Part shown: positions 1 to 64,000 of the stretch, in pieces
Position numbering within the stretch: the first letter of the stretch is position 1
How the letters are laid out: each line of letters opens with the position of its first letter
NCBI GenBank assembly: GCA_965198005.1
Contig: CBDAOI010000003.1
Coordinates: forward strand, 160,001 to 224,000
DNA from: Spirochaetia bacterium
GTDB lineage: Bacteria; Spirochaetota; Spirochaetia; SZUA-6; Bin103
Direction: 5' to 3'
Length of the DNA stretch: 64,000 nucleotides
The notes under the pieces: model-generated
What the model saw: the letters and a program-made list of their open reading frames with translations, nothing else
Database searches by the model: none
Told to the model about the DNA's origin: nothing
Made by a program: the position numbers and the translations under genes

Positions 1-126
1 ATGTTCGGCGATGCGGTGAGGGACCTGCTCGACCCGCGGCTGCGGGGTGGTGGGGGGCGCTACGAAGCGGTCACACGGAAAGAAGCCAAAAACGACTCAC
101 AAAAAACAAGGACGGAACACTCATGA
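1..126 (+). CDS. 3' end of peptide/nickel ABC transporter permease (OppC/DppC-like), truncated by window edge
   Basis: Frame 1 reads MFGDAVRDLLDPRLRGGGG...*, the same C-terminal motif as the permeases at 53991 and 59840; stop overlaps next ATG (ATGA). Confidence 0.85.
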   Translation: MFGDAVRDLLDPRLRGGGGRYEAVTRKEAKNDSQKTRTEHS

Positions 127-922
127 TTGATTTTAAAGCAATCGCGTCCTCGCTCGATGAACGGGGCTTCTGCGTAGTCCCGGAATTTCTGAGCCGGGAA
201 GAGATCGACTTCCTCGTGGAAGAATTCGATGCCAGCCCAGACTATACCGCCCCACCGAAAACCAAGCATGCGGCGCGGCACCTTGGTCACAAGCCGGTTG
301 CCGGTCAAACGGGAGCCCTGCGTGCTAACGCAATGGGACGACGAGAGACCTTCCAAAGAATAGGTCCGCGGATGGAAGAATTTTCCCAGGGAGTCACCGG
401 AGCCAAGGCCGCGCTCTATCAGATTCTCTATCTCCAGACGCCGGTAGCCAATAATCCCTGGCATCAAGATCACGATCACTTCTTCCTGACCGAGTACAAT
501 CGGACTCATCTCAAATCGAGGATGTCAAGGAGACTCCGGAGGTGGGGGTCGGCGACCTGCTGCTGCTGAGCCTCAACACCATACACGCGACGCAGACGAC
601 CGATGATCGGCGCCTTGCGGTTTCGCTGCGCACGTGCGATCCGGCGACGCCAATCGACTGGCATCGGGTGGCCGGCAGTCCCACGCCTCGAATGATGAGA
701 CAGCTCGCAAAACAGACCAAGTTGAATTCCCGGTTTTTCAACACGTCCAGGAACACGACTTCGGTATCACTCTTGCGGACGTCCTGCCGACCCTCACTGG
801 CGAGCGCGAGTAGCTCGCCTAGCAGAGATATGGCGGACACCATGGCGGCGGCCTCGTCCCCAAACAGAGGGTGGAGCCTGCTTATGGTAAGTACGTCAAC
901 CGCAAACTGCGCCCGTACATGA
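123..922 (+). pseudogene. Phytanoyl-CoA dioxygenase (PhyH)-like 2OG/Fe(II) dioxygenase, frameshifted/internally deleted
   Basis: N-term LDERGFCVVPEFLSREEI and WHQD motif in ORF 123-569; GDLLL...IH...RR.AVSLR C-terminal motif in a different frame (542-922). Confidence 0.65.
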
Positions 923-1226
923 ACTTAACCACCGCAACTCCACATAACACGGTACTCACCATTACGGGTGGAGGTCACCGTGAATCCCGCGTGACATCGG
1001 GTGTGGAGCCAAGGTAGCGCAGGCCACTCTCAGCGGAAGAGATCAGCCGCCTACGCACGTTCTCGACAGCAGTCGGTCGGGTCGCGTCGTGGCACCGATG
1101 AAGCAGGTTGAAGCGGCTACCGCGGACGCCGCGACGGCGCCAACCGAAAGAGAAAACCTTCGTTGACGCAAGACGCTACCAGCCCCGTCAGCTGCGATTA
1201 TTCGGCAGCATTCGCCGGAGGTCGCT

Positions 1227-1547
1227 CTACGCCGCGTGAACTGAGACACGGAGCTTCAGTCCTGCCTCACGCACTTGATCTTGGAGAGCCAGGCGTACGA
1301 ACTGGGCTTGGTTGTGACCTAGAGCAGCTGCGAGTTGCGCGGCGCGCTCCAGACTCAGTGAGCGCCTTCCATGCTCGATATCGGAGAGGTGGGTACGGGA
1401 AACACCCAGACGCTGCGCGAACTGGGCGAGGCTTTCGCCTTCACTTTCGCGGATTGCCCCCAAGGCGCCCCCGAGGCTCAAGGGGCCTCCAATCAAGTTC
1501 TCGATGTATGCGGTGTCCGATTCGGAGCGGCCGCGTTTAGTAGTCAT
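1227..1547 (-). CDS. XRE-family HTH antitoxin (HigA-like)
   Basis: HTH SLAQFAQRLGVSRTHLSDIEHGRR; overlaps upstream toxin gene. Confidence 0.85.
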   Translation of the reverse strand: MTTKRGRSESDTAYIENLIGGPLSLGGALGAIRESEGESLAQFAQRLGVSRTHLSDIEHGRRSLSLERAAQLAAALGHNQAQFVRLALQDQVREAGLKLRVSVHAA

Positions 1548-1785
1548 GCTTGTTTACCTCTTCGACGTGGACGGTCTCGACAGCCCCTTCGCGGTGCACG
1601 ATATAGATGGCTCGGTAAGCGTCGCTGAGCCGGACGGCCCTGTACCCCCGCCAGTCAGCCTGGAGGGGGTGATCCCTGAAGCCTGGGATTGCCCGAGCTG
1701 CGGCGAGCCCTTCAAAACGGAGGACGATATGTTGCGGAACCTTGGCAAGTTGCTTCCTCGCAGCCTTGGACAGTTGGACTTCCAC
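1537..1785 (-). CDS. RelE/HigB-family toxin (short, possibly internally deleted)
   Basis: DHPLQADWRGYRAVRLSDAYRAIY...VEEVNKHDY; toxin-first order; start GTG 1785 (or 1791). Confidence 0.75.
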   Translation of the reverse strand: MEVQLSKAARKQLAKVPQHIVLRFEGLAAARAIPGFRDHPLQADWRGYRAVRLSDAYRAIYIVHREGAVETVHVEEVNKHDY

Positions 1786-1791
1786 TGACAC

Positions 1792-1819
1792 AGTGTACCC
1801 AGGTTAAGGGTACAGTCAA
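1792..1819 (-). promoter_or_regulatory. sigma70-type promoter of the TA operon overlapped by a palindromic operator
   Basis: Minus strand TTGACT-N16-TACACT; inverted repeat TGTACCC-N7-GGGTACA at 1794-1814. Confidence 0.75.
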
Positions 1820-1870
1820 GGTGGCGGGCAGGGCGTGAGCTTCTTACACCTTGACCGTGTAGGCCCCGGT

Positions 1871-1901
1871 TAGCTAGCTAGGTAGCTGGCTAGCTAGCTA
1901 G
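1871..1901. repeat. TAGC/CTAG self-complementary tandem repeat at hisIE stop
   Basis: tagctagctaggtagctggctagctagctag. Confidence 0.8.
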
Positions 1902-2509
1902 GCGCTTGCGCAGCCGCCGCCGGCCGTGCCGCCCGCGCCGCGCGCGGCGAGAATCTCCAGCACCCGGTCCAGCGGCACCTCCTCCGCGACCAGCAGCACC
2001 AGCAGGTGGTACAGGAGATCGGCCGCCTCGGCCGCCACCTCGGCCGCGGTGCGGGCGGTGATCACCTCGATCGCCTCCTCGCCCAGCTTCTTGCGGATCT
2101 TGTCGATCCCCGCCTGGAACAGATACGCCGTGTAGGAGCCCTCCGGCAGGGTGCGCCGGCGTGCGCGTAGGAGCCGTTCCAGGTGGGCCAGCTCCCCCGG
2201 CGCGACCACCCGCCGCGCCGCCGCCGGTTCGGACCGCCCGCCCGGCAGGCGCGCCTCGTACCAGCCGCCGGCGTCACGCACCGGCACGGCCTGGCCGCCG
2301 GTCGCCGCCAGTGGCAGCACGCGGCCGGTGGCGGTACGTTCCCACAGTTCGCCGCTCTCCACGCTCTTGCCGAACGCCTTGGCGTCCATCCGCGCGAGCG
2401 CGCGCACGGTGCCGGCGGCATCGACCACCACCAGCGGCCTGGTGTCCGGTTCGGCGCGGCTGACCCGAAGAGGCGGCCCGCCGGGCATGGCATCCTGCGA
2501 CATTTTCAT
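1898..2509 (-). CDS. hisIE: Phosphoribosyl-ATP diphosphatase with divergent HisI-like N-terminal domain
   Basis: PEGSYTAYLF...KIRKKLGEEAIE...EAADLLYH (HisE motif); adjacent to hisA. Confidence 0.85.
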   Translation of the reverse strand: MKMSQDAMPGGPPLRVSRAEPDTRPLVVVDAAGTVRALARMDAKAFGKSVESGELWERTATGRVLPLAATGGQAVPVRDAGGWYEARLPGGRSEPAAARRVVAPGELAHLERLLRARRRTLPEGSYTAYLFQAGIDKIRKKLGEEAIEVITARTAAEVAAEAADLLYHLLVLLVAEEVPLDRVLEILAARGAGGTAGGGCASA

Positions 2510-2543
2510 CGTCTCGTGCGGTCACGGAGTGACAGTGGCTGGC

Positions 2544-3293
2544 TCACCATTGCTGCGCCGCCTGCTCCTGCGGGTGGCGGCGCAGCAACGCGGCCAGATC
2601 CACCAGCCCCTCGTACCACGCCTTGCCGACGATCACCCCAGCCACGCCCGCCGCTTGGTGCCCGGCCACGGCCGCCACGTGCTGCTCCGAGCCGATACCG
2701 CCGGAGAGAATCACCGGCAGCCGCGCCGCCTGCGCCACCTGCAGCGTGCGATCGATGTCGGGACCGGCCAGGGTCCCGTCGCGCGCGATGCTGGTGTACA
2801 CGATGCCGCGCACCGGCTGGCCCGCGATCCGCGCCGCCAGCTCGGTGTCGGCGGTGGCGGCCCCCCGCTGCCAGCCGTCGGTCTTGACCACGCCGGCGTC
2901 GGCGTCGATGCCCGCGATCAGCCGGTCGCCCACGGCTGCCGCCCAGCGTCCCGGCAGCTCCGGATCGCGGGCGAGGGCCGACCCCACCACCACGCGGTCC
3001 ACGCCGACCGCCAGCAGTTGCTCGGCGTCCGCCAGGCGGCGGACCCCGCCGCCGACCTGGAGCCGGAGGCCGACCGCCGCACGGATCGCCCGAATCACCG
3101 CGCGGTTGTCGCCGCTGCCGCGGGCGGCGTCGAGATCCACGACGTGCAGCCAGCCCGCGCCCAGTTGCTCGAGCTCGACCGCGGTGCGCACCGCGTCCCG
3201 CGCGTAATCGGTAACGCGCGTGAAATCGCCCCGCGTCAGGCGCACGGGGCGCCCGTCGAGCAGGTCGATCGCGGGGAAGATCAGCACCGGCAT
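2544..3293 (-). CDS. hisA: ProFAR isomerase HisA
   Basis: IFPAIDLLDG..VRL, LHVVDLDAA, QVGGGVR, TSIARDGTLAGPD. Confidence 0.95.
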   Translation of the reverse strand: MPVLIFPAIDLLDGRPVRLTRGDFTRVTDYARDAVRTAVELEQLGAGWLHVVDLDAARGSGDNRAVIRAIRAAVGLRLQVGGGVRRLADAEQLLAVGVDRVVVGSALARDPELPGRWAAAVGDRLIAGIDADAGVVKTDGWQRGAATADTELAARIAGQPVRGIVYTSIARDGTLAGPDIDRTLQVAQAARLPVILSGGIGSEQHVAAVAGHQAAGVAGVIVGKAWYEGLVDLAALLRRHPQEQAAQQW

Positions 3294-3354
3294 GGCGCCA
3301 GCGTAGCACGCCGGCGCCGACCGCGGACGTCGAGCAGGTCGATGGCGAGGAACA

Positions 3355-3906
3355 TCAGCACCGGGTATCCGGGTGGCGCTCCTCCCCGGCGCGCGCGATC
3401 TCGGCGTTGAAGGCGTGGCAGATCTGCTGTTGCAGCTCTTGCTCGGTCATGTTGTGGGACAGCAGGTCCTCGAAAAAATCACGCTTGCTGAGGCGGCAGA
3501 TGCCGGACAAGGCGGTCAGATAGTCACGGTACTTGTTGGGCGGAGTCGCCAATACGAACAACAACTTGACCGGCTGTCCGTCGAGCGCCTCATAGTCGAT
3601 TCCGACGCGTGAAATGCCGAGCGCAATCTTGACGTCACGCACGCCCGAAGTCTGGCCGTGGGCGGCGGCCACGCCGTGACCGATACCGGTGCTCTGGATC
3701 CGTTCGCGGCGGAGCACGGCGCGTTCGACTGCCGCACGCTGCTGGGCGTCGGAGAACACGGCCGCCCGCTGCACGACCTCATGTATCGCCTGAAACTTGT
3801 CGGTGTTTGTCAGGTTGTCGACCACCGTCCCCGACTGAAAGCAGCTCAACATCAGCGACAAATCGAAGCTATCAATCAGATTATCGGCGGTCAAGCTACG
3901 CCCCAT
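3355..3906 (-). CDS. PTS sugar/nitrogen EIIA domain protein
   Basis: RERIQSTGIGHGVAAAHG phospho-His motif, DYEALDGQPVKLLFVL; start inferred at ATG 3906. Confidence 0.85.
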   Translation of the reverse strand: MGRSLTADNLIDSFDLSLMLSCFQSGTVVDNLTNTDKFQAIHEVVQRAAVFSDAQQRAAVERAVLRRERIQSTGIGHGVAAAHGQTSGVRDVKIALGISRVGIDYEALDGQPVKLLFVLATPPNKYRDYLTALSGICRLSKRDFFEDLLSHNMTEQELQQQICHAFNAEIARAGEERHPDTRC

Positions 3907-3973
3907 GACCGCCGCCGGGTGACCGCGCCGGTGACCGCGCCGGCCGCTTCTGCTACGCTGCAGGCCGGACTCG

Positions 3974-6900
3974 ATGCGGATAGAGGTATGGTATCGCGAC
4001 GAGATCGGTGACGGGCGCGCCGCGCGCCTGCTGGATTCGTTGCGGGCCGCCTCCGGGAACGGCATCGAGAGCGTGGCGGTGCGCGACGTGTATATCGTTG
4101 CCGGGGTGCCCGGACTGCAGCCGGCGCGGCTGGTGGAGCTGGTGCGCGACCGGGTGGCGCAGGCGGCGGCGGTGGTGCCTGCGGCGGGCGGTGGCGCCGC
4201 GGGCGGTGGCGCGGCGGGCGGCGGGCCGGCCTGGGACCTGCTGCTCGAGGTCGCCGCCAGGCCGGGAGTCACCGACCCGGTGGCCACCACGTTGCGCGCC
4301 GCCTTGGTCAGCGTGGCCGGTCTGGACGTGCCGGCCGCGGCCGTGGTGCAGACCGCCCGCCAGTACCGGTTGCGCTACGGGTCCGCCGGGCCGTGCCACC
4401 CCGCCCTGCTGGAGACGCTGTTCAATCCCCTGATCCACGTCGGCGTGACCATCACCGCGCAGGAATGGGCGGCGGGAAAACGGCCGGCACAGGAGTACCC
4501 CACGGTGTCCGGTTGCAGCGCCGCCGGACACGCCGGGCACGTCGAGCGGTTTGCGGTCGCCACGCTGGCGGACGACGAGCTGGCCAAGCTGTCGGCCGAG
4601 CGCCTGCTGGCCCTGACCCTGCCGGAGATGCGCGCGGTGCGCGCCCACTATCAGTCGCCGGCGGTACGCGCGCGCCGGCGCGCAGCCGGGCTCGGTGAGG
4701 CGGCGACCGACCTCGAGCTCGAAATGATCGCGCAGACCTGGTCCGAGCACTGCAAGCACAAGATCTTCAACGCCACCATCGAGTACCGGGAGCAGGATCG
4801 GACCGAAACCATTCACTCTCTGTTCGACACCTGCATCCGTGCGACCACCCGCGCCGTGGATCCCCGCGACGGCTTCCTGCGGTCGGTGTTCCACGACAAC
4901 TCGGGCGTGATCGAGTTCGACGACACGACCCTGCTGTGCTTCAAGGCGGAGACCCACAACTCGCCATCCGCGCTCGACCCTTATGGCGGCGCGATTACCG
5001 GAATCGTCGGCGTGAACCGCGACATCATCGGCACCGGCCGCGGCGCCCGGCCGCTGTTCAACACCAACGTCCTGTGCTTCGCGCCACCCGGCATGGCCGG
5101 CGTGCCGCGCGGTCTGCTGCCGCCGCGCCGCGTGCTGGAGGGGGTGCACCGCGGCATCGTCGACGGCGGGAACCAGTCCGGCATCCCGACCGTGGCCGGC
5201 GCCTTCCTGTTCGATCCCAGCTTCGTCGGCAAGCCGCTGGTGTTCTGCGGCACCGGCGGCATCATGCCGGCCGAGGTGGGCGGAGCGCCGGCGTGGGAGG
5301 GGCAGCCGCAGGCGGGGGATCTGGCGGTGATGGTGGGCGGCCGCATCGGGCGCGACGGCATTCATGGAGCCACCTTCTCGTCGCTGGCGCTGGACCAGTC
5401 CTCACCCCGGTCCGCGGTGCAGATCGGCGACCCGATCACCCAGAAGAAGATGTCCGATTTCCTGCTGGAGGCGCGTGACCAGGGGCTGTTCCGAGCGATC
5501 ACCGACAACGGGGCGGGGGGGCTGTCGTCGTCGTTCGGGGAGATGGCGCGCGCCTGCGGGGGGGTGCGGCTGGAGCTGGAGCGGGCGCCGCTCAAGTATC
5601 TCGGGCTGGCGCCGTGGGAGATCCTGTTGTCCGAGTCGCAGGAGCGCATGAGCCTGGCGGTGGCGCCCGCCCGTTACCCCGCCCTGGAGGCGCTGGCGCG
5701 CCGGCGTGATGTGGAGGTGGCGGCGCTGGGGGAGTTCACCGCCGACGGGATGGTCGAGGTGCGCTACGCCGGGGGGCTGGTCGGGTTGCTCGACCTGAGG
5801 TTCCTGCACCAGGGGCTGCCGGAGATGGTGCTGCGCGCGCGCTGGGAGCCGCCCGCCGCCCCGGCCGCGCAGCCGGGGGCCGCGCCCGGCCGGCCGGACC
5901 CACCTCACCCACGCGACCCACCCGCCCCGCGCGCCATGCTGCTGCGCCTGCTGGCGGACCCCAACGTCGCCTCCAAGGAGCCGCTCGTGCGCCAGTACGA
6001 CCATGAGGTGCAGGCGCTCACGGTCGGCAAGCCGTTCGTGGGCGTGCGGATGGATGGGCCCAGCGACGGCGCCGTGCTGCAGCCGCGGCCCGGCTCGACC
6101 CGCGGCATTACCGTGACCCATGGCATCTGCCCCTGGTATTCGACCGTGGATCCCTACCACATGGCCCAGTGCGCGGTCGACGAGGCGGTGCGCGCGCACG
6201 TCGCCTGCGGCGGCGACCCCGACCGCATGGCGGCGCTGGACAACTTCTGCTGGCCGGACCCGGTGGCGGCGCCGGACAACCCCGACGGGGAGTACAAGCT
6301 GGGCCAGCTCGTGCGCGCCGCCCGCGGCCTGCACGACGCGTGCGTCGCGTATCGGCTGCCGCTGATCTCCGGCAAGGACTCGATGAAGAACGACGCCTTC
6401 GCCGGCGGCCGCCGCATCTCGGTGCTGCCCACCCTGCTGGTGTCGGTGCTGGGCATCGTGCGCGACCTGCGGCGTTCCCTCAGCTCGGACTTCAAGCGCG
6501 CCGGCGACCGAATCTTCGTGGTCGGCGAGGATCGCGGCGAGTTGCGCGCGTCCGCGTACGCACGGGCACTGCAGGCGGCGGGGCCGGCCGCGGGCGGACC
6601 GGCCGTGCCGCCGGGCGCTGCGCCGAGCGTCGACCCGGCGGCCGCGCTGCGCCGCTACCGGCTACTGCACCGGGCGGTCCGGGAGGAGCTGCCGGCGTCG
6701 GCCCACGACGTCGCGGACGGCGGCCTCGCCGTGGCGGCCGCCGAAAGCGCGATCGGCGGCCGCCTCGGCGCGCGGCTGGAGCTGGCGCGGGTGCCGGCGC
6801 GTGCGGTGGGGCCAGCAGCAGCCGCCGCGGCGGCGGGGGCGGCAGCACCACCAGCAGCCGCGGCGGGAGCAGCTCCGGCGGCACCGGCAGCGGTGGCGGC

Positions 6901-7599
6901 GGGGACGCCAACAGCGGTAACGGCGGCGGCAGCAGCGGGGGCAGCAGCGCAACCAGCAGCGGCAGCAGCAGCGGGGGCGCCAACGGCGGTAACGACGGCA
7001 GCAGCGGTAGCGGCGGCAACGGCAGCAATGGAAGCAACAGCGGCAGCGGCGGCAGCAGCGGGGGCACCAACAACGGCGGCGGCAGCGGCAGCAGCGCCAC
7101 CAGCGGCAGCAGCGGGGGCAGTGGAGGCGGCAGCGGCTGCTCCACCACCAGCGGCGCCACCACCAGCGGCAGCAGCAGCGCCAGCGGCAGCGCCAGCGGC
7201 AGCGCAGCACCAGCGGCAGCGCCACCAGCGGCAGCGGCGGCAGCGGCGGCAGCACTGCAAGCAACAGTGGTAGCGGCGGCAAACACCGGCGGAGCCGCCG
7301 GGCATCCCGGCACGGCGGCGGCCACCGACACCGCCGCGGCCGGGTCCACCGCCGATGCGCTTGGCCCGGCCGCCGCCTGGCGCTGGACCACGGCGCTGTT
7401 CAGCGAAACCGGCGGCCGCCTGCTGGTGACGGTGCCGGCGGACCGGGCCGACCGCTTCGCGGCGCTGTTCGCCGGGCAGGCGTGTGCGGAAGTCGGCGAG
7501 GTCACCGCCGATGGCGCGCTGAACGTGACCGCCGGCGGCGCACGCGTGGCGAGCTGGTCCGTGGGGGAGCTGGTGCGGGCGTGGCAGACCCCGATTTGA
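3974..7599 (+). CDS. purL: Phosphoribosylformylglycinamidine synthase large subunit with PurS-like N-terminus and long Ala-rich insertion; apparent frameshift near 7205
   Basis: QTWSEHCKHKIF, KAETHNSPS, DNGAGG, LSESQERM, DNFCWP, HDVADGG; C-terminal LFSETGGRLLV in frame of ORF 6169-7599. Confidence 0.92.
6815..7370 (+). repeat. GCA/GCG low-complexity expansion (poly-Ala/Pro/Thr) inside purL
   Basis: Degenerate (GCA/GCG)n with CCA/ACG interruptions, almost no T on the + strand. Confidence 0.9.
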
Positions 7600-8388
7600 C
7601 GGTACCGGTCTGCATCGTCACCGGGTTCGGGATCAACACCGACCGCGAGATGGCGCACGCGTTCGCGCTCGCCGGCGGCCACCCGGTGCGGCTGCACGTG
7701 AACGATCTGATCGCCGACCCGGCGCGGCTGGCCGGGTTCCGGATCTTCGTGCTCCCGGGCGGGTTCTCGTTCGGCGACCACGTCGGGTCGGGCGCGATGC
7801 TGGCCGCGCTGATGGCGCGCACGCTACGCGCGTCGCTGGCCGCGTTCGTCGCGCGCGGCGGCCTGGTGCTGGGCGTCTGCAACGGGTTTCAGGTGCTGGC
7901 GCGGATGGGGCTGGTGCCCGCCGCCGCCGGCTGGTCGCAGTCGGTCGCCCTGGTCCACAACGCCTCCGGCCGATTCGAGGACCGCTGGGTGCGGGTCGCG
8001 TTCGACCCCGCGGCCCCCTGCGTGTGGACCCGCGGCATCGCGGCGCTGCCGCTGCCGGTGCGCCACGGCGAGGGCCGGCTGGTCGCCCCCGGCTGCGTGC
8101 TCCAAACCATCGAGACCCGCCACCTCGGCGTCGCCCGCTACGTAGCCCCCGACGGACGCGCCGGCCGCGCCCGCGGCGCCGGTGCCCTACCCGGCCAACC
8201 CCAATGGCTCGCTGCGCAATCTCGCCGGCCTGTGCGACCCCAGCGGCCGCGTCCTGGGCCTGATGCCGCACCCCGAGGCGTTCCTGCACCGGTACCACCA
8301 CCCCTGCTGGCGCAACGCCCCGGTCACCCCCGCCGACGGCGCGCTGCAACTGTTCCGCAACGCCGTACACCACGCACACCGTGCGTAG
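7596..8388 (+). CDS. purQ: Phosphoribosylformylglycinamidine synthase glutaminase subunit; apparent frameshift ~8165-8185
   Basis: [23 protein letters not shown], then YPANPNGS...GLMPHPE in another frame; TTG start overlaps purL stop. Confidence 0.9.
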
Positions 8389-8407
8389 CCGCACACCGCG
8401 ATTGGTG

Positions 8408-8436
8408 CTGACACCGGGCTTCCGATGATGTATCAT
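8408..8436 (+). promoter_or_regulatory. Putative sigma70 promoter of tRNA-Ala
   Basis: CTGACA-N17-TATCAT, 19 nt upstream of the tRNA. Confidence 0.6.
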
Positions 8437-8455
8437 ATGGGGTACGAGACACTTG

Positions 8456-8529
8456 GGGGGCGTAGCTCAGTTGGCTAGAGCGCGTGAATGGCATTCACGA
8501 GGTCGTGGGTTCGATTCCCTTCGCCTCCA
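8456..8529 (+). tRNA. tRNA-Ala(GGC)
   Basis: Acceptor GGGGGCG/CGCCTCC with G3:U70, anticodon arm CGTGA-AT GGC AT-TCACG, TTCGA T-loop; CCA not encoded. Confidence 0.95.
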
Positions 8530-8712
8530 TCAAGTACGTGCAACGGCTCGTCGAGCCTGACGTTCCAGCGCGGTCACCGAGCGAGAGGTGAACACCTTGG
8601 TGACCAGCTTCCGGATGCGGGTATGCGAAAGGTCGGCGTCGCCTCCCGCACCCGCCCCAGCGCCGGGTACGGATCGTCCAGGAACCCGGGATCGTAGAAG
8701 TCCAGCCGCCAG
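8530..8712 (-). pseudogene. Cytochrome P450 N-terminal remnant
   Basis: FYDPGFLDDPYPALGRVREATP, then RKLVTKVFTSRSVTALE in another frame; both resemble P450 N-terminal segments with the intervening part deleted. Confidence 0.55.
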
Positions 8713-8767
8713 GCCGCTTCGCGAAGATCGGGGTGGCGCGTGTCTCTTATCGCCATCTACCGACTCG

Positions 8768-8815
8768 TGGACGGACGAGGGACCGAGCGACGTGGAGATC
8801 GTGGACTACCACTGA
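8768..8815 (+). pseudogene. HigB toxin C-terminal remnant
   Basis: WTDEGPSDVEIVDYH*, typical HigB C-terminus, directly upstream of higA. Confidence 0.7.
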
Positions 8816-8834
8816 GGGGGCAACGAGCATAGGC

Positions 8835-9134
8835 ATGAGAAACGGAATGAGGCTGGTACATCCGGGCGAGATACTGCGCGGGGAACTTGATGAGATCGGA
8901 CTGTCGGCGAACGCGCTGTCGAAGGCGCTGGCGGTCCCGGTGAACCGGATCACGATGATCCTGAATGGCCAGCGCGGCGTGAGCGCGGACACGGCGCTAC
9001 GCTTGGCGAGGTACTTCGGGACGACGCCGCAGTTGTGGCTGAACCTGCAGAAGGCGTGGGAGTTGCGCCGGGCGGAGATCGCGGCGGGCGGTGAGATCAT
9101 CGCCCGAGTGACGCCCCGCCAGTCGGTCGCGTAG
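8835..9134 (+). CDS. higA: HigA-family antitoxin
   Basis: HPGEIL...RGVSADTALRLARYFGTTPQLWLNLQ. Confidence 0.9.
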   Translation: MRNGMRLVHPGEILRGELDEIGLSANALSKALAVPVNRITMILNGQRGVSADTALRLARYFGTTPQLWLNLQKAWELRRAEIAAGGEIIARVTPRQSVA

Positions 9135-9272
9135 CGCGCTGGCTGGCACCGCTGCGAGTCAATCTCTCATGGCGGAGGCGGCGGCGCCGATAAAGGAGGC
9201 GAGGGCCGTCGCGGGCAGCCCAGCAGGGTCACCCGTTATCGTCAATCTCGGTCGCCCCCGGGCGGCAAGCCG

Positions 9273-9980
9273 CTACTCCTGCTCGAACCCGTGATCGGTG
9301 AACTTGAGCGTTCGGCTGTTCTCGGTAACCGTACGCACGATGTGCTCGGGGGCGCCATCCGGGATTTCTGCTTCGATCTCCAGCGTCACGGTCAGGTTTG
9401 CACGCACCAGCCCGGCGAGATGCGCGATCACCTCATCGGCGATCTGGCTGGCATCGCGGCCGACGCGGGCAGCGTCGAGGGTAACGGCGCCGTGAAAACG
9501 CTTCAGTAGCCGCGGGGGAGGAGGCGGGGGCGGTGGGGGGTCTGGCCCGTTGCCTCCGTTGCCATTGCCACCACCGTTCGGAGGCGCGGGAACTGGCGCA
9601 TCGAGTTGCTTCCGGGCCACCGCGGGCTTGACGAGCAGACCCGGAGCATCTGCGTCGGGCAAGTTGATCCGATCTTGGACGCGTAGACCGCTATAACGTC
9701 CGGAACCCTCGTCGAAACTTTCGGCGAAAGCGAATGATTCCTGCTCCCAGGTCATCAACGACGTACCATCGCCGATGCTGCGCAACAGGACCTCCGGGCC
9801 CTTGAGCCGGGGCAGGTAGAGGTAGAGGTAGCGCGCGAAATCCTCGGCGAGTTGGGCAACGGACACGTGGTCGCCACGCCAGAGCGGGACACGGTCCAGC
9901 TCCATCCGCAAGAGCGTAGCGCCGTACGCGGTCATGAGCCCGTCCTGCGCCCGCAGCCGGCGGGACGCGCGAACCGCTGC
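9273..9980 (-). pseudogene. C-terminal fragment of DUF499 AAA+ ATPase
   Basis: RFHGAVTLDAARVGRDASQIADEVIAHL...RTVTENSRTLKF; N-terminal bulk missing. Confidence 0.75.
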
Positions 9981-10171
9981 CCAGCCGGTGCTTGCCCACT
10001 ATGGAGCCCCTCCCGTCGCTGTCCAGCTCGCCGCGGCGCTTCTACTTCGACGGCAGCATCTACGACGGCTGGTCCAACGTGCCCAAGCGGTTCAGGGACC
10101 CGTTCTCCGACGTATCCGAGCCGAGTCGAATCACGGCCCCAACAATCTTCAGCTTCAAGTGGGAGTTGTGA

Positions 10172-10390
10172 CCTGAGCCACAGCCAGTTGTGCCAGAACG
10201 CCTGCCAGAAGGAGCGGTCCTCGAACAGCAGCCGGCGGAAGTTCTCCAGGCCGATGAACTCCGCCGGCCCGATGCCCGACCACTCGGTCATCGAGTAGTA
10301 CACGGCGCTCACCGACGGGCTGATCTTGACGACGAAGTGCAGCAGCAGAATCGGGACGATGAACGCCCAGGCGATCAGGCGCGCCCTGCT
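10172..10390 (-). pseudogene. Carbohydrate ABC permease 5' fragment, interrupted by transposon (start codon displaced to 14194-14196)
   Basis: RLIAWAFIVP...SMTEWSGIG..FIGLENF..L..D..FWQA; the empty site reconstructs GTG AGC AGG GCG CGC CTG (MSRARL). Confidence 0.75.
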
Positions 10391-10542
10391 TGTTGCCCGC
10401 CAGGTGAGATTTCCGGGATGTGGACAAATCCGCCAGTGGGGGTAGGATAGGTTCGCCCGGGAAGCGTTCCGGAGATCACGAAAAAAGATAGGGGCCACCG
10501 CCAGTACTTACTCCGGGTACAACGGTGACCCCCACCTAAAAG

Positions 10543-11214
10543 CTGGATCATCCTAAACTAGACGGCTTCGACTTTCAAGCCTACCGCCAATCCCTGATCA
10601 GAGAAGGCGGCAAGCGTCCCTGCGTGCTGTGCGGGGAGAGCCATGCGGTGGTGATTCATTGCTACTGCAAACGCCTGGTGCGGTGCACCGACGGCAGTAA
10701 TCACCAACACCTGATCGTGGTGATCATCTGTGAGCGGGCGCGGGAAGCGGGCACCCAGTACACCAAACGCATGCTGCCGTGGTTTGTGATTCCCGAGTGC
10801 AACATCAGGCTCGACCTGGTGCTCGAGCTGCGGAAGAAGCACCCCACGGCCGGCAGCGCGCGTGCCCACGCCTACGCGGTGATCGGCAGCGCCTGTGAGC
10901 GCACCATAGCGCGTCATCTGCTGTGGGTGGACGACACCATCGCAGCGATGCTGCTGGAGGTGAACGAGTGGGTGGCCGAGCTGGCGCCGTTCACCGCCTT
11001 GCCACCGGTGCGCGTGGGCGAAGGTGCGCTGGCGCAGTTGCGGCGCTCAGTGGCCGCGCTGGAGAAGGCCAGACAGGCCGCGCTCGGTATCACCGTAGCG
11101 TTCACCGTTGTCGGCTGCGTTCACCTCGCCTACGTCGCGGAGCGCGCCCGGAGCCCCCCGCCGCTTCCATTGAGTCTAGTATTTCGAGGCGGCTGTTGGT
11201 TCGATACCACTTAA
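10543..11214 (+). CDS. Cys/His-rich putative Zn-binding transposon protein (DUF6431-like)
   Basis: PCVLCGESH..IHCYCKR...IIC...MLPWFVIP; frame open from CTG 10543, GTG alternative at 10624. Confidence 0.6.
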   Translation: MDHPKLDGFDFQAYRQSLIREGGKRPCVLCGESHAVVIHCYCKRLVRCTDGSNHQHLIVVIICERAREAGTQYTKRMLPWFVIPECNIRLDLVLELRKKHPTAGSARAHAYAVIGSACERTIARHLLWVDDTIAAMLLEVNEWVAELAPFTALPPVRVGEGALAQLRRSVAALEKARQAALGITVAFTVVGCVHLAYVAERARSPPPLPLSLVFRGGCWFDTT

Positions 11215-11239
11215 GCATCCACCCTCAGGAGGCATCAAA

Positions 11240-11833
11240 GTGGATCAACTACTGGTTTCCCCCGACCGTTTGGCGCAGCTGGAAGAGCTGCTGCTGCTCT
11301 TTCATCGGATCTTGACCGAACCGACGCCACCGCCACGCCGCCGCGACTGGTTGCTGGAGCATTGCCGGCGCAGGAGCGCCGATGAGCGCGATCTGTGGCG
11401 TGCCCTGGCTGGCTACCGCAGCAGCGATGCGACGGCGTTGCTGCACGCCGACCACACCCGGGGGTCGATCTTCAGCCGCCAGGCGGCGCTGGTGCGGGAG
11501 AACATTCTGAGCCAGCTCATCGATGCTCCCCAGTGCGTGCTGGGCGGGTTCGATGAACTCTCCCAGCTGCTGCAGCTGATCGGCGACCGGTTGCAGTTTC
11601 TCTGTGACTGGGTGCTGGAGTTGTTCCTCACTCCCGAGCCGTGGCAGCAGATCGATTCACACCACCTGGAGGTAGCCGGCGAGGTGCTGCTGCAGAAGCT
11701 CGCCGAGGAGGTCGAGCGCCTGCGTGAGCTGTACGCTGAGCAGCCGCGCCTGTCCCTCGACGAGCTCACCAGCGAGTACCGCGATTGGCTGTGCCGGCGG
11801 GCCGTCGTCGGCGAGCGCGAGGACCTCGAATGA
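11240..11833 (+). CDS. Hypothetical helical, acidic/Leu-rich protein of the transposon
   Basis: AGGAGG RBS before GTG; stop overlaps transposase ATG (ATGA). Confidence 0.7.
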   Translation: MDQLLVSPDRLAQLEELLLLFHRILTEPTPPPRRRDWLLEHCRRRSADERDLWRALAGYRSSDATALLHADHTRGSIFSRQAALVRENILSQLIDAPQCVLGGFDELSQLLQLIGDRLQFLCDWVLELFLTPEPWQQIDSHHLEVAGEVLLQKLAEEVERLRELYAEQPRLSLDELTSEYRDWLCRRAVVGEREDLE

Positions 11834-13290
11834 GCGGCCCCGACTTCCCTTGGGAGCAGATCCCGGACGCGGCCATGGAGGCGTTTGACGAACGCCTGCG
11901 CTTGGTCGAGATGCTGCTCGACCCGCACATCGGGAACGCCGACAAACGCGCTGAACGCCGCCGCTACTGTGAGCAGCATCGGGTTGGCGGGCGCACCATC
12001 CGAGGCTATCTCCACCGCTACCGCAAGAAGGGCCCCCGGGGGCTGCTGTTCTACCGGCCGCGGCCCACCTCGCCTCGCGTCCACGATCCTGGGCTGCGCG
12101 CCAAGCTCCTCGCGCTGGTCAACGAGCTGCCCACCAGGAGCATCCCTCAACTGCGCAAGCTGCTCGCCACCGACGATCAGTTGGGCAGCAAGATCAACCG
12201 GAATTGCCATCTACCGCTTCCATGGCCGAGCAGCCGGTCACCTCATCTCAGATCGCACCATCTACCGTGGCCGAGCAGGGCCTCACCCAGGCGGTCCGCT
12301 ACCGCATGCTCGCTGAAGACTCGCGCAGCTCCTACCGCTCGTTCGAGGCACCGCACTCCCTGGCCCTCCTGCAGGCCGACGCCCGCGACGGCATCTGGCT
12401 CAACACCCCCCAAGGCCGCAAGAAAACCTACCTGTTCCTCTGGATCGACGACTTCTCCCGCAAAATCCTGTTCGGCAAGTACTATTTCGACGAGAAGCTG
12501 CCCGCCCTGATGGACAGCTTCCGCTATTGCGTCCTGCGTTACGGCGTGCCGGTTCGGTGCTACGTCGACAACGGAAAAGTTTACATCTCGCGCCACATGA
12601 TGGCCATCCTGGTCGAGTTACAGGTCAAACGAGTGCGCCACCCGCCCTATCAAAGCTATTGCAAGGGGAAAGTCGAGGCGCTCAACAAGATCATCAAGAA
12701 CCAGTTCCAACGTGAGGCCCAAGTCGCCGGGATGCGTACTGAACGATTCCGCCTTCTGGGCCTGGATGGATCTGGAATACAACGTCCGCGTCCACTCAGC
12801 CACCGGCCAGAGTCCAGATGCACGTTTCCGCGACGGGCTGCCCGCCGACCACCGCCGGATCACCGATCTGGAGACCTTCAACGCCCTGTTCCTGTGGCGC
12901 GAACGGCGCACCGTCACCAAGTACGGCAGGATCAAGCTGCACGGCAACCAATACCCCGATCACCAGCGTGGCGCGAACGGCGCACCCCCAGTGGCAGCGT
13001 CGTCGAGCGTCGTCGAGGTCCGCTTCGACCCCTACGACCTCGCCCAGCTGGCCATCTACGACCCCGGCGGCGGCCTGCTGGAGACCACCAGCGCCTCCAA
13101 ACAGGTCACCACACAGGTGCCGGCGGTCCCCGAGGAGTCCCGCGCCAAGCCGCCCGAGGTGTCGGCCGCCGCCCGGGACTACTTCACCCGCCTGCGCGAG
13201 CAGCACCACGCCCAGCTCCGCGACCGCAACCAGACTTCGTTCAGCCAGTTCCGCACTACCCCCAAGGAGCACCACGATGCAGATGCATGA
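11830..13290 (+). CDS. DDE (rve/Mu-like) transposase, with frameshifts at ~12200-12270 and ~12740
   Basis: HTH region; LLQADA..., WIDDFSRK, YVDNGKVY, KGKVEA; YNVRVHSATGQSP and VEVRFDPYDL C-terminal motifs across three frames. Confidence 0.85.
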
Positions 13291-14074
13291 TCACGTCCTC
13301 TCCTTCTTCGGCTTCTCCCGCCTGCCGTTCGGCAAGCACCTCCAGCCCGCCGACACGTTCCCCTCCACCGCCCATCAGGAGGCGCTCTCCCGCCTCTCCT
13401 TCGGCGTCGCCGACGAGGATATCCTGCTCCTCACCGGCCCTATCGGTTGCGGCAAGTCGGTCGCCCTCGCCGCCTTCGTCAGCGAACTCGACGGCAACCG
13501 CTACCGCCCCCTCTACGTCCGCGCTGCCGGCCTCTCGGAAGCCCAGCTCTACAAGGCGATCCTCGATGAGTTGAAGATCGATCCGCCGTTCTTCGCCGGC
13601 CAGGCCAAGCAGCTGTTCTTCAAGACCATCCCCGAGCTGACCAAGAAACCACTAGTCATCCTCGACGATGCTCAGGACCTTGCGGCCACCGCCCTGACGG
13701 CCATCAAGAACATGGTCAACTTCGCCTTCGACACCAAAAACTCCATCACCTTCGTCCTCGCCGGCCAACCCGAGCTGCGCGAGTTGCTCAGATATGCTTC
13801 CTTCGCTTCCTTGCGCCAGCGCATCCGTATCTCCTATCACATGCCGGCCATGGCTCTGGAGGAGACCTGTCGCTACATCGACCACCACACCGTCCGCTGT
13901 GGCCGCCCTGCCTCGATCTTCGCCGATGATGCCAAAGCTGACATTCACCGCCACGCCGGCGGCGTTCCGCGCCTGGTCAACGCCGTCTGCTATCGCTCCA
14001 TCCTGCACGCCGTCGTCAACGACATCAGCATCATCGACTCCACCAACATCGTTACCGATGAACTCGACAGCTAA
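13277..14074 (+). CDS. ExeA-like AAA+ ATPase (transposition helper)
   Basis: Walker A GPIGCGKS, Walker B LVILDDAQ, LAGQPEL, LRQRI, GVPRLVN; AAGGAG RBS. Confidence 0.9.
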   Translation: MQMHDHVLSFFGFSRLPFGKHLQPADTFPSTAHQEALSRLSFGVADEDILLLTGPIGCGKSVALAAFVSELDGNRYRPLYVRAAGLSEAQLYKAILDELKIDPPFFAGQAKQLFFKTIPELTKKPLVILDDAQDLAATALTAIKNMVNFAFDTKNSITFVLAGQPELRELLRYASFASLRQRIRISYHMPAMALEETCRYIDHHTVRCGRPASIFADDAKADIHRHAGGVPRLVNAVCYRSILHAVVNDISIIDSTNIVTDELDS

Positions 14075-14216
14075 CCTCCACCAGCCGTCGGCGGCACTCC
14101 CCGCTGGCGGCCGCCCGGCATCAGTGCCAGGCGCGCTGCGGCAATCCTGCTTGGCACGGTTTGGAAACGGCGGCTGGCCGGCAACACCCTGCTCACGGTC
14201 TTTCCATTGGGTGTAG

Positions 14217-15256
<1,040 letters not shown>

Positions 15257-15274
15257 GCCGGCGATGATACCAGA

Positions 15275-15443
15275 CGGACTTGATTCGACGGCTGGGGAGG
15301 ACTCTCTGGTGTAGCCAGCTCAGGAGGCAAGTCTTGCCAGTTCCAGAGTCTCCGGTGATCACCACTGCTCTTGCGCCACGCCCGGCGGCGGATGGCTCGA
15401 ACGGGTTGAATTCAAGCTTGAGCTTCTGAAGCATGCTGGACAT
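15275..15443 (-). pseudogene. P-loop ATPase N-terminal fragment
   Basis: NPFEPS...VVITGDSGTGKT Walker A in a 66-aa ORF. Confidence 0.5.
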
Positions 15444-15579
15444 CGGCAGATACTCTCCGAGGTATCGAGTTCACATCTTTGTGGACGCGAATATGAGACA
15501 TGTAGGGACCGTTTGCATGTCGATAGTAGCGTCGCAGTACATGATCCTCGTCCTTCACAGAAGTCGTGTCGAGGGTCGC

Positions 15580-15798
15580 CAAGCCGGGCGAGGTTGGGAC
15601 CAACATGGCAAGGGAACGGGACATGGTGGAGCGCTGAACTACGGCGACTGCTTTTCCTACGCCCTGGCCAAGCACTTGGCGGCACCACTCTTGTTCAAGG
15701 GCGACGACTTCTCACGGACGGACATCCAGGCTGCGGCGAACGTGCGGACTGGAGAGCCTCGACCTTCGGACTCCGGCCATCGTGCGGCGGAGTGCTGA
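15580..15798 (+). pseudogene. VapC/PIN toxin C-terminal fragment
   Basis: GKG..H...LNYGDCFSYALAK....PLLFKGDDFSRTDI. Confidence 0.75.
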
Positions 15799-15837
15799 AG
15801 TCGTTGCCGGCCCGTCACTCCTCGACGTGCCGCAGCG

Positions 15838-16938
15838 CTACGGCTCCTCGCTCGGGGTGGGGGCGGCGGCGGGGAGGAGCCCCTCGCGTTTGAACTCGGA
15901 CCACAGGGCTGCGGGAATCGGGGTGGCCAGGTAGGCCGCGTTCTGGGTGGCTTCCGCGGCCGAGCGGGCGCCGGGAATCACCGCGGCTACCAGCGGGTGC
16001 GCGAGCGGGAACTGGATGGCGGCGGCGGCCAGCGGCACGCCGTGGGCGCGGCAGATCGCCTGCATCCGGCGCGACTTGTCGACGATTGCGCGCGGCGGCG
16101 GGGCGTACATGTAGGTTCCGGCTTCGCCGGGCGCCACCAGCCAGCCGCTGGCGTACGGCGTGGCGCCGATCACTCCCACGCCGCGCTCGGCGCACAGCGG
16201 CATGATCCGGTCCAGGGCGCGCGTCTCGAGCAGCGTGTAGGCCCCGGCGATGGCCAGGAAATCGAGATCGACCGTGTCGAGGATGCGTTCGATCAGGGCT
16301 TCGTGCGCGCCGCCGGGCCAGCTCGCCCGGTTGCGCGCCTCGAGGTTGCAGCCGCACCCGATCGCCTTGATCCGGCCGGCCGCGCGCAGCTCCTCCAGAG
16401 CCGCGGCCCCGCCCCCGCCGTCACGCGCGAGCTCGCGCAGGTGCCCGGCGATCTGCTCCGGCGTGTGGTAGCCGTAGTCGACGTCGTGAATCGTGAGACT
16501 GTCGACCGACGAGTGTCCGAGCCGCTGCAGCGAGTCGCGGTGCTGCGCGCACAGCGCGTCGTGGGTGTAGTTGAACGCGATCCGAAACCCGGTGACGGGG
16601 TCGCGCGGCGTGCGCATGCTGCCGTCGATACAATGGGTGTCGTTGGCGGCGTTCGGCACCGGCTCCGGCACCAGCGACTTGCCCACCTTGGTGTTGATCC
16701 GATAGGCCGCCCGGTCGCCGCGGCCCGACAGGGCCAGCCCCAGGCGCCGTTCCGAACGGCCCATGCCGTACAAGGGCGCGGTGTCGTAGAACCGCACCCC
16801 GCTCGCCCACGCCGCCGCCACCGTCGCCAAGCTCGCCTCGTTGGTCACATCAGGCGTGCCGATCGGGCCGGCACCGAACCCCAGCGGGGTCACGTACAGA
16901 TCGCTCTTGCCAACCTTGCGCACGGAGGTGGGGCGCAT
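15838..16938 (-). CDS. Aldo/keto reductase
   Basis: LGFGAGPIG, FYDTAPLYGMGRSE, SLQRLG, VIPGARS. Confidence 0.9.
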   Translation of the reverse strand: MRPTSVRKVGKSDLYVTPLGFGAGPIGTPDVTNEASLATVAAAWASGVRFYDTAPLYGMGRSERRLGLALSGRGDRAAYRINTKVGKSLVPEPVPNAANDTHCIDGSMRTPRDPVTGFRIAFNYTHDALCAQHRDSLQRLGHSSVDSLTIHDVDYGYHTPEQIAGHLRELARDGGGGAAALEELRAAGRIKAIGCGCNLEARNRASWPGGAHEALIERILDTVDLDFLAIAGAYTLLETRALDRIMPLCAERGVGVIGATPYASGWLVAPGEAGTYMYAPPPRAIVDKSRRMQAICRAHGVPLAAAAIQFPLAHPLVAAVIPGARSAAEATQNAAYLATPIPAALWSEFKREGLLPAAAPTPSEEP

Positions 16939-16942
16939 GCGG

Positions 16943-17227
16943 CTACCCGCGCCGCCGCCGAAAGATCGGGTGCAGGTACTGCTCCAGATTCCAGCGCTTC
17001 CGGATCCAGCGCATGACGACGCCGTAGATCAGGAAGGCGGCCACGATCGGCACGCCGACCACGACGAAGGCCAGCAGCCCGGTGAGCGGCCCGGAGAGGT
17101 CCGAGAACAGCCCCGCGACCACCAGGAACGTGACCACCACCAGCGTGCCCATCAGCACCAGGTTGAACAGTGAGGCGAGCACGATGAACAGGGCGGTGTT
17201 GGCCTTCTTGTTCATCACCTTCATCAC
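16943..17227 (-). CDS. Small two-TM membrane protein downstream of lspA
   Basis: MNKKANTALF..., two hydrophobic helices, LEQYLHPIF C-terminus; coupled to lspA. Confidence 0.7.
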   Translation of the reverse strand: MMKVMNKKANTALFIVLASLFNLVLMGTLVVVTFLVVAGLFSDLSGPLTGLLAFVVVGVPIVAAFLIYGVVMRWIRKRWNLEQYLHPIFRRRRG

Positions 17228-17769
17228 CGCTGGCTCCGCCGGCTGCCGATCTCGTCGCGCAGGAACGTCAGCAGCAGCAGGATCCCCGCGACCACGACCG
17301 ACGAGTCCGCCAGGTTGAAGGTCGGGAACCGGGCCAAGCCGAACAGGCCGTAGAACTTCACGTCGATGAAGTCTACCACCCCGGCCGGCCGGAACAAGCG
17401 GTCGCCGTAGTTGGCGAGGCCGCCGCCGATCAGGCTGGCCACCAGCCAGCGCTGCACCGGCGACAGCTCGGAGGTGCGCAGGTAGTAGATGAAGATCGCC
17501 GTCACCACCACCAGCGGCACGATCAGGAACACGATGCGGCGCACCTCGGGCGGCAGCCCGTGGCCGATCGAAAACGCGATGGCGGGATTCTGGATCAGGG
17601 TGAAGCGCAGCACGTCGCCCACCACCTCGAGCGGACGCCCGTACGACAGGGCGGCAAGGACGATCGCCTTCACCACCTGGTCGGCGAGCAGGATCGCCGG
17701 CACCATCAGCAGGGGCGGCCAGCGCCGGCCGCGGGCCGCGCCGGGCGGGTCGGCGGGCGGTGAGCTCAC
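17224..17769 (-). CDS. lspA: Lipoprotein signal peptidase II
   Basis: DQVVK, NPAIAFS, GGGLANYGDR, VVDFID, FNLADS. Confidence 0.92.
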   Translation of the reverse strand: MSSPPADPPGAARGRRWPPLLMVPAILLADQVVKAIVLAALSYGRPLEVVGDVLRFTLIQNPAIAFSIGHGLPPEVRRIVFLIVPLVVVTAIFIYYLRTSELSPVQRWLVASLIGGGLANYGDRLFRPAGVVDFIDVKFYGLFGLARFPTFNLADSSVVVAGILLLLTFLRDEIGSRRSQR

Positions 17770-18548
17770 AGTCCCGTGGCCACGTCGATCAGGGTGGTGG
17801 TGAGGCCGGCGGCACGCGCCAAGTGCTCGGCCACGGCGCGCACGCCGTACACCTCGGACAGATAATGGCCGCCGCTGACCACGTTCACGCCCGCTTCCAG
17901 CGCCGCGTGGTAGTTCTGGTGCGCGGCGTCGCCGGTGATGAACAGGTCCACGCCGGCGTCGATGGCGGCGTCGAGATCGCGCGTGCCGCCGCCCGAGACC
18001 AGGGCCACGGTCTCCACCCGCTCCGGCCCGAACGGCAGCACCGCGAGGCAGTGCCGGTCACCGCCGAACAGCCGCTCGGTAACGTCAGCCAGCCGCGCCG
18101 GCGCCGGCAGCCGCCCCTGCAGCCCGATCGCCACCCCGCGGTACTCCCCGAACGGCGCCCGCTCGCCGAGATCGAGGGCGTCGGCCATGCCGGCGTTGTT
18201 GCCCAGTCCGGCGTGGCAGTCCAGCGGCAGGTGCATGGCGTACAGCGCCAGATCGTGCTCCAGCAGCAGCCGGACGCGTGCCAGGTGGGTGCCGGTGAGG
18301 GCCAGCGGCCGGCCCCAGAACAGGCCGTGGTGGACGAACAGCAGGTCGGCCTGCCAGGCGACGGCGCGCTCGAACGTCTCCAGGCACGCATCGACCGCGC
18401 AGGCCACGCGCGTCACCTCGGTCGACAGCCGTCCGACCTGCAGCCCGTTGAGCGCCGGGTCGACGCGCATGGCCTGCGCCCCGGCGGCGTTGTCCGGTCC
18501 CGCGAGCAGGAGCCGGCGCATGGTGGCGTCGAATTGTTCCAGTTGCAC
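17766..18548 (-). CDS. Nif3-like dinuclear metal-centre hexameric protein
   Basis: NGLQV, LFVHHGLFW, HLPLDCH..LGNN, GGHYLSE; start inferred at GTG 18548. Confidence 0.9.
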   Translation of the reverse strand: MQLEQFDATMRRLLLAGPDNAAGAQAMRVDPALNGLQVGRLSTEVTRVACAVDACLETFERAVAWQADLLFVHHGLFWGRPLALTGTHLARVRLLLEHDLALYAMHLPLDCHAGLGNNAGMADALDLGERAPFGEYRGVAIGLQGRLPAPARLADVTERLFGGDRHCLAVLPFGPERVETVALVSGGGTRDLDAAIDAGVDLFITGDAAHQNYHAALEAGVNVVSGGHYLSEVYGVRAVAEHLARAAGLTTTLIDVATGL

Positions 18549-18713
18549 GACTGGCTCAGGAGTATAGCCGAACCGCGCCGTCCGCGTGGCGGCCGTGCAC
18601 GCATTGCCGCAGGTGCCGCGCGTGCCTTGCGTTGCCGCGCGGCGCCACACGTGCGAAAGCGGCGCCCCCGGCGGCGCAAAGCGCGACCGAATCGCAAGCC
18701 GTTGTAAAGGGAC

Positions 18714-19070
18714 ATGACACAGTTGAACGCGACGGAGCGGCCGCAGTCGGGCGACCCGCCGGCCACGGAGCTGGCGGCGAAGGTACGGGCGGTGCGTCCC
18801 CGCCTGGTCGATCAGCGGCTCCGGGTCGAGGCGCTGGTGCACGACGCGAAGGGCCATGAATGGTCGGCGCTGGTGCCGGACCGGGAGCTGGCGGCGATGC
18901 TGCCGCGCTCGATTCTGGCGGCCGACGGCACCGCTCCGGCCGCCTTGCTGGAAACCATCGCCGGCATCCTCAAACGGGTGGTGGTGGGACGCCACGTACG
19001 CCTCTGGCGCTACCGCCGGCAGTTCTACCTGAAGTTCCTGTCCTGGCGTTCGGTGCGGTTCGGCCCGTAG
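18714..19070 (+). CDS. Hypothetical protein
   Basis: 118-aa ORF with host-like codon bias, divergent from Nif3. Confidence 0.65.
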   Translation: MTQLNATERPQSGDPPATELAAKVRAVRPRLVDQRLRVEALVHDAKGHEWSALVPDRELAAMLPRSILAADGTAPAALLETIAGILKRVVVGRHVRLWRYRRQFYLKFLSWRSVRFGP

Positions 19071-19173
19071 CGCAGCCGCACCAGGAGTCTGTCGGATTAC
19101 GACAGACTCCTGGCGGACGGACGGGATGGGCCAAGAGCGACGCCCCGGGCGGCGGTTTTGGGGATGGTGTGTC

Positions 19174-19826
19174 TCACTTCTCGGGGCTGCAGAGAACGTC
19201 CGCTGCCCACTCGTTGGCCTCCGCCTCCAGGTCGGCCGCCTCGCCATCCGGACCGTCTACGAATACTGCTTTCTTGCTGTGGAGTACGATGTGTGCCGCC
19301 TCGTGGAACAGGCTGAACCAGAGGTGATCGTCGCTCTTGTGACGCGCGCTCAACTCGATAATCGCGGCGCTTGGCGAAAGCCACCACGCGGCACCGCTCA
19401 ATGCGGTCTTCCGGAATGGTTCGACCAGAGCCAAAGCTACGCCCGCGCGATTGCAGAGCTCGGCCGCTTGCTTTAGCCCCTCTCCGATCGGCGACGCCGT
19501 TAGCCCCCGATCGGAAAGCCCTGCGCCCACGAAATCACCTTTGCAGTGCTGTTGGTTCTGAGCTCTGCTTCCCGTGCCTGATGGAGGCGGTATGCGCCTT
19601 CGGTGCCAAGCCAGATGTTCGCGTGGACGCCGAGCACTTTCTCGAACTGCAGTGCCGTAGCCGGCTCCAGGGGAGCTTTTCCGGCGATGATCTCACTGAT
19701 CAGCTTCGGTGATCGCGCACACCGGCGTGCGAACTCGGCTTGGGAAATCCCGTGCGCGTCAAGGCGTTCCTTCAACAGCCACCCCGGAGGGACGGCGTAG
19801 TCCGGCTCATATCGGTTCGTCGTCAC
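19174..19826 (-). pseudogene. HigA/XRE HTH-ImmA(IrrE) metallopeptidase fusion, frameshifted and internally deleted
   Basis: PDYAVPPGWLL..HTH in 19500-19826; DHLWFSLFHEAAH (HExxH) and EAEANEWA in 19174-19530. Confidence 0.8.
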
Positions 19827-19843
19827 CTGTCATTCTCTTCCAT

Positions 19844-19870
19844 TCAATGGTAGTCGACTACCTCGACGCG
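19844..19870 (-). pseudogene. HigB-type toxin C-terminal remnant
   Basis: RVEVVDYH* immediately upstream of the HigA-ImmA gene. Confidence 0.5.
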
Positions 19871-20085
19871 CACCCAGTCGGCCTCCCGCAGCGCCCCGTT
19901 CGAGCGCAGCGACGATCGCTTGTGGTGTCCGCTCGGCCGGCGCGCACTATCGTCCCGCCCCCTGGAACAGGTCCTCACCGTGCACGGGGTTACGGTGGCG
20001 GTGGTCGTTGGCGATCCCCGGGAGCGGGTGGCCGGCTAAACCGCAGGCGCAGCCGCACCCTGCTGGCGCAGGACGACGGCCCTGT

Positions 20086-20370
20086 CTAAATGCCGAACGA
20101 CTCCATGATGCGGTCGGCGAGACGGTCGACCAGAGCGGCATTGATATAGGACGGGTCGTTCAGGTTGCGGCTCACCTCGGCGATCCGGTCGGCGCGCACG
20201 TCGGGGCTCGCGTTGACCAGCTCCTGCGCCTGGTGCACGGCGGCCGCGGACTTCGCCTCCGGCGAGATCTCGATGGAGTCGCTCCGCTCCGTCCTGGCAG
20301 CCTGGGCTACCCGGTCGAGGTTGTCGAAACTGGAGACCGGATCGACCGGTCCGATACCTTCAACGGCCAT
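20086..20370 (-). CDS. flgM: Flagellar anti-sigma28 factor
   Basis: DSIEISPEA, PDVRADRIAEV..., Y..; 94 aa. Confidence 0.8.
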   Translation of the reverse strand: MAVEGIGPVDPVSSFDNLDRVAQAARTERSDSIEISPEAKSAAAVHQAQELVNASPDVRADRIAEVSRNLNDPSYINAALVDRLADRIMESFGI

Positions 20371-20537
20371 GGCCCTGCCATCCTACACTAGTTTCACAAG
20401 CGTGCCTACTACCCCGGATCCGGCATGATCCGGCGGGCAGCAGCTTGCCAGTCACTCAGTCAGCCATTCGACGGCCGGCACGGCGGAGAACTCGGAAGCA
20501 TGGCGCCGCATGCGGCTTCAGAGTAGACTTCCGAGTA

Positions 20538-21373
20538 ATGAAGCTGGTCGAGATTCTCCGCCAGACCGAGGGGAAGAAGCTGGAATTCAAGCGCGACCTC
20601 TCCTCGCCCGCCCGCTTTCTGCGTACGATCGTCGCGTTCGCCAATACTGCCGGCGGCATCATCCTGATCGGCGTGGAGGATCGCACCAGGCACATCCGCG
20701 GGGTCGTCGACCCCCTCGACCTGGAGGAGCGGGTGGTGAACTTGATCAGCGATTCGATCAAGCCGCGCCTGCTGCCGGACGTCCAGGTGCTGAGCTACCG
20801 GAACTCACAGGTAGTGGCGGTGGAGGTCTTCCCGAGCCCCGCGCGCCCGCACTATCTGGCGCGAGACGGGCTGCAACGCGGCGCCTACGTGCGGGTCGGC
20901 TCGTCCAACCGTCTGGCCGACGCCGCGTTGGTTGCCGAGATGCGCCGTTTTTCCACTGGCGAGTCGTACGATGAAGGACCGCTGCCGGCGCTCGACTCGG
21001 AAGCCGTCGACTTCCGAGCTGCTTCCGAGTCGTTTGCCCCGGTGCGCAAACTGACGCGCCGAGATCTCGAAACGCTTCGGCTTCTCACTTCTCACCAGGG
21101 ACGGTTGGTGCCAACCGTCGGCGGCGTATTGGATCGAGGTGGAGAATCCCGGCCTGCTGCCGTTCGGAATGACGCTTGATGACCTGCCGCGCGGCATCTC
21201 CAGGATCCGCAACCGCACCATCGGCCGCCGTCGGACTCTCCGCGCGCGCGACCCGGACCCGCCTGGTCAAGCTGGTGTCGCGGGGACTGGTTCACGAAGT
21301 GGGAACCGGGCCGCACGACCCCCAGCGACGGTATGTCGCGAGCCGCGCGTTGGGCGGCGCCGTTGAGGGTTAG
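20538..21373 (+). pseudogene. Schlafen/AlbA_2-domain ATP-binding regulator, internally deleted
   Basis: EGKKLEFKR, VAFANTAGG.ILIGV, YVRVGSS; then short pieces VENPGLLP..SRIRN and a wHTH end GTGPHDPQRRY in other frames. Confidence 0.75.
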
Positions 21374-22056
21374 CCAGGTAATCCGGCAGCTTCGGTGGCC
21401 GTGACCAGCAGCACGAACTCGCCGGCGATCCGGTCGCGCGCTTCGAGGCAGGCGCTCAGTGCGGCCGGGGTGCCGTCCAGCAGCTCCTCGTGCAGCTTGG
21501 TCAGCTCGCGGCCCAGCAGCACGCGCCGGTGCGCAGCCAGAACCTGCAGGTCGGCCAGGGTCTTGAGCACGCGCTGGGGCGCCTCGAACAGGATGAACGG
21601 GCCGCCGCTGTGCACCAGCCGGGCGAGCTGGGAACGGCGCCGGCCCGGTTTGGGAGAGAGGAACCCGTAGAAGGTCACCCCCTGAGCGCCGGTGCCCGCC
21701 ACGCTCAGCAACGCGGTGACCGCGGACGCGCCGGGAATCGGCACCACCGCGAACCCGTGCTCGCGCGCGCGGCGCACCGTGGCGCTGCCCGGGTCGGAGA
21801 TGCCCGGCGTGCCGGCGTCGGTTACCAGCGCCACGTCGTGGCCGGCGCGCAGCAGGCCGAGCACCCGGCCCGAACGCGCTTCGCCGTACGCGTAGGCGAC
21901 GGTCCGGGCATGGATGCCGTAGTGGCTGAGGAGCTTCCGCGTCCGCGCCGTGTTCTCGCAGGCGATCACGTCCACCGCGCGCAACGTCTCCAGCGCACGC
22001 ACGGTGATATCACCGAGATTCCCGATCGGCGTAGCGACCACGTACAGGCTCGCCAT
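21370..22056 (-). CDS. rsmI: 16S rRNA C1402 2'-O-methyltransferase
   Basis: LYVVATPIGNLGDITVRA, DAGTPGISDPG, RELTKLHEE. Confidence 0.95.
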   Translation of the reverse strand: MASLYVVATPIGNLGDITVRALETLRAVDVIACENTARTRKLLSHYGIHARTVAYAYGEARSGRVLGLLRAGHDVALVTDAGTPGISDPGSATVRRAREHGFAVVPIPGASAVTALLSVAGTGAQGVTFYGFLSPKPGRRRSQLARLVHSGGPFILFEAPQRVLKTLADLQVLAAHRRVLLGRELTKLHEELLDGTPAALSACLEARDRIAGEFVLLVTATEAAGLPG

Positions 22057-22172
22057 CGCAATCACTGTACGGCCCGACGCGCAGCCGGCCAAGTCGACGC
22101 CAAGGCCCCCGCGTTCGCGGGTAGATAGACCACAGGCGGGTGGACCATAGGCGCCAGGGTGCTCGCGCCGGC

Positions 22173-23012
22173 TCAGGCGTGCCAGCCGCCGCTTACCTTG
22201 AGGTTGGCGCCGGTAACGTAGGAGGCGGCGTCGCTCACCAGGAAGCACACGGCGCCGGCCACGTCGGCGATGGTGGCGTAGCGGCCGGCGGGGATGGCGG
22301 CCTCTCCGGCGGGCGGCTTGGTCACCGAGTTGTCGACGATCCCGGGCGAGACCGCATTCACCGTCACGCCGCGGCCGGCGTAGTGCGCGGCCAAGCTCTT
22401 GGTCAGGATCAGCACTCCGGTCTTGGCCGCCAGGTAGGGGGTGAGGTTGGGCGCCGCCCGCAGGTGGTCGGCGCCGGCGTCCGCGAAGTTGACGATGCGG
22501 CCGTAGCCGCGCGCCGCCATTGCCGGCAGCACCGCGCGACAGGTCAGGAACGTGGTGGTGAGATTGCCGGTCACGGCACGCTCCCACTCCGCAGGCGTGA
22601 CCTCGGCGACGTTCTTCACCAGAAACGTGCCGGCGCAGTTGACCAGGATCTCGACCGGGCCGAAGCGCTCGGTCACCTGCGCCACCATCGCCGCCACCGC
22701 GGCCGGGTCGGTCAGCTCCGCCTGCACCGCCAACGCCGGTCCGTGCAGCCGCTCGATCTCCCCGACCACCGCGTGCGCCTCGTGCGGGCGCGAGCGGTAG
22801 TGGACGGCGACGCGCGCCCCGCGGGCGGCCAGCGCCAGCGCCACCCCGCGCCCGGTGCGGCGCCCGGCCCCGGTGACCAGCGCCACCCGGCCCTGCAGCG
22901 CGCCGGGGCCGACTGCGCCTGCATCGGCGGCGCCGAGGGCGGTTCCGGTACGTGCACCGGCGGCTCCCGCGGGGGCTCCGGCGGCGGCTCCGAGGTCGGC
23001 GCCGGCAGTCAT
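22173..23012 (-). CDS. SDR oxidoreductase, pteridine reductase/FolM-like
   Basis: TGAGRRTG, VHYRS, YxxxK (YLAAK), VNAVSPG; last gene of the folate operon. Confidence 0.8.
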   Translation of the reverse strand: MTAGADLGAAAGAPAGAAGARTGTALGAADAGAVGPGALQGRVALVTGAGRRTGRGVALALAARGARVAVHYRSRPHEAHAVVGEIERLHGPALAVQAELTDPAAVAAMVAQVTERFGPVEILVNCAGTFLVKNVAEVTPAEWERAVTGNLTTTFLTCRAVLPAMAARGYGRIVNFADAGADHLRAAPNLTPYLAAKTGVLILTKSLAAHYAGRGVTVNAVSPGIVDNSVTKPPAGEAAIPAGRYATIADVAGAVCFLVSDAASYVTGANLKVSGGWHA

Positions 23013-23515
23013 GGGCCCGCCACCCGGCGAATGATCTGGCGGTACCGCACCCCAGGCAGCGCCGCGGCCAGCGCGCTGCCGTCGCGCGGGTCGCGCGCCC
23101 GCGGCGCCAGGTCCAGCAGCGGCACCAGCATGAAGTCGCGCTCGCGCAGGCCGGGGTGCGGCACCGTCAGGTGGCTGCGGTCCAGCACGCAGTCGCCGAA
23201 CAGCAGCAGGTCCAGGTCCAGCGTGCGCGGGCCGTTGGGCAGCAGCCGCCGGCGCCCGGCCAGCGCCTCCAGCCGCTGCGTGAAGGCGAGCACCTCGTCC
23301 GCCGAGGCGGCGGTGGTGATCTCCACGGCGCCGTTCAGGAAGCAGGGCTGCGGCCGGCACCCCCACGGGATGGTCAGAAACCAGCCGGAGGTCCGCAGCA
23401 GCGGGAAGCGGGCGCGCAGCAACGCCAGGGCGCGCGCCAGATGCCGCCGCGGCGCGAGGTTGGAGCCGAGCGCCAGGTATACGTGACGCGCCCGATGGCG
23501 CACCCCGTTGCGCAC
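23009..23515 (-). CDS. folK: HPPK
   Basis: YLALGSN, FLN, GPRTLDLDLL, VPHP..RERDF. Confidence 0.92.
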   Translation of the reverse strand: MRNGVRHRARHVYLALGSNLAPRRHLARALALLRARFPLLRTSGWFLTIPWGCRPQPCFLNGAVEITTAASADEVLAFTQRLEALAGRRRLLPNGPRTLDLDLLLFGDCVLDRSHLTVPHPGLRERDFMLVPLLDLAPRARDPRDGSALAAALPGVRYRQIIRRVAGP

Positions 23516-24345
23516 TACACCCACTGCGGCACGCACTCCGTCACCGACGCCCCGCCACCGTCCCGCTGGACGCACGCCCACGTGTGCCAGGCCCGCACCG
23601 CAATCTCCGGCTCGTGCGCGCGCACGAAGTCCACGCCGGTAGCGGCCAGCTGCGCGGCGACGAGCTGCCGGCTCGAGAGCGCGGCCTTGCGCGCCAGGTA
23701 GGCCAGCGTCGCCGCGCCCAGCCGCGCGACCGCCGGCAGCGCCCGCAGCGCCTGCATCTGGTAGGCGATCTTGACCGTGTCGTCGTAGCTGGGATGGAAG
23801 ATGCCGAGGTTGGGATCGAGCACCAGGTCGCGCAACCCCGCCTGCCGCGCCCGCGTCTGCATCCGCCGGAAATAGTCCAGCATCCGGCCGACACCGTACG
23901 GCACCGGCGACGCGGCGCGCATCGCGTACGGATCGGCGTAGGGCAGATACAGCACGCTCAGGGTCGCATTGCGGCGGGCCGCGGCCGCAAACAGCGTGCC
24001 CGGCGGCTCGGCACCGGTGAAGTTGATGAACCGGGCCCCGGCCGCGAGCGACCGCTGCGCGCAGTCCGCGCTCCAGGTGTCGACCGCGACCCGGCAGCCG
24101 TCCGCCACCAGGGTGGTGAGCGCCGGCACCAGCCGTTCCCACTCCACGGCCTCGGTCACCGGAGCCCGGTCGGGGCTGATGGAGCGTGCCCCGAGTTCCA
24201 CCAGCGCAGCCCCCCGGGCGCGCAGGCGGGCGGCGCGGCGCCGTACCGCGGCCACGCCCGCGGCATGAGACCCCGGCACGTTCGACTCGGGCGACAGATT
24301 GAGCACGCCCAGAATGGTCGGCAGGCCCTCGCGGTCAGTGCGCAC
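23515..24345 (-). CDS. folP: Dihydropteroate synthase (divergent)
   Basis: ILGVLNLSPES, ELGARS, AVDT, LVLDP, ARK, VRAHE; operon context. Confidence 0.8.
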   Translation of the reverse strand: MRTDREGLPTILGVLNLSPESNVPGSHAAGVAAVRRRAARLRARGAALVELGARSISPDRAPVTEAVEWERLVPALTTLVADGCRVAVDTWSADCAQRSLAAGARFINFTGAEPPGTLFAAAARRNATLSVLYLPYADPYAMRAASPVPYGVGRMLDYFRRMQTRARQAGLRDLVLDPNLGIFHPSYDDTVKIAYQMQALRALPAVARLGAATLAYLARKAALSSRQLVAAQLAATGVDFVRAHEPEIAVRAWHTWACVQRDGGGASVTECVPQWV

Positions 24346-24685
24346 GGAAGATCTCCACCCCCACGTCCCGCGCCTCGGGCACCGCCGCCGGCTTGCGCAC
24401 GGTCACGCGCACCGCACGCGCGCGCGGCTGGCGCAGCACGTGGCGCGCCACCTCCTCGGCCATCGTCTCCAGCAGCCGGAACCGTCCGGCCACCACCAGC
24501 TCCCGCGTCTGCCGCGCCAGCTCCGCGTAGTCCAGAGTATGCTCGAGGCTGCCCGAACGTGCCGCCGGCGCCAGGTCGGCCCCCACCTCCAGACTCACCA
24601 GCAGGTCCTGCGGCGTGGTGCGTTCCCGCGGCAGCACGCCCACGACGCAGCGGATCCTCAGGTCGCGAATGACGATGCGGTCCAC
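24335..24685 (-). CDS. folB: Dihydroneopterin aldolase
   Basis: DRIVIRDL...GVLPRER..PQ, TLDY, LLETMAE, VRKP. Confidence 0.92.
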   Translation of the reverse strand: MDRIVIRDLRIRCVVGVLPRERTTPQDLLVSLEVGADLAPAARSGSLEHTLDYAELARQTRELVVAGRFRLLETMAEEVARHVLRQPRARAVRVTVRKPAAVPEARDVGVEIFRAH

Positions 24686-24714
24686 GGCGACAACCGGGCG
24701 GGCGGCGCGGGCGG

Positions 24715-25299
24715 TCAGGAGCCGAGCAGCCGCAGAAACTCGGCGCGGGTGGAGGGCGAGCTGCGAAAGCTCCCCAGCATGCACGATGTCTTCATCTGCG
24801 AGTGCTGCTTCTCGACGCCGCGCATCATCACGCACAGGTGGCTGGCTTCCACCACCACTCCCACGCCCTGCGCGTCCACCGCCGCGCGCACCGCGTTGGC
24901 GACCTGGGTGGTCAGGCGCTCCTGCAACTGCAGCCGCCGGGCGAAGTGATTGACGATGCGCGGGATCTTGGACAGCCCGATGATCCTGCCGGCGGGAATG
25001 TAGGCGACGTGGCACTGGCCGATGAACGGCAAGAGGTGGTGCTCGCACAGCGAATAGGTCTCGATGTTGCACACCATGATCATCTCGTCCGACTCCGATT
25101 CGTAGATGGCGCCGTTGATGATGGTGTGCAGATCCTCGCGGTAGCCGGCAGTGAGGTCGAGCAGCGCCCGCGCCGCGCGCCCCGGCGTGCGCACCAGACC
25201 CTCGCGGTCGCTATCCTCCCCCAGTTCCCGTATAATCCGGCGGTAGCACGCTTCGAGATCTGCGAGATCTGCCGGTTCGCCAGCGGCATTCGACGCCAC
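24715..25299 (-). CDS. folE: GTP cyclohydrolase I
   Basis: [42 protein letters not shown]; start uncertain. Confidence 0.95.
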
Positions 25300-25382
25300 G
25301 CGCGCTGCTGTGGGTGGTGATACGGTGCTCAAGGTGACCGGAATATAGAGGCAGCGTGCGCGCCCGACAACCGTGCGCCAAG

Positions 25383-25423
25383 CGGACGACAGGCGGCCGC
25401 CGGACGACAGGCGGCCGCCGGAC
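25383..25423. repeat. 18-bp tandem repeat in folE/mdh divergent intergenic region
   Basis: CGGACGACAGGCGGCCGC x2 plus partial third copy. Confidence 0.8.
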
Positions 25424-25441
25424 CCAGGAGGCCCTGTACAG

Positions 25442-26395
25442 ATGGTTGGAAAAGCCAGGATCGCGGTGATCGGCGCCGGCAACGTCGGCGCCTCGTGCGC
25501 GCTCTGGATCGTATCGCAGCAGCTCGGTGACGTGGTGCTGCTGGACATCCCGCAGATGGAGAACCCGACCCGGGGCAAGGCGCTGGACCTGTACGAGTGC
25601 GCGCCGATCCGCCGGTTCGACTGCACGGTGACCGGCACCGCCGACTACGCGGCGATCGCGGGCGCCGACGTGGTGGTGCTCACCGCCGGCCTGCCGCGCA
25701 AGCCGGGCATGAGCCGCGACGACCTGATCAAGACCAACGTCGCGATCGTGCGCAGCGTGAGCGAGCAGATCGCCGCCCATGCCCCCGACAGCGTCGTGAT
25801 CGTGGTGAGCAACCCGCTCGACGCCATGGTCTACACCGCCTGGAAGACGACCGGCTTTCCCACCAACCGCATCGTCGGCCAGGCCGGCTGCCTGGACACC
25901 GGCCGGTTCAAGACCTTCATCGCCGAGGAGACCGGCTTTTCGGTGGAGGACATCAACACCCTGCTGCTCGGCGGCCACGGCGACGACATGGTGCCGTTGC
26001 CGCGCTTCACCAACATCGCCGGCATCCCGGTGACCGAATTCATCAGCGAGCAGCGGCTGGCCGAGCTGGTGGACCGCGCCAAGCAGGGCGGCGGTGAGAT
26101 CGTGGGGCTGCTGGGCACCAGCGCCTACTACGCGCCCGGCGCCGCGGTGACGCAGATGGTGGAGGCGATCGTGCGCGACAAGAAGCGGATCCTGCCGTGC
26201 GCGGGTTACTGCGCCGGTCACTACGGGATCGACGGCCTGTTCGTGGGCGTCCCGTGCGTGCTCGGCGCCGGCGGCATGGAGCGCGTGCTGGAGGTGAGCC
26301 TCGAGGCGGACGAGCGGCGCCTGCTGGCGGAGTCGGCGGCGCACGTGGGCGAGCTGGTGGACGTCGTGCGGCGCCTGTACCCGGAGCTGGCCTGA
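25442..26395 (+). CDS. mdh: Malate dehydrogenase (LDH-like)
   Basis: [42 protein letters not shown]. Confidence 0.95.
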
Positions 26396-26397
26396 CC

Positions 26398-27852
26398 GTG
26401 GGGACGCGCGCGCCGGCGCCCGCTCCGGCCGTGGGCGGCGGCTCGAGTGCCGGCCCGGGGGCGGAAGTGCGGCGCGAGACCGATTCGCTGGGGGCGGTCG
26501 AGGTAGCGGCCGACCGCCTGTGGGGCGCCCAGACCCAGCGCTCGCTGGAGAACTTCCGCATCGGCGGCGAACGGATGCCGCTGGAGGTGATCCGCGCCTT
26601 CGGCATCCTCAAGAAGGCGGCGGCACAGGTCAACCGGGAGCTGGGCCTGCTGGATGAGCGCCTTTGCGAGTTGATCGTGCGCGCCGCCGACGAGGTGATC
26701 GCCGGCGCCTGGGACGACCACTTCCCGCTGGTGGTGTGGCAGACCGGCAGCGGCACCCAGTCCAACATGAACCTGAACGAGGTGATCTCCAACCGCGCCA
26801 TCCAGCTCTGCGGCGGCGAGCCGGGCAGCAAGGACCCGGTGCACCCCAACGATCACGTCAACCTGTCGCAGTCCTCCAACGACACTTTTCCCACGGCGAT
26901 GCACGTCGCTGCGGTCACGGCCCTGCACCAGCGGCTGCTGCCGGCGCTGGCCGATCTGGAGCAGGCGCTGGCCGCCAAGAGCCGGGAATTCGACGGCATC
27001 GTCAAGATCGGCCGCACCCACCTGATGGACGCGGTGCCGCTGACCCTGGGCCAGGAGTTCTCCGGTTACGCGGTGCAGGTCGCGCGCGGAGCGGAGCGGA
27101 TTCGCGCCACCCTGCCGAGGCTGCTGGAGCTGGCGCTGGGCGGCACCGCGGTCGGCACCGGGCTCAACAGCCACCCCCGGTTTGCGCAGCGCGTGGCCGC
27201 CGTGATCGCCCAGCTTACCGGCTACCCGTTCGAGACCGCGCCCAACAAGTTCGAGGCGCTGGCGGCGCACGACGCCGTGGTCCAGTGCAGCGGCGCCCTC
27301 AAGACCACGGCCGCGGCGCTGATGAAGGTGGCCAACGACGTGCGCTGGCTGGCGTCCGGCCCGCGCAGCGGTATCGGCGAGTTGACCATCCCGCCCAACG
27401 AGCCGGGCAGCTCGATCATGCCGGGCAAGGTCAACCCCACCCAGGCCGAGGCGCTGACCATGGTGGCGGTGCAGGTGCTGGGCAATGACGCCGCCATCGG
27501 CTTCGCCGGCGCCTCCGGCAACTTCGAGCTGAACGTGTACAAGCCGGTGCTGATCTACAACCTGCTGCAGTCGATCGGCCTGCTGGCCGACGCCGCCGAC
27601 AGCTTCCGCCGTCACTGCGTGATCGGCATCGGCGCCGACCGGCGCCGGATCGAGCAACTGGTGGGCAACTCGCTGATGCTGGTGACCGCGCTGACCCCGC
27701 ACGTCGGCTACGACAAGGCGGCCGAGGTCGCCAAGCGCGCCCATGCCGCGGGTGGCACGCTGCGGCAGGCGGCGCTGGAGCTGGGCTACGTCACCGGCGA
27801 GCAGTTCGACGCCTGGGTGCAGCCGCGGCGGATGACGCGCCCGGGAGACTGA
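26398..27852 (+). CDS. fumC: Class II fumarate hydratase
   Basis: [33 protein letters not shown]. Confidence 0.95.
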
Positions 27853-27866
27853 AGGGTGGCACGGGC

Positions 27867-28940
27867 ATGACGGCAGTACACCGGTTGCGCGAAGACGTGG
27901 CGGCTCTGGCCACCGCCGAGGGCCGCAAGCCGGGCACCCTCGGCCACCGCCGTGCCGAAGACTACCTGGTGGAGCGGCTGCACGCGATCGGCCTGCGGCC
28001 GTACCGGGGCGACTCCTACCGCCTGCCGTTCAGCGCGCCCAGCGTGCCCAGCGGGCCCAGCGGGCCCGGCGTGCCCGACGCGGCGGCCGGCGGCACGCCC
28101 GGCGCGGCCGCCACCGAAGGCATGAACCTGATCGCGGTGGCGGCCGGGACCCGGCGCGAGGCGCCGCCGCTGCTGCTGGGCGCCCACTACGACAGCGCGC
28201 TGGAAGCTCCCTGCGCCGACGACAACGCGGCGGCGGTGGCCATCGTCCTGGAAGTGGCGCGGGAACTGGTGGACCGCCCGTTGACGCGCGACGTGGTGGT
28301 GGCGCTGTTCGACAACGAGGAGCAGCCCTACGCGGGCTCACCGGCCATGGGCAGCATCAACTTCCACACGCGGCAGATGGACCAGCGCGGGATCGCCTGC
28401 GCGCTGATCCAGGACCTCACCGGCCACGAGGTGCGGCTCCCGGTCGGTGGCCGGCAGCGCCGGCTGCCGCGCGTCCGCAACCTGCTGTTCATGACCGGCG
28501 CGGAGTCGCACGCGGAGCTGGCCCCGGCCGTGGCGGGCTGCCGGCGGCCGTGGCGGCTGCCGCTGATCGCCACCCTCAATAGCTACGTCGGCGACGTCAG
28601 CGATCACCTGCCGTTTCGCCGCGCCGGACAGCCCTACCTGTTCTTCTCCTGCGGCCGCTGGGAACACTACCACCGGCAGAGCGACACCCCGGAGCACCTC
28701 AACTACGGCAAGATGCGGCGCATCGCCCACTTCCTCACCGCCCTGCTCGGCGCCCTGGATCGCCTGCCGTTCGCCGCCGCCGCCGCTCCCCCCGACACCA
28801 CCACCTTCGAGCTGCAATCCCTGCGCACCGCGCTCGGCCCCTGGCTGTTCGTCGTGCGCCGCCTCCTGCGGCTCGGCAAGATCGAGACCCGCGCCGACCT
28901 CGACCGCCTCGCCCAGGCCCTCCTGGCCACCGGCCTCTGA
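27867..28940 (+). CDS. M28 family metallopeptidase
   Basis: GAHYDS, ADDNA, DNEE, SDH, YH..SDT. Confidence 0.85.
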   Translation: MTAVHRLREDVAALATAEGRKPGTLGHRRAEDYLVERLHAIGLRPYRGDSYRLPFSAPSVPSGPSGPGVPDAAAGGTPGAAATEGMNLIAVAAGTRREAPPLLLGAHYDSALEAPCADDNAAAVAIVLEVARELVDRPLTRDVVVALFDNEEQPYAGSPAMGSINFHTRQMDQRGIACALIQDLTGHEVRLPVGGRQRRLPRVRNLLFMTGAESHAELAPAVAGCRRPWRLPLIATLNSYVGDVSDHLPFRRAGQPYLFFSCGRWEHYHRQSDTPEHLNYGKMRRIAHFLTALLGALDRLPFAAAAAPPDTTTFELQSLRTALGPWLFVVRRLLRLGKIETRADLDRLAQALLATGL

Positions 28941-29044
28941 CACGCGCACGCGCGCTCCCCGAAGTCGAACCAGGCATCTCCTACTGAGTCTGCCGACGCC
29001 GCCGCGCGCCGCTCGAGGCGATGCAGGCCATGGCGAAGACGAGG

Positions 29045-29089
29045 CATGACTTGTCTAGTCGTAACTTGTCGAAACACGACTTGACGATT
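29045..29089 (+). promoter_or_regulatory. Three 15-bp-phased direct repeats upstream of ATPase gene (candidate operator)
   Basis: catgACTTGTC / cgtaACTTGTC / cacgACTTGAC at 29045, 29060, 29075; third copy overlaps TTGACG. Confidence 0.55.
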
Positions 29090-29118
29090 CTGGGAACAGC
29101 TCTCATCCTACGATTACG

Positions 29119-30516
29119 GTGAGGTTTATCGGTCGCGACGCGGAATTGAACGTCTTGCAGCGTGCCTTCCATTCGCCCAGATCGGAGCTCATTCCGATCT
29201 ACGGCCGGCGCCGGGTGGGCAAGAGCGAGCTGATCCTGAAGTTCATGGCGCACAAGCCCGGTGTCTACTACCTGGGCCAGCAGTCTTCGACGGCGCTGCA
29301 GGTGCGGGAGTTCCTGGCCGAGGCCGCCCGCGCGCTCGACCTGCCGCTGCTGGCCGAGTTGCGCGCCGCCGGATGGCAACAGGCGCTACGCACGGTAACG
29401 GAGCAATGGGCCGCCACCAACCCGGCAACGAAGCTCGTGCTGGCGCTCGACGAGTTTCAGTGGATCGCCGCCTCCAGCCCCAGCCTGCTGTCGGAGCTGC
29501 AGCACTGCTGGGACCGGTGGTGGCGGGATGCCGGCAACGTCGTGCTCCTGCTGTGCGGTTCGTATCTCGGTTTCATGGAGCGGGACGTGCTGGGCAGCAA
29601 GAGCCCGCTGTTCGGCCGGCGCACCGCCCAGATCCACCTGCAACCGTTCGGCTATCGGGATGCCGCCCGGTTCCATCCGCGATGGTCGCCCGAGGACCAG
29701 GCACGGGCCTACTTCCTGGTCGGCGGGCTGCCTCAGTACCTGCTCTGCCTGGACGACCGCCGCTCCATCGACGCCAACATCCGGGAGCATCTGCTTGCCG
29801 AGTTCGCCCCGCTGTTTCACGAACCCGTCTTTCTGCTGCGTGAGGAACTGCGCGAGATCGCCCCGTACCAGGCAGTTCTTCATTCCGTCGCGTCCGGCCA
29901 TGGCACCGCGCCCGCGATTGCCACCGCCACCGGGTTGCCGGAGCGCAGCCTGCACTACTATCTGCAGCAGCTCACGGGCCTCGGCTACCTGCGCCGCCGC
30001 TATCCGCTGGAACGCCGGCGTCCCAATCCGCGTCAGGTACGCTTCGAAATCGAAGACCCGTTGCTGCGGTTCTGGTTCCGCTTCGTGTTCCCCAACGTGA
30101 GCGTGATCCGCGCCAGCGGCCCGGCGCGCGCCTTTACGGAGCGCATCGCGCCGTCACTCGACGCCTGGTTCGGCGGCTGCTTCGAACGGCTCTGTCGCGA
30201 GGCGCTGCCGCTGATCTACGCCCAAGAGGGGGTCGCCGCCGGCTTCGAGGTCGGCGAGTACTGGAGCCCGGCGACTCAGATCGACGTCGTCGGCATGCGC
30301 GACGACAACTGGACCGACCTCGGGGAGTGCAAATGGGGTTCGGTGCGGTCGCCCCGTGCCCTGGAAACCGAGCTGGAACGCAAGCTGCAGCAGTATCCCA
30401 ACAGCCGCGGCGCAACGCTCGGACGACGCTACTTCACCCGCCGCAAGCCGGCCGCAAGACGCGGAGCCGACCGCTGGTACTCCCTCAAGGACCTCTATAC
30501 CCCGCATGCCACCTGA
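29119..30516 (+). CDS. Archaeal-type ATPase with wHTH and DUF234/PD-(D/E)xK-like C-terminus
   Basis: FIGRDAEL, YGRRRVGKS, LDEFQ, SPLFGRRT, DPLLRFWFRFV, QIDVV...GECKW. Confidence 0.85.
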   Translation: MRFIGRDAELNVLQRAFHSPRSELIPIYGRRRVGKSELILKFMAHKPGVYYLGQQSSTALQVREFLAEAARALDLPLLAELRAAGWQQALRTVTEQWAATNPATKLVLALDEFQWIAASSPSLLSELQHCWDRWWRDAGNVVLLLCGSYLGFMERDVLGSKSPLFGRRTAQIHLQPFGYRDAARFHPRWSPEDQARAYFLVGGLPQYLLCLDDRRSIDANIREHLLAEFAPLFHEPVFLLREELREIAPYQAVLHSVASGHGTAPAIATATGLPERSLHYYLQQLTGLGYLRRRYPLERRRPNPRQVRFEIEDPLLRFWFRFVFPNVSVIRASGPARAFTERIAPSLDAWFGGCFERLCREALPLIYAQEGVAAGFEVGEYWSPATQIDVVGMRDDNWTDLGECKWGSVRSPRALETELERKLQQYPNSRGATLGRRYFTRRKPAARRGADRWYSLKDLYTPHAT

Positions 30517-30595
30517 TCCGCGCCCCGCTTCGTCCCGCTTTGCGTTTCCGGTGGTGGTAGCAAATCCTCGGCGGATCGGTCACGGTGGAGTCGTC

Positions 30596-31003
30596 ATGGC
30601 GGAACGCAAGGCTGAGGCGTGGTCGGGCTGGCGGTTCTTCGTCGTCGGGCTCCTGTGGCTGCCGGTGGGGGTCGCCCTCTCGGCGCTGGTGCGCGGCCTC
30701 GGGTTCACGGCCGCGCCAGGACCGTGGCCGACGATGGCGCTGATGCTGGCCTCGTCACTGGTCGTGGTCGCGCCGGCGGGGCTGCCGCTGGCGCTGGCGT
30801 GCCGGCAACTCCGGCGGCTGGGGTACGTGCGGGTGACCTGGGCCGCCATTGCGGTGCTGGCGCCCGCCACCGTAGCCGCGTCCCTGCTCGCGGGGCTGCT
30901 CGGGCCGCTGGCGATCGCCGTCTACGCGGCGCTCCTGAGCCTGCCGGTGTGGATTGCGGTGGGGGTGCTGCGCCGCCGGCGTCGACCCGGACCGGCAGAT
31001 TGA
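30596..31003 (+). CDS. Hypothetical four-TM membrane protein
   Basis: GGAG RBS, hydrophobic helices; most of it duplicated at 35486-35824. Confidence 0.7.
   Translation: MAERKAEAWSGWRFFVVGLLWLPVGVALSALVRGLGFTAAPGPWPTMALMLASSLVVVAPAGLPLALACRQLRRLGYVRVTWAAIAVLAPATVAASLLAGLLGPLAIAVYAALLSLPVWIAVGVLRRRRRPGPAD
30643..30981 (+). repeat. 339-bp direct repeat, copy 1 (left of R-M cassette)
   Basis: Near-identical to 35486-35824. Confidence 0.9.
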
Positions 31004-31035
31004 CGGACTCGGGAATCTGAGCAGGAGACACACGG

Positions 31036-33061
31036 TTGGAACACGTGGGCGAGATCGAGAAACGACTCTGGTCCAGCGCGGACAACCTGCGGGCCAACTC
31101 CAACTTCGCCAGCAACGAGTACTTCCTGCCCGTCATGGGGCTGATCTTCCTGCGCCACGCCTGCAGCCGCTTCCTCAAGGTCAAGGCCGAGATCGAGCCC
31201 TCGCTGCCGAGGCGCGGCGGCAGGCCACGCGCACTCACCAAGGAGGACTTCTCCCGGAAAGGCGCGATCTTCCTGCATTCGGAGGCGCAGTTCGACCATC
31301 TCGTCTCCCGGCCTGACAGCGCTGATCGCGCGCAGGTGATCATCGATGCGATGGAGAAGATCGAGCAGGACTACGAGACCCTGCGCGGCGCCCTGCCCAA
31401 GGCCGAGTACCAGGAACTCGACAACGACGTGCTCGGCCAGCTTCTGCGCACTTTCGACGACCCGGCCCTGAGGCGCGCGGACGGCGACGTGTTCGGGCGC
31501 ATCTACGAGTACTTCCTCACCCAGTTCGCCGACCAGAAGGCGCATGACGGCGGCGAGTTCTTCACGCCGGTCGCGCTGGTCCAGACCATCGTCAAGGTCA
31601 TCGAGCCGGACCACGGCCGCGTGCTCGACCCGGCCTGCGGCTCGGGCGGGATGTTCGTGCAGAGCGCGCACTTCATCGAACGCATGCACCTCGACCCGAC
31701 CGAACGGGCGACGTTCTTCGGCATGGAGAAGAACCCGACGACGATCCGCCTCGCCAACATGAACCTCGCCGTGCACGGCCTCGAGGGCAACATCCACAAG
31801 GCCATCACCTACTACGAGGACCCGCACGAGTTGTTCGGCACGTGCGACTTCGTCATGGCCAATCCGCCGTTCAACGTCGACGAAGTGGACGCGGAGAAGG
31901 TGAAGAACGACCCGCGCCTGCCCTATGCCCTACCTGGCGTGAACAAGAAGGGCAAGGTCTCCAACGGCAACTACCTCTGGATCTCCTACTTCGACAGCTA
32001 CCTGAACGACACCGGCCGGGCCGGGTTCGTGATGTCCTCGCAGGCGTCGTCGGCGGGCGGCGAGGAAGCGAAGGTGCGCCGCAAGCTGATCGAGGCGGGC
32101 CACCTGGACGTGATGGTGGCGATCCGCTCCGGTTTCTTCTACACGCGCACGGTGCCGTGCGAGCTGTGGTTCCTCGACAAGGCCAAGCCCGCCGAGCTGC
32201 GGGAGAAGGTGTTGATGATCGACGCGCGCAACGTCCACCGGAAGGTGACGCGCAAGATCTACGACTTCACGCCAGAGCAGCAGAAGAACCTCGCGGCCAT
32301 TGTCTGGCTCTATCGGGGCCAGAACGAACGCTTCCTCGCCCTCGTGGCCGAGCACCTCGAACGCATGGTCGAAGCAGCCAGCGAAGCCGCGACGCCCGTC
32401 CGGCGCCTTGCCGCCGCGCTTGCCGCGGCAGCCACGACGTGTGCCGATGGCGAACTCTCCGACGACCTCGCACAGAGCCACACGGAGTTCGAGAGACGCG
32501 CGGGAGGCGTTCGCGCACGACCTGGACGCCTTCGAGTCGGAGGCGGGCGATACCCGCGATGCATGGGACTCGTCCGGCCCCGACAACGCCGGGCTCACGG
32601 CGTTCGCCGCACGCGCCCAGCCCTTGGCGGAAGCAGGGCGCGACTTGATCCGCCAGGCCGATCATCTCCACAGGCTGCTGTCGCGCGTGGCCGAGGGTCG
32701 AAGGAACGGCCGCGGCAGCCCGCTCAAGGCAGTCGGCGAAGCGCGCAGCGACGCGGTGGAGCATCTCACAGCGCCGCACTACTTCTGGCGGCAGGCGCAC
32801 TGGCTTCAGGAGCGGTTCCCGGACGCGGCCCTGCGAGACGTCGAAGGGCTGGTGAAGCTGGTCGGCCACGACGAGTTGGCCGCCAACGATTGGAGCCTGA
32901 CGCCGGGACGCTACGTCGGGGTCGCACCGGAGGAGGAAGACGAGGATTTCGACTTCGAGCAGACGATGCGGGATATCCACTCGGAGCTCGATGAGCTCAA
33001 CGCAGAGTCGGTCCGGCTCGCGGCAAGCATCAAGCGCAACTTCGAGGCACTGCGGCTGTGA
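31036..33061 (+). CDS. hsdM: Type I R-M methyltransferase subunit; apparent frameshift ~32490
   Basis: LWSSADNLRAN, GEFFTP, DPACGSGGM, NPPF; C-terminus SLTPGRYVGV in ORF 32300-33061. Confidence 0.9.
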
Positions 33062-34053
33062 CGGAACGGAAATCCATGGGGCGCCGGCGCGCGGACGCTT
33101 CGATCCCAGCGCCTCCGGGCAGGGGAGAGTTGCCCGCTGACTACGCCGCCCTGCTCGTTGAGATCAAGGAACGCATCCGCACGGAACGCGTGCGCGTCGT
33201 GCTGGCCGCCAACCAGGCGATGGTGCTGCTCTACTGGGACATCGGCAAGGCGGTTCTCGCCCGCCAGGAGCGGGAAGGCTCGACCTCCGGGAGGCGTTCC
33301 CGGACATGCAGGATTCTCGCCCCGCAACCTCAAGTACATGCGCGCCTGGGGCGCCTGGCCCGACGCGAAATCGTGCAACGCGCCTTCCCTGGCGCAGTAA
33401 TCTGGCGCTGCTGCACACGACTCCCGGAGACTCCTGGTACGCCCGCAAGGAGGAACTACAGTTCCTGTACGAGCGTCAGGGACATCACCAACTTCCCGCG
33501 GACGCTGCCGCCGTCCGACTCCGATCTGGCCACGCTGGTTCAAGGACCCGTACCTGTACGACTTCCTCGGCACCGCCGGCCGCGCACGGAACGGGAGCTC
33601 GAGCAGGGGCTCGCTGACCACATCCAGCGCTTCCTGCTGGAGATGGGGGCCGGCTTCGCCTTCGTCGGCCGGCAGGTGCTCCTCGAGGTCGGCGACAGCG
33701 ACTTTCGCGTGGACCTGCTGTTCTACCACCTCCAACTCCGCCGCTTCGTCGTAGTCGAGCTCAAGGCGGTCCCGTTCAGCCCCGCCTTCGTCGGCCAGAT
33801 GAACCTCTACCTCTCCGCCGTGGACGACCTGATGCGCCACCCCGACGACACCCCCACCATCGGCCTGCTGCTCTGCAAGGGCAAGGACCGAATGGTCGTC
33901 GAGTACGCCCTGCGCGACCTCGCCAAGCCCCTGGACGTCGCGGACTGGGAGACCCGCTTGGTCGATATCCTGCCGGACGATCTCAAGGGCAGCCTGCCGA
34001 CCATCGACGAGATCGAGGCGGAGCTCCACGGAGCCGACGGGGACGAAGGATGA
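33058..34053 (+). pseudogene. YhcG/DUF1016 PD-(D/E)xK protein with internal frameshifts/deletions
   Basis: LLYWDIG; GFSPRNLKYMR in another frame; FLLEMGAGFAFVGRQ, DLLFYH, VELK, GQMNLY. Confidence 0.8.
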
Positions 34054-35255
34054 GGTCGGCACGATTGAAGTCCGCGCCCCACGACCGATATTCAAATCGA
34101 TCCAGGTTTCCTTGTGCCGTATGGGTCGTGAAGAGACTTGATGAGCTTGGAACGGTGGTAACTGGCAAGACTCCGGCGACCGCCAATCCTGAATTCTATG
34201 GAGGAGACTTCCTATTCGTAACGCCCAGCGACATGCAATGGAACTCATACTACGTGACCGAAACTCGCTCGACTGTGACAGAAAGAGCTCGTGGATCTCA
34301 TCGGAATCAGTTCATCCCTAGAGATTCCATAGTGTTTACATGCATCGGTAACACGATTGGGAAATGTGGAATTGCGTCGGCGGATTGTCTGACAAATCAA
34401 CAAGTCAACTCAATCATCGTTAACGGGGCTAACAGCCCGCAGTTTGTGTATTACGCGTTGATGCAGAACCGCCCCATGATTCGCGCTATTGGTCTGAGTG
34501 GAGGTGCTCCACAGCCAATAATCAACAAGAGTACGTTTTCTTCCGTCCAAATTGATGTCCCGGACAGGGCAACGCAAGATAAAATTGCCGACATTCTCTC
34601 CGCCTACGACGAGCTGATCGAGAATAACCGGCGGCGGATTGCACTGCTGGAACAGGCTGCGCGGGAGCTCTACCGGGAGTGGTTCGTCCGGCTCCGCTTT
34701 CCCGGCCATGAGAGCACCGGAGTGGTCGATGGCCTGCCGAAGGGGTGGGAAACAAAGACGCTAGGTGAGGTGGCCGACATTCGTGGCGGAAAGCAATTCT
34801 GGGGCGAGGAGCTGGATGACTCGCACCAGTATCCTGTATTTGGAGGAAACGGTATTCAAGGATACTCGAGTAAGTCGACGCATACCGGTTTCGTGATTGT
34901 GTTTGGTCGTGTCGGCGTGAATTGTGGAAGTATCCACTGGTCCTACGACGGGGGATGGGTGAACAACAACGCCTCATCCATTGTTCCGCGTTACTTCAAT
35001 GAGCTTGTTCTGCAACATCTGTTACATTATGATTTCTCACATTTGCGTAAAGGAGCCGCGCAGCCCTTCATTCCAAATGGACTTCTCTCAACTGTTAGAC
35101 TTGTCATACCGAGAAAAGAACTATCAGTGCAGTATTGCAATCTTGTGCTGGGCATTGGTATACAACAAACAAATCTGCACCAACAGACAAGGGATCTTGC
35201 GCGCGCCCGCGACCTCCTCCTCCCCCGCCTGATGTCTGGGGAGGTACCGGGTTGA
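34050..35255 (+). CDS. hsdS: Type I R-M specificity subunit
   Basis: GKTP TRD start, QDKIADILSAYDELIENNRRRI central helix, RDLLLPRLMSGE; TRDs visibly lower GC. Confidence 0.92.
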   Translation: MRSARLKSAPHDRYSNRSRFPCAVWVVKRLDELGTVVTGKTPATANPEFYGGDFLFVTPSDMQWNSYYVTETRSTVTERARGSHRNQFIPRDSIVFTCIGNTIGKCGIASADCLTNQQVNSIIVNGANSPQFVYYALMQNRPMIRAIGLSGGAPQPIINKSTFSSVQIDVPDRATQDKIADILSAYDELIENNRRRIALLEQAARELYREWFVRLRFPGHESTGVVDGLPKGWETKTLGEVADIRGGKQFWGEELDDSHQYPVFGGNGIQGYSSKSTHTGFVIVFGRVGVNCGSIHWSYDGGWVNNNASSIVPRYFNELVLQHLLHYDFSHLRKGAAQPFIPNGLLSTVRLVIPRKELSVQYCNLVLGIGIQQTNLHQQTRDLARARDLLLPRLMSGEVPG

Positions 35256-35485
35256 ACCGTGCCGCTCTCACCGACGGGATACGGCGGTCGATGATCGCTT
35301 GGTCTCGTCAAGCGTCCCGCACGAAAGGGAGATCGTGGTTCTCGCGCGTGAGAAGTACCGGAAGACGTTGCGGATTCACTACCCACCGACCGGCAAGGGC
35401 CGGAAGATCCCGGTACGGATGACGGAGACTCGATGAGCCTGGCACTGTTATTCGGCCGGTTCCCTGCGGCCGCGCGGCCGCAGAA

Positions 35486-35824
35486 CGTCGGGCTCCTGTG
35501 GCTGCCGGTGGGGATCGCCCTCTCGGCGCCGGTGCGCGGCCTCGGGTTCACTGCCGCGCCAGGACCGTAGCCGACGATGGCGCTGATGGTGGCCTCGTCG
35601 CTGGTGGTGGTCGCGCCGGCGGGGCTGCCGCTGGCGCTGGCGTGCCGGCAACTCCGGCGGCTGGGGTACGTGCGGGTGACTTGGGCCGCCATTGCGGTGC
35701 TGGCGCCCGCCACCGTGGCCGCGTCCCTGCTCGCGGCGCTGCTCGGGCCGCTGGCGATCGCCGTCTACGCGGCGCTCTTGAGCCTGCCGGTCTGGATTGC
35801 GGTGGTGGTGCTGCGCCGCCGGCG
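35486..35824 (+). repeat. 339-bp direct repeat, copy 2 (5'-truncated pseudogene copy with TGG>TAG stop)
   Basis: Copy of 30643-30981; ggaccgTAG at ~35568 vs ggaccgTGG. Confidence 0.9.
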
Positions 35825-35873
35825 CTGACCTGCGGCCCCGCGCAGCACCCCAAGCCGCCGCCTGTCGGCGCCG

Positions 35874-36713
35874 CTATTGGCCCGTCCCGTGCGTCTTCAC
35901 GTCGAGGCGCGTGCCGCAGTGGCGGCAGAAGGCGGCGTCCCGCTCGTGGCTCGCCTTGGAGCACGCCTGACAGCGGCGCTGGTCGCGTGCCTGCAGGGCG
36001 TGCGACACCTCCACCGTGACCAGCCCGGTGGGAACGGCGATCATCCCGTAGCCCATGATCATGATCAGCATCGCCAGCGCCTGACCGGGACCGGTCTGGG
36101 GCGAGATGTCGCCGTAGCCCACGGTGGTGAGGGTCACGACCGCCCAGTACAGGCTGCGCGGGATGCTGGTGAACCCGTTCGCTTCGCCCTCGATGACGTA
36201 GATCAGCGACCCCAGCGTGAGGGCGATCAGCAGCACGGCGAACAGGAACACGGTGATCTTGCGCCGGCTCGCCCGCAGCGCATCCACGATCAGCGTGGCC
36301 TCCGCGATGTACGGCACCAGCTTCAGCACCCGGAACACGCGCAGCACGCGCAGCACGCGCAACACCCCCAGGTAGTGGCTGCCCGGGAGCAGCAGCCCCA
36401 GGAACGCCGGCAACACCGTAAACAGGTCGACCAGCCCGAAGAAGCTGAGCGCGTAACGGTGCGGCCGGTACGCGCACAGGAGGCGCAGCACGTACTCGAC
36501 CAGAAACAATCCGGTGAAGATCCACTCGGCGACGGTCAGAAACGGGCCGAGCACGGCCCGCACCGGGGCCGAACTTTCGAGCACCACGACGGTGACGCTG
36601 GCCACGATGGCCGCGATCAGAACCACGTCGAACCGCCGGCCGGCTGGGGTATCTGAGAGAAAGATGACCCGGAACAGGCGGTCGCGCCACGCCCCGGGCA
36701 GGCGCCTTACCAC
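35874..36713 (-). CDS. Voltage-gated potassium channel-like ion transporter
   Basis: S4 LRVLRVLRVFRVLK, filter TTVGYGD, C-terminal CxxC..CxxC. Confidence 0.92.
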   Translation of the reverse strand: MVRRLPGAWRDRLFRVIFLSDTPAGRRFDVVLIAAIVASVTVVVLESSAPVRAVLGPFLTVAEWIFTGLFLVEYVLRLLCAYRPHRYALSFFGLVDLFTVLPAFLGLLLPGSHYLGVLRVLRVLRVFRVLKLVPYIAEATLIVDALRASRRKITVFLFAVLLIALTLGSLIYVIEGEANGFTSIPRSLYWAVVTLTTVGYGDISPQTGPGQALAMLIMIMGYGMIAVPTGLVTVEVSHALQARDQRRCQACSKASHERDAAFCRHCGTRLDVKTHGTGQ

Positions 36714-36760
36714 GGTTCAGGTCCGTGCCGGGTTTTGGCCGACGCCGCCCCGGGCCGGCG

Positions 36761-38167
36761 TCAGGCGGTGGCGCGTTGCGCGACCGCCGCCGGTTCCGGA
36801 CATCGCTCCTCGATCCGGCCGCCCAGGCCGAGGAGCTTGTCGAGCACCGCCTCGTAGCCGCGCTCGATGTTGCCCACCTGGGTAAGGGTGCTCTCACCGT
36901 CCGCCACCAGCGCCGCCAACAGGTAGGCGAACCCGGCGCGCAGGTCGGGCACCACCAGGTCGCACGGGAGCAGCGGCGTCGGCCCCCGGATGAGGGCGCT
37001 GTGATGGCAGCCGCGGCCGTGAAACCGGCAGTGCCGGGCGCCGAGACAGTTCGTGCTCAGCTCGATCCCGGCCCCCATCTCCCCGAGCGCGGCCACGTAC
37101 CCGAGGCGGCGCTCGTAGACCGTCTCATGCACCAGCGACACCCCGGCGGCCTGGGTCAGCAGCACCACCAGCGGCGGCTGCCAGTCGGTCATGAATCCGG
37201 GATGCGGGCTGGTCGCCACCTGCAGCGGACGGGGAATGCGCGGGCCGCGAAACAGAATCCCCGCCGGATCGATCCGGAACTCCCCACCGGCGCGGCCGAG
37301 CGCGTGCAGGAACGTCAGCATGTGTTCGGCCACCGCTCCGCGCACGAATACGTCGCCCCCGGTGGCCACCGCCGCGGTAGCGTACGAGGCCGCCTCCAGG
37401 CGGTCGCCGATCACCGGATAGCGCGCCCCGTGCAACCGTTCGACCCCGTCCACCACCCAGGTGCGCTCGCCCTGGCGGTGGATGAGGGCGCCCATCGCCT
37501 GCAGGAACCCGACCAGATTCTGGATTTCCGGCTCGATCGCGGCGTTCCGGATGACCGTACGCCCGTCGGCGCCGGCCGCGGCCAGCAGCAACTGTTCGGT
37601 CGCCCCGACACTGGGGTAGCGCAGCCGTACGGTGGCGCCGGTCAGCCGGTCGCACCGGAACCGGGTAACGTCGTTGTCGCGTTCGATCGTGGCGCCCAGC
37701 CGGCGCAACCCCGCGACGTGGAAGTCGATCGGCCGCGCGCCGATCGCGTCGCCGCCGATGGTGGCAATCCGGGCCCGGCCCAGGCGCTGCAGCAGCACCG
37801 CGATGAAGATCACGCAGCAGCGGTTCTCGGGGCTGACGTCGGTCGGGATCCGCCAATCGGCGAGGGACGCGGGCTGTATCTCGAGGGTGGTGGCGTCGAG
37901 CCAGCGCCACCCCACGCCCAGGGCAGTGCAGATGCGGAGGGTCAAGTCCACCTCGCCGATGCGCGGCACGTTCTCGATGACGCTCGGCTCCGTGCTGAGC
38001 AGCGAGGCGATGATCAGTTTCGGCGCGGCGTTCTTGGCGCCGGCGATGGTTATCTCTCCGCTGAGGGGCAACCCCCCGCGGACCACGTAGACGCGCTCGT
38101 CCGACGCCGACGCCGCCGGCGGTGCGCCGAGCTCGGTGACCGAATCCAAATAACCGTGTACGCGCAA
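36761..38167 (-). CDS. murA: UDP-N-acetylglucosamine 1-carboxyvinyltransferase (Asp at the Cys115-equivalent position)
   Basis: GAKNAA, GGDAIGARPIDFH, SVGATE, NAAIEPE, PGFMTDWQ, DLRAG, IERGYE; start uncertain. Confidence 0.92.
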   Translation of the reverse strand: MRVHGYLDSVTELGAPPAASASDERVYVVRGGLPLSGEITIAGAKNAAPKLIIASLLSTEPSVIENVPRIGEVDLTLRICTALGVGWRWLDATTLEIQPASLADWRIPTDVSPENRCCVIFIAVLLQRLGRARIATIGGDAIGARPIDFHVAGLRRLGATIERDNDVTRFRCDRLTGATVRLRYPSVGATEQLLLAAAGADGRTVIRNAAIEPEIQNLVGFLQAMGALIHRQGERTWVVDGVERLHGARYPVIGDRLEAASYATAAVATGGDVFVRGAVAEHMLTFLHALGRAGGEFRIDPAGILFRGPRIPRPLQVATSPHPGFMTDWQPPLVVLLTQAAGVSLVHETVYERRLGYVAALGEMGAGIELSTNCLGARHCRFHGRGCHHSALIRGPTPLLPCDLVVPDLRAGFAYLLAALVADGESTLTQVGNIERGYEAVLDKLLGLGGRIEERCPEPAAVAQRATA

Positions 38168-38258
38168 TTAACCCCCCCTCCCAGTAGCTTTTGCCCGGTA
38201 GTATCAATGTTCGGCCGGTCGGCGGCGCTGGCTAATGCATAATTGACGCCCGCTCCGG

Positions 38259-38516
38259 CTAGTTGTCGGTGGACGGCAGACCGTAGCGCCGGCGGAACTT
38301 CTCGATCCGGCCGGCGCTGTCCACCAGCGTCTGCTTGCCCGTATAGAACGGGTGTGACGCACTCGAAATCTCGATGTTGATCAACGGGTACTCGTTGCCG
38401 TCCTCCCACTGGATCTTCTCCTTCGAGCCGTGCGTTGAGCGGCTCAGAAAGGCGAAGTCCGAGGAGGTGTCCTTGAACACCACGAAACCGTACTTGGGAT
38501 GAATGGCATCCTGCAT
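38259..38516 (-). CDS. rpmE2: 50S ribosomal protein L31 type B
   Basis: [29 protein letters not shown]; no CxxC. Confidence 0.95.
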
Positions 38517-38536
38517 GCTAGTATGACCCTGGATGG

Positions 38537-38565
38537 AACTTAGCGACTTGCCCGGGTTCTGTCAA
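38537..38565 (-). promoter_or_regulatory. Putative sigma70 promoter of rpmE2
   Basis: Minus strand TTGACA-N17-TAAGTT. Confidence 0.6.
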
Positions 38566-38612
38566 CGCCTACTGCCGCGTCGCCTGCGTCGCTACACCGC
38601 GCGCCGCGCACG

Positions 38613-39068
38613 TCACGGACTGTCGGGCTGGCGCATGGTATACCATACGCCGCGGCCCAGCGATAGTTTCTTTTGATAGGAAATCTCCGGCGTGGTGCCC
38701 TTCTTGTAGCCCCAGAACCGCTCGATCACCTCTTCGGAGAAGTCGAGCTGGCTCATCTGCTCACGCTTCTCGATCTGTTCCCACGACGCCTTCCGCTCCT
38801 TCTGCTGCGCCGGGGTCATCTCCCGGATCTCCTCCTCGTACTGCTCGATCAGGGAATCGATCGTCTCGACCAACTCATCCTTCCCGACGCGCGGCACCTC
38901 CGGCACGACCTCCGCGGTAGCGCCGACGGTTTGCGGTTGGCCCTCCCCGGCGGGCGCCGGCTGCGGTGCGGCCGCGCTCGGCTTGGGATCGGGCTTCGGC
39001 TTGGGGCGGAAGGTGCGGTACAACACGTACACCGCGATTACCACTCCGGCCAGGAGCGCCCAAGTCAT
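38613..39068 (-). CDS. Hypothetical membrane-anchored protein
   Basis: N-terminal TM helix, Pro-rich linker, charged domain. Confidence 0.65.
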   Translation of the reverse strand: MTWALLAGVVIAVYVLYRTFRPKPKPDPKPSAAAPQPAPAGEGQPQTVGATAEVVPEVPRVGKDELVETIDSLIEQYEEEIREMTPAQQKERKASWEQIEKREQMSQLDFSEEVIERFWGYKKGTTPEISYQKKLSLGRGVWYTMRQPDSP

Positions 39069-39218
39069 CGGGAACCACCGTTGGGGTGGTGGGGTAACAA
39101 CAACATTTCGCCGCGCAGCATAACACGTCGGCACGCGCGTTGCAGGCCGGCCCGCGCACGTCGTCGAACCTCGAGCGGGCGTGGACGGCGCGCCCGATGC
39201 GCGCTATCGTGGACGCTT

Positions 39219-40400
39219 ATGGCTGGGTCGCGGCCGCTGCACGGCATCACGGTAGTCGACATGACACGGGTCCTCGCCGGCCCTTTCTGCACGATGGTGT
39301 TGCGTGATCTGGGCGCCCGGATCATCAAGGTGGAGCAGCCGGAGGGTGACGAAGCGCGTGGCTTCGGCCCCTTTCTGCCGGCGGAGGGTGCCGCCGGACA
39401 CGGCCCCTCCGCGTACTTCACCAGCCTCAACTGCGGCAAGCGCTCGCTGGTGCTGGACCTCAAGAGCGTCGCCGGGCGGGAGGCGTTCGCCCGGTTGGTG
39501 CGGCGGGCGGATGCGCTGGTCGAAAACTACCGCCCCGGCACGCTGGCCAAGCTGGGGTTCCCGGCCGCGCGTCTGCAGCAACTCAACCCGCGCCTGGTGT
39601 ACGCCGCGATCAGCGGCTTCGGCGCGACCGGCCCCGCGGCCCAACGCCCCGCCTACGACCTGGTCATCCAGGCGCTGTCGGGACTGATGTCGATCACCGG
39701 CACCGAGACCGAGCCCGGGCAGCCCGGCCGGCGCGTGCGGGTCGGAACGTCGATCGCGGACATCGTCAGTGGTCTGTACGCGGCCGTCGGCGTCGCCGCG
39801 GCTCTGGTGCGACGCGCCCGAACCGGCGCCGGGGCCGTGCTGGACCTGGCCATGCTCGATGCCACCGTGTCGGTGCTGGAAAACGCCGTCGCCCGCTATC
39901 AGGTCGAGGGCACGGTGCCGGCGCCGCTCGGCTCGCGTCATCCGTCGATCTCCCCGTTCGAGACGTTCGCCACCGCCGACCGCGAGCTCGTGGTGGCGGC
40001 CGGCAACGACCGGCTGTTCGCGGCGCTGTGCACGGCGGTCGGCCGCCCCGAGCTGGCGCAGGACCCCCGCTTCCTCGACAACGCCGCGCGCAACCGCAAT
40101 ACCGTACAGCTCAAGCGCGAGCTCGAAGCCGCCCTGCGGCGCGCGCCGGCCGCCGCCTGGCTGCAGCGGCTGGCCGACGCGGGGGTGCCGGTGGCGCCGG
40201 TGAACACGGTCGCCGACCTGTTCGACGATCCCCAGCTCGCGGCGCGCGCCATGCTGCCGCCGCTGGCCGGCGGCGCGGGGTTCCGGGTTACCGGCAGTCC
40301 GCTCAAGTTCGCGGGGGTGCCGCCGGAACGGCTGCGGCCGCCGGCCCCCGCCCTGGGCGAGCACACCGCCGACATCCTGCGCGAGCTGTCCGAGGGGTAG
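39219..40400 (+). CDS. CaiB/BaiF family III CoA-transferase
   Basis: VLAGPFCT..L.DLGA.IIKVE, ENYRPG, GFGATGP, PALGEHT. Confidence 0.92.
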   Translation: MAGSRPLHGITVVDMTRVLAGPFCTMVLRDLGARIIKVEQPEGDEARGFGPFLPAEGAAGHGPSAYFTSLNCGKRSLVLDLKSVAGREAFARLVRRADALVENYRPGTLAKLGFPAARLQQLNPRLVYAAISGFGATGPAAQRPAYDLVIQALSGLMSITGTETEPGQPGRRVRVGTSIADIVSGLYAAVGVAAALVRRARTGAGAVLDLAMLDATVSVLENAVARYQVEGTVPAPLGSRHPSISPFETFATADRELVVAAGNDRLFAALCTAVGRPELAQDPRFLDNAARNRNTVQLKRELEAALRRAPAAAWLQRLADAGVPVAPVNTVADLFDDPQLAARAMLPPLAGGAGFRVTGSPLKFAGVPPERLRPPAPALGEHTADILRELSEG

Positions 40401-40417
40401 CTCCCGGCCTTGAAGCG

Positions 40418-41836
40418 CTACTCCGACAGGTGGAACACCGCCATCTTGGTTTCGGTCATCTCCTGCACCGCGTACTTCGGCCCCTCCTTGCCCATGCCGC
40501 TGTCCTTGACGCCGCCGTAGGGCATCAGGTCGGCGCGCCACTGCGTGCCCCAGTTGACGTGCAGGTTGCCGGAGTCGCACTCGCGCACGAACTTCATCGC
40601 CCAGTCCAGGTTCTGGGTGAAGATGGCGGCGCTGAGGCCGTAGTTGGTGGCGTTGGCCAGCGCGATGGCGCTGTCGAGGTCGGGGGACTCGGTGACCCCC
40701 ACCACCGGACCGAAGATCTCATCGCAGGAGATGCGCATCTCGGGGCTGACGTCGGCCACCAGGGTGGGCTGGAACAACTGGCCGTTGCGCTCGCCGCCGG
40801 TGAGCACGCGCGCGCCCGAGCCGGCTGCCTCACTGACCCAGTCGGCGACCCGCGCCGAGTCCGTTTCGCGGATCATCGGCCCCATGCCGGTGGCCGCGTC
40901 CAACGGGTCGCCGGTGGAGATCGACTCGACGGCCGCGGTCATCGCCTCCAGCAGGTCGCCGTAGATGTCGCGGTGGGCGATGACCCGCTGGGTGGAGATG
41001 CAGACCTGGCCGGCGTTGGCGTAGCCGCTGGCCGCGGCGGCCTTGGCCACCCGCTCCGGGTCGGCGTCGGACATGACGATCAGCGGCGAGTTGGAGCCCA
41101 GCTCCATGGTCACCCGCTTGAGCCCTGCGACCTTGCAGATCTGCTCGCCGATGTCGCGGCTCCCGGTAAAGGTGATCTTGCGCACGCGCGGATCCGCGCA
41201 CAACGCGTTGCCGATGGCGCTGCCGGGACCGGTCAGACATTGCACCGCCTCGGGCGGGGTGCCCGCTTCCAGGAACAGCTCGATCAGCTTGAGCGCCGAC
41301 AGCGGGGTGTCGGTGGCCGGCTTGATGATGCAGGCGTTGCCCGAGGCGATCGCCGGGCCGATCTTGTGGCATACCAGGTGCAGCGGGAAATTGAACGGAC
41401 TGATGCCCACGACGACCCCGCACGGGACCCGCACCGTGAACCCGAACTTGCCGCTGACGCCGGGCGCGCCGTCGAGCGGGATCACTTCCCCGCCGAGCCG
41501 CTTCGCCTCTTCCGCCGAGAGCGAGATGATCTCCGCCGCCCGGGTCGCCTCAATCGTCGCCTCGGCCAGGATCTTGCCCTCTTCCAGGGTAATGGTACGC
41601 GCCAGTTCGTCCGTCCGTTCGCGCATCAGGTTGGCGACCCGGTGCAGGATTTCGTAGCGCTGATAGCCGGTCAGGCTGCGCATCACGCGCGCGCCGCGCT
41701 CGGCCGTGGCCAGCGCCTGCTCCACGTCGTTCAGGTCGGAGCGCGGCACCGTGTCCACCACCGAGCCGTCGAAAGGGTTGAGCACCTCGATCTTTTGGAG
41801 CTTGTCCACCCAGGTGCCGCCAAGAAGCATTTTCAT
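40418..41836 (-). CDS. Aldehyde dehydrogenase family protein
   Basis: SPFNFP, KPA, FTGS, MELGSN, GQVCIS, EIFGPV. Confidence 0.92.
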   Translation of the reverse strand: MKMLLGGTWVDKLQKIEVLNPFDGSVVDTVPRSDLNDVEQALATAERGARVMRSLTGYQRYEILHRVANLMRERTDELARTITLEEGKILAEATIEATRAAEIISLSAEEAKRLGGEVIPLDGAPGVSGKFGFTVRVPCGVVVGISPFNFPLHLVCHKIGPAIASGNACIIKPATDTPLSALKLIELFLEAGTPPEAVQCLTGPGSAIGNALCADPRVRKITFTGSRDIGEQICKVAGLKRVTMELGSNSPLIVMSDADPERVAKAAAASGYANAGQVCISTQRVIAHRDIYGDLLEAMTAAVESISTGDPLDAATGMGPMIRETDSARVADWVSEAAGSGARVLTGGERNGQLFQPTLVADVSPEMRISCDEIFGPVVGVTESPDLDSAIALANATNYGLSAAIFTQNLDWAMKFVRECDSGNLHVNWGTQWRADLMPYGGVKDSGMGKEGPKYAVQEMTETKMAVFHLSE

Positions 41837-41945
41837 GATAAGGATCCTCCTGTGTCCGGTTCCATTATTCGCATCGCGCGCCGGTCTGCCAAATGGTTCG
41901 GGCGGACGCGGCCGACCGCGGGCGACAGCGCACGCCAGCGGCAGT

Positions 41946-42704
41946 TCAGCCGGCGGCGTCGAGGGCCGCGACCAGCGCCGGCAGCAGCACGGTGACGTCC
42001 CCCTCCAGGCGGAGGTCCGCCAGCCGGTCATGCCCGGTCGGGCCGCGGTTGACGATCGCGTAGCGGGCGCCGCGCTCACAGGCAACCAGCGGCACGTCGG
42101 CCGCGGGGCGCACCTCCAGGGTGGAGCCGATCGCCAGCACCAGGTCGGCGCGGCGCGCGGCCGCGAACGCCCGGCGCAGCGCGGCCTCCGGCATGGGCTG
42201 GCCGAACGACACGGTGGCGGTCTTGAGCACGCCGCCGCAGTCACGGCACCGGGGACAGGCGCCGGTGGCCCGGAACTGCGCCAGCGCCGGCTCCGGTGAG
42301 CTGCGCGCGCCGCAGCCCAGACACTCCACCGCCCGGTTGGTGCCGTGCAGCTCGATCACCCGTTCCGGATCGTGGCCGGCGGCCTGATGCAGGCCGTCGA
42401 CATTCTGGGTGACCAGCGTATCGAGCTGGCCGCGCCGCTCCAGCTCCACCAGCGCCCGGTGGGCGGCGTTGGGCCGGGCGGCCGCGAACTCCTGATGCCC
42501 CTCCTCCTTGTAGCGCCAATGCGCGATCCGGGCTTCCTCGGAGGCCACGAAGTCCTGGAACATGATCGGGCGGCGGCGGTTCCAGATTCCCTGCGGCCCG
42601 CGGAAGTCGGGTATGCCGGACCCGGTCGAGATGCCGGCGCCGGTGAACACCAGCACGCGCCGGGCGGCGCGCACGGCCGCGGCCAGTTCCTCCACCTCAG
42701 CCAT
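41946..42704 (-). CDS. cobB: Sir2-family NAD-dependent deacylase
   Basis: GAGISTGSGIPDFRG, TQNVDGLH, ELHG, CxxC..CxxC. Confidence 0.88.
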   Translation of the reverse strand: MAEVEELAAAVRAARRVLVFTGAGISTGSGIPDFRGPQGIWNRRRPIMFQDFVASEEARIAHWRYKEEGHQEFAAARPNAAHRALVELERRGQLDTLVTQNVDGLHQAAGHDPERVIELHGTNRAVECLGCGARSSPEPALAQFRATGACPRCRDCGGVLKTATVSFGQPMPEAALRRAFAAARRADLVLAIGSTLEVRPAADVPLVACERGARYAIVNRGPTGHDRLADLRLEGDVTVLLPALVAALDAAG

Positions 42705-42746
42705 CAACCGGCGATCGTACCGCGGTCGCGCCCGTCCGGTAAGTGG

Positions 42747-44123
42747 TCAGGCGGGCGGCTGATCCCGCCGCCGCCCGAGCGCCACCAGGGCGTCGGACGT
42801 GCTTACCGGGTAGCCGCCGCGACTCTGCAGTTCCCGGGCCGCGGCGGGCAGGCCGGCCAGCTCCGCCGCCGCCTGCGTCCGGATGGCGGCCAGCGGTGCG
42901 CGCGGCCCGGCGCGGACGCCGCCGCGCATCTGCTCCACCAGCAGCACGGTGCGCCGCTCGCGGGCGCCGGCGGCACCGATGATTCGCGCCGCCTCCTCGT
43001 CCAGGCAGAGAATGTCGCCGGTCGCCTGCTGCGCGCGGTGGCAGCGCACCACCTGCTTGATCCCCGGCAGCGTTGCCTTTGCCGGCTCCTCGGAGTGCTT
43101 GGCACTTGCCCGCCACGCCCCGGCGCGCATCACTGCCACCAGCTTGTACACCCCGCCGAGCGCGGGATCGTCGTACGCGGTGATCAGGCGGGTGCCCACG
43201 CCCCATACGTCGATCGGGGCGCCGGCGGCGCGCAGTGCGGTGATCCGCTTCTCATCCAGGTCGCCCGAGGCTACGATCCGCGCCCGGTGCAGCCCGGCCG
43301 CGTCGAGCTGCGTGCGCACGGCCCGGCTGAGACGCTCCAGATCGCCGCTGTCCAGACGCACCCCGAAGCCGTCGCGGCCGCCGGCCTGGAGGGTGCGCAG
43401 CACCGGGATGGCGTGCGGGACCCCGCTGCCCAGCGTATCGTAGGTGTCCGCCAGCAGGATCGCGTGGTCGGGGAAGATCTCGGCGAAGCGCGCGAACGCC
43501 TCCTTCTCACCGGCAAACGCCTGCACCCAGGAGTGGGCCATGGTGCCGCTCACGGGAATGCCGTAGCGGCAGCCCGCGGCCACGTTGGAGGTGGCGTGCA
43601 CGCCGCCGACGTAGGCCGCGCGCGCGGCCGACAGGGCGCCGTCGAGGCCCTGCGCCCGGCGCAGACCGAACTCCAGCACCTGGCCGCCGGCCGCCGCCCG
43701 CACCACGCGTGCCGCCTTGGTCGCAATCAGGGTCTGGAAATTGAGGATGTTGAGCACCAGGCTCTCCAGGAGTTGCGCCTCGACCAGATGCCCGGTGACC
43801 CGCAGCAGCGGCTCGCGGGGAAACACCACGGTGCCCTCCGGCGGCGCCCACAGCGAGCCGCGGAAGCGCCAGCCGGCCAGGAACTCAAGGAACTCAGGGC
43901 GAAACAGCTCGAGCGAGGCGAGATACTCCAGCTCTTCGGCGCTGAAGCGCAGCGCCGCCACCGCGTCCACCGCATCCTCCAGACCCGCGGCCAGCGCGTA
44001 CGCGCCCCCGAACGGCGCGCGGCGGAAGAACAGCTCGAACGTGACCTGCGGGTTGTAGCGATGCAGGAAGTATCCCTGCATCATCGTGAGCTGATACAGA
44101 TCGGTGACCAGCGCGGACGCCAC
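42747..44123 (-). CDS. pncB: Nicotinate phosphoribosyltransferase
   Basis: TDLYQLTM, EFGLRRAQG, GTMAHS, VRLDSGD, GVYKL. Confidence 0.95.
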   Translation of the reverse strand: MASALVTDLYQLTMMQGYFLHRYNPQVTFELFFRRAPFGGAYALAAGLEDAVDAVAALRFSAEELEYLASLELFRPEFLEFLAGWRFRGSLWAPPEGTVVFPREPLLRVTGHLVEAQLLESLVLNILNFQTLIATKAARVVRAAAGGQVLEFGLRRAQGLDGALSAARAAYVGGVHATSNVAAGCRYGIPVSGTMAHSWVQAFAGEKEAFARFAEIFPDHAILLADTYDTLGSGVPHAIPVLRTLQAGGRDGFGVRLDSGDLERLSRAVRTQLDAAGLHRARIVASGDLDEKRITALRAAGAPIDVWGVGTRLITAYDDPALGGVYKLVAVMRAGAWRASAKHSEEPAKATLPGIKQVVRCHRAQQATGDILCLDEEAARIIGAAGARERRTVLLVEQMRGGVRAGPRAPLAAIRTQAAAELAGLPAAARELQSRGGYPVSTSDALVALGRRRDQPPA

Positions 44124-44151
44124 AACCGACTCCCCGGGGCCGACTCCCCGG

Positions 44152-44751
44152 TCAGGAGAGGCGGACTCCGACCGCTCCCATCCGGGCGAGCGCGCTCTCC
44201 ACGCTGCCCGGCGGCAGGTCCACGCCGCGGCACGCGGCCGCCACCACCTCGACCTGGAAGCCCAACTCGACCGCGTCGAGCGCCGAGTAGTAGACGCAGT
44301 AGTCGGTGGCCAGTCCGCACAGCGCCACCCGTTGCACGCCGAGCCCGGTGAGGTAGCCGGCCAAGCCGGTGGAAGTATGCCGGTCGTTCTCGAAGAACGC
44401 CGAGTAGGAGTCCAGTCCGCAACGCATGCCCTTGTGCAGGATCAGATTGAGCCGCTCGACCTCGAGCCGCGGATGAAACGCGGCGCCGGCGGTCCCCCGC
44501 ACGCAGTGGTCGGGCCACAGCGTCTGCTGGATGCCGTCGATCTCGACCGTGGCGTACAGCTCCGCGTCCGGGTGCTGGGAGGCGAACGAGCAGTGATCCG
44601 GCGGATGCCAGTCCCGAGTCGCCACCACCACGTCGTGGTCCGCCATCAGTCGGTTGGCCTCCGGCACCACCGCGTCGCCGTCCGCCACCGGCAGCGCGCC
44701 GCCGGGGCAGAAGTCATTCTGTACGTCGATTACCAGCAGTGCCGATTTCAT
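44152..44751 (-). CDS. pncA: Nicotinamidase/pyrazinamidase
   Basis: IDVQNDFCPGG, DWHP, WPDHC, DSYSAF, ATDYC. Confidence 0.95.
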   Translation of the reverse strand: MKSALLVIDVQNDFCPGGALPVADGDAVVPEANRLMADHDVVVATRDWHPPDHCSFASQHPDAELYATVEIDGIQQTLWPDHCVRGTAGAAFHPRLEVERLNLILHKGMRCGLDSYSAFFENDRHTSTGLAGYLTGLGVQRVALCGLATDYCVYYSALDAVELGFQVEVVAAACRGVDLPPGSVESALARMGAVGVRLS

Positions 44752-44809
44752 CTGTTCGCCTCCGTTCGCCTCCGTTACCCCGACCATGCGCGTGCCTCCA
44801 TCGTGCAGA

Positions 44810-45853
44810 CTACCGCGGCGGGGAGCTTTCGTGAATGCGCCGGCCAGCGGCCGCGGCGGCCAGGGCCACCGTCAGGCCGAGCGCGGCGATCCCGGCCCCC
44901 GCCAGCCCCGCCGCCACCACCGCCGTCAGCTCGTTCGCCGGGACCCGCGCCAACTCCGCCACCGGCACCTTGGGGATGGCGTGCAGCGGCACCGGCGCGG
45001 CGCTGCCGGCGACCGCCGCCGGATCCAGAAACGGCCACAGCCGTCTGAGCGACCCCAGCATCAACCCGCTCAGGGCCGCCAGCGTGACCCCGTGGGCATG
45101 CGCCAGCAGCCAGGTCAGGGTGCGGCTGACGGCCGCCAGCCCGAGCAGCGCGCCGACCACGAACACCACCAGCGGCAGCGGTTGCGGGTCCGGCCCGGTG
45201 AGGCCGCGCACCAAGTCGATCACGTACGGGTAGGGGCCGAGCACCAGCAGCACGAACGCACCGCTGACCCCGGGGAGCACCATGACCGCCGCGGCCACCG
45301 TCCCGCTCAATGCCAGGAACCAGAGTGCCGGCGCACCGGTCGCGCGTACCGGCAACCCCAACAGGATCACCGCCGCCGCGCCTGCCACCGCGAACGCCGC
45401 GACCTGTGGCGCCCGCCAGCGTCCCACCGCCCGCAACGGCAGCACCACCGCCACCGGCACCACGCCGCAGAAGAAGGCCAGGGCCGGCCCCGGGGCGGCT
45501 TCCAGCACCGCGCCCACCGCGTGGCTGAACAGCAGCGGCGCCCCCACCATGCCGCCCCCCAGCACGATCAGAAACCGCCACGGCACCGCGCGCCAAGCGG
45601 CTGCCACCGCCTGCCCCGGCGGCCCGCCGCGGCGCGGGCGCGGCACCAGCGCGCGCATCGCGTCCACCAGCGCCGCCAGCGCCGCCACCAGCCGCTCGTA
45701 GATCCCGAGGATCAGGGCCAGGGTCCCGGCGCTGACCCCCGGCACCAGCTCGACCACTCCCATCCCCATGCCGCGCAGCAGGGTGGCCAAGTCGGTGCGC
45801 CAGCCGCCGCCACCAGCCACGGAACGCCCGGCGCAGTTGTGCTTGCCGCTCAC
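44810..45853 (-). CDS. DUF368 membrane protein (undecaprenyl-phosphate transporter family)
   Basis: GMGMGVVELVPGVSAGT..LILGIYE and MVLPGVSGA repeats; start uncertain. Confidence 0.8.
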   Translation of the reverse strand: MSGKHNCAGRSVAGGGGWRTDLATLLRGMGMGVVELVPGVSAGTLALILGIYERLVAALAALVDAMRALVPRPRRGGPPGQAVAAAWRAVPWRFLIVLGGGMVGAPLLFSHAVGAVLEAAPGPALAFFCGVVPVAVVLPLRAVGRWRAPQVAAFAVAGAAAVILLGLPVRATGAPALWFLALSGTVAAAVMVLPGVSGAFVLLVLGPYPYVIDLVRGLTGPDPQPLPLVVFVVGALLGLAAVSRTLTWLLAHAHGVTLAALSGLMLGSLRRLWPFLDPAAVAGSAAPVPLHAIPKVPVAELARVPANELTAVVAAGLAGAGIAALGLTVALAAAAAGRRIHESSPPR

Positions 45854-46082
45854 GCCGGCCAGTGTGCCCGATCCCGGCCATCGGCGCAGCCCGGTCGATT
45901 CCGCCTGCCACGCCCTGCCACGCCCGCCACGCCCGCCACGCCCAGGGTGACACGCGAAGGGCGATCTTCGATAGAATAACCGGAGAACAACCTGCGATGC
46001 CCGCGCGGACACGACAGATTGCGACCGACTGCCGATACTCGTTTACGATCGGAACTCACTCATCACACAATCGGAGGCTGAT

Positions 46083-47165
46083 TTGCTCAAGCACTTTCAG
46101 GTGCCCAAGGACATCGAAGTACGGGTCGCGCAGGAGGACATGCGCTGGACCACCGAGGCGCTGCTCACGTCGGCGGGCATGCCCGAGGCGGACGCGCGCC
46201 AGACGGCGGACGTGTTGCTGTACGCCGATCTGCGCGGCATCGACACCCACGGCGTCAGCAACATGCTGCGCACCTACCTCAAGTGGTTCAAGGAAGGGGC
46301 CATCAACCCGACGCCGAGCTGGACCGTGACGCGCGACAACAAGGCGACCTGCGTGATCGACGGCGACCGCGGACATGGCATGGTGATCGCCCCGGTCGGC
46401 ATGCGCGAGGCGATCAAGCGCGCCGCGCAGTACGGCATCGGCACCGCCTCGGTGATGAACTGCCGCCACCTCGGCCCCTGCTCCTACTACGCCCACATGG
46501 CGCTGGAGCACCACATGCTCGGGCAGGCGACCACCACCGGCGGCATGGCGATGGTCCCCACCTACGGCACCCGGCCGCTGCTCGGGCTCAACGCCCTGGC
46601 GTTCGCGGCGCCGTCCGCCAGCCATCCCCCCTTCATCTACGACGCGTCGCCGAGCGTGGTGGCCGGCAACAAGATCGGCCTGGCCCGGAGACTGGGACGC
46701 AAGGTGCTGCCGGGGTGGATCACCGACCAGCACGGCAACCCGATCATGGAAGAGGCGGAGATCCCGGAGAAGTACATGCTGCTGCCGCTCGGCTCGACCC
46801 GCGAAGGGGGGTCGCAGAAGGGGTATTCGTACTCGGTGATCTCCGAGATTCTCACCACCGTGCTGTGCGCCTCCGGCGCCGGTCCGCGCCGGCGCGGCGG
46901 CGACGTGCACAACTTCCTGGCCTATGACATCTCCTGCTTCTGCGACCCGCAGGAGTTCATCGCCGATCTGGACCAGTACCTGACCGACCTGCTCGATTGC
47001 CCGACGGTGTCCGGCGAAGGCCGGGTGCTCTATTCCGGCTACCCGGAAGCCGAGACCGAGCAGGACCGGCGCCGCAACGGCATCCCCTATCACCCGGAGG
47101 TGCTCGAGTGGTTCAGGTCGGCCACCGCCGAGCAGGGAGTGGCGTGGCGGCTGACGGGGGAATAG
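46083..47165 (+). CDS. Ldh_2 family (malate/L-lactate/ureidoglycolate-type) oxidoreductase
   Basis: ADLRGIDTHG, IDGDRGHG, HLG, LLPLG...KGY; GGAGG RBS. Confidence 0.88.
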   Translation: MLKHFQVPKDIEVRVAQEDMRWTTEALLTSAGMPEADARQTADVLLYADLRGIDTHGVSNMLRTYLKWFKEGAINPTPSWTVTRDNKATCVIDGDRGHGMVIAPVGMREAIKRAAQYGIGTASVMNCRHLGPCSYYAHMALEHHMLGQATTTGGMAMVPTYGTRPLLGLNALAFAAPSASHPPFIYDASPSVVAGNKIGLARRLGRKVLPGWITDQHGNPIMEEAEIPEKYMLLPLGSTREGGSQKGYSYSVISEILTTVLCASGAGPRRRGGDVHNFLAYDISCFCDPQEFIADLDQYLTDLLDCPTVSGEGRVLYSGYPEAETEQDRRRNGIPYHPEVLEWFRSATAEQGVAWRLTGE

Positions 47166-47247
47166 TAACCGCTGGACGGACCCTGGCCGTTTGGTGGAGT
47201 CGCGGGGGTTGGTATTCCGCCGCCGCCGGGACTATACTATCGGCGCT

Positions 47248-48117
47248 ATGAGTGCACGTTACGTGAGCCCGCTGACGGTAAGCGAGGCCATCGAAGTCCT
47301 GAGCCGGAACCCGGACACTGCCCGGGTGCTGGCCGGCGGTACCGATCTGATCGTGTTGATGCGACTGTCCCGCCAGATCCCCGAGTTGATCGTCGACATC
47401 AAGAACATCCCGCAGACCCGCGAGATCACCCTCACCGGCGGCGGGCTGGTGCTCGGGGCCGCGGTTCCCAGTGTGGACCTGACCGAGCACCCGGAAGTTC
47501 CCGGCGTATATCCCGGTCTGGTGGAGGCGGCGGAGCTGATCGGTTCCACCCAGATTCAGAGCCGCGCCAGTCTGGGCGGCAATCTCTGTCACTCGTCGCC
47601 GGCAGCCGACACGGTGCCGGCGTTGGCCGCGGTGCGGGCGCAATGCCGGATCGCGGGTCCGGCCGGCGAGCGCCGGGTGGCGGTGGAGGATTTCTGTACC
47701 GGTCCGGGGGCCAATGTCCTGGGCGCCGGTGAGTTCCTGGTTGCGTTCGAGATTCCCCATCCGGGAGCCGGCTCGGCGGATGCCTACCTGCGGTTCATAC
47801 CGCGCAACGAGATGGACATCGCGGTGGTGGGCTCCGGGGTGAGCGTCACGCTGGACGGCGGCGGCACCTGCACCGCGGCGCGGGTCGCGCTGGGCGCGGT
47901 GGCTCCGACGATGATCCTGGTGCCGGAATCGGCCGCCGCTCTGGTCGGGTCGCGGATCGAGGACGCGGACCTGGAACGGGCGGCCGCGGCCGCCTCCGCG
48001 GCTGCCCGGCCGATCAACGACCGGCGCGGGACCGTCGAGTTCCGCCGCCACGTCGTCGGCGTGCTGACCCGGCGCGCCGCCGCCATAGCGCGCGACCGGG
48101 CGCGGGCAGCCGCCTAG
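47248..48117 (+). CDS. Xanthine/CO dehydrogenase family FAD subunit (CoxM-like)
   Basis: LAGGTDL, QIQSRASLGGN..SPAAD, PINDRRGT..FR. Confidence 0.9.
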   Translation: MSARYVSPLTVSEAIEVLSRNPDTARVLAGGTDLIVLMRLSRQIPELIVDIKNIPQTREITLTGGGLVLGAAVPSVDLTEHPEVPGVYPGLVEAAELIGSTQIQSRASLGGNLCHSSPAADTVPALAAVRAQCRIAGPAGERRVAVEDFCTGPGANVLGAGEFLVAFEIPHPGAGSADAYLRFIPRNEMDIAVVGSGVSVTLDGGGTCTAARVALGAVAPTMILVPESAAALVGSRIEDADLERAAAAASAAARPINDRRGTVEFRRHVVGVLTRRAAAIARDRARAAA

Positions 48118-48170
48118 CCCGCCCGCGCGACCGTATTCGATAACCGAGGATTGAACGAGGATTGGAGACC

Positions 48171-48650
<480 letters not shown>

Positions 48651-48674
48651 GCCGACGCCGTTGCCGGTGCGCCG

Positions 48675-48932
48675 ATGGCGCAGGTAGAGATTCCTACGCG
48701 GCTGCTGGAGCTCACCGGCGGCCAGACCCGGCTGCAGGTGGAGGCCCACACCGTGCGCGCGTTGCTGCGCGCGCTGGACCAGCGGTTTCCGGGGCTCGGC
48801 GACCAGTTGAAGGCCACCACCGCGGTCGCGATCGATGGCGAGATCATCGGGCAGCGGCTGTCGGACGCCTTGCTGGAACGGGTCGAGCCGGACAGCGAGG
48901 TCTACTTCGTGCCGGCGATCGCCGGTGGATGA
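48675..48932 (+). CDS. MoaD/ThiS sulfur carrier
   Basis: C-terminal PAIAGG, 85 aa. Confidence 0.85.
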   Translation: MAQVEIPTRLLELTGGQTRLQVEAHTVRALLRALDQRFPGLGDQLKATTAVAIDGEIIGQRLSDALLERVEPDSEVYFVPAIAGG

Positions 48933-50103
48933 GCTGCATGACATAGTCGGCCGGCTGTCGGGGCTGGAACCGGGGCAGGGGTATGCGCTGGCCACCCTGG
49001 TGCGGGTCGACGGCTCCAGCTATCGCAGCGTGGGCGCGCGCGCGCTGGCCCTCCCGGACGGCGCCACGGTCGGGATGATCAGCGGCGGCTGCCTGGAAGG
49101 GGATCTGCTGGAGCGGGCCGGCGAGGTGCTGGCGGACGGCCGCCCGCGCACGGTGCGCTACGACTCGACCGCACCGGAGGACGCGTTGCTGGGCCTGGGG
49201 CTCGGCTGCAACGGCATCGTCGACGTGCTGCTGGAGCGGGTGCAGGCGGCCGACGCAGCCATCGCCGGCCGTTACCTGCCGCTGCTCGAGCAGGCCCGGG
49301 CGGACGGGCGCCGCAGTGCGCTGGCGACCGTCTACGGCTCCGGCGAAGCGCACGAGGTGGGCGCCCGTCTGGCGCTGGTCGAGCAGCCGGCGGGTGCCGG
49401 CGGCCGCCGGCCGGCCGCGCCGGTGCGCACCTTCGGCCAGTTGCGCCCGGAGCTGCGGGCAGCGGTGGCCGCGGACCTGAGCGGCCTGCTCCGGGCCGGC
49501 CGCTCCCGCTCGGCGGTGTACGAGGTCGCCGGCCACCCGGTGCGGGTGCTGCTGGAGCTGGTCGAGCCGCCGCTCGCCCTGACGGTGTGCGGCGCGGGGC
49601 CCGATGCGGAGCCGCTGGTGGCGCTGGCCGCGACCCTGGGGTGGGCGCCGGTGGTGTTCGACCACCGCGCCGGCTTCGCCCGCGCCGAGCGGTTTCCCGG
49701 CGCCGTCCGGGTGGTCACGGCCGCGCGCGAGGAGCTTGCCGCGGCGGTGCCGCCGCGCGCCGGCGAAGCGGTGGTGCTGATGACGCACAGCTACCCCACC
49801 GACCTGACCTGCCTGGAGCAGCTCGCCACGCGCAAGGTGCGCTACGTCGGCGTGCTGGGGCCGCGCCGCCGCCTGCAACGGCTGCTGGAGGAGCTGGGCC
49901 CACGCGCCCCGGCCGGGGACGTGATCTACGGCCCCGCCGGGCTCGACATCGGCGCCGATACTCCGCCGGAAATCGCACTCTCGATCGTGGCCGAGATTCG
50001 CGCGGTGCTGGCAAAGCGCGCGGGCGGCTCGCTACGGCGGCGGCCGACCCCGATCCACACCGGCGCCGGCGGCGACCGCGGCGGCGGCGAGCCGGACCCG
50101 TGA
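48925..50103 (+). CDS. XdhC/CoxI molybdoenzyme maturation factor
   Basis: GSSYR, SGGCLE, GLGCNG, MTHS, PAGLDIGA.TPPEIALSI. Confidence 0.9.
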   Translation: MDELHDIVGRLSGLEPGQGYALATLVRVDGSSYRSVGARALALPDGATVGMISGGCLEGDLLERAGEVLADGRPRTVRYDSTAPEDALLGLGLGCNGIVDVLLERVQAADAAIAGRYLPLLEQARADGRRSALATVYGSGEAHEVGARLALVEQPAGAGGRRPAAPVRTFGQLRPELRAAVAADLSGLLRAGRSRSAVYEVAGHPVRVLLELVEPPLALTVCGAGPDAEPLVALAATLGWAPVVFDHRAGFARAERFPGAVRVVTAAREELAAAVPPRAGEAVVLMTHSYPTDLTCLEQLATRKVRYVGVLGPRRRLQRLLEELGPRAPAGDVIYGPAGLDIGADTPPEIALSIVAEIRAVLAKRAGGSLRRRPTPIHTGAGGDRGGGEPDP

Positions 50104-50864
50104 CCCCACCGGCGCGGTCCGCGCGGCCCGGCGCCGGCCCCAGCTCCAGTCGCGGCCCTGGTTCGGGCTCCAGCCCGGGCGGCAGCCCCAGCCACGGCTC
50201 TGCTCCCGGCTGCAGTCACGGCCCCAGCCATGGCCGGGTGGCGGGCGTGATCCTCGCCGCGGGCGCTTCCGTCCGGCTCGGACAGCCCAAGCAACTGCTG
50301 CGGTACCGGGGCGAGACCCTGATCGGGCGCACCGCGCGGCTGGCCCGCACGGCCGGCCTGGCTCCGATCCACGTGGTAGTGGGCTATCGCGGCGGTGAAG
50401 TGGCGGCCGCCCTCGGCGAGCCGGGCGACTCTGCCGCCGCCGCCGTGACCGTGGTGGCCAACCCCGACTGGCGGCGGGGCATGGGCAGCTCGCTGGCGCG
50501 CGGAATCGCCAGCCTGCCGGCCACGGCCGAGGCGGCGCTGGTGCTGGTGACCGACCAGCCGCACCTGTCGGCGGCGCTCCTGGGCGCCATCCTGACGACC
50601 TACCGCGCCGGGGAGGCCTCGCTGGTCGCCTGCCGCTACGCCGGCGGCACCGTCGGCGTGCCGGCCCTGTTCGCGCGCCGCCACTTCCGCGAGTTGACCG
50701 GACTCTCCGGCGACCGCGGCGCCCGCGCCCTGTTCGCCCGCCACGCGGACACCCTGGCCACGGTCAGCTTCCCGGCCGGCGACACCGACGTCGACACCCC
50801 CGCCGCTGCCGCCACCCTCGACCCGAAGCAGGGACCACGGCTGCGTGGCTCGCCGCACGTCTGA
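50100..50864 (+). CDS. Molybdenum cofactor cytidylyltransferase (MocA-like)
   Basis: ILAAGAS.RLGQPKQLL, NPDW..GMGSS, DQP, GDRGAR, DVDTP; Ser/Gly/Pro repeat N-terminus. Confidence 0.85.
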   Translation: MTPPARSARPGAGPSSSRGPGSGSSPGGSPSHGSAPGCSHGPSHGRVAGVILAAGASVRLGQPKQLLRYRGETLIGRTARLARTAGLAPIHVVVGYRGGEVAAALGEPGDSAAAAVTVVANPDWRRGMGSSLARGIASLPATAEAALVLVTDQPHLSAALLGAILTTYRAGEASLVACRYAGGTVGVPALFARRHFRELTGLSGDRGARALFARHADTLATVSFPAGDTDVDTPAAAATLDPKQGPRLRGSPHV

Positions 50865-50889
50865 CCTTCCGACCGCGCGTGCCTAGCCC

Positions 50890-51222
50890 TCAGGCCTCAC
50901 GGGTCCTCTCGGCGTGCCGAAGATCGTGCAACTCCACGCTGCGTCCTGCATTCTTCGCCGCGTGCCAGCGCTTGAACGAACTCTCGCCTTCTCCCGACGG
51001 ACGCCCTGCAAGCAGGCCCTCGACACTCAAGTCCTCGTCCAGGTCGGGCCAGTGGATGTGCTGATCGTCCGCGTGCAGTTCCCAGTGGTTCCGCTCTTCG
51101 GGCGTAGCATGGACAAGCCTGGGATACCAGGCGAGCGGGACGGAGATGGTGCGTCCGTCGGTGAGTTCCACCACGAGCGCGTCTTCGGTGACCGTGACAC
51201 TCGTCGCTCCTGTTAATCGCAT
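50890..51222 (-). CDS. DUF2442 family protein (putative antitoxin), partner absent
   Basis: DGRTISVPLAWYPRL..ATPEER, IHWPDLDEDLSVEGLL. Confidence 0.8.
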   Translation of the reverse strand: MRLTGATSVTVTEDALVVELTDGRTISVPLAWYPRLVHATPEERNHWELHADDQHIHWPDLDEDLSVEGLLAGRPSGEGESSFKRWHAAKNAGRSVELHDLRHAERTREA

Positions 51223-51292
51223 CTTAACGGTCGAAGGACCTTCGCGCAACAAAGCCGGCATCTGTCGCCACCTGCCCGTCAGGCACAGCGGC

Positions 51293-51725
51293 TTACGGCC
51301 ACCCGTCGTCCTCGTCGGTGCGGCCCAGCCGGCGCTGATACTCGTCGACGATGCTCTTCAGCGGGGCGGCGGCGGCCAGATGCTCCTTCAGATCGCTGCG
51401 TGTCAGGAACCCGAACGGCTCTGCCAGGAACGCTTCCTTATCTTCGCTAGCCGTGTAGTCGGCGTAGCTCTGCACGACTGCAAGGGCCTGTCGCAGTAGC
51501 CGGCGCACGCGCCGGCATTCACGTTGGTGCGCGGACAGGTAGTAGAGGAGGTCGGCGCGGTCCACGGCCAGGAGGTTGCGCTCGGCCGTCGGCCTCGGCC
51601 ACGTCGCCGACGCGGAAGGTATCGAGGGTGTTGCCCAGAGTTTTCGTCTGCGTGGATTGGATCGCGGTCCCGCACTGCGCGCAGGCGATCGCCTCCGGCA
51701 GGACCAGCGTATCGAACAGGCCCAT
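51293..51725 (-). pseudogene. Hypothetical CxxC protein, frameshifted/deleted
   Basis: MGLFD...CAQCG..QTK.L...FRVGD continues in another frame (LLYYLSAH...). Confidence 0.45.
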
Positions 51726-51799
51726 TCGGCCATCTTGCCGCCTCCCGGCTCACGTGGCAAGGGCTGACCAGGCGCACTACCAAACTGTGGCAGGCGACG

Positions 51800-51935
51800 T
51801 CAACCGGAGCGTTCGGCCTTCTGCAGGGCGCGGCGGGCGCCTTCGATGGCGCGGGCGCTCATGCCGCCGCTGCCGAGGCTCGCCCCGCCGCCGCCACCCC
51901 GCAGCCCGGATCGAGCAGGCCGCACCGCGTCACCA
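51800..51935 (-). repeat. Isolated 3' end of an OppC-like permease, close to 59840-59975
   Basis: Shares GSGGMSARAIEGARRALQKA coding sequence with the 59840 permease. Confidence 0.8.
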
Positions 51936-51958
51936 ACCCGCGGTACGCCGCCGCCGAA

Positions 51959-52524
51959 CTTAAATCGACCTGGCGCGGTGCGCGTCGAGACGCCCCACGG
52001 CACCTCTGAGCCGCGCGAGCAGGTCTCTCCGGCGTCACCGAACATGTTGAGGGAGTAGACGACCATCGTCAGGCAGAGCCCTGGCCAGAGCGCCAGCCAG
52101 GGTGCTTGCTCCATGTAGTGACGCCCTTCCCGGCTCAGCATCCCCCCCCAGCTCGGAATCTGGGGAGGCAGACCGAATCCGAGAAAGCTCAAGCTGGCTT
52201 CACTGATAATCACTCCCCCAACGTTGATGCTGAAGATGATGATCAGGGGCGCCCGTAGATCAGGCGGCTCAAGAAGTGGTCTCGCCCGATGTAGTCGGTG
52301 CCCAGGAGATACCGGGCAGATGAGCCCTGCAGCCGGTCTGCCGGGTGTACCTCGGCATAGGGATAAGGAGAGAGAACGTCGGCAAAGATCGCCACCACAA
52401 TCAAGATCAAGATGACGATCCCGCTGATCGTCCCGAGTGGCTTCTCCCGCCACAGCCTGAAGAAGAAATCTGCAAACCGCCCCCGTCGCTTGGGCTCACG
52501 GATGGGGGAGGGCCTTTCATTCAT
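51959..52524 (-). pseudogene. OppC-like ABC permease, internally deleted
   Basis: EKPLG...LLGTD..SRLIYG joined directly to APLIIIFS...EASLSFLG..PSWG. Confidence 0.8.
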
Positions 52525-52769
52525 ACCGCACCCTGGGATCCAAGAACGCATAAGTCAGGTCGATCAAGAGATTGATTCCCAAGACCACGGTGCCGAAAAA
52601 CAGGTTCGTTCCTTGTACTACCGGGTAGTCTCGATCCTGGAGGGCATCCAGCATGAGACGACCGAGCCCCGGCAGGTTGAAGAGGGTCTCCATGATCACG
52701 GCGCCGCCCACCAGGATCGGCAACTGCAGGCCGATCAGGGTCACCACCGGGATGAGGGCATTCTTGATA
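52517..52769 (-). pseudogene. OppB-like permease 3' fragment
   Basis: KNALIPVVT...RDYPVVQG...LDPRVRY. Confidence 0.8.
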
Positions 52770-52770
52770 G

Positions 52771-52879
52771 CAACACGGCGATGTCAATGATTGGCGGAAC
52801 GTGGTCGGTACCGGGCCCTATGAGCTGACTGACTTGGTCGAGGGCAGTTCCTTCACCCATACGAAGAATCCCGACTATC
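52771..52879 (+). pseudogene. Inverted internal fragment of family-5 solute-binding protein
   Basis: QHGDVNDWRNVVGTGPYELTDLVEGSSFTHTKNPDY matches the paralogs at 56066 and 61857 but on the opposite strand. Confidence 0.8.
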
Positions 52880-52934
52880 GAAGGGCCGGCCCGCTGGCCT
52901 TGCAGGCCCGCGCGAGACGGCCTACGCTGCCGCC

Positions 52935-53954
52935 ATGGCCAGCACCAAGGCACCGCCAACCAAGCGCTACGAAGTATACGAAGTAGGGCAACCCCGGCAC
53001 GCCCAGCCGCCGGCATTCCCGGGCTGCAAGCCCGTCCGCCTGCCGCGCACCGAGATCGACCGCTTCGAGGGGCGCCTCGAGTATTGGGATTCGGCTACCG
53101 AGACCGCCTGGATCTGCGAGCCCACCACTCCCTATCACGAGCGCCCGTCGCGGCTGTTCACGAGATTGGCGGAGTTGATCGCCAGGGTGCGCGGTTCACC
53201 GATCGAATGCTACGGCTCGATGGACCTGCTGCTGCGCGACGCCGGCGGCGAGCCGCGGCGCATCATGCAGGCGGACGAGTCGGTGTACCTGCATCCGGCG
53301 CGGGCCAAGCCGGGGCCGGCGGCCATGGTGGTGGGCGAGGATGACTTTCCCGACGTGGTGCTGGAGGTGGATCACACTACGGACGCGCGGCGGGGCAAGC
53401 TGGCGCTGTACGAGGACTGGGGCTTTCCGGAAGTGTGGGTGGACGTGCCGGACACGCTGTCGCCGAGGCGGGCACGCGGGCGCCGCCCGGGACTGACGAT
53501 TCATCTGCTGGAGCATGGTCGGTTTCGGGTGGCGGCCGAGAGCCGGGCGTTTCCCGGCTGGCGGGCGGACGAGATTCACCTGGCGCTGAACGAGCCGGCG
53601 CCGTCCGCGCGCACCAGCGCGGTGGTGGAGCGGGTCGGGGCGGCGCTGGGCGCGCGCGCAGGCACCGGCCCGGACGACGACCCGCTGTTGCGCTCGCAAC
53701 GGCGCCAGGGGTTCGAGCGGGGCCGTGCTGAAGGTCGCGCGGAAGGTCGCGCGGCAGGCCACGCGGAAGCCCGTGCACAGATGGTCCGTCAGATCCTGCG
53801 GTCACGGGGCATTGAAGTGTCGGCAAGGTTCTCCACCGATACGGAAGCGGTCGCCGCGGCGTCCGAGGAGGCGCTGCTGGCGGCGGCGCTTGGCTGCGCG
53901 GATGAGGCGGAGTTCCTTGCCGCGCTCCGGCGATTGCGCGCCCCGGGCGGCTGA
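52935..53954 (+). CDS. Uma2-family (PD-(D/E)xK) endonuclease, copy 1
   Basis: QADES.Y, PDVVLEVD, KL.LY..WGFPEVW; C-terminal GRAEGRAEG repeats. Confidence 0.8.
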   Translation: MASTKAPPTKRYEVYEVGQPRHAQPPAFPGCKPVRLPRTEIDRFEGRLEYWDSATETAWICEPTTPYHERPSRLFTRLAELIARVRGSPIECYGSMDLLLRDAGGEPRRIMQADESVYLHPARAKPGPAAMVVGEDDFPDVVLEVDHTTDARRGKLALYEDWGFPEVWVDVPDTLSPRRARGRRPGLTIHLLEHGRFRVAAESRAFPGWRADEIHLALNEPAPSARTSAVVERVGAALGARAGTGPDDDPLLRSQRRQGFERGRAEGRAEGRAAGHAEARAQMVRQILRSRGIEVSARFSTDTEAVAAASEEALLAAALGCADEAEFLAALRRLRAPGG

Positions 53955-53990
53955 GCCGCTCGTCTGGTACACCGTCCCAGGCGCGCTCTC

Positions 53991-54923
53991 TCAAATCGCC
54001 CTGGCGGCATCGGCACCGAGACGTCCGCCACCACCCCGTAGCCTCGGGTCGAGCAGGTCCCGCACCGCGTCGCCGAACATGTTTAGAACGTAAACGGTAA
54101 TCGTCAGAGCAAGACCCGGCCAGAGTGCCAGCCATGGCGCCATCTCCATGTATTGACGCCCTTCCCGGCTGAGCATCCCTCCCCAGCTGGGAATCTGGGC
54201 AGGCAGACCGAATCCGAGAAAGCTCAGCGACGCCTCACTGATAATCACCCCCCCGACGTTGATGCTGAAGATGATGATGAGGGGCGCCATAATATTGGGC
54301 AGGACATGGCGCATCACGATTTGGCTGGTCGGGGTACCCACGGCCCGGGCTGCCAGAAAATAGTCATTCTCTTTAATGCCGATCACGGCGCCTCGGGCTA
54401 CTCTTGAGCTGCCGATGCCCCCTGCTATCCCCAGGACCAGTATTATCTGTAACAGACCTTGCCCCGCTATGGACATAATCGTTAACAAGACCAGCAGTCC
54501 TGGAAAAGCCATCCAGGCATCGACAAATCGCTGCACGACCAGGTCTGATTTACCACCAAGGAATCCCGAAACCCCGCCTATCAGCACAGCGACCACAACA
54601 TTCAGCGTGGTCGCGGCAAGACCAACAAGCAACGAAATACGAGCCCCGTAGAGAATGCGGCTCAAGAAGTCTTGCCCCAGCTGGTCGGTACCCAGCAGAT
54701 ATTGGCCTGATGAGCCCTGCAGCCTGTCTACCATGTGTATCTCATCATGTGGATACGGGGCCAAAACATCAGCGAAGATGGCCACCAGAATCAATATGAA
54801 TACAATAATCCCGGAGGCAGTACCCAGTGGCTTCTCCTTGACCAGCCTGATGAAGAAATCAGCCAGCCGGGAACTTCTCTTCCGCACAATTTCTGCTGAC
54901 GGTATCCCTATGGCGTCGCTCAT
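53991..54923 (-). CDS. Peptide/nickel ABC permease (OppC/DppC-like)
   Basis: LLGTDQLG, EAA-loop region, HVLPN, EASLSFLG, GDAVRDLLDP. Confidence 0.92.
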   Translation of the reverse strand: MSDAIGIPSAEIVRKRSSRLADFFIRLVKEKPLGTASGIIVFILILVAIFADVLAPYPHDEIHMVDRLQGSSGQYLLGTDQLGQDFLSRILYGARISLLVGLAATTLNVVVAVLIGGVSGFLGGKSDLVVQRFVDAWMAFPGLLVLLTIMSIAGQGLLQIILVLGIAGGIGSSRVARGAVIGIKENDYFLAARAVGTPTSQIVMRHVLPNIMAPLIIIFSINVGGVIISEASLSFLGFGLPAQIPSWGGMLSREGRQYMEMAPWLALWPGLALTITVYVLNMFGDAVRDLLDPRLRGGGGRLGADAARAI

Positions 54924-54941
54924 ATCCCCGATTTCTCCCCT

Positions 54942-55901
54942 TTAGCTATAGCGGAGCCTGGGGTCTAAATAAGTATAGATCACGTCTATCATTAGATTGG
55001 CCCCCAGAACCATGGTGGCGAAAACCAGGTTTACTCCGGAGACCACCGGGTAGTCTCTGTCTTCGAGGGCAACCAGCAAGAGACGACCGATCCCTGGCAG
55101 GTTGAAGATGTTCTCCATGATCACGGCGCCCCCGACCAGGATCGGCAACTGCAGGCCGATCAGGGTCACCACCGGGATGAGGGCATTTTTGATGGTGTGT
55201 CGGATAATCACGACCCGCTCCTTGAGACCCTTGGACCAGGCCGTCCGGATATAGTCTTGCCTGAGCACCTCCAGCATCATGGTGCGCGTCATCCGCATGG
55301 TGGCGGCAGCCGAGGCCGTTCCCAGAATCAGGCTGGGGATGATGAGTATCCCAAGATTCCCCAGCGGGTCTTCGGTGAAAGGAATCAGCTCCATCGGGGG
55401 CGACCAGCCCCACCAGAGTGCCGGGTAGAGCATAACCATGGTTCCCAGCCAGAAGTTAGGCGTGGCCAGGCCGACGACGGCGACCGAGCGCCCCGCGTAG
55501 TCGGCGGCCGTGTCCTGGCGAATCGCCGAGTAGATGCCGACCGGCAAGGCTATGACCAGCCCGACGACGATTGCCATGAGACCGAGCTCAATGGTTACTG
55601 GCAATCTAGATACTATCTTCTCCTCTACCGACCAATCGCCCGACAGTGATTCGCCAAGGGTGCCGTGCCGGAGAATAGCCCCTATCCAGCGTCCATACTG
55701 CACGTAGACAGGCACGTCCAATCCAAGCATGCGCTCCATAGCTTCACGGTCAATCGTCCCGTGGCTGTAGTAGGCCATCCGACCCACCATCACGTCTATT
55801 ACATCGCCGGGGATGAAGCGTACTGAGAGAAAGACCAGGATGCTCAATATGAACAGGGTGGGGATCATCAGCAATAACCGCCTGATGATATAGGCTCTCA
55901 C
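54942..55901 (-). CDS. Peptide/nickel ABC permease (OppB/DppB-like)
   Basis: YIIRRLL, PGD, DYIRTAWSKGL, RDYPVV, LDPR. Confidence 0.92.
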   Translation of the reverse strand: MRAYIIRRLLLMIPTLFILSILVFLSVRFIPGDVIDVMVGRMAYYSHGTIDREAMERMLGLDVPVYVQYGRWIGAILRHGTLGESLSGDWSVEEKIVSRLPVTIELGLMAIVVGLVIALPVGIYSAIRQDTAADYAGRSVAVVGLATPNFWLGTMVMLYPALWWGWSPPMELIPFTEDPLGNLGILIIPSLILGTASAAATMRMTRTMMLEVLRQDYIRTAWSKGLKERVVIIRHTIKNALIPVVTLIGLQLPILVGGAVIMENIFNLPGIGRLLLVALEDRDYPVVSGVNLVFATMVLGANLMIDVIYTYLDPRLRYS

Positions 55902-55966
55902 GTGACACACCTCATTGCGATTTCCCCTCTCATTGTGAGCCGCGACTTACTAGGGCGTGCTCAATG

Positions 55967-56004
55967 AAAACAAAGGAGCTGGGAAACTCGAACCTCCCAG
56001 CCCC
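55967..56004 (-). terminator. Intrinsic terminator-like hairpin between SBP and permease genes
   Basis: Minus strand GGGGCTGGGA-GGTTCGAGTT-TCCCAGCTCC followed by TTTGTTTT. Confidence 0.7.
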
Positions 56005-56065
56005 CTACCACCCTATCTATAGCTATAGCTATTGCTAGGGTCTGTCGAAAGTGGCAAAAAAACCC

Positions 56066-57871
56066 CTAGTAGCCCATCTCTTGCTTCAGATCCTGGTCAA
56101 TCCAGAGGCGGGCCGCGACTGCTTTGTGGTCCATGTTTCCCAGTTCGGTTTCACCGTTGAAACCTACGACCCACGGCTGGAGCACGTTCATAAGTGGAAC
56201 TCTAGAACCCCATATATACCAGTGCTTTTCTATAATGTACATGTCTACAAGTTTAGTCAGCCTCTGCCGCTCCTCAGTGGTGGTAGCGGCTTGGACATCT
56301 GCAACCATGGCGTCATAAACCGGGTCCCGGACGTGGGGGGGGTTGAAAGTAGCGTCCGACGTCATTTGCAGTATCTGCCCTATAGGGTTCCACTCGTACC
56401 CCGAAATAAAAGCGAACATATCATAATCACCTTCGTTCATCTTTGGTATAAAACCAGCCCACTCAGACCCCCTAACCTCTACATCGACGCCAACCTCAGC
56501 CCAGTAGGAGGCAGCTAAGTCGTTATAGGCCACATCCCAATGTGGTAAACCCACGTTCAGGACAATCTTTAATCTAATGCCGTCCGCGCCGCGCGGATAT
56601 CCAGCCTCATCAAGCAACGCTTCTGCCCCTTCCGGGTCATAGGTATAGTATCCCTTGACCTCTTCAGGCCAGTCTGCAAATGGAGTGACATACCCTTGCA
56701 TACCGACCCCTAAATACCCCTGAGGTGTCGTATCTGCATAACCCCTCCAGTAGGCAGCGTTAATTGAGTCAAGGTCCAGTGCCATCTGCATTGCGTGCGC
56801 TACCCGGGGGTCGTCAAAGGGCGGCCTTGATGAGTTAACAGGCCAAGACGTCAAAGATCGAAATGAAAACGGCTCCATCAGGATTTCGGGGTTGGTCTTC
56901 CTAAGGCTGTCTACCTGGTCCATGGACGAGAGATAAACGCCGCCAAAATAGGCCAGTAAATCAATCTTAGCCGAGCGTAGTGCCGCCAGACGTGTTGCTG
57001 CATCTGGTATAATCAGCGCCTTTAACGTGTCAACATAGGGCAGGCGATTCTCCGGGTACTTTGCGTCGAAGCCCCAGTAGTTAGGATTCTTGGTCCAGGT
57101 TACGGAGGTGCCCTCGGTCCAGTCAGTCAGCTCAAAGGGTCCAGTGCCGACCAGGTTCCTCCAATCCTTAACGTCGCCGTGTTCCTCGATTACCTCGGGG
57201 GGGTATGTAAAAGTCATAATGGTCGTCAAAATATTCCTTAGCCCGTCAGGATCTGCCTTCGTCAGCTTAAAGACGAGCGTCCATTCGTCGGTGGCCGTTA
57301 TCGATTCCCATGGCAGCTTAACCATCGGATTCGTAGCGTAATAGGCAGCAGGTTCGGTGTAGCCACTGCCCAGACCCAAATAACGGTGCAAGTTATATTC
57401 GATGTCCTTGGCAGTTAGCTCCCGACCGTTCATCGGCGCCTTATCATGCCAGTGTACGCCCTTGCGGATCTGGAAGACGATCGTGGTAGCGTCGGGCGTT
57501 TCCCAGCTTTCAGCCAGGTGCCCTCTAAAGACAGAGTCAGGAAAGTACGTTGTTCTATAGCTAAATACGTCCCTCTCGAATGCCCAGTCCGCGATGGTTA
57601 GCCTCTCTACGACGCCACTGATGAGTGATCCTGCGGTGTGATTGTAATAGACGTCAGCATTCTGCCAGTTTTCGCTCCCACTGGCATAGGTAAGTGTTCC
57701 GCCATACTGCGGCGCCACCACCACCTTGCCGGTGGAGGGGTCGGTCACATATTTCTTGTCGGCAGCGGCTGCCGTCGAGCCCTCGTCTGCGCCAGCGGCC
57801 CACAGGCCGGTTGCGGTCAGAATCAGGACCAACGCAAACGCGAAGGTCATTCTAATAATTGCTATATTCAT
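56066..57871 (-). CDS. ABC transporter solute-binding protein family 5
   Basis: Signal peptide, LAESWE, GTGPF, KNPNYW, PFDDPRV, LLDEAGYP; lower GC than backbone. Confidence 0.92.
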   Translation of the reverse strand: MNIAIIRMTFAFALVLILTATGLWAAGADEGSTAAAADKKYVTDPSTGKVVVAPQYGGTLTYASGSENWQNADVYYNHTAGSLISGVVERLTIADWAFERDVFSYRTTYFPDSVFRGHLAESWETPDATTIVFQIRKGVHWHDKAPMNGRELTAKDIEYNLHRYLGLGSGYTEPAAYYATNPMVKLPWESITATDEWTLVFKLTKADPDGLRNILTTIMTFTYPPEVIEEHGDVKDWRNLVGTGPFELTDWTEGTSVTWTKNPNYWGFDAKYPENRLPYVDTLKALIIPDAATRLAALRSAKIDLLAYFGGVYLSSMDQVDSLRKTNPEILMEPFSFRSLTSWPVNSSRPPFDDPRVAHAMQMALDLDSINAAYWRGYADTTPQGYLGVGMQGYVTPFADWPEEVKGYYTYDPEGAEALLDEAGYPRGADGIRLKIVLNVGLPHWDVAYNDLAASYWAEVGVDVEVRGSEWAGFIPKMNEGDYDMFAFISGYEWNPIGQILQMTSDATFNPPHVRDPVYDAMVADVQAATTTEERQRLTKLVDMYIIEKHWYIWGSRVPLMNVLQPWVVGFNGETELGNMDHKAVAARLWIDQDLKQEMGY

Positions 57872-58033
57872 ACGTTTCTCCGTATGTAGATTTTTCGAGA
57901 GTATTGCGTAGCGGTTGCCGCTCCCTGGCTACTCTGACGCCCGCAACGCGGGCGCGCCCGCCAACGCGGACGGCCAGTCAGAGTCAAATACACTACAAGC
58001 GCGCGGCGTGTGACTCAGCGGGTTCACCCCGAC

Positions 58034-58069
58034 TCACGCCGCGCGCGCGTGCGGTTCTTTGAGTATCAT
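58034..58069 (-). other. Short ORF MILKEPHARAA with strong RBS (leader peptide or truncated gene start)
   Basis: AAGGAGG 5 nt before ATG; stop lies in one arm of a 12-bp perfect stem (57999-58010/58035-58046). Confidence 0.45.
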
Positions 58070-58396
58070 TCGAACCTCCTTCTTCTCTAGATCTACGTCG
58101 CGATCTGCGTTACAACGCCACGCGTGGCGGTGGTCTGAGCAGCAGTGAGTCTGAATAACCGCCAACGCAGGCGGTGGGTTTTGCGCGCAGTTGGTCGCAG
58201 GCGGGGATCCGGCACCGTTGCGGTCGACGGGAAGGGTGCGGGCGGTCTTGATGCCGGTTCGACGATGGACCGAGCCGGCGCCACGGATAGCTACGGCGGT
58301 CGTGAAGGCGCCCGCGTGCGCGGGGTCGCGTACGCGGCGATCAGCCCGAGCGGTTAGTTGTTTCTCGGTTTGAAAAGTGAGGCTGGCGAACAACGC

Positions 58397-58419
58397 GGGG
58401 GGGGGGGGGGGGGGGGGGG
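58397..58419. repeat. Homopolymer G23/C23 tract
   Basis: 23 consecutive G. Confidence 0.9.
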
Positions 58420-58784
58420 TAGATGAACGGAATGGGCCGATGCGGCACCCCGGGCGGCGGTGCTCGGGCGCCAGCAGCGGGGGCCGGTGGCAGGGCTGCA
58501 TTGCGTAGTCAGGCATCATCATCCGTATCCGTTCGAGTCCCCAACCCCGACATCATCGCACACCCGCGCCAAAGCGATCAAGCGCTCAATTGCACTTTTT
58601 TGCACTTTCTTCACTTTTTGTCCAGCGGCCCTGTCGCCGCTGGCGGCTGCACCACCAAGCCCGCCCGGTCACGCCAGAGTCCGCCACGGCACTGCCGGCA
58701 ACTGCCTCGGTCTCGATCGCGTCGCTTTCGAAGGGCCGGCCCGCCGGCCTTGCAGACCCGCGCGAGACGGCCTACGCTGCCGCC

Positions 58785-59768
58785 ATGGCCAGCACCAAGG
58801 CACCGCCAACCAGGCGCTACGAAGTATACGAAGTAGGGCAACCCCGGCGCGCCCAGCCGCCGGCATTCCCGGGCTGCAAGCCCGTCCGCCTGCCGCGCAC
58901 CGAGATCGACCGCTTCGAGGGGCGTCTCGAGTATTGGGATGCGGCCACCGAGACCGCCTGGATCTGCGAGCCCACCACTCCCTATCACGAGCGCCCGTCG
59001 CGGCTGTTCACGAGATTGGCTGAGCTGATCGCCAGGGTGCGCGGTTCGCCGATCGAATGCTACGGCTCGATGGACCTGCTGCTGCGCGACGCCGGCGGCG
59101 AGCCGCGGCGCATCATGCAGGCGGACGAGTCGGTGTACCTGCATCCGGCGCGGGCCAAGCCGGGGCCGACGGCCATGGTGGTGGGCGAGGATGACTTTCC
59201 CGATGTGGTGCTGGAGGTGGATCACACCACCGACGCGCGGCGGAGCAAGCTGGCGCTGTACGAGGACTGGGGCTTTCCGGAAGTGTGGGTGGAGGTGCCG
59301 GACACGCTGTCGCCGAGGCGGGCACGCGGGCGGCGCCCGGGACTGACGATTCATCTGCTGGAGCATGGTCGGTTCCGGGTGGCGGCCGAAAGCCGGGCGT
59401 TTCCCGGCTGGCTGGCGGACGAGATTCATGAGGCGCTGAACGAGCCGGCGCCATCCGCGCGCACCAGCGCGGTGGTGGAGCGGGTCGGGGCGGCGCTGGG
59501 CGCGCGCGCAGGCACCGGCCCGGACGACGACCCGCTGCTCCGTTCGCAACGGCGCCAGGGATTCGAGCAGGGTCGTGCGGCAGGTCGGGCGCAGATGGTC
59601 CGCCAGATCCTGCGGTCACGCGGCATTGAAGTGTCGGCGAGGTTCTCCACCGCCACGGAGGCGTTCGCCGCGGCGTCCGAGGAGGCGCTGCTGGCGGCGG
59701 CGCTTGGCTGCGCGGATGAGGCGGGTTTCCTTGCCGCACTCCGGCGATTCCGCGACCCGGGCGGCTGA
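58785..59768 (+). CDS. Uma2-family endonuclease, copy 2
   Basis: Near-identical to 52935-53954, with fewer GRAE repeats. Confidence 0.8.
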   Translation: MASTKAPPTRRYEVYEVGQPRRAQPPAFPGCKPVRLPRTEIDRFEGRLEYWDAATETAWICEPTTPYHERPSRLFTRLAELIARVRGSPIECYGSMDLLLRDAGGEPRRIMQADESVYLHPARAKPGPTAMVVGEDDFPDVVLEVDHTTDARRSKLALYEDWGFPEVWVEVPDTLSPRRARGRRPGLTIHLLEHGRFRVAAESRAFPGWLADEIHEALNEPAPSARTSAVVERVGAALGARAGTGPDDDPLLRSQRRQGFEQGRAAGRAQMVRQILRSRGIEVSARFSTATEAFAAASEEALLAAALGCADEAGFLAALRRFRDPGG

Positions 59769-59839
59769 CCTCGCCCGCGCAGCCGGCGTGCCCGACGAGG
59801 CGGCATGCAGGTGGCGGACAGGCATGGCCGCCGGCCGTA

Positions 59840-60802
59840 TCAGGCTGACCGGGCGGCCTTTTGCAGGGCGCGGCGGGCGCCTTCGATGGCGCGGGCGCTC
59901 ATGCCGCCGCTGCCGAGGCCGGCGCCACCGCCGCCGCCCCGCAGCCGGGGATCGAGCAGGTCGCGCACCGCGTCGCCGAACATGTTGAGGCAGTACACCA
60001 CCACCGTGAGCGCCACCCCCGGCCACATCGCCAGACGCGGCGCCATCTCCATGAACTGGCGCCCCTCGCGGCTCAGCATGCCGCCCCAGCTCGGCACCGT
60101 GGTCGGCAGCCCGAACCCCAGGAAGCTCAAGGACGCTTCGGCGATGATGATGCCGCCGATCGTGATCGAAAACACGACGATCACCGGCGCGGTGATGTTC
60201 GGCCACACGTGGCGCTTGAGGATGTGCCAGGGAGCGCTGCCGATGGCACGCGCGGCCTCGAAGTAGGGGTTCTCCTTGATGCCGATCACGGCGCTGCGGA
60301 TCACCCGCGAGTTGCCGATGCCGGAAGTGACGCCGAGCACGACGATGATCTGCAGGATGCCCTGGCCGACGATGGTGATGATCGTCAGCAGCAGCAACAG
60401 GCCGGGGAAGGACATCCAGGCGTCGACGAAGCGCTGCACCAGAATGTCCAGCTTGCCGCCCGCGAAGCCGGCCACGCCGCCGACCAGCAGCGCCACCACG
60501 GTGCTCAGCAGGGTGGCGGCAAAGCCCACCCCGAGCGAGGTGCGGGCGCCGTACACCAGCCGGCTCAACACGTCGCGGCCGAGCTGGTCGGTGCCCAGCA
60601 GGTAGGTGGCCGACGGGTCGCCCAACCGGTCGACCAGGTGCATCTCGGCAAAGGGAAAGGGCGCCAGGACGTCGGCCAGGATGGCGATCACCGCCAGCAC
60701 CAGGACTACCACCGCGCTCGCCGCCCCCAGCGGCCGCTCCCCCACCAGCCGCCGCAGCAGGTCGAGCAGAAACGGCCGCGGTTTCGGCTGAGTCGGTCGC
60801 AT
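59840..60802 (-). CDS. Peptide/nickel ABC permease (OppC/DppC-like)
   Basis: LLGTDQLGRD, YFEAARAIG, EASLSFLG, GDAVRDLLDP. Confidence 0.92.
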   Translation of the reverse strand: MRPTQPKPRPFLLDLLRRLVGERPLGAASAVVVLVLAVIAILADVLAPFPFAEMHLVDRLGDPSATYLLGTDQLGRDVLSRLVYGARTSLGVGFAATLLSTVVALLVGGVAGFAGGKLDILVQRFVDAWMSFPGLLLLLTIITIVGQGILQIIVVLGVTSGIGNSRVIRSAVIGIKENPYFEAARAIGSAPWHILKRHVWPNITAPVIVVFSITIGGIIIAEASLSFLGFGLPTTVPSWGGMLSREGRQFMEMAPRLAMWPGVALTVVVYCLNMFGDAVRDLLDPRLRGGGGGAGLGSGGMSARAIEGARRALQKAARSA

Positions 60803-60812
60803 GCGCCAGACT

Positions 60813-61778
60813 CTACCGGTACTGCACCCGCGGGTCCAGGTAGCCGTAGAGGATGTCGATCATCAGGTTGATCGTCATCACCGCGGTCGCGAAGAACAGG
60901 TTGATGCCCGACACCACCGGGTAGTCGCGCACGTTGAGCGCTTCCAGCATCAGTCGGCCCAGACCCGGCAGCGCGAACATGTTCTCCATGATCACCGAGC
61001 CGCCGATCAGGATCGGCAGCTGCAGGCCGACCAGCGTCACCACCGGGATCAGTGCGTTCTTGATCACGTGGCGGAGGATGATCACCCGCTCCCTGAGTCC
61101 CTTCGCCCAGGCGGTGCGGATGAAGTCCTGGCGGAGCACCTCCAGCATCATCGTCCGCGTCATGCGCATGACGGTTGCCGACAGGTAGGTGCCCAGAATG
61201 AGGCTGGGAATAAGCATGAAGCCGAGGTTGCGCAGCGGGTCGTCGGCGAACGCCACCATGCGCAGCGGCGGCGCCCACGCCCACCAGATGGCGGGAAAGG
61301 TCAGCACCAGGGTGGCGAGCCAGAAGTTGGGCGTGGCCAGGCCGATGATGGCGATGGAGCGCCCCGCGTAGTCGCCGGCCGTGTCCTGCCGCACCGCCGA
61401 GTAGATGCCCACCGGCACGGCGATGACCAGCCCGATGAGTATGGCGAGGACGCCCAGCTCGATGGTGATCGCCAGCCGGCCGATGATCTTCTCCTCGACG
61501 GTGGCGCCGCCGAACAGCGAGTCGCCCAGGGTGCCGCGCAGGACGATGCCGCCGAGCCAACGCACGTACTGCACCGGCGCCGGCACGTCGAGCCCGAGCA
61601 TGCGCTCGACTCGCTCGCGGTCGAAGTACGCCGCCCCCCCTTGGTCCTCCGCCACCCGGGCCATCATGGAGTCGACGACGTCGCCGGGCAGGAAGCGCAC
61701 CGAGAGAAACACCAGGAGCGTCAGCAGCAGGAACGTCGGGATCAGCAGCAGGACGCGGCGGATGATGTAGGTTCGCAT
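60813..61778 (-). CDS. Peptide/nickel ABC permease (OppB/DppB-like)
   Basis: MRTYIIRR, DFIRTAWAKGL, RDYPVV, LDPR. Confidence 0.92.
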   Translation of the reverse strand: MRTYIIRRVLLLIPTFLLLTLLVFLSVRFLPGDVVDSMMARVAEDQGGAAYFDRERVERMLGLDVPAPVQYVRWLGGIVLRGTLGDSLFGGATVEEKIIGRLAITIELGVLAILIGLVIAVPVGIYSAVRQDTAGDYAGRSIAIIGLATPNFWLATLVLTFPAIWWAWAPPLRMVAFADDPLRNLGFMLIPSLILGTYLSATVMRMTRTMMLEVLRQDFIRTAWAKGLRERVIILRHVIKNALIPVVTLVGLQLPILIGGSVIMENMFALPGLGRLMLEALNVRDYPVVSGINLFFATAVMTINLMIDILYGYLDPRVQYR

Positions 61779-61793
61779 GGTAGGGCGTCTCGA

Positions 61794-61827
61794 AAGTGGG
61801 ACGGCGGCCTGTGCCGCCATCCCACTT
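61794..61827. terminator. Stem-loop between SBP and permease genes (terminator or mRNA stabiliser)
   Basis: AAGTGGGACGGCGGC-CTGT-GCCGCCATCCCACTT. Confidence 0.6.
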
Positions 61828-61856
61828 CGTCATCTGCCAACAGTGAAGCTGCTACG

Positions 61857-63647
61857 TCAGAATCCCATCTCCCGCTTCAGATCCTGGTCGAGCCAGAGAC
61901 GGGTCAGGATCGTCGTATGTTGGATCGGGCCGATCCCCATCTCCCCGTCGTAGCCCTTGAGCCACGGCTGGGCGACTTGGAACTGTGGGGTGGGACCGGG
62001 ACCGTCGATATGCCAGTGCTGGCCCAGCGCGTACAGGTTTACCTCCCTGGTGATCCGATTCCGCTCCTCCAACGTGGTAGCTGCCAGGGCGGCGTCGATC
62101 AGCGCGTCGATATGCGGGTCGTTGACGCCCAATCCATCGTTGTTCGCACCGGAGGGGCCGCCGGAGCGGTACCAATGATTGAACAGTCCGATGTCATAAA
62201 TGAACGCAGCGTTTTCGCCGTGTGCGATTCCGTCCGAAGTATGCTCGCGCGCGATGGCCAGTGCCTCCGCGGCGCCATGAATGCTCATTTCGACGTCGAC
62301 GCCAATCTCAGCCCAGTAGCCGATGACCAGCTCTGCGTAGTTGGCGTCGTAGCGTTCGAAGTACTTCAATTCGGTCTTGAAGCCATCGGGATAGCCCGCC
62401 TCGGCCAGTAGCTGCCTCGCCCGTTCCGGATCGTAGCGGTAGTACTGCTTGATCTCTTCCGGCCATTCTTCGAACGGCGTCCCCAGGTGGAAATCGTTGT
62501 GCATCATTCCTTGCGGCGTCGGGTCCGCATACCCCTTGAAGTAGGTGCTGGCAATCGTCTCCCGATCCAGCGCCATCTGCATGGCCTGGCGTACCCGGAT
62601 GTCGTTGAATGGCGGCCGGCCCACGGTGATGAACCTGAATGCATTGTCGGAACGGAGGGCGAACTCCCACATCTTGATGTGGGGATCGGTCTTCCGCAGG
62701 CTCTCGACCTGGTCGATCGACCTCAATTGGGCGTCACCGGAAGTCCCCAACATGTCGATTTGACCCGAGCGCAGGGCGGCGATCCGTGCCGCCGGATCCG
62801 GCATGATCAGGGTGACGATCTCGTCGACGTAGGGCAGGCGGTTGTCCGGGAACTTTTCGTCGAACCCCCAGTAGTTGGGGTTCTTGGTCCACGTGATGGA
62901 GCTGCCTTCGACCAGGTCCGTCAGCTCCATCGGCCCGGTGCCCACCAGATTCATGCAATCCTGGACGTCGCCGTGCTGCTGGATCACCTCTGGAGGGTAG
63001 ATCCAGACAATCCACCGGTTCATTATCTTGCCCACCATAAACAGGTCCGGCGCCGCCAGCTTGAAGACTACGGTCGATGGGTCGGTGGCCGTCACCGATT
63101 CGATTTTGGGGAGTTGACCAACGTGCGGCGAGGGTTCGCTGAAGCCGCTGCCGATCCCCAGCAGGCGATGATAGTTGAACTCGACGTCGCTGGCGGTCAG
63201 CTCGCGGCCGTTCATCGGCGCCTTGTCGTGCCAGCGCACGCCCGCGCGGACCTTGACGATGAGCGTGGTGTCGTCGGGCACTTCCCAGCTCTCCGCCAAC
63301 TGTCCTCGCAGGATATCGCTGGGGACCAGGTACGCGGTGACAAGGGGGTTTTGCTCTCTCCGGTCTACCGCCCAGTCCGCGACGCCGAGCATCTCGCTGA
63401 CCACGCCGTTGAAGTGATGCGACCAGCCGCTGTTGGCCCAGGCATCGCAGTGCTCGCCGGTGCCGGTCCGCCCGTAGGTGATGGTCCCGCCATACTCGGG
63501 CGCGGTGATCATCTCGCCGGTGGAGGGGTCGAGCACCATCTCCTTCTCGGCCGCGGCGGCCTCCTCGCGCTCGGCGGCGCCGAACGTAACGGTAGCCACC
63601 AGCGCGAACGCCAGTGTCAACAAACCGATTCTTGAAACGTAGATCAT
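61857..63647 (-). CDS. ABC transporter solute-binding protein family 5
   Basis: GGAGG RBS, signal peptide, LAESWE, GTGP, PFNDIRVRQA; paralog of 56066-57871. Confidence 0.92.
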   Translation of the reverse strand: MIYVSRIGLLTLAFALVATVTFGAAEREEAAAAEKEMVLDPSTGEMITAPEYGGTITYGRTGTGEHCDAWANSGWSHHFNGVVSEMLGVADWAVDRREQNPLVTAYLVPSDILRGQLAESWEVPDDTTLIVKVRAGVRWHDKAPMNGRELTASDVEFNYHRLLGIGSGFSEPSPHVGQLPKIESVTATDPSTVVFKLAAPDLFMVGKIMNRWIVWIYPPEVIQQHGDVQDCMNLVGTGPMELTDLVEGSSITWTKNPNYWGFDEKFPDNRLPYVDEIVTLIMPDPAARIAALRSGQIDMLGTSGDAQLRSIDQVESLRKTDPHIKMWEFALRSDNAFRFITVGRPPFNDIRVRQAMQMALDRETIASTYFKGYADPTPQGMMHNDFHLGTPFEEWPEEIKQYYRYDPERARQLLAEAGYPDGFKTELKYFERYDANYAELVIGYWAEIGVDVEMSIHGAAEALAIAREHTSDGIAHGENAAFIYDIGLFNHWYRSGGPSGANNDGLGVNDPHIDALIDAALAATTLEERNRITREVNLYALGQHWHIDGPGPTPQFQVAQPWLKGYDGEMGIGPIQHTTILTRLWLDQDLKREMGF

Positions 63648-64000
63648 GATGAGAATTACCTCCAAAATTTCGTTCCGAGAGCATGTGCCGATCTCACTTG
63701 TCGACCCCTCGCCTGCTCTCGTTGCCTGTCTGCCGCTCGGTGTTGTCTGCGGCGCAGGCGGTTCCGACGAGGGCGACAACCTGGAACTGACTCCGGGGGC
63801 GATCAGGCGCAACCGCCGTCGATCGCGTCCCGCGGTGGATTACAGCTTCACGGGTACCTCCTGTCTGCGAACCGGTCAGACGCAGGTCTCGCCGGTGGAT
63901 TGTTCTGCGGTCCGGCAACGCCGGGGGTAATTCGTGACTGCGGACCAAGGAGGACGGTGGCCGACGCGCGCGGCCGTCGGTTCACGGCGCCGGGCGCTCG

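Follow-up and report, generated by a model that had tools for sequence, protein, structure and literature searches.

Tn6049-like transposons form a widespread and almost unstudied family, of which Tn6049 is the only named member that we found. Tn6049 has a length of about 3.5 kb, was described with 12 copies in Cupriavidus metallidurans CH34 and has short imperfect inverted repeats beginning with TGT (PMC2864759, PMC4739549). It is also located on the Pseudomonas aeruginosa plasmid pHS87a, for which direct repeats of 4 bp were reported (PMC4739549). The genes of the pHS87a copy encode, in this order, a 181-aa Cys-rich protein, a 479-aa transposase annotated as IS481 family and a 277-aa ATPase ('gspA'/ExeA-like); in Tn6049 the ATPase gene is followed by a 90-aa ORF. 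The pairing of an rve transposase with an AAA+ helper, together with TG...CA ends and several binding sites, is common to the studied families IS21, Tn552 and Tn5053/Tn402. An rve core is present in IS21 and in the IS481 elements, which have one gene. IS21 additionally encodes a helper ATPase and carries several repeats at its termini, and its transposase is without a Mu-type C-terminal domain. In Tn5053/Tn402 (tniA-tniB-tniQ-tniR) and in Tn7-like elements, a DDE transposase with such a domain is joined by an AAA+ regulator and by a small target protein of the zinc-finger/HTH type. Tn552 of Staphylococcus aureus harbours a transposase of the rve/Mu-C type (p480), an ATPase (p271), a resolvase (bin) and resistance cargo between inverted repeats of approximately 120 bp, and has no zinc-ribbon gene. 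Its target repeats are 6 bp long (PMC3276174), while duplications of 5 bp were reported for Tn402 (PMC4739549).

The element described here corresponds to positions 10391-14186 of the window, i.e. of the whole stretch of 64,000 nucleotides that was analysed. It is probably a four-gene variant of the Tn6049-like family with target duplications of 6-7 bp, represented in the window by a transposase-dead copy inserted in a permease gene. The following features were assigned to this locus:

10175..10390, minus strand: remnant of an ABC sugar-permease-like gene, 216 bp of the 5' end, with the start codon across the element
10384..10390: left target duplication CCCTGCT, 7 bp
10391..10414, plus strand: left terminal inverted repeat TGTTGCCCGCCAGGTGAGATTTCC, 18/24, with the same start in the copies
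10391..10524, plus strand: left end region with conserved subterminal blocks (CCGCCAG sites, TAGGATAGGTTCGCC block, promoter-like site)
10525..10539, plus strand: four-codon mini-frame GTG ACC CCC ACC TAA, where the ORF1 homologues start (MTPT...)
10543..11214, plus strand: ORF1, Cys/His-rich protein, putative zinc ribbon followed by helices (CxxCGxxH...H...C...C...YTKRxLPxFxIPEC)
11240..11833, plus strand: ORF2, orphan of 197 aa, all-helical by prediction, with GGAGG 7 nt upstream of the GTG start
11830..13290, plus strand: tnpA pseudogene of a DDE transposase (HTH_32 + rve + Mu-transpos_C), 467 aa when intact
13277..14074, plus strand: tnpB, intact gene of an ExeA-like AAA+ ATPase (AAA_22; motifs GPIGCGKS and LVILDDAQ)
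14075..14186, plus strand: right end with internal GTTGCC repeat and conserved CGCCAG(C/G)G block
14163-14186, within the right end: right terminal inverted repeat
14187..14193: right target duplication CCCTGCT, 7 bp

A search of the own genome with the element revealed nine copies or fragments, including that of the window: five full-length copies and four partial or split loci, 91-100% identical to the window copy. Intact copies have a length of 3.74 kb and are probably autonomous transposons. The homology begins and halts exactly at the common ends TGTTGCC...GG(C/A)AACA, and the flanks diverge from the first base outside the element, which bears out the boundaries proposed in the initial annotation. 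All copies keeping the left end have the same left start (in copy C the first T is read as G), and this end is also conserved in the orthologous copies of the related genomes G003, G007 and G022. The terminal inverted repeat was found as described, with 24 nt and 75% complementarity. The inverted-repeat listing of the same region contained eight longer chance pairs besides this one; we consider the terminal pair meaningful because the copy boundaries and the orthologues agree with it. The motif CCGCCAG, proposed to recur at both ends, is indeed present at 10397, 10430 and 10498 on the plus strand and at 14104 on the minus strand. The window as a whole contains many such 7-mers (59 matches vs 29.4 expected); by our own arithmetic, approximately 0.05 matches per strand are expected in the 108 bases holding the left-end trio. 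Of the sites, that at element position 40 alone is retained in all five orthologous ends. We infer that the left-end subterminal blocks are transposase-binding sites. The promoter-like site, TGGACA-16-TAGGAT at 10421-10448, overlaps the second CCGCCAG. G003, G007 and the metagenome contig L042 have the same gene order, orf1-orf2-tnpA-tnpB, and so does G022, with a deletion across the orf2/tnpA junction.

The exact duplication of CCCTGCT on both flanks was confirmed. It had been suggested that removal of the element and one duplicated copy restores the start of a permease gene, and in line with this, all four relatives examined (G006, G005, G009 and G001) contain a single (A/T)CCTGCT. This lone 7-mer directly adjoins CAT or CAC, the minus-strand start codon of the permease, which in the window is found on the other side of the element (GTG at 14194-14196). 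The 216-bp remnant is 91-97% identical to single places in the same four relatives, where the homologues continue directly into CAT/CAC. The element probably landed directly behind the permease start codon, separating it from the rest of the gene and duplicating 7 bp. Since a Pfam search with the short remnant gave no match, the label 'sugar permease' relies on the reading of its N-terminal sequence. On the right, the element is flanked by a truncated gene for an SNF2-type helicase. The window copy does have a 7-bp duplication, but this length is not typical of the clade, since the three orthologues G003, G007 and G022 show 6 bp; the range of 6-7 bp is thus based on four clean insertions, three with 6 bp and the window copy with 7 bp. 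In the other two-ended copies of the own genome a duplication was found in none of six, and the flanks of copy C are 274 bp apart in three of three paralogous loci. Many flanks are themselves repeated, and the missing duplications could therefore also be due to repeat recombination or metagenome assembly errors. When the target sequences of the own copies, the orthologues and the sister families (see below) were compared by eye, no obvious consensus emerged.

The assignment of TnpB (265 aa) as an ExeA-like ATPase agrees with its matches to AAA_22 (2.1e-17) and TIGR03015 (2.4e-40, under the cut-off of this model) and with the names ExeA or GspA given to several homologues by their source. Between the window copy and the intact copy, tnpB does not differ. 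TnpA matches the Pfam families HTH_32 (3.1e-10), rve (3.2e-07) and Mu-transpos_C (2.8e-11), and its catalytic residues D171, D234 and E270 are invariant in all eight aligned sequences, including Tn402 TniA and Tn6049 TnpA. The two genes overlap by 14 nt and have dN/dS values of 0.19-0.29. However, the window does not harbour the intact DDE transposase gene that had been annotated: tnpA reads in three frames (11830-12210, 12204-12740 and 12712-13290), owing to eight indels relative to the intact copy (+43, -5, -11, +3, +1, +15, +1, +10). The window copy is dead and cannot make its own transposase.

The core of the family consists of a Cys-rich gene of the DUF6431 type, a DDE transposase gene and an ExeA-like AAA+ ATPase gene in one operon. 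Like the element described here, Tn6049 is multi-copy and shows this core gene order and ends starting with TGT, and both enzymes are homologous (TnpA, 24% identity over 205 aa, 2e-15; TnpB, 22% identity over 259 aa, 1e-12). Unlike it, Tn6049 has no ORF2, and its reported duplications are 4 bp in length (PMC4739549). The closest annotated relatives are plasmid-borne elements of Streptomyces (NZ_CP109471) and Thermobacillus composti (NC_019898), in which TnpA is 30-35% and TnpB 29-33% identical and a DUF6431 gene is located directly upstream; they are also without ORF2, and the Streptomyces element contains a 92-aa ORF between the transposase and ATPase genes. Three sister families of related genomes, with three genes and many near-identical copies (G001, 3.53 kb; G012, 3.18 kb; G005, 3.57 kb) share the TGTTG...CAACA ends, the Cys-rich first gene, the ExeA-like ATPase and a transposase with approximately 29% identity, and again have no ORF2. 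Inspection by eye of 18 of their copies revealed a duplication of 5 bp in 14 cases, of 4 bp in three and none in one. Specific to the clade are therefore the fourth gene, ORF2, between ORF1 and tnpA, and duplications of 6-7 bp vs 4-5 bp in the relatives. We treat duplication length as variable within the Tn6049-like family and not as a defining trait.

ORF1 had been considered an extra gene, but every relative examined has a Cys-rich first gene ahead of the transposase-ATPase pair, its position being filled in Tn6049, in the Streptomyces and Thermobacillus elements and in the three sister families. Since a gene of this Cys-rich/DUF6431 type recurs in distant relatives, ORF1 is a core gene of the family. 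Its motif CxxCGxxH...C...C is conserved, and indirect links suggest that it encodes a divergent DUF6431-type zinc-ribbon protein. In the protein atlas, 27 of the 30 nearest clusters belong to the DUF6431 set (score 0.96), and seven of 40 distant profile matches carry a weak DUF6431 match (best 0.0012). In Thermobacillus, an unannotated 201-aa ORF upstream of the homologue matches both the ORF1 profile (7.9e-8) and, above the cut-off, Pfam DUF6431 (PF20020, 5.4e-10), while Streptomyces has an annotated DUF6431+HTH_23 gene in the ORF1 position. Direct searches of Pfam and NCBIfam with ORF1 gave no match even at E 1, and none to PF20020; the profile search found neither the Streptomyces DUF6431 protein (E 6.4) nor the Cys-rich proteins of G001, G012, G005 and Tn6049. 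The first-gene protein of Tn6049 (181 aa) is not significantly similar to ORF1 by profile comparison (hhalign probability 2%). Candidate starts of ORF1 are CTG at 10543 and GTG at 10624, the latter with loss of the first Cys. The TAA of the mini-frame is in frame with ORF1, was present in all six own-genome copies translated and corresponds to codon 5 of the frame used by the homologues, so that ORF1 may be translated here from another start or not at all. Both orf1 and orf2 are open in 7/7 own-genome copies holding them, and judged by their sequences both are real genes. The dN/dS values are 0.42-0.56 for orf1 and 0.26-0.60 for orf2, and ORF2 is under purifying selection. Given the low quality of the two structure models (pLDDT 63.8 and 48.0), no fold supports any role of ORF1 or ORF2.

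Two points of this picture could be read differently. Since the eight indels, several of which are short local duplications, are all in tnpA and are accompanied by just eight substitutions over the whole element, the broken tnpA could have arisen artificially when a multi-copy repeat was assembled or polished, the copy really being intact. The assembly is of metagenome type (four contigs, 90% completeness), and public contigs show intact-type sequence at 12200-12244 and 12267. However, these contigs decide nothing, because other copies in the same genome may be their source. Lesions of other kinds have also arisen independently in other copies: A carries a deletion, F an internal one and E an insertion of 3.5 kb. 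Copy decay is thus normal in this genome, and we regard an artefact as quite improbable. The other point concerns ORF2 and, with lower probability, also ORF1, which could be passengers outside transposition, for example host-directed or anti-defence genes. For ORF2, no Pfam or NCBIfam family, fold or atlas neighbour was detected; it is missing from all more distant relatives examined, against which its profile gave nothing better than E 0.16. Further, its dN/dS exceeds that of tnpA and tnpB, and part of it is deleted in G022. Against a passenger, it is flanked by two core genes within the operon, is preceded by a ribosome-binding site of its own, overlaps the tnpA start with its stop (ATGA, in the sequence as claimed) and is exactly 197 aa long in 20 of 30 homologue clusters. 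It is open even in copies with broken tnpA or tnpB. ORF2 was found only in this clade, always in the same position, and each of its loci (all five from the scan of species genomes and one metagenome locus) adjoins tnpA sequence. It is conserved with the transposase and is not loose cargo, and a passenger role seems rather unlikely.

Concerning classification, one could regard the element as a categorically new class: ORF1 and ORF2 fall outside all Pfam and NCBIfam families, the best NCBIfam match of the transposase is to the IS481 model (NF033577, 1.3e-38) with 133.2 bits vs a cut-off of 224, so that IS481 membership was rejected, all 94 plasmid records with a match show less than 60% identity, and among 400 other genomes of the phylum only one gave a match at E<=1e-60. 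But clear homologues of the core enzymes occur in the same gene order in annotated plasmid elements and in Tn6049, and the Cys-rich first gene is common to those relatives. We consider a new class very unlikely; of the poorly described transposon class initially suggested, it holds that the group is very poorly described, but it is no separate class, since its core recurs in distant relatives. At the other extreme, true membership in IS21, Tn552 or Tn5053/Tn402 could be proposed from the common architecture outlined above, and for Tn552 also from its 6-bp repeats (PMC3276174) and from protein sizes, 467 and 265 aa being near those of p480 and p271. IS21, already dismissed in the initial annotation, does not fit, with scores far below the cut-offs for the transposase model (NF033546, 39.8 bits vs 160) and the IstB model (NF038214, 20 bits vs 200), and TnpA has a Mu-type C-terminal domain. 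For Tn552, only the 6-bp repeat agrees among the traits tested: a p480 fragment shows marginal similarity (20% identity over 178 aa, 1e-6), p271 nothing significant, and the element has a putative zinc-ribbon gene, no resolvase gene among its four genes and inverted repeats of 24 nt only. Tn402 TniA and TniB gave E values of 4e-5 and 0.014, the four proteins have no match to Pfam TniQ or TniB, a TniR-type resolvase and TnsA are lacking, and the 6-7-bp repeats differ from those of Tn402. Tn552 and Tn5053/Tn402 were therefore rejected, and true membership in any of these families is extremely unlikely.

For the variant of the Tn6049-like family that we favour, a mechanism can be proposed by analogy with the studied families, the whole analysis being computational. 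The transposase, which is built like those of Tn552, Tn5053 and Mu (HTH, rve core, Mu-type C-terminal barrel), would bind several sites per asymmetric end, pair the TG...CA termini, nick the 3' ends and transfer these to target positions separated by 6 or 7 bp. Like MuB, TnsC, TniB and IstB, the ATPase may coat or mark the target DNA and switch the transposase on. ORF1 is probably a DNA-binding accessory protein; the TniQ architecture is the model for this reading, and we slightly prefer a TniQ-like adaptor between DNA and ATPase over a repressor acting on the left-end promoter. ORF2, produced along with the transposase, may serve this clade as an accessory subunit or as a regulator. Since the element encodes neither a second-strand nuclease nor a resolvase, a branched, Mu-like intermediate would be expected, with cointegrates, adjacent deletions and inversions. 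Such proneness to rearrangement would fit the loss of duplications in many own-genome copies, while the clean 4-5-bp duplications in 17/18 sister-family copies argue that it is not family-wide. The window copy keeps both ends and could thus still be moved by intact copies in the same genome. Within a little-studied family, this clade stands out by one extra gene of the ORF2 type and by unusually long duplications of 6-7 bp.

A DNA search of the whole assembly of the window's own genome (4 contigs, 4.89 Mb) revealed nine copies or fragments of the transposon, which carries the genes ORF1, ORF2, tnpA (transposase) and tnpB (ATPase) in this order. The window copy (10391-14186) and four more are full-length; the remaining loci are one copy interrupted by a 3.5-kb insertion, one internally deleted copy and two fragments, one from the right-hand side and one of 340 bp from the left-hand side. 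In line with the boundaries proposed in the initial annotation, the similarity between the copies starts at TGTTGCC and stops at GG(C/A)AACA, and the flanks diverge from the first outside base. The first T of the left tip is changed to G in one copy, the one with four perfect frames (C4:1127321). The proposed imperfect terminal inverted repeat was recovered as well (24 nt, 18/24), but alone it is not conspicuous, eight longer chance pairs being present within the same 3.8 kb. The ends are defined by the agreement between the copies and by orthologous elements in three other genomes, which have kept the same termini. The intact copies are 3739-3743 bp long, and individual copies are in the following state:

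G000:C4:1127321-1131059, copy with all four frames open, the reference for the window copy
G000:C4:1611852-1615594, copy listed as intact, its four genes colinear with the reference
C4:404145-407886, copy differing from the reference at the beginning of tnpB only
C3:132912 (start), copy differing from the reference at the beginning of tnpB only

The insertion in the split copy, at G000:C3:906389-909883 between loci L006 and L008, interrupts tnpA at codon 233. It is bordered by ATGCCGA half-sites, with CGTCGA on both sides, and fits a recombinase-in-trio (RIT) element.

The transposase gene of the window copy, which had been regarded as intact, is not: its reading frame shifts twice. Compared to the copy C4:1127321-1131059, the window copy shows only 8 substitutions along its entire 3.8 kb and 8 indels, every one of them inside tnpA, while ORF1, ORF2 and the ATPase gene are identical in the two copies. 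Thus, the window copy of the transposon is dead. The indels lie within 12201-12996 and several of them are short local duplications (43, 15 and 10 bp); mutational decay, template switching or a polishing artefact are candidate causes of this clustering. We consider it unlikely that the indels as a whole arose during assembly. Public short-read contigs aligned to the window do carry the intact-type tnpA sequence, but they are not assignable to one copy and therefore neither confirm nor refute the indels. These contigs break at 10390/10391, as expected of a repeat, and among them no contig bridging an empty site was identified.

When intact, TnpA comprises 467 aa with the domains HTH_32, rve and Mu-transpos_C, and its residues D171, D234 and E270 are shared by all seven relatives aligned with it, Tn402 TniA among them. 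The best curated model is IS481 (133 bits, cut-off 224), the IS21 model yields 40 bits (cut-off 160), and among solved structures TnpA matches retroviral integrase cores only (best 2.1e-07). TnpB is an ExeA/GspA-type ATPase (AAA_22) of 265 aa with 410 homologues at E<=1e-10, several of which were named ExeA or GspA by their source; it has no match among solved structures. Both the DDE triad and the Walker motifs are in place in the enzymes of the element.

The initial annotation had suggested a poorly described class of transposons. This proved half right: the group is indeed poorly described, but the element does not form a class of its own, since the same three-gene core is found in Tn6049, in a Streptomyces plasmid element and in three sister families. 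The element is a new four-gene variant, with 6-7-bp target duplications, of a named but essentially unstudied family. Tn6049 was reportedly first described in 2009 by Van Houdt and colleagues. On pHS87a its products are a Cys-rich 'transposase' of 181 aa, an 'IS481 family transposase' of 479 aa, an AAA ATPase of 277 aa and that of a 90-aa ORF, and the identity to its proteins is 24% for TnpA (2e-15) and 22% for TnpB (1e-12). Similarity to the Tn552 and Tn402 proteins is marginal or absent. The passages on Tn6049 in two publications give a size of 3.5 kb and 12 copies in C. metallidurans CH34, with a 'gspA' ATPase gene in each (PMC2864759), and 12-bp imperfect inverted repeats starting with TGT (PMC4739549). 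A tblastn search of plasmid records with TnpA yielded 94 records, all below 60% identity. In the Streptomyces plasmid element the order is DUF6431 gene, transposase, 92-aa ORF and ATPase, and the DUF6431 protein also has an HTH_23 domain.

The sister families, in the related genomes G001, G012 and G005, have the three-gene plan, TGTTG...CAACA ends and many near-identical copies. The elements (loci L043-L060) are 3.53, 3.18 and 3.57 kb long, respectively, each with at least six copies that are 99.97-100% identical. Because of this identity and of their 4- or 5-bp duplications, they were probably active recently. DUF6431 occurs in two papers, which judging by titles and abstracts mention it in passing only, the 15 papers listed for ExeA in combination with transposons contained nothing on this family, and no mechanistic study of the Tn6049-like group was found in the literature searched. 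'Tn552-II' is presented as a tnpABC element with a circular intermediate (PMC12486829).

At its insertion site the window copy is flanked on both sides by CCCTGCT, a 7-bp duplication. In four related genomes (G006, G005, G009 and G001) the final 216 bp of the left flank have one match each, at 91-97% identity, and in all four the uninterrupted site has a single (A/T)CCTGCT running directly into CAT or CAC, the minus-strand start codon of a permease gene. Therefore, the duplication is indeed 7 bp long, and the earlier reconstruction, in which removal of the element and one CCCTGCT restores the permease start, is correct. The surroundings are a patchwork: to the left (9273-10174), the sequence beyond the 216-bp permease remnant is unrelated, and to the right, at 14194-15256 on the minus strand, lie the first 354 codons of an SNF2/ResIII (SNF2-type) helicase gene, ending at the element.

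The 7-bp length applies to the window copy; the orthologues in G003, G007 and G022, which belong with the window copy and that of the metagenome contig L042 to the clade of elements with ORF2, have 6 bp. Of 18 copies of the three-gene sister families, read by eye, 14 have 5 bp, three have 4 bp and one has no duplication. The long duplication co-occurs with ORF2, being present in 4/4 clean insertions with this gene, as compared to 4-5 bp in 17/17 without it. For comparison, direct repeats of 4 bp are mentioned for Tn6049 (in a passage of PMC4739549) and 6-bp repeats for Tn552 (likewise in PMC3276174). The target sequences of the clade and of the sister-family copies have no obvious consensus, and this speaks against a TnsD-like, site-specific selector.

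In the window's genome the duplication is absent in all six other two-ended copies. Many of their flanks are repeated elsewhere in this genome and could be compared to their paralogues. In five cases, one flank has a paralogue that continues into sequence unlike the other flank, and the two flanks of copy C4:1127321 lie 274 bp apart in 3/3 paralogues, equivalent to an adjacent deletion. For copy A, the search for an empty site led only to another repeat family, which makes up its left flank. The left flank of copy C3:132912 (C3:132612-132911) belongs to such a family, whose other copies (C2:441326-441623, C2:770502-770799 and C2:149855-150129) all end, or are cut, at the same base. The missing duplications may be the trace of a branched, replicative intermediate in the absence of a resolvase. 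Repeats recombining with each other, or errors of assembly, would leave the same picture. Since the sister families do keep their duplications, we regard the evidence for the replicative intermediate as suggestive only. Comparison by eye of 8 left and 8 right flanks revealed no cross-matching duplications, which would have been a sign of inversions or cointegrates.

ORF2 has no match in Pfam or NCBIfam and no usable match in the protein atlas. Twenty of its 30 homologue clusters are exactly 197 aa long, none is named or has a domain, and the protein is predicted with low confidence to be all-helical (model pLDDT 48.0). A pattern scan across prokaryote species, each represented by a single genome, located ORF2 at five places, all adjoining tnpA sequence, and brought no genome beyond those from the earlier genome search; one metagenome contig (L042) has all four genes. 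ORF2 is conserved with the transposase and probably not loose cargo, and its stop codon overlaps the tnpA start. The dN/dS values are 0.26-0.60 for ORF2, 0.42-0.56 for ORF1 and 0.19-0.29 for the two enzymes. Our guess, held with some preference, is that ORF2 is an accessory subunit, cargo being the clearly less probable option. Intermediate relatives that might tie ORF2 to duplication length were scarce: a metagenome scan gave one locus, which lacks the left end, and a phylum sample of 400 other genomes one match at 36% identity.

ORF1 also lacks matches in Pfam and NCBIfam; a word-indexed search gave 95 unnamed homologues and a profile search of 1.84 billion cluster representatives 174 matches at E<=0.001. 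In their alignment, a CxxCGxxH...H...C...C...YTKRxLPxFxIPEC block is conserved, with helices after it. Three indirect lines link ORF1 to DUF6431: 27 of the 30 nearest clusters in a language-model atlas belong to the DUF6431 set, 7 of 40 distant profile hits have a weak DUF6431 match, and on the Thermobacillus plasmid an ORF without annotation, located upstream of the homologue, is matched by the ORF1 profile (7.9e-8, small search set) as well as by DUF6431, the latter above cut-off. However, the ORF1 profile misses the Streptomyces DUF6431 protein and the Cys-rich proteins of the other relatives, and profile comparison with the first protein of Tn6049 was not significant. Therefore, we refer to ORF1 as a putative divergent DUF6431-type protein. 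Its AlphaFold2 model (pLDDT 63.8) has no Foldseek match in the PDB at E<=0.001. That ORF1 is a TniQ-like adaptor is a tentative guess, to which we give somewhat less than an even chance; that it regulates the promoter-like site 10421-10448 is a guess we hold a little more doubtful still.

The start of ORF1 (window 10525-10545) is disconnected from the start found in homologues (MTPT...), and all own-genome copies examined contain GTG ACC CCC ACC TAA in frame with ORF1. In G003, G007 and L042 (in its first 70 bases; compare loci L021 and L022) one extra A makes the same GTG open an upstream frame of 10 codons that overlaps ORF1; the fused form is present in G022 and in many metagenome homologues. 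With the upstream frame cut off, the first in-frame candidate start is CTG. The separated start may reflect translational control or simply a non-canonical start.

In summary, the element is mobile and multi-copy, with defined ends and 6-7-bp duplications, and its four-gene operon is kept across orthologues. Judging from related families, the transposase would bind several subterminal sites, the ATPase would work on the target side, and the 3' ends would be nicked with the second strand uncut, the latter because there is no TnsA-like or resolvase gene. We see a small chance that DUF6431-type zinc ribbons are target-side adaptors of a third large transposon lineage and that ORF2 widens the strand-transfer spacing from 4-5 to 6-7 bp. 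Such a lineage may combine transposase, AAA+ ATPase and zinc-finger adaptor in parallel to Tn7 and Tn5053, and ORF2 may be a newly recruited fourth subunit of the clade. The co-occurrence of ORF2 and longer duplications is observed; that the one may cause the other is purely what we infer.

Controlled target choice is best understood in transposons with a Mu-type transposase and an AAA+ ATPase, among them Mu, Tn7 and the CRISPR-associated ones, and programmable DNA insertion tools are based on these. The 410 ATPase homologues at E<=1e-10 mark the Tn6049-like group as common, and the clade offers a natural comparison: its core is the same, one gene has been added and the duplication is longer by 1-2 bp. 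Intact copies such as G000:C4:1611852-1615594 permit asking what role a DUF6431 protein plays and how the stagger of the target cut is determined. Last but not least, in genome annotation an 'IS481 family transposase', an 'ExeA/GspA ATPase' and an unnamed Cys-rich ORF found together should be read as one mobile unit.
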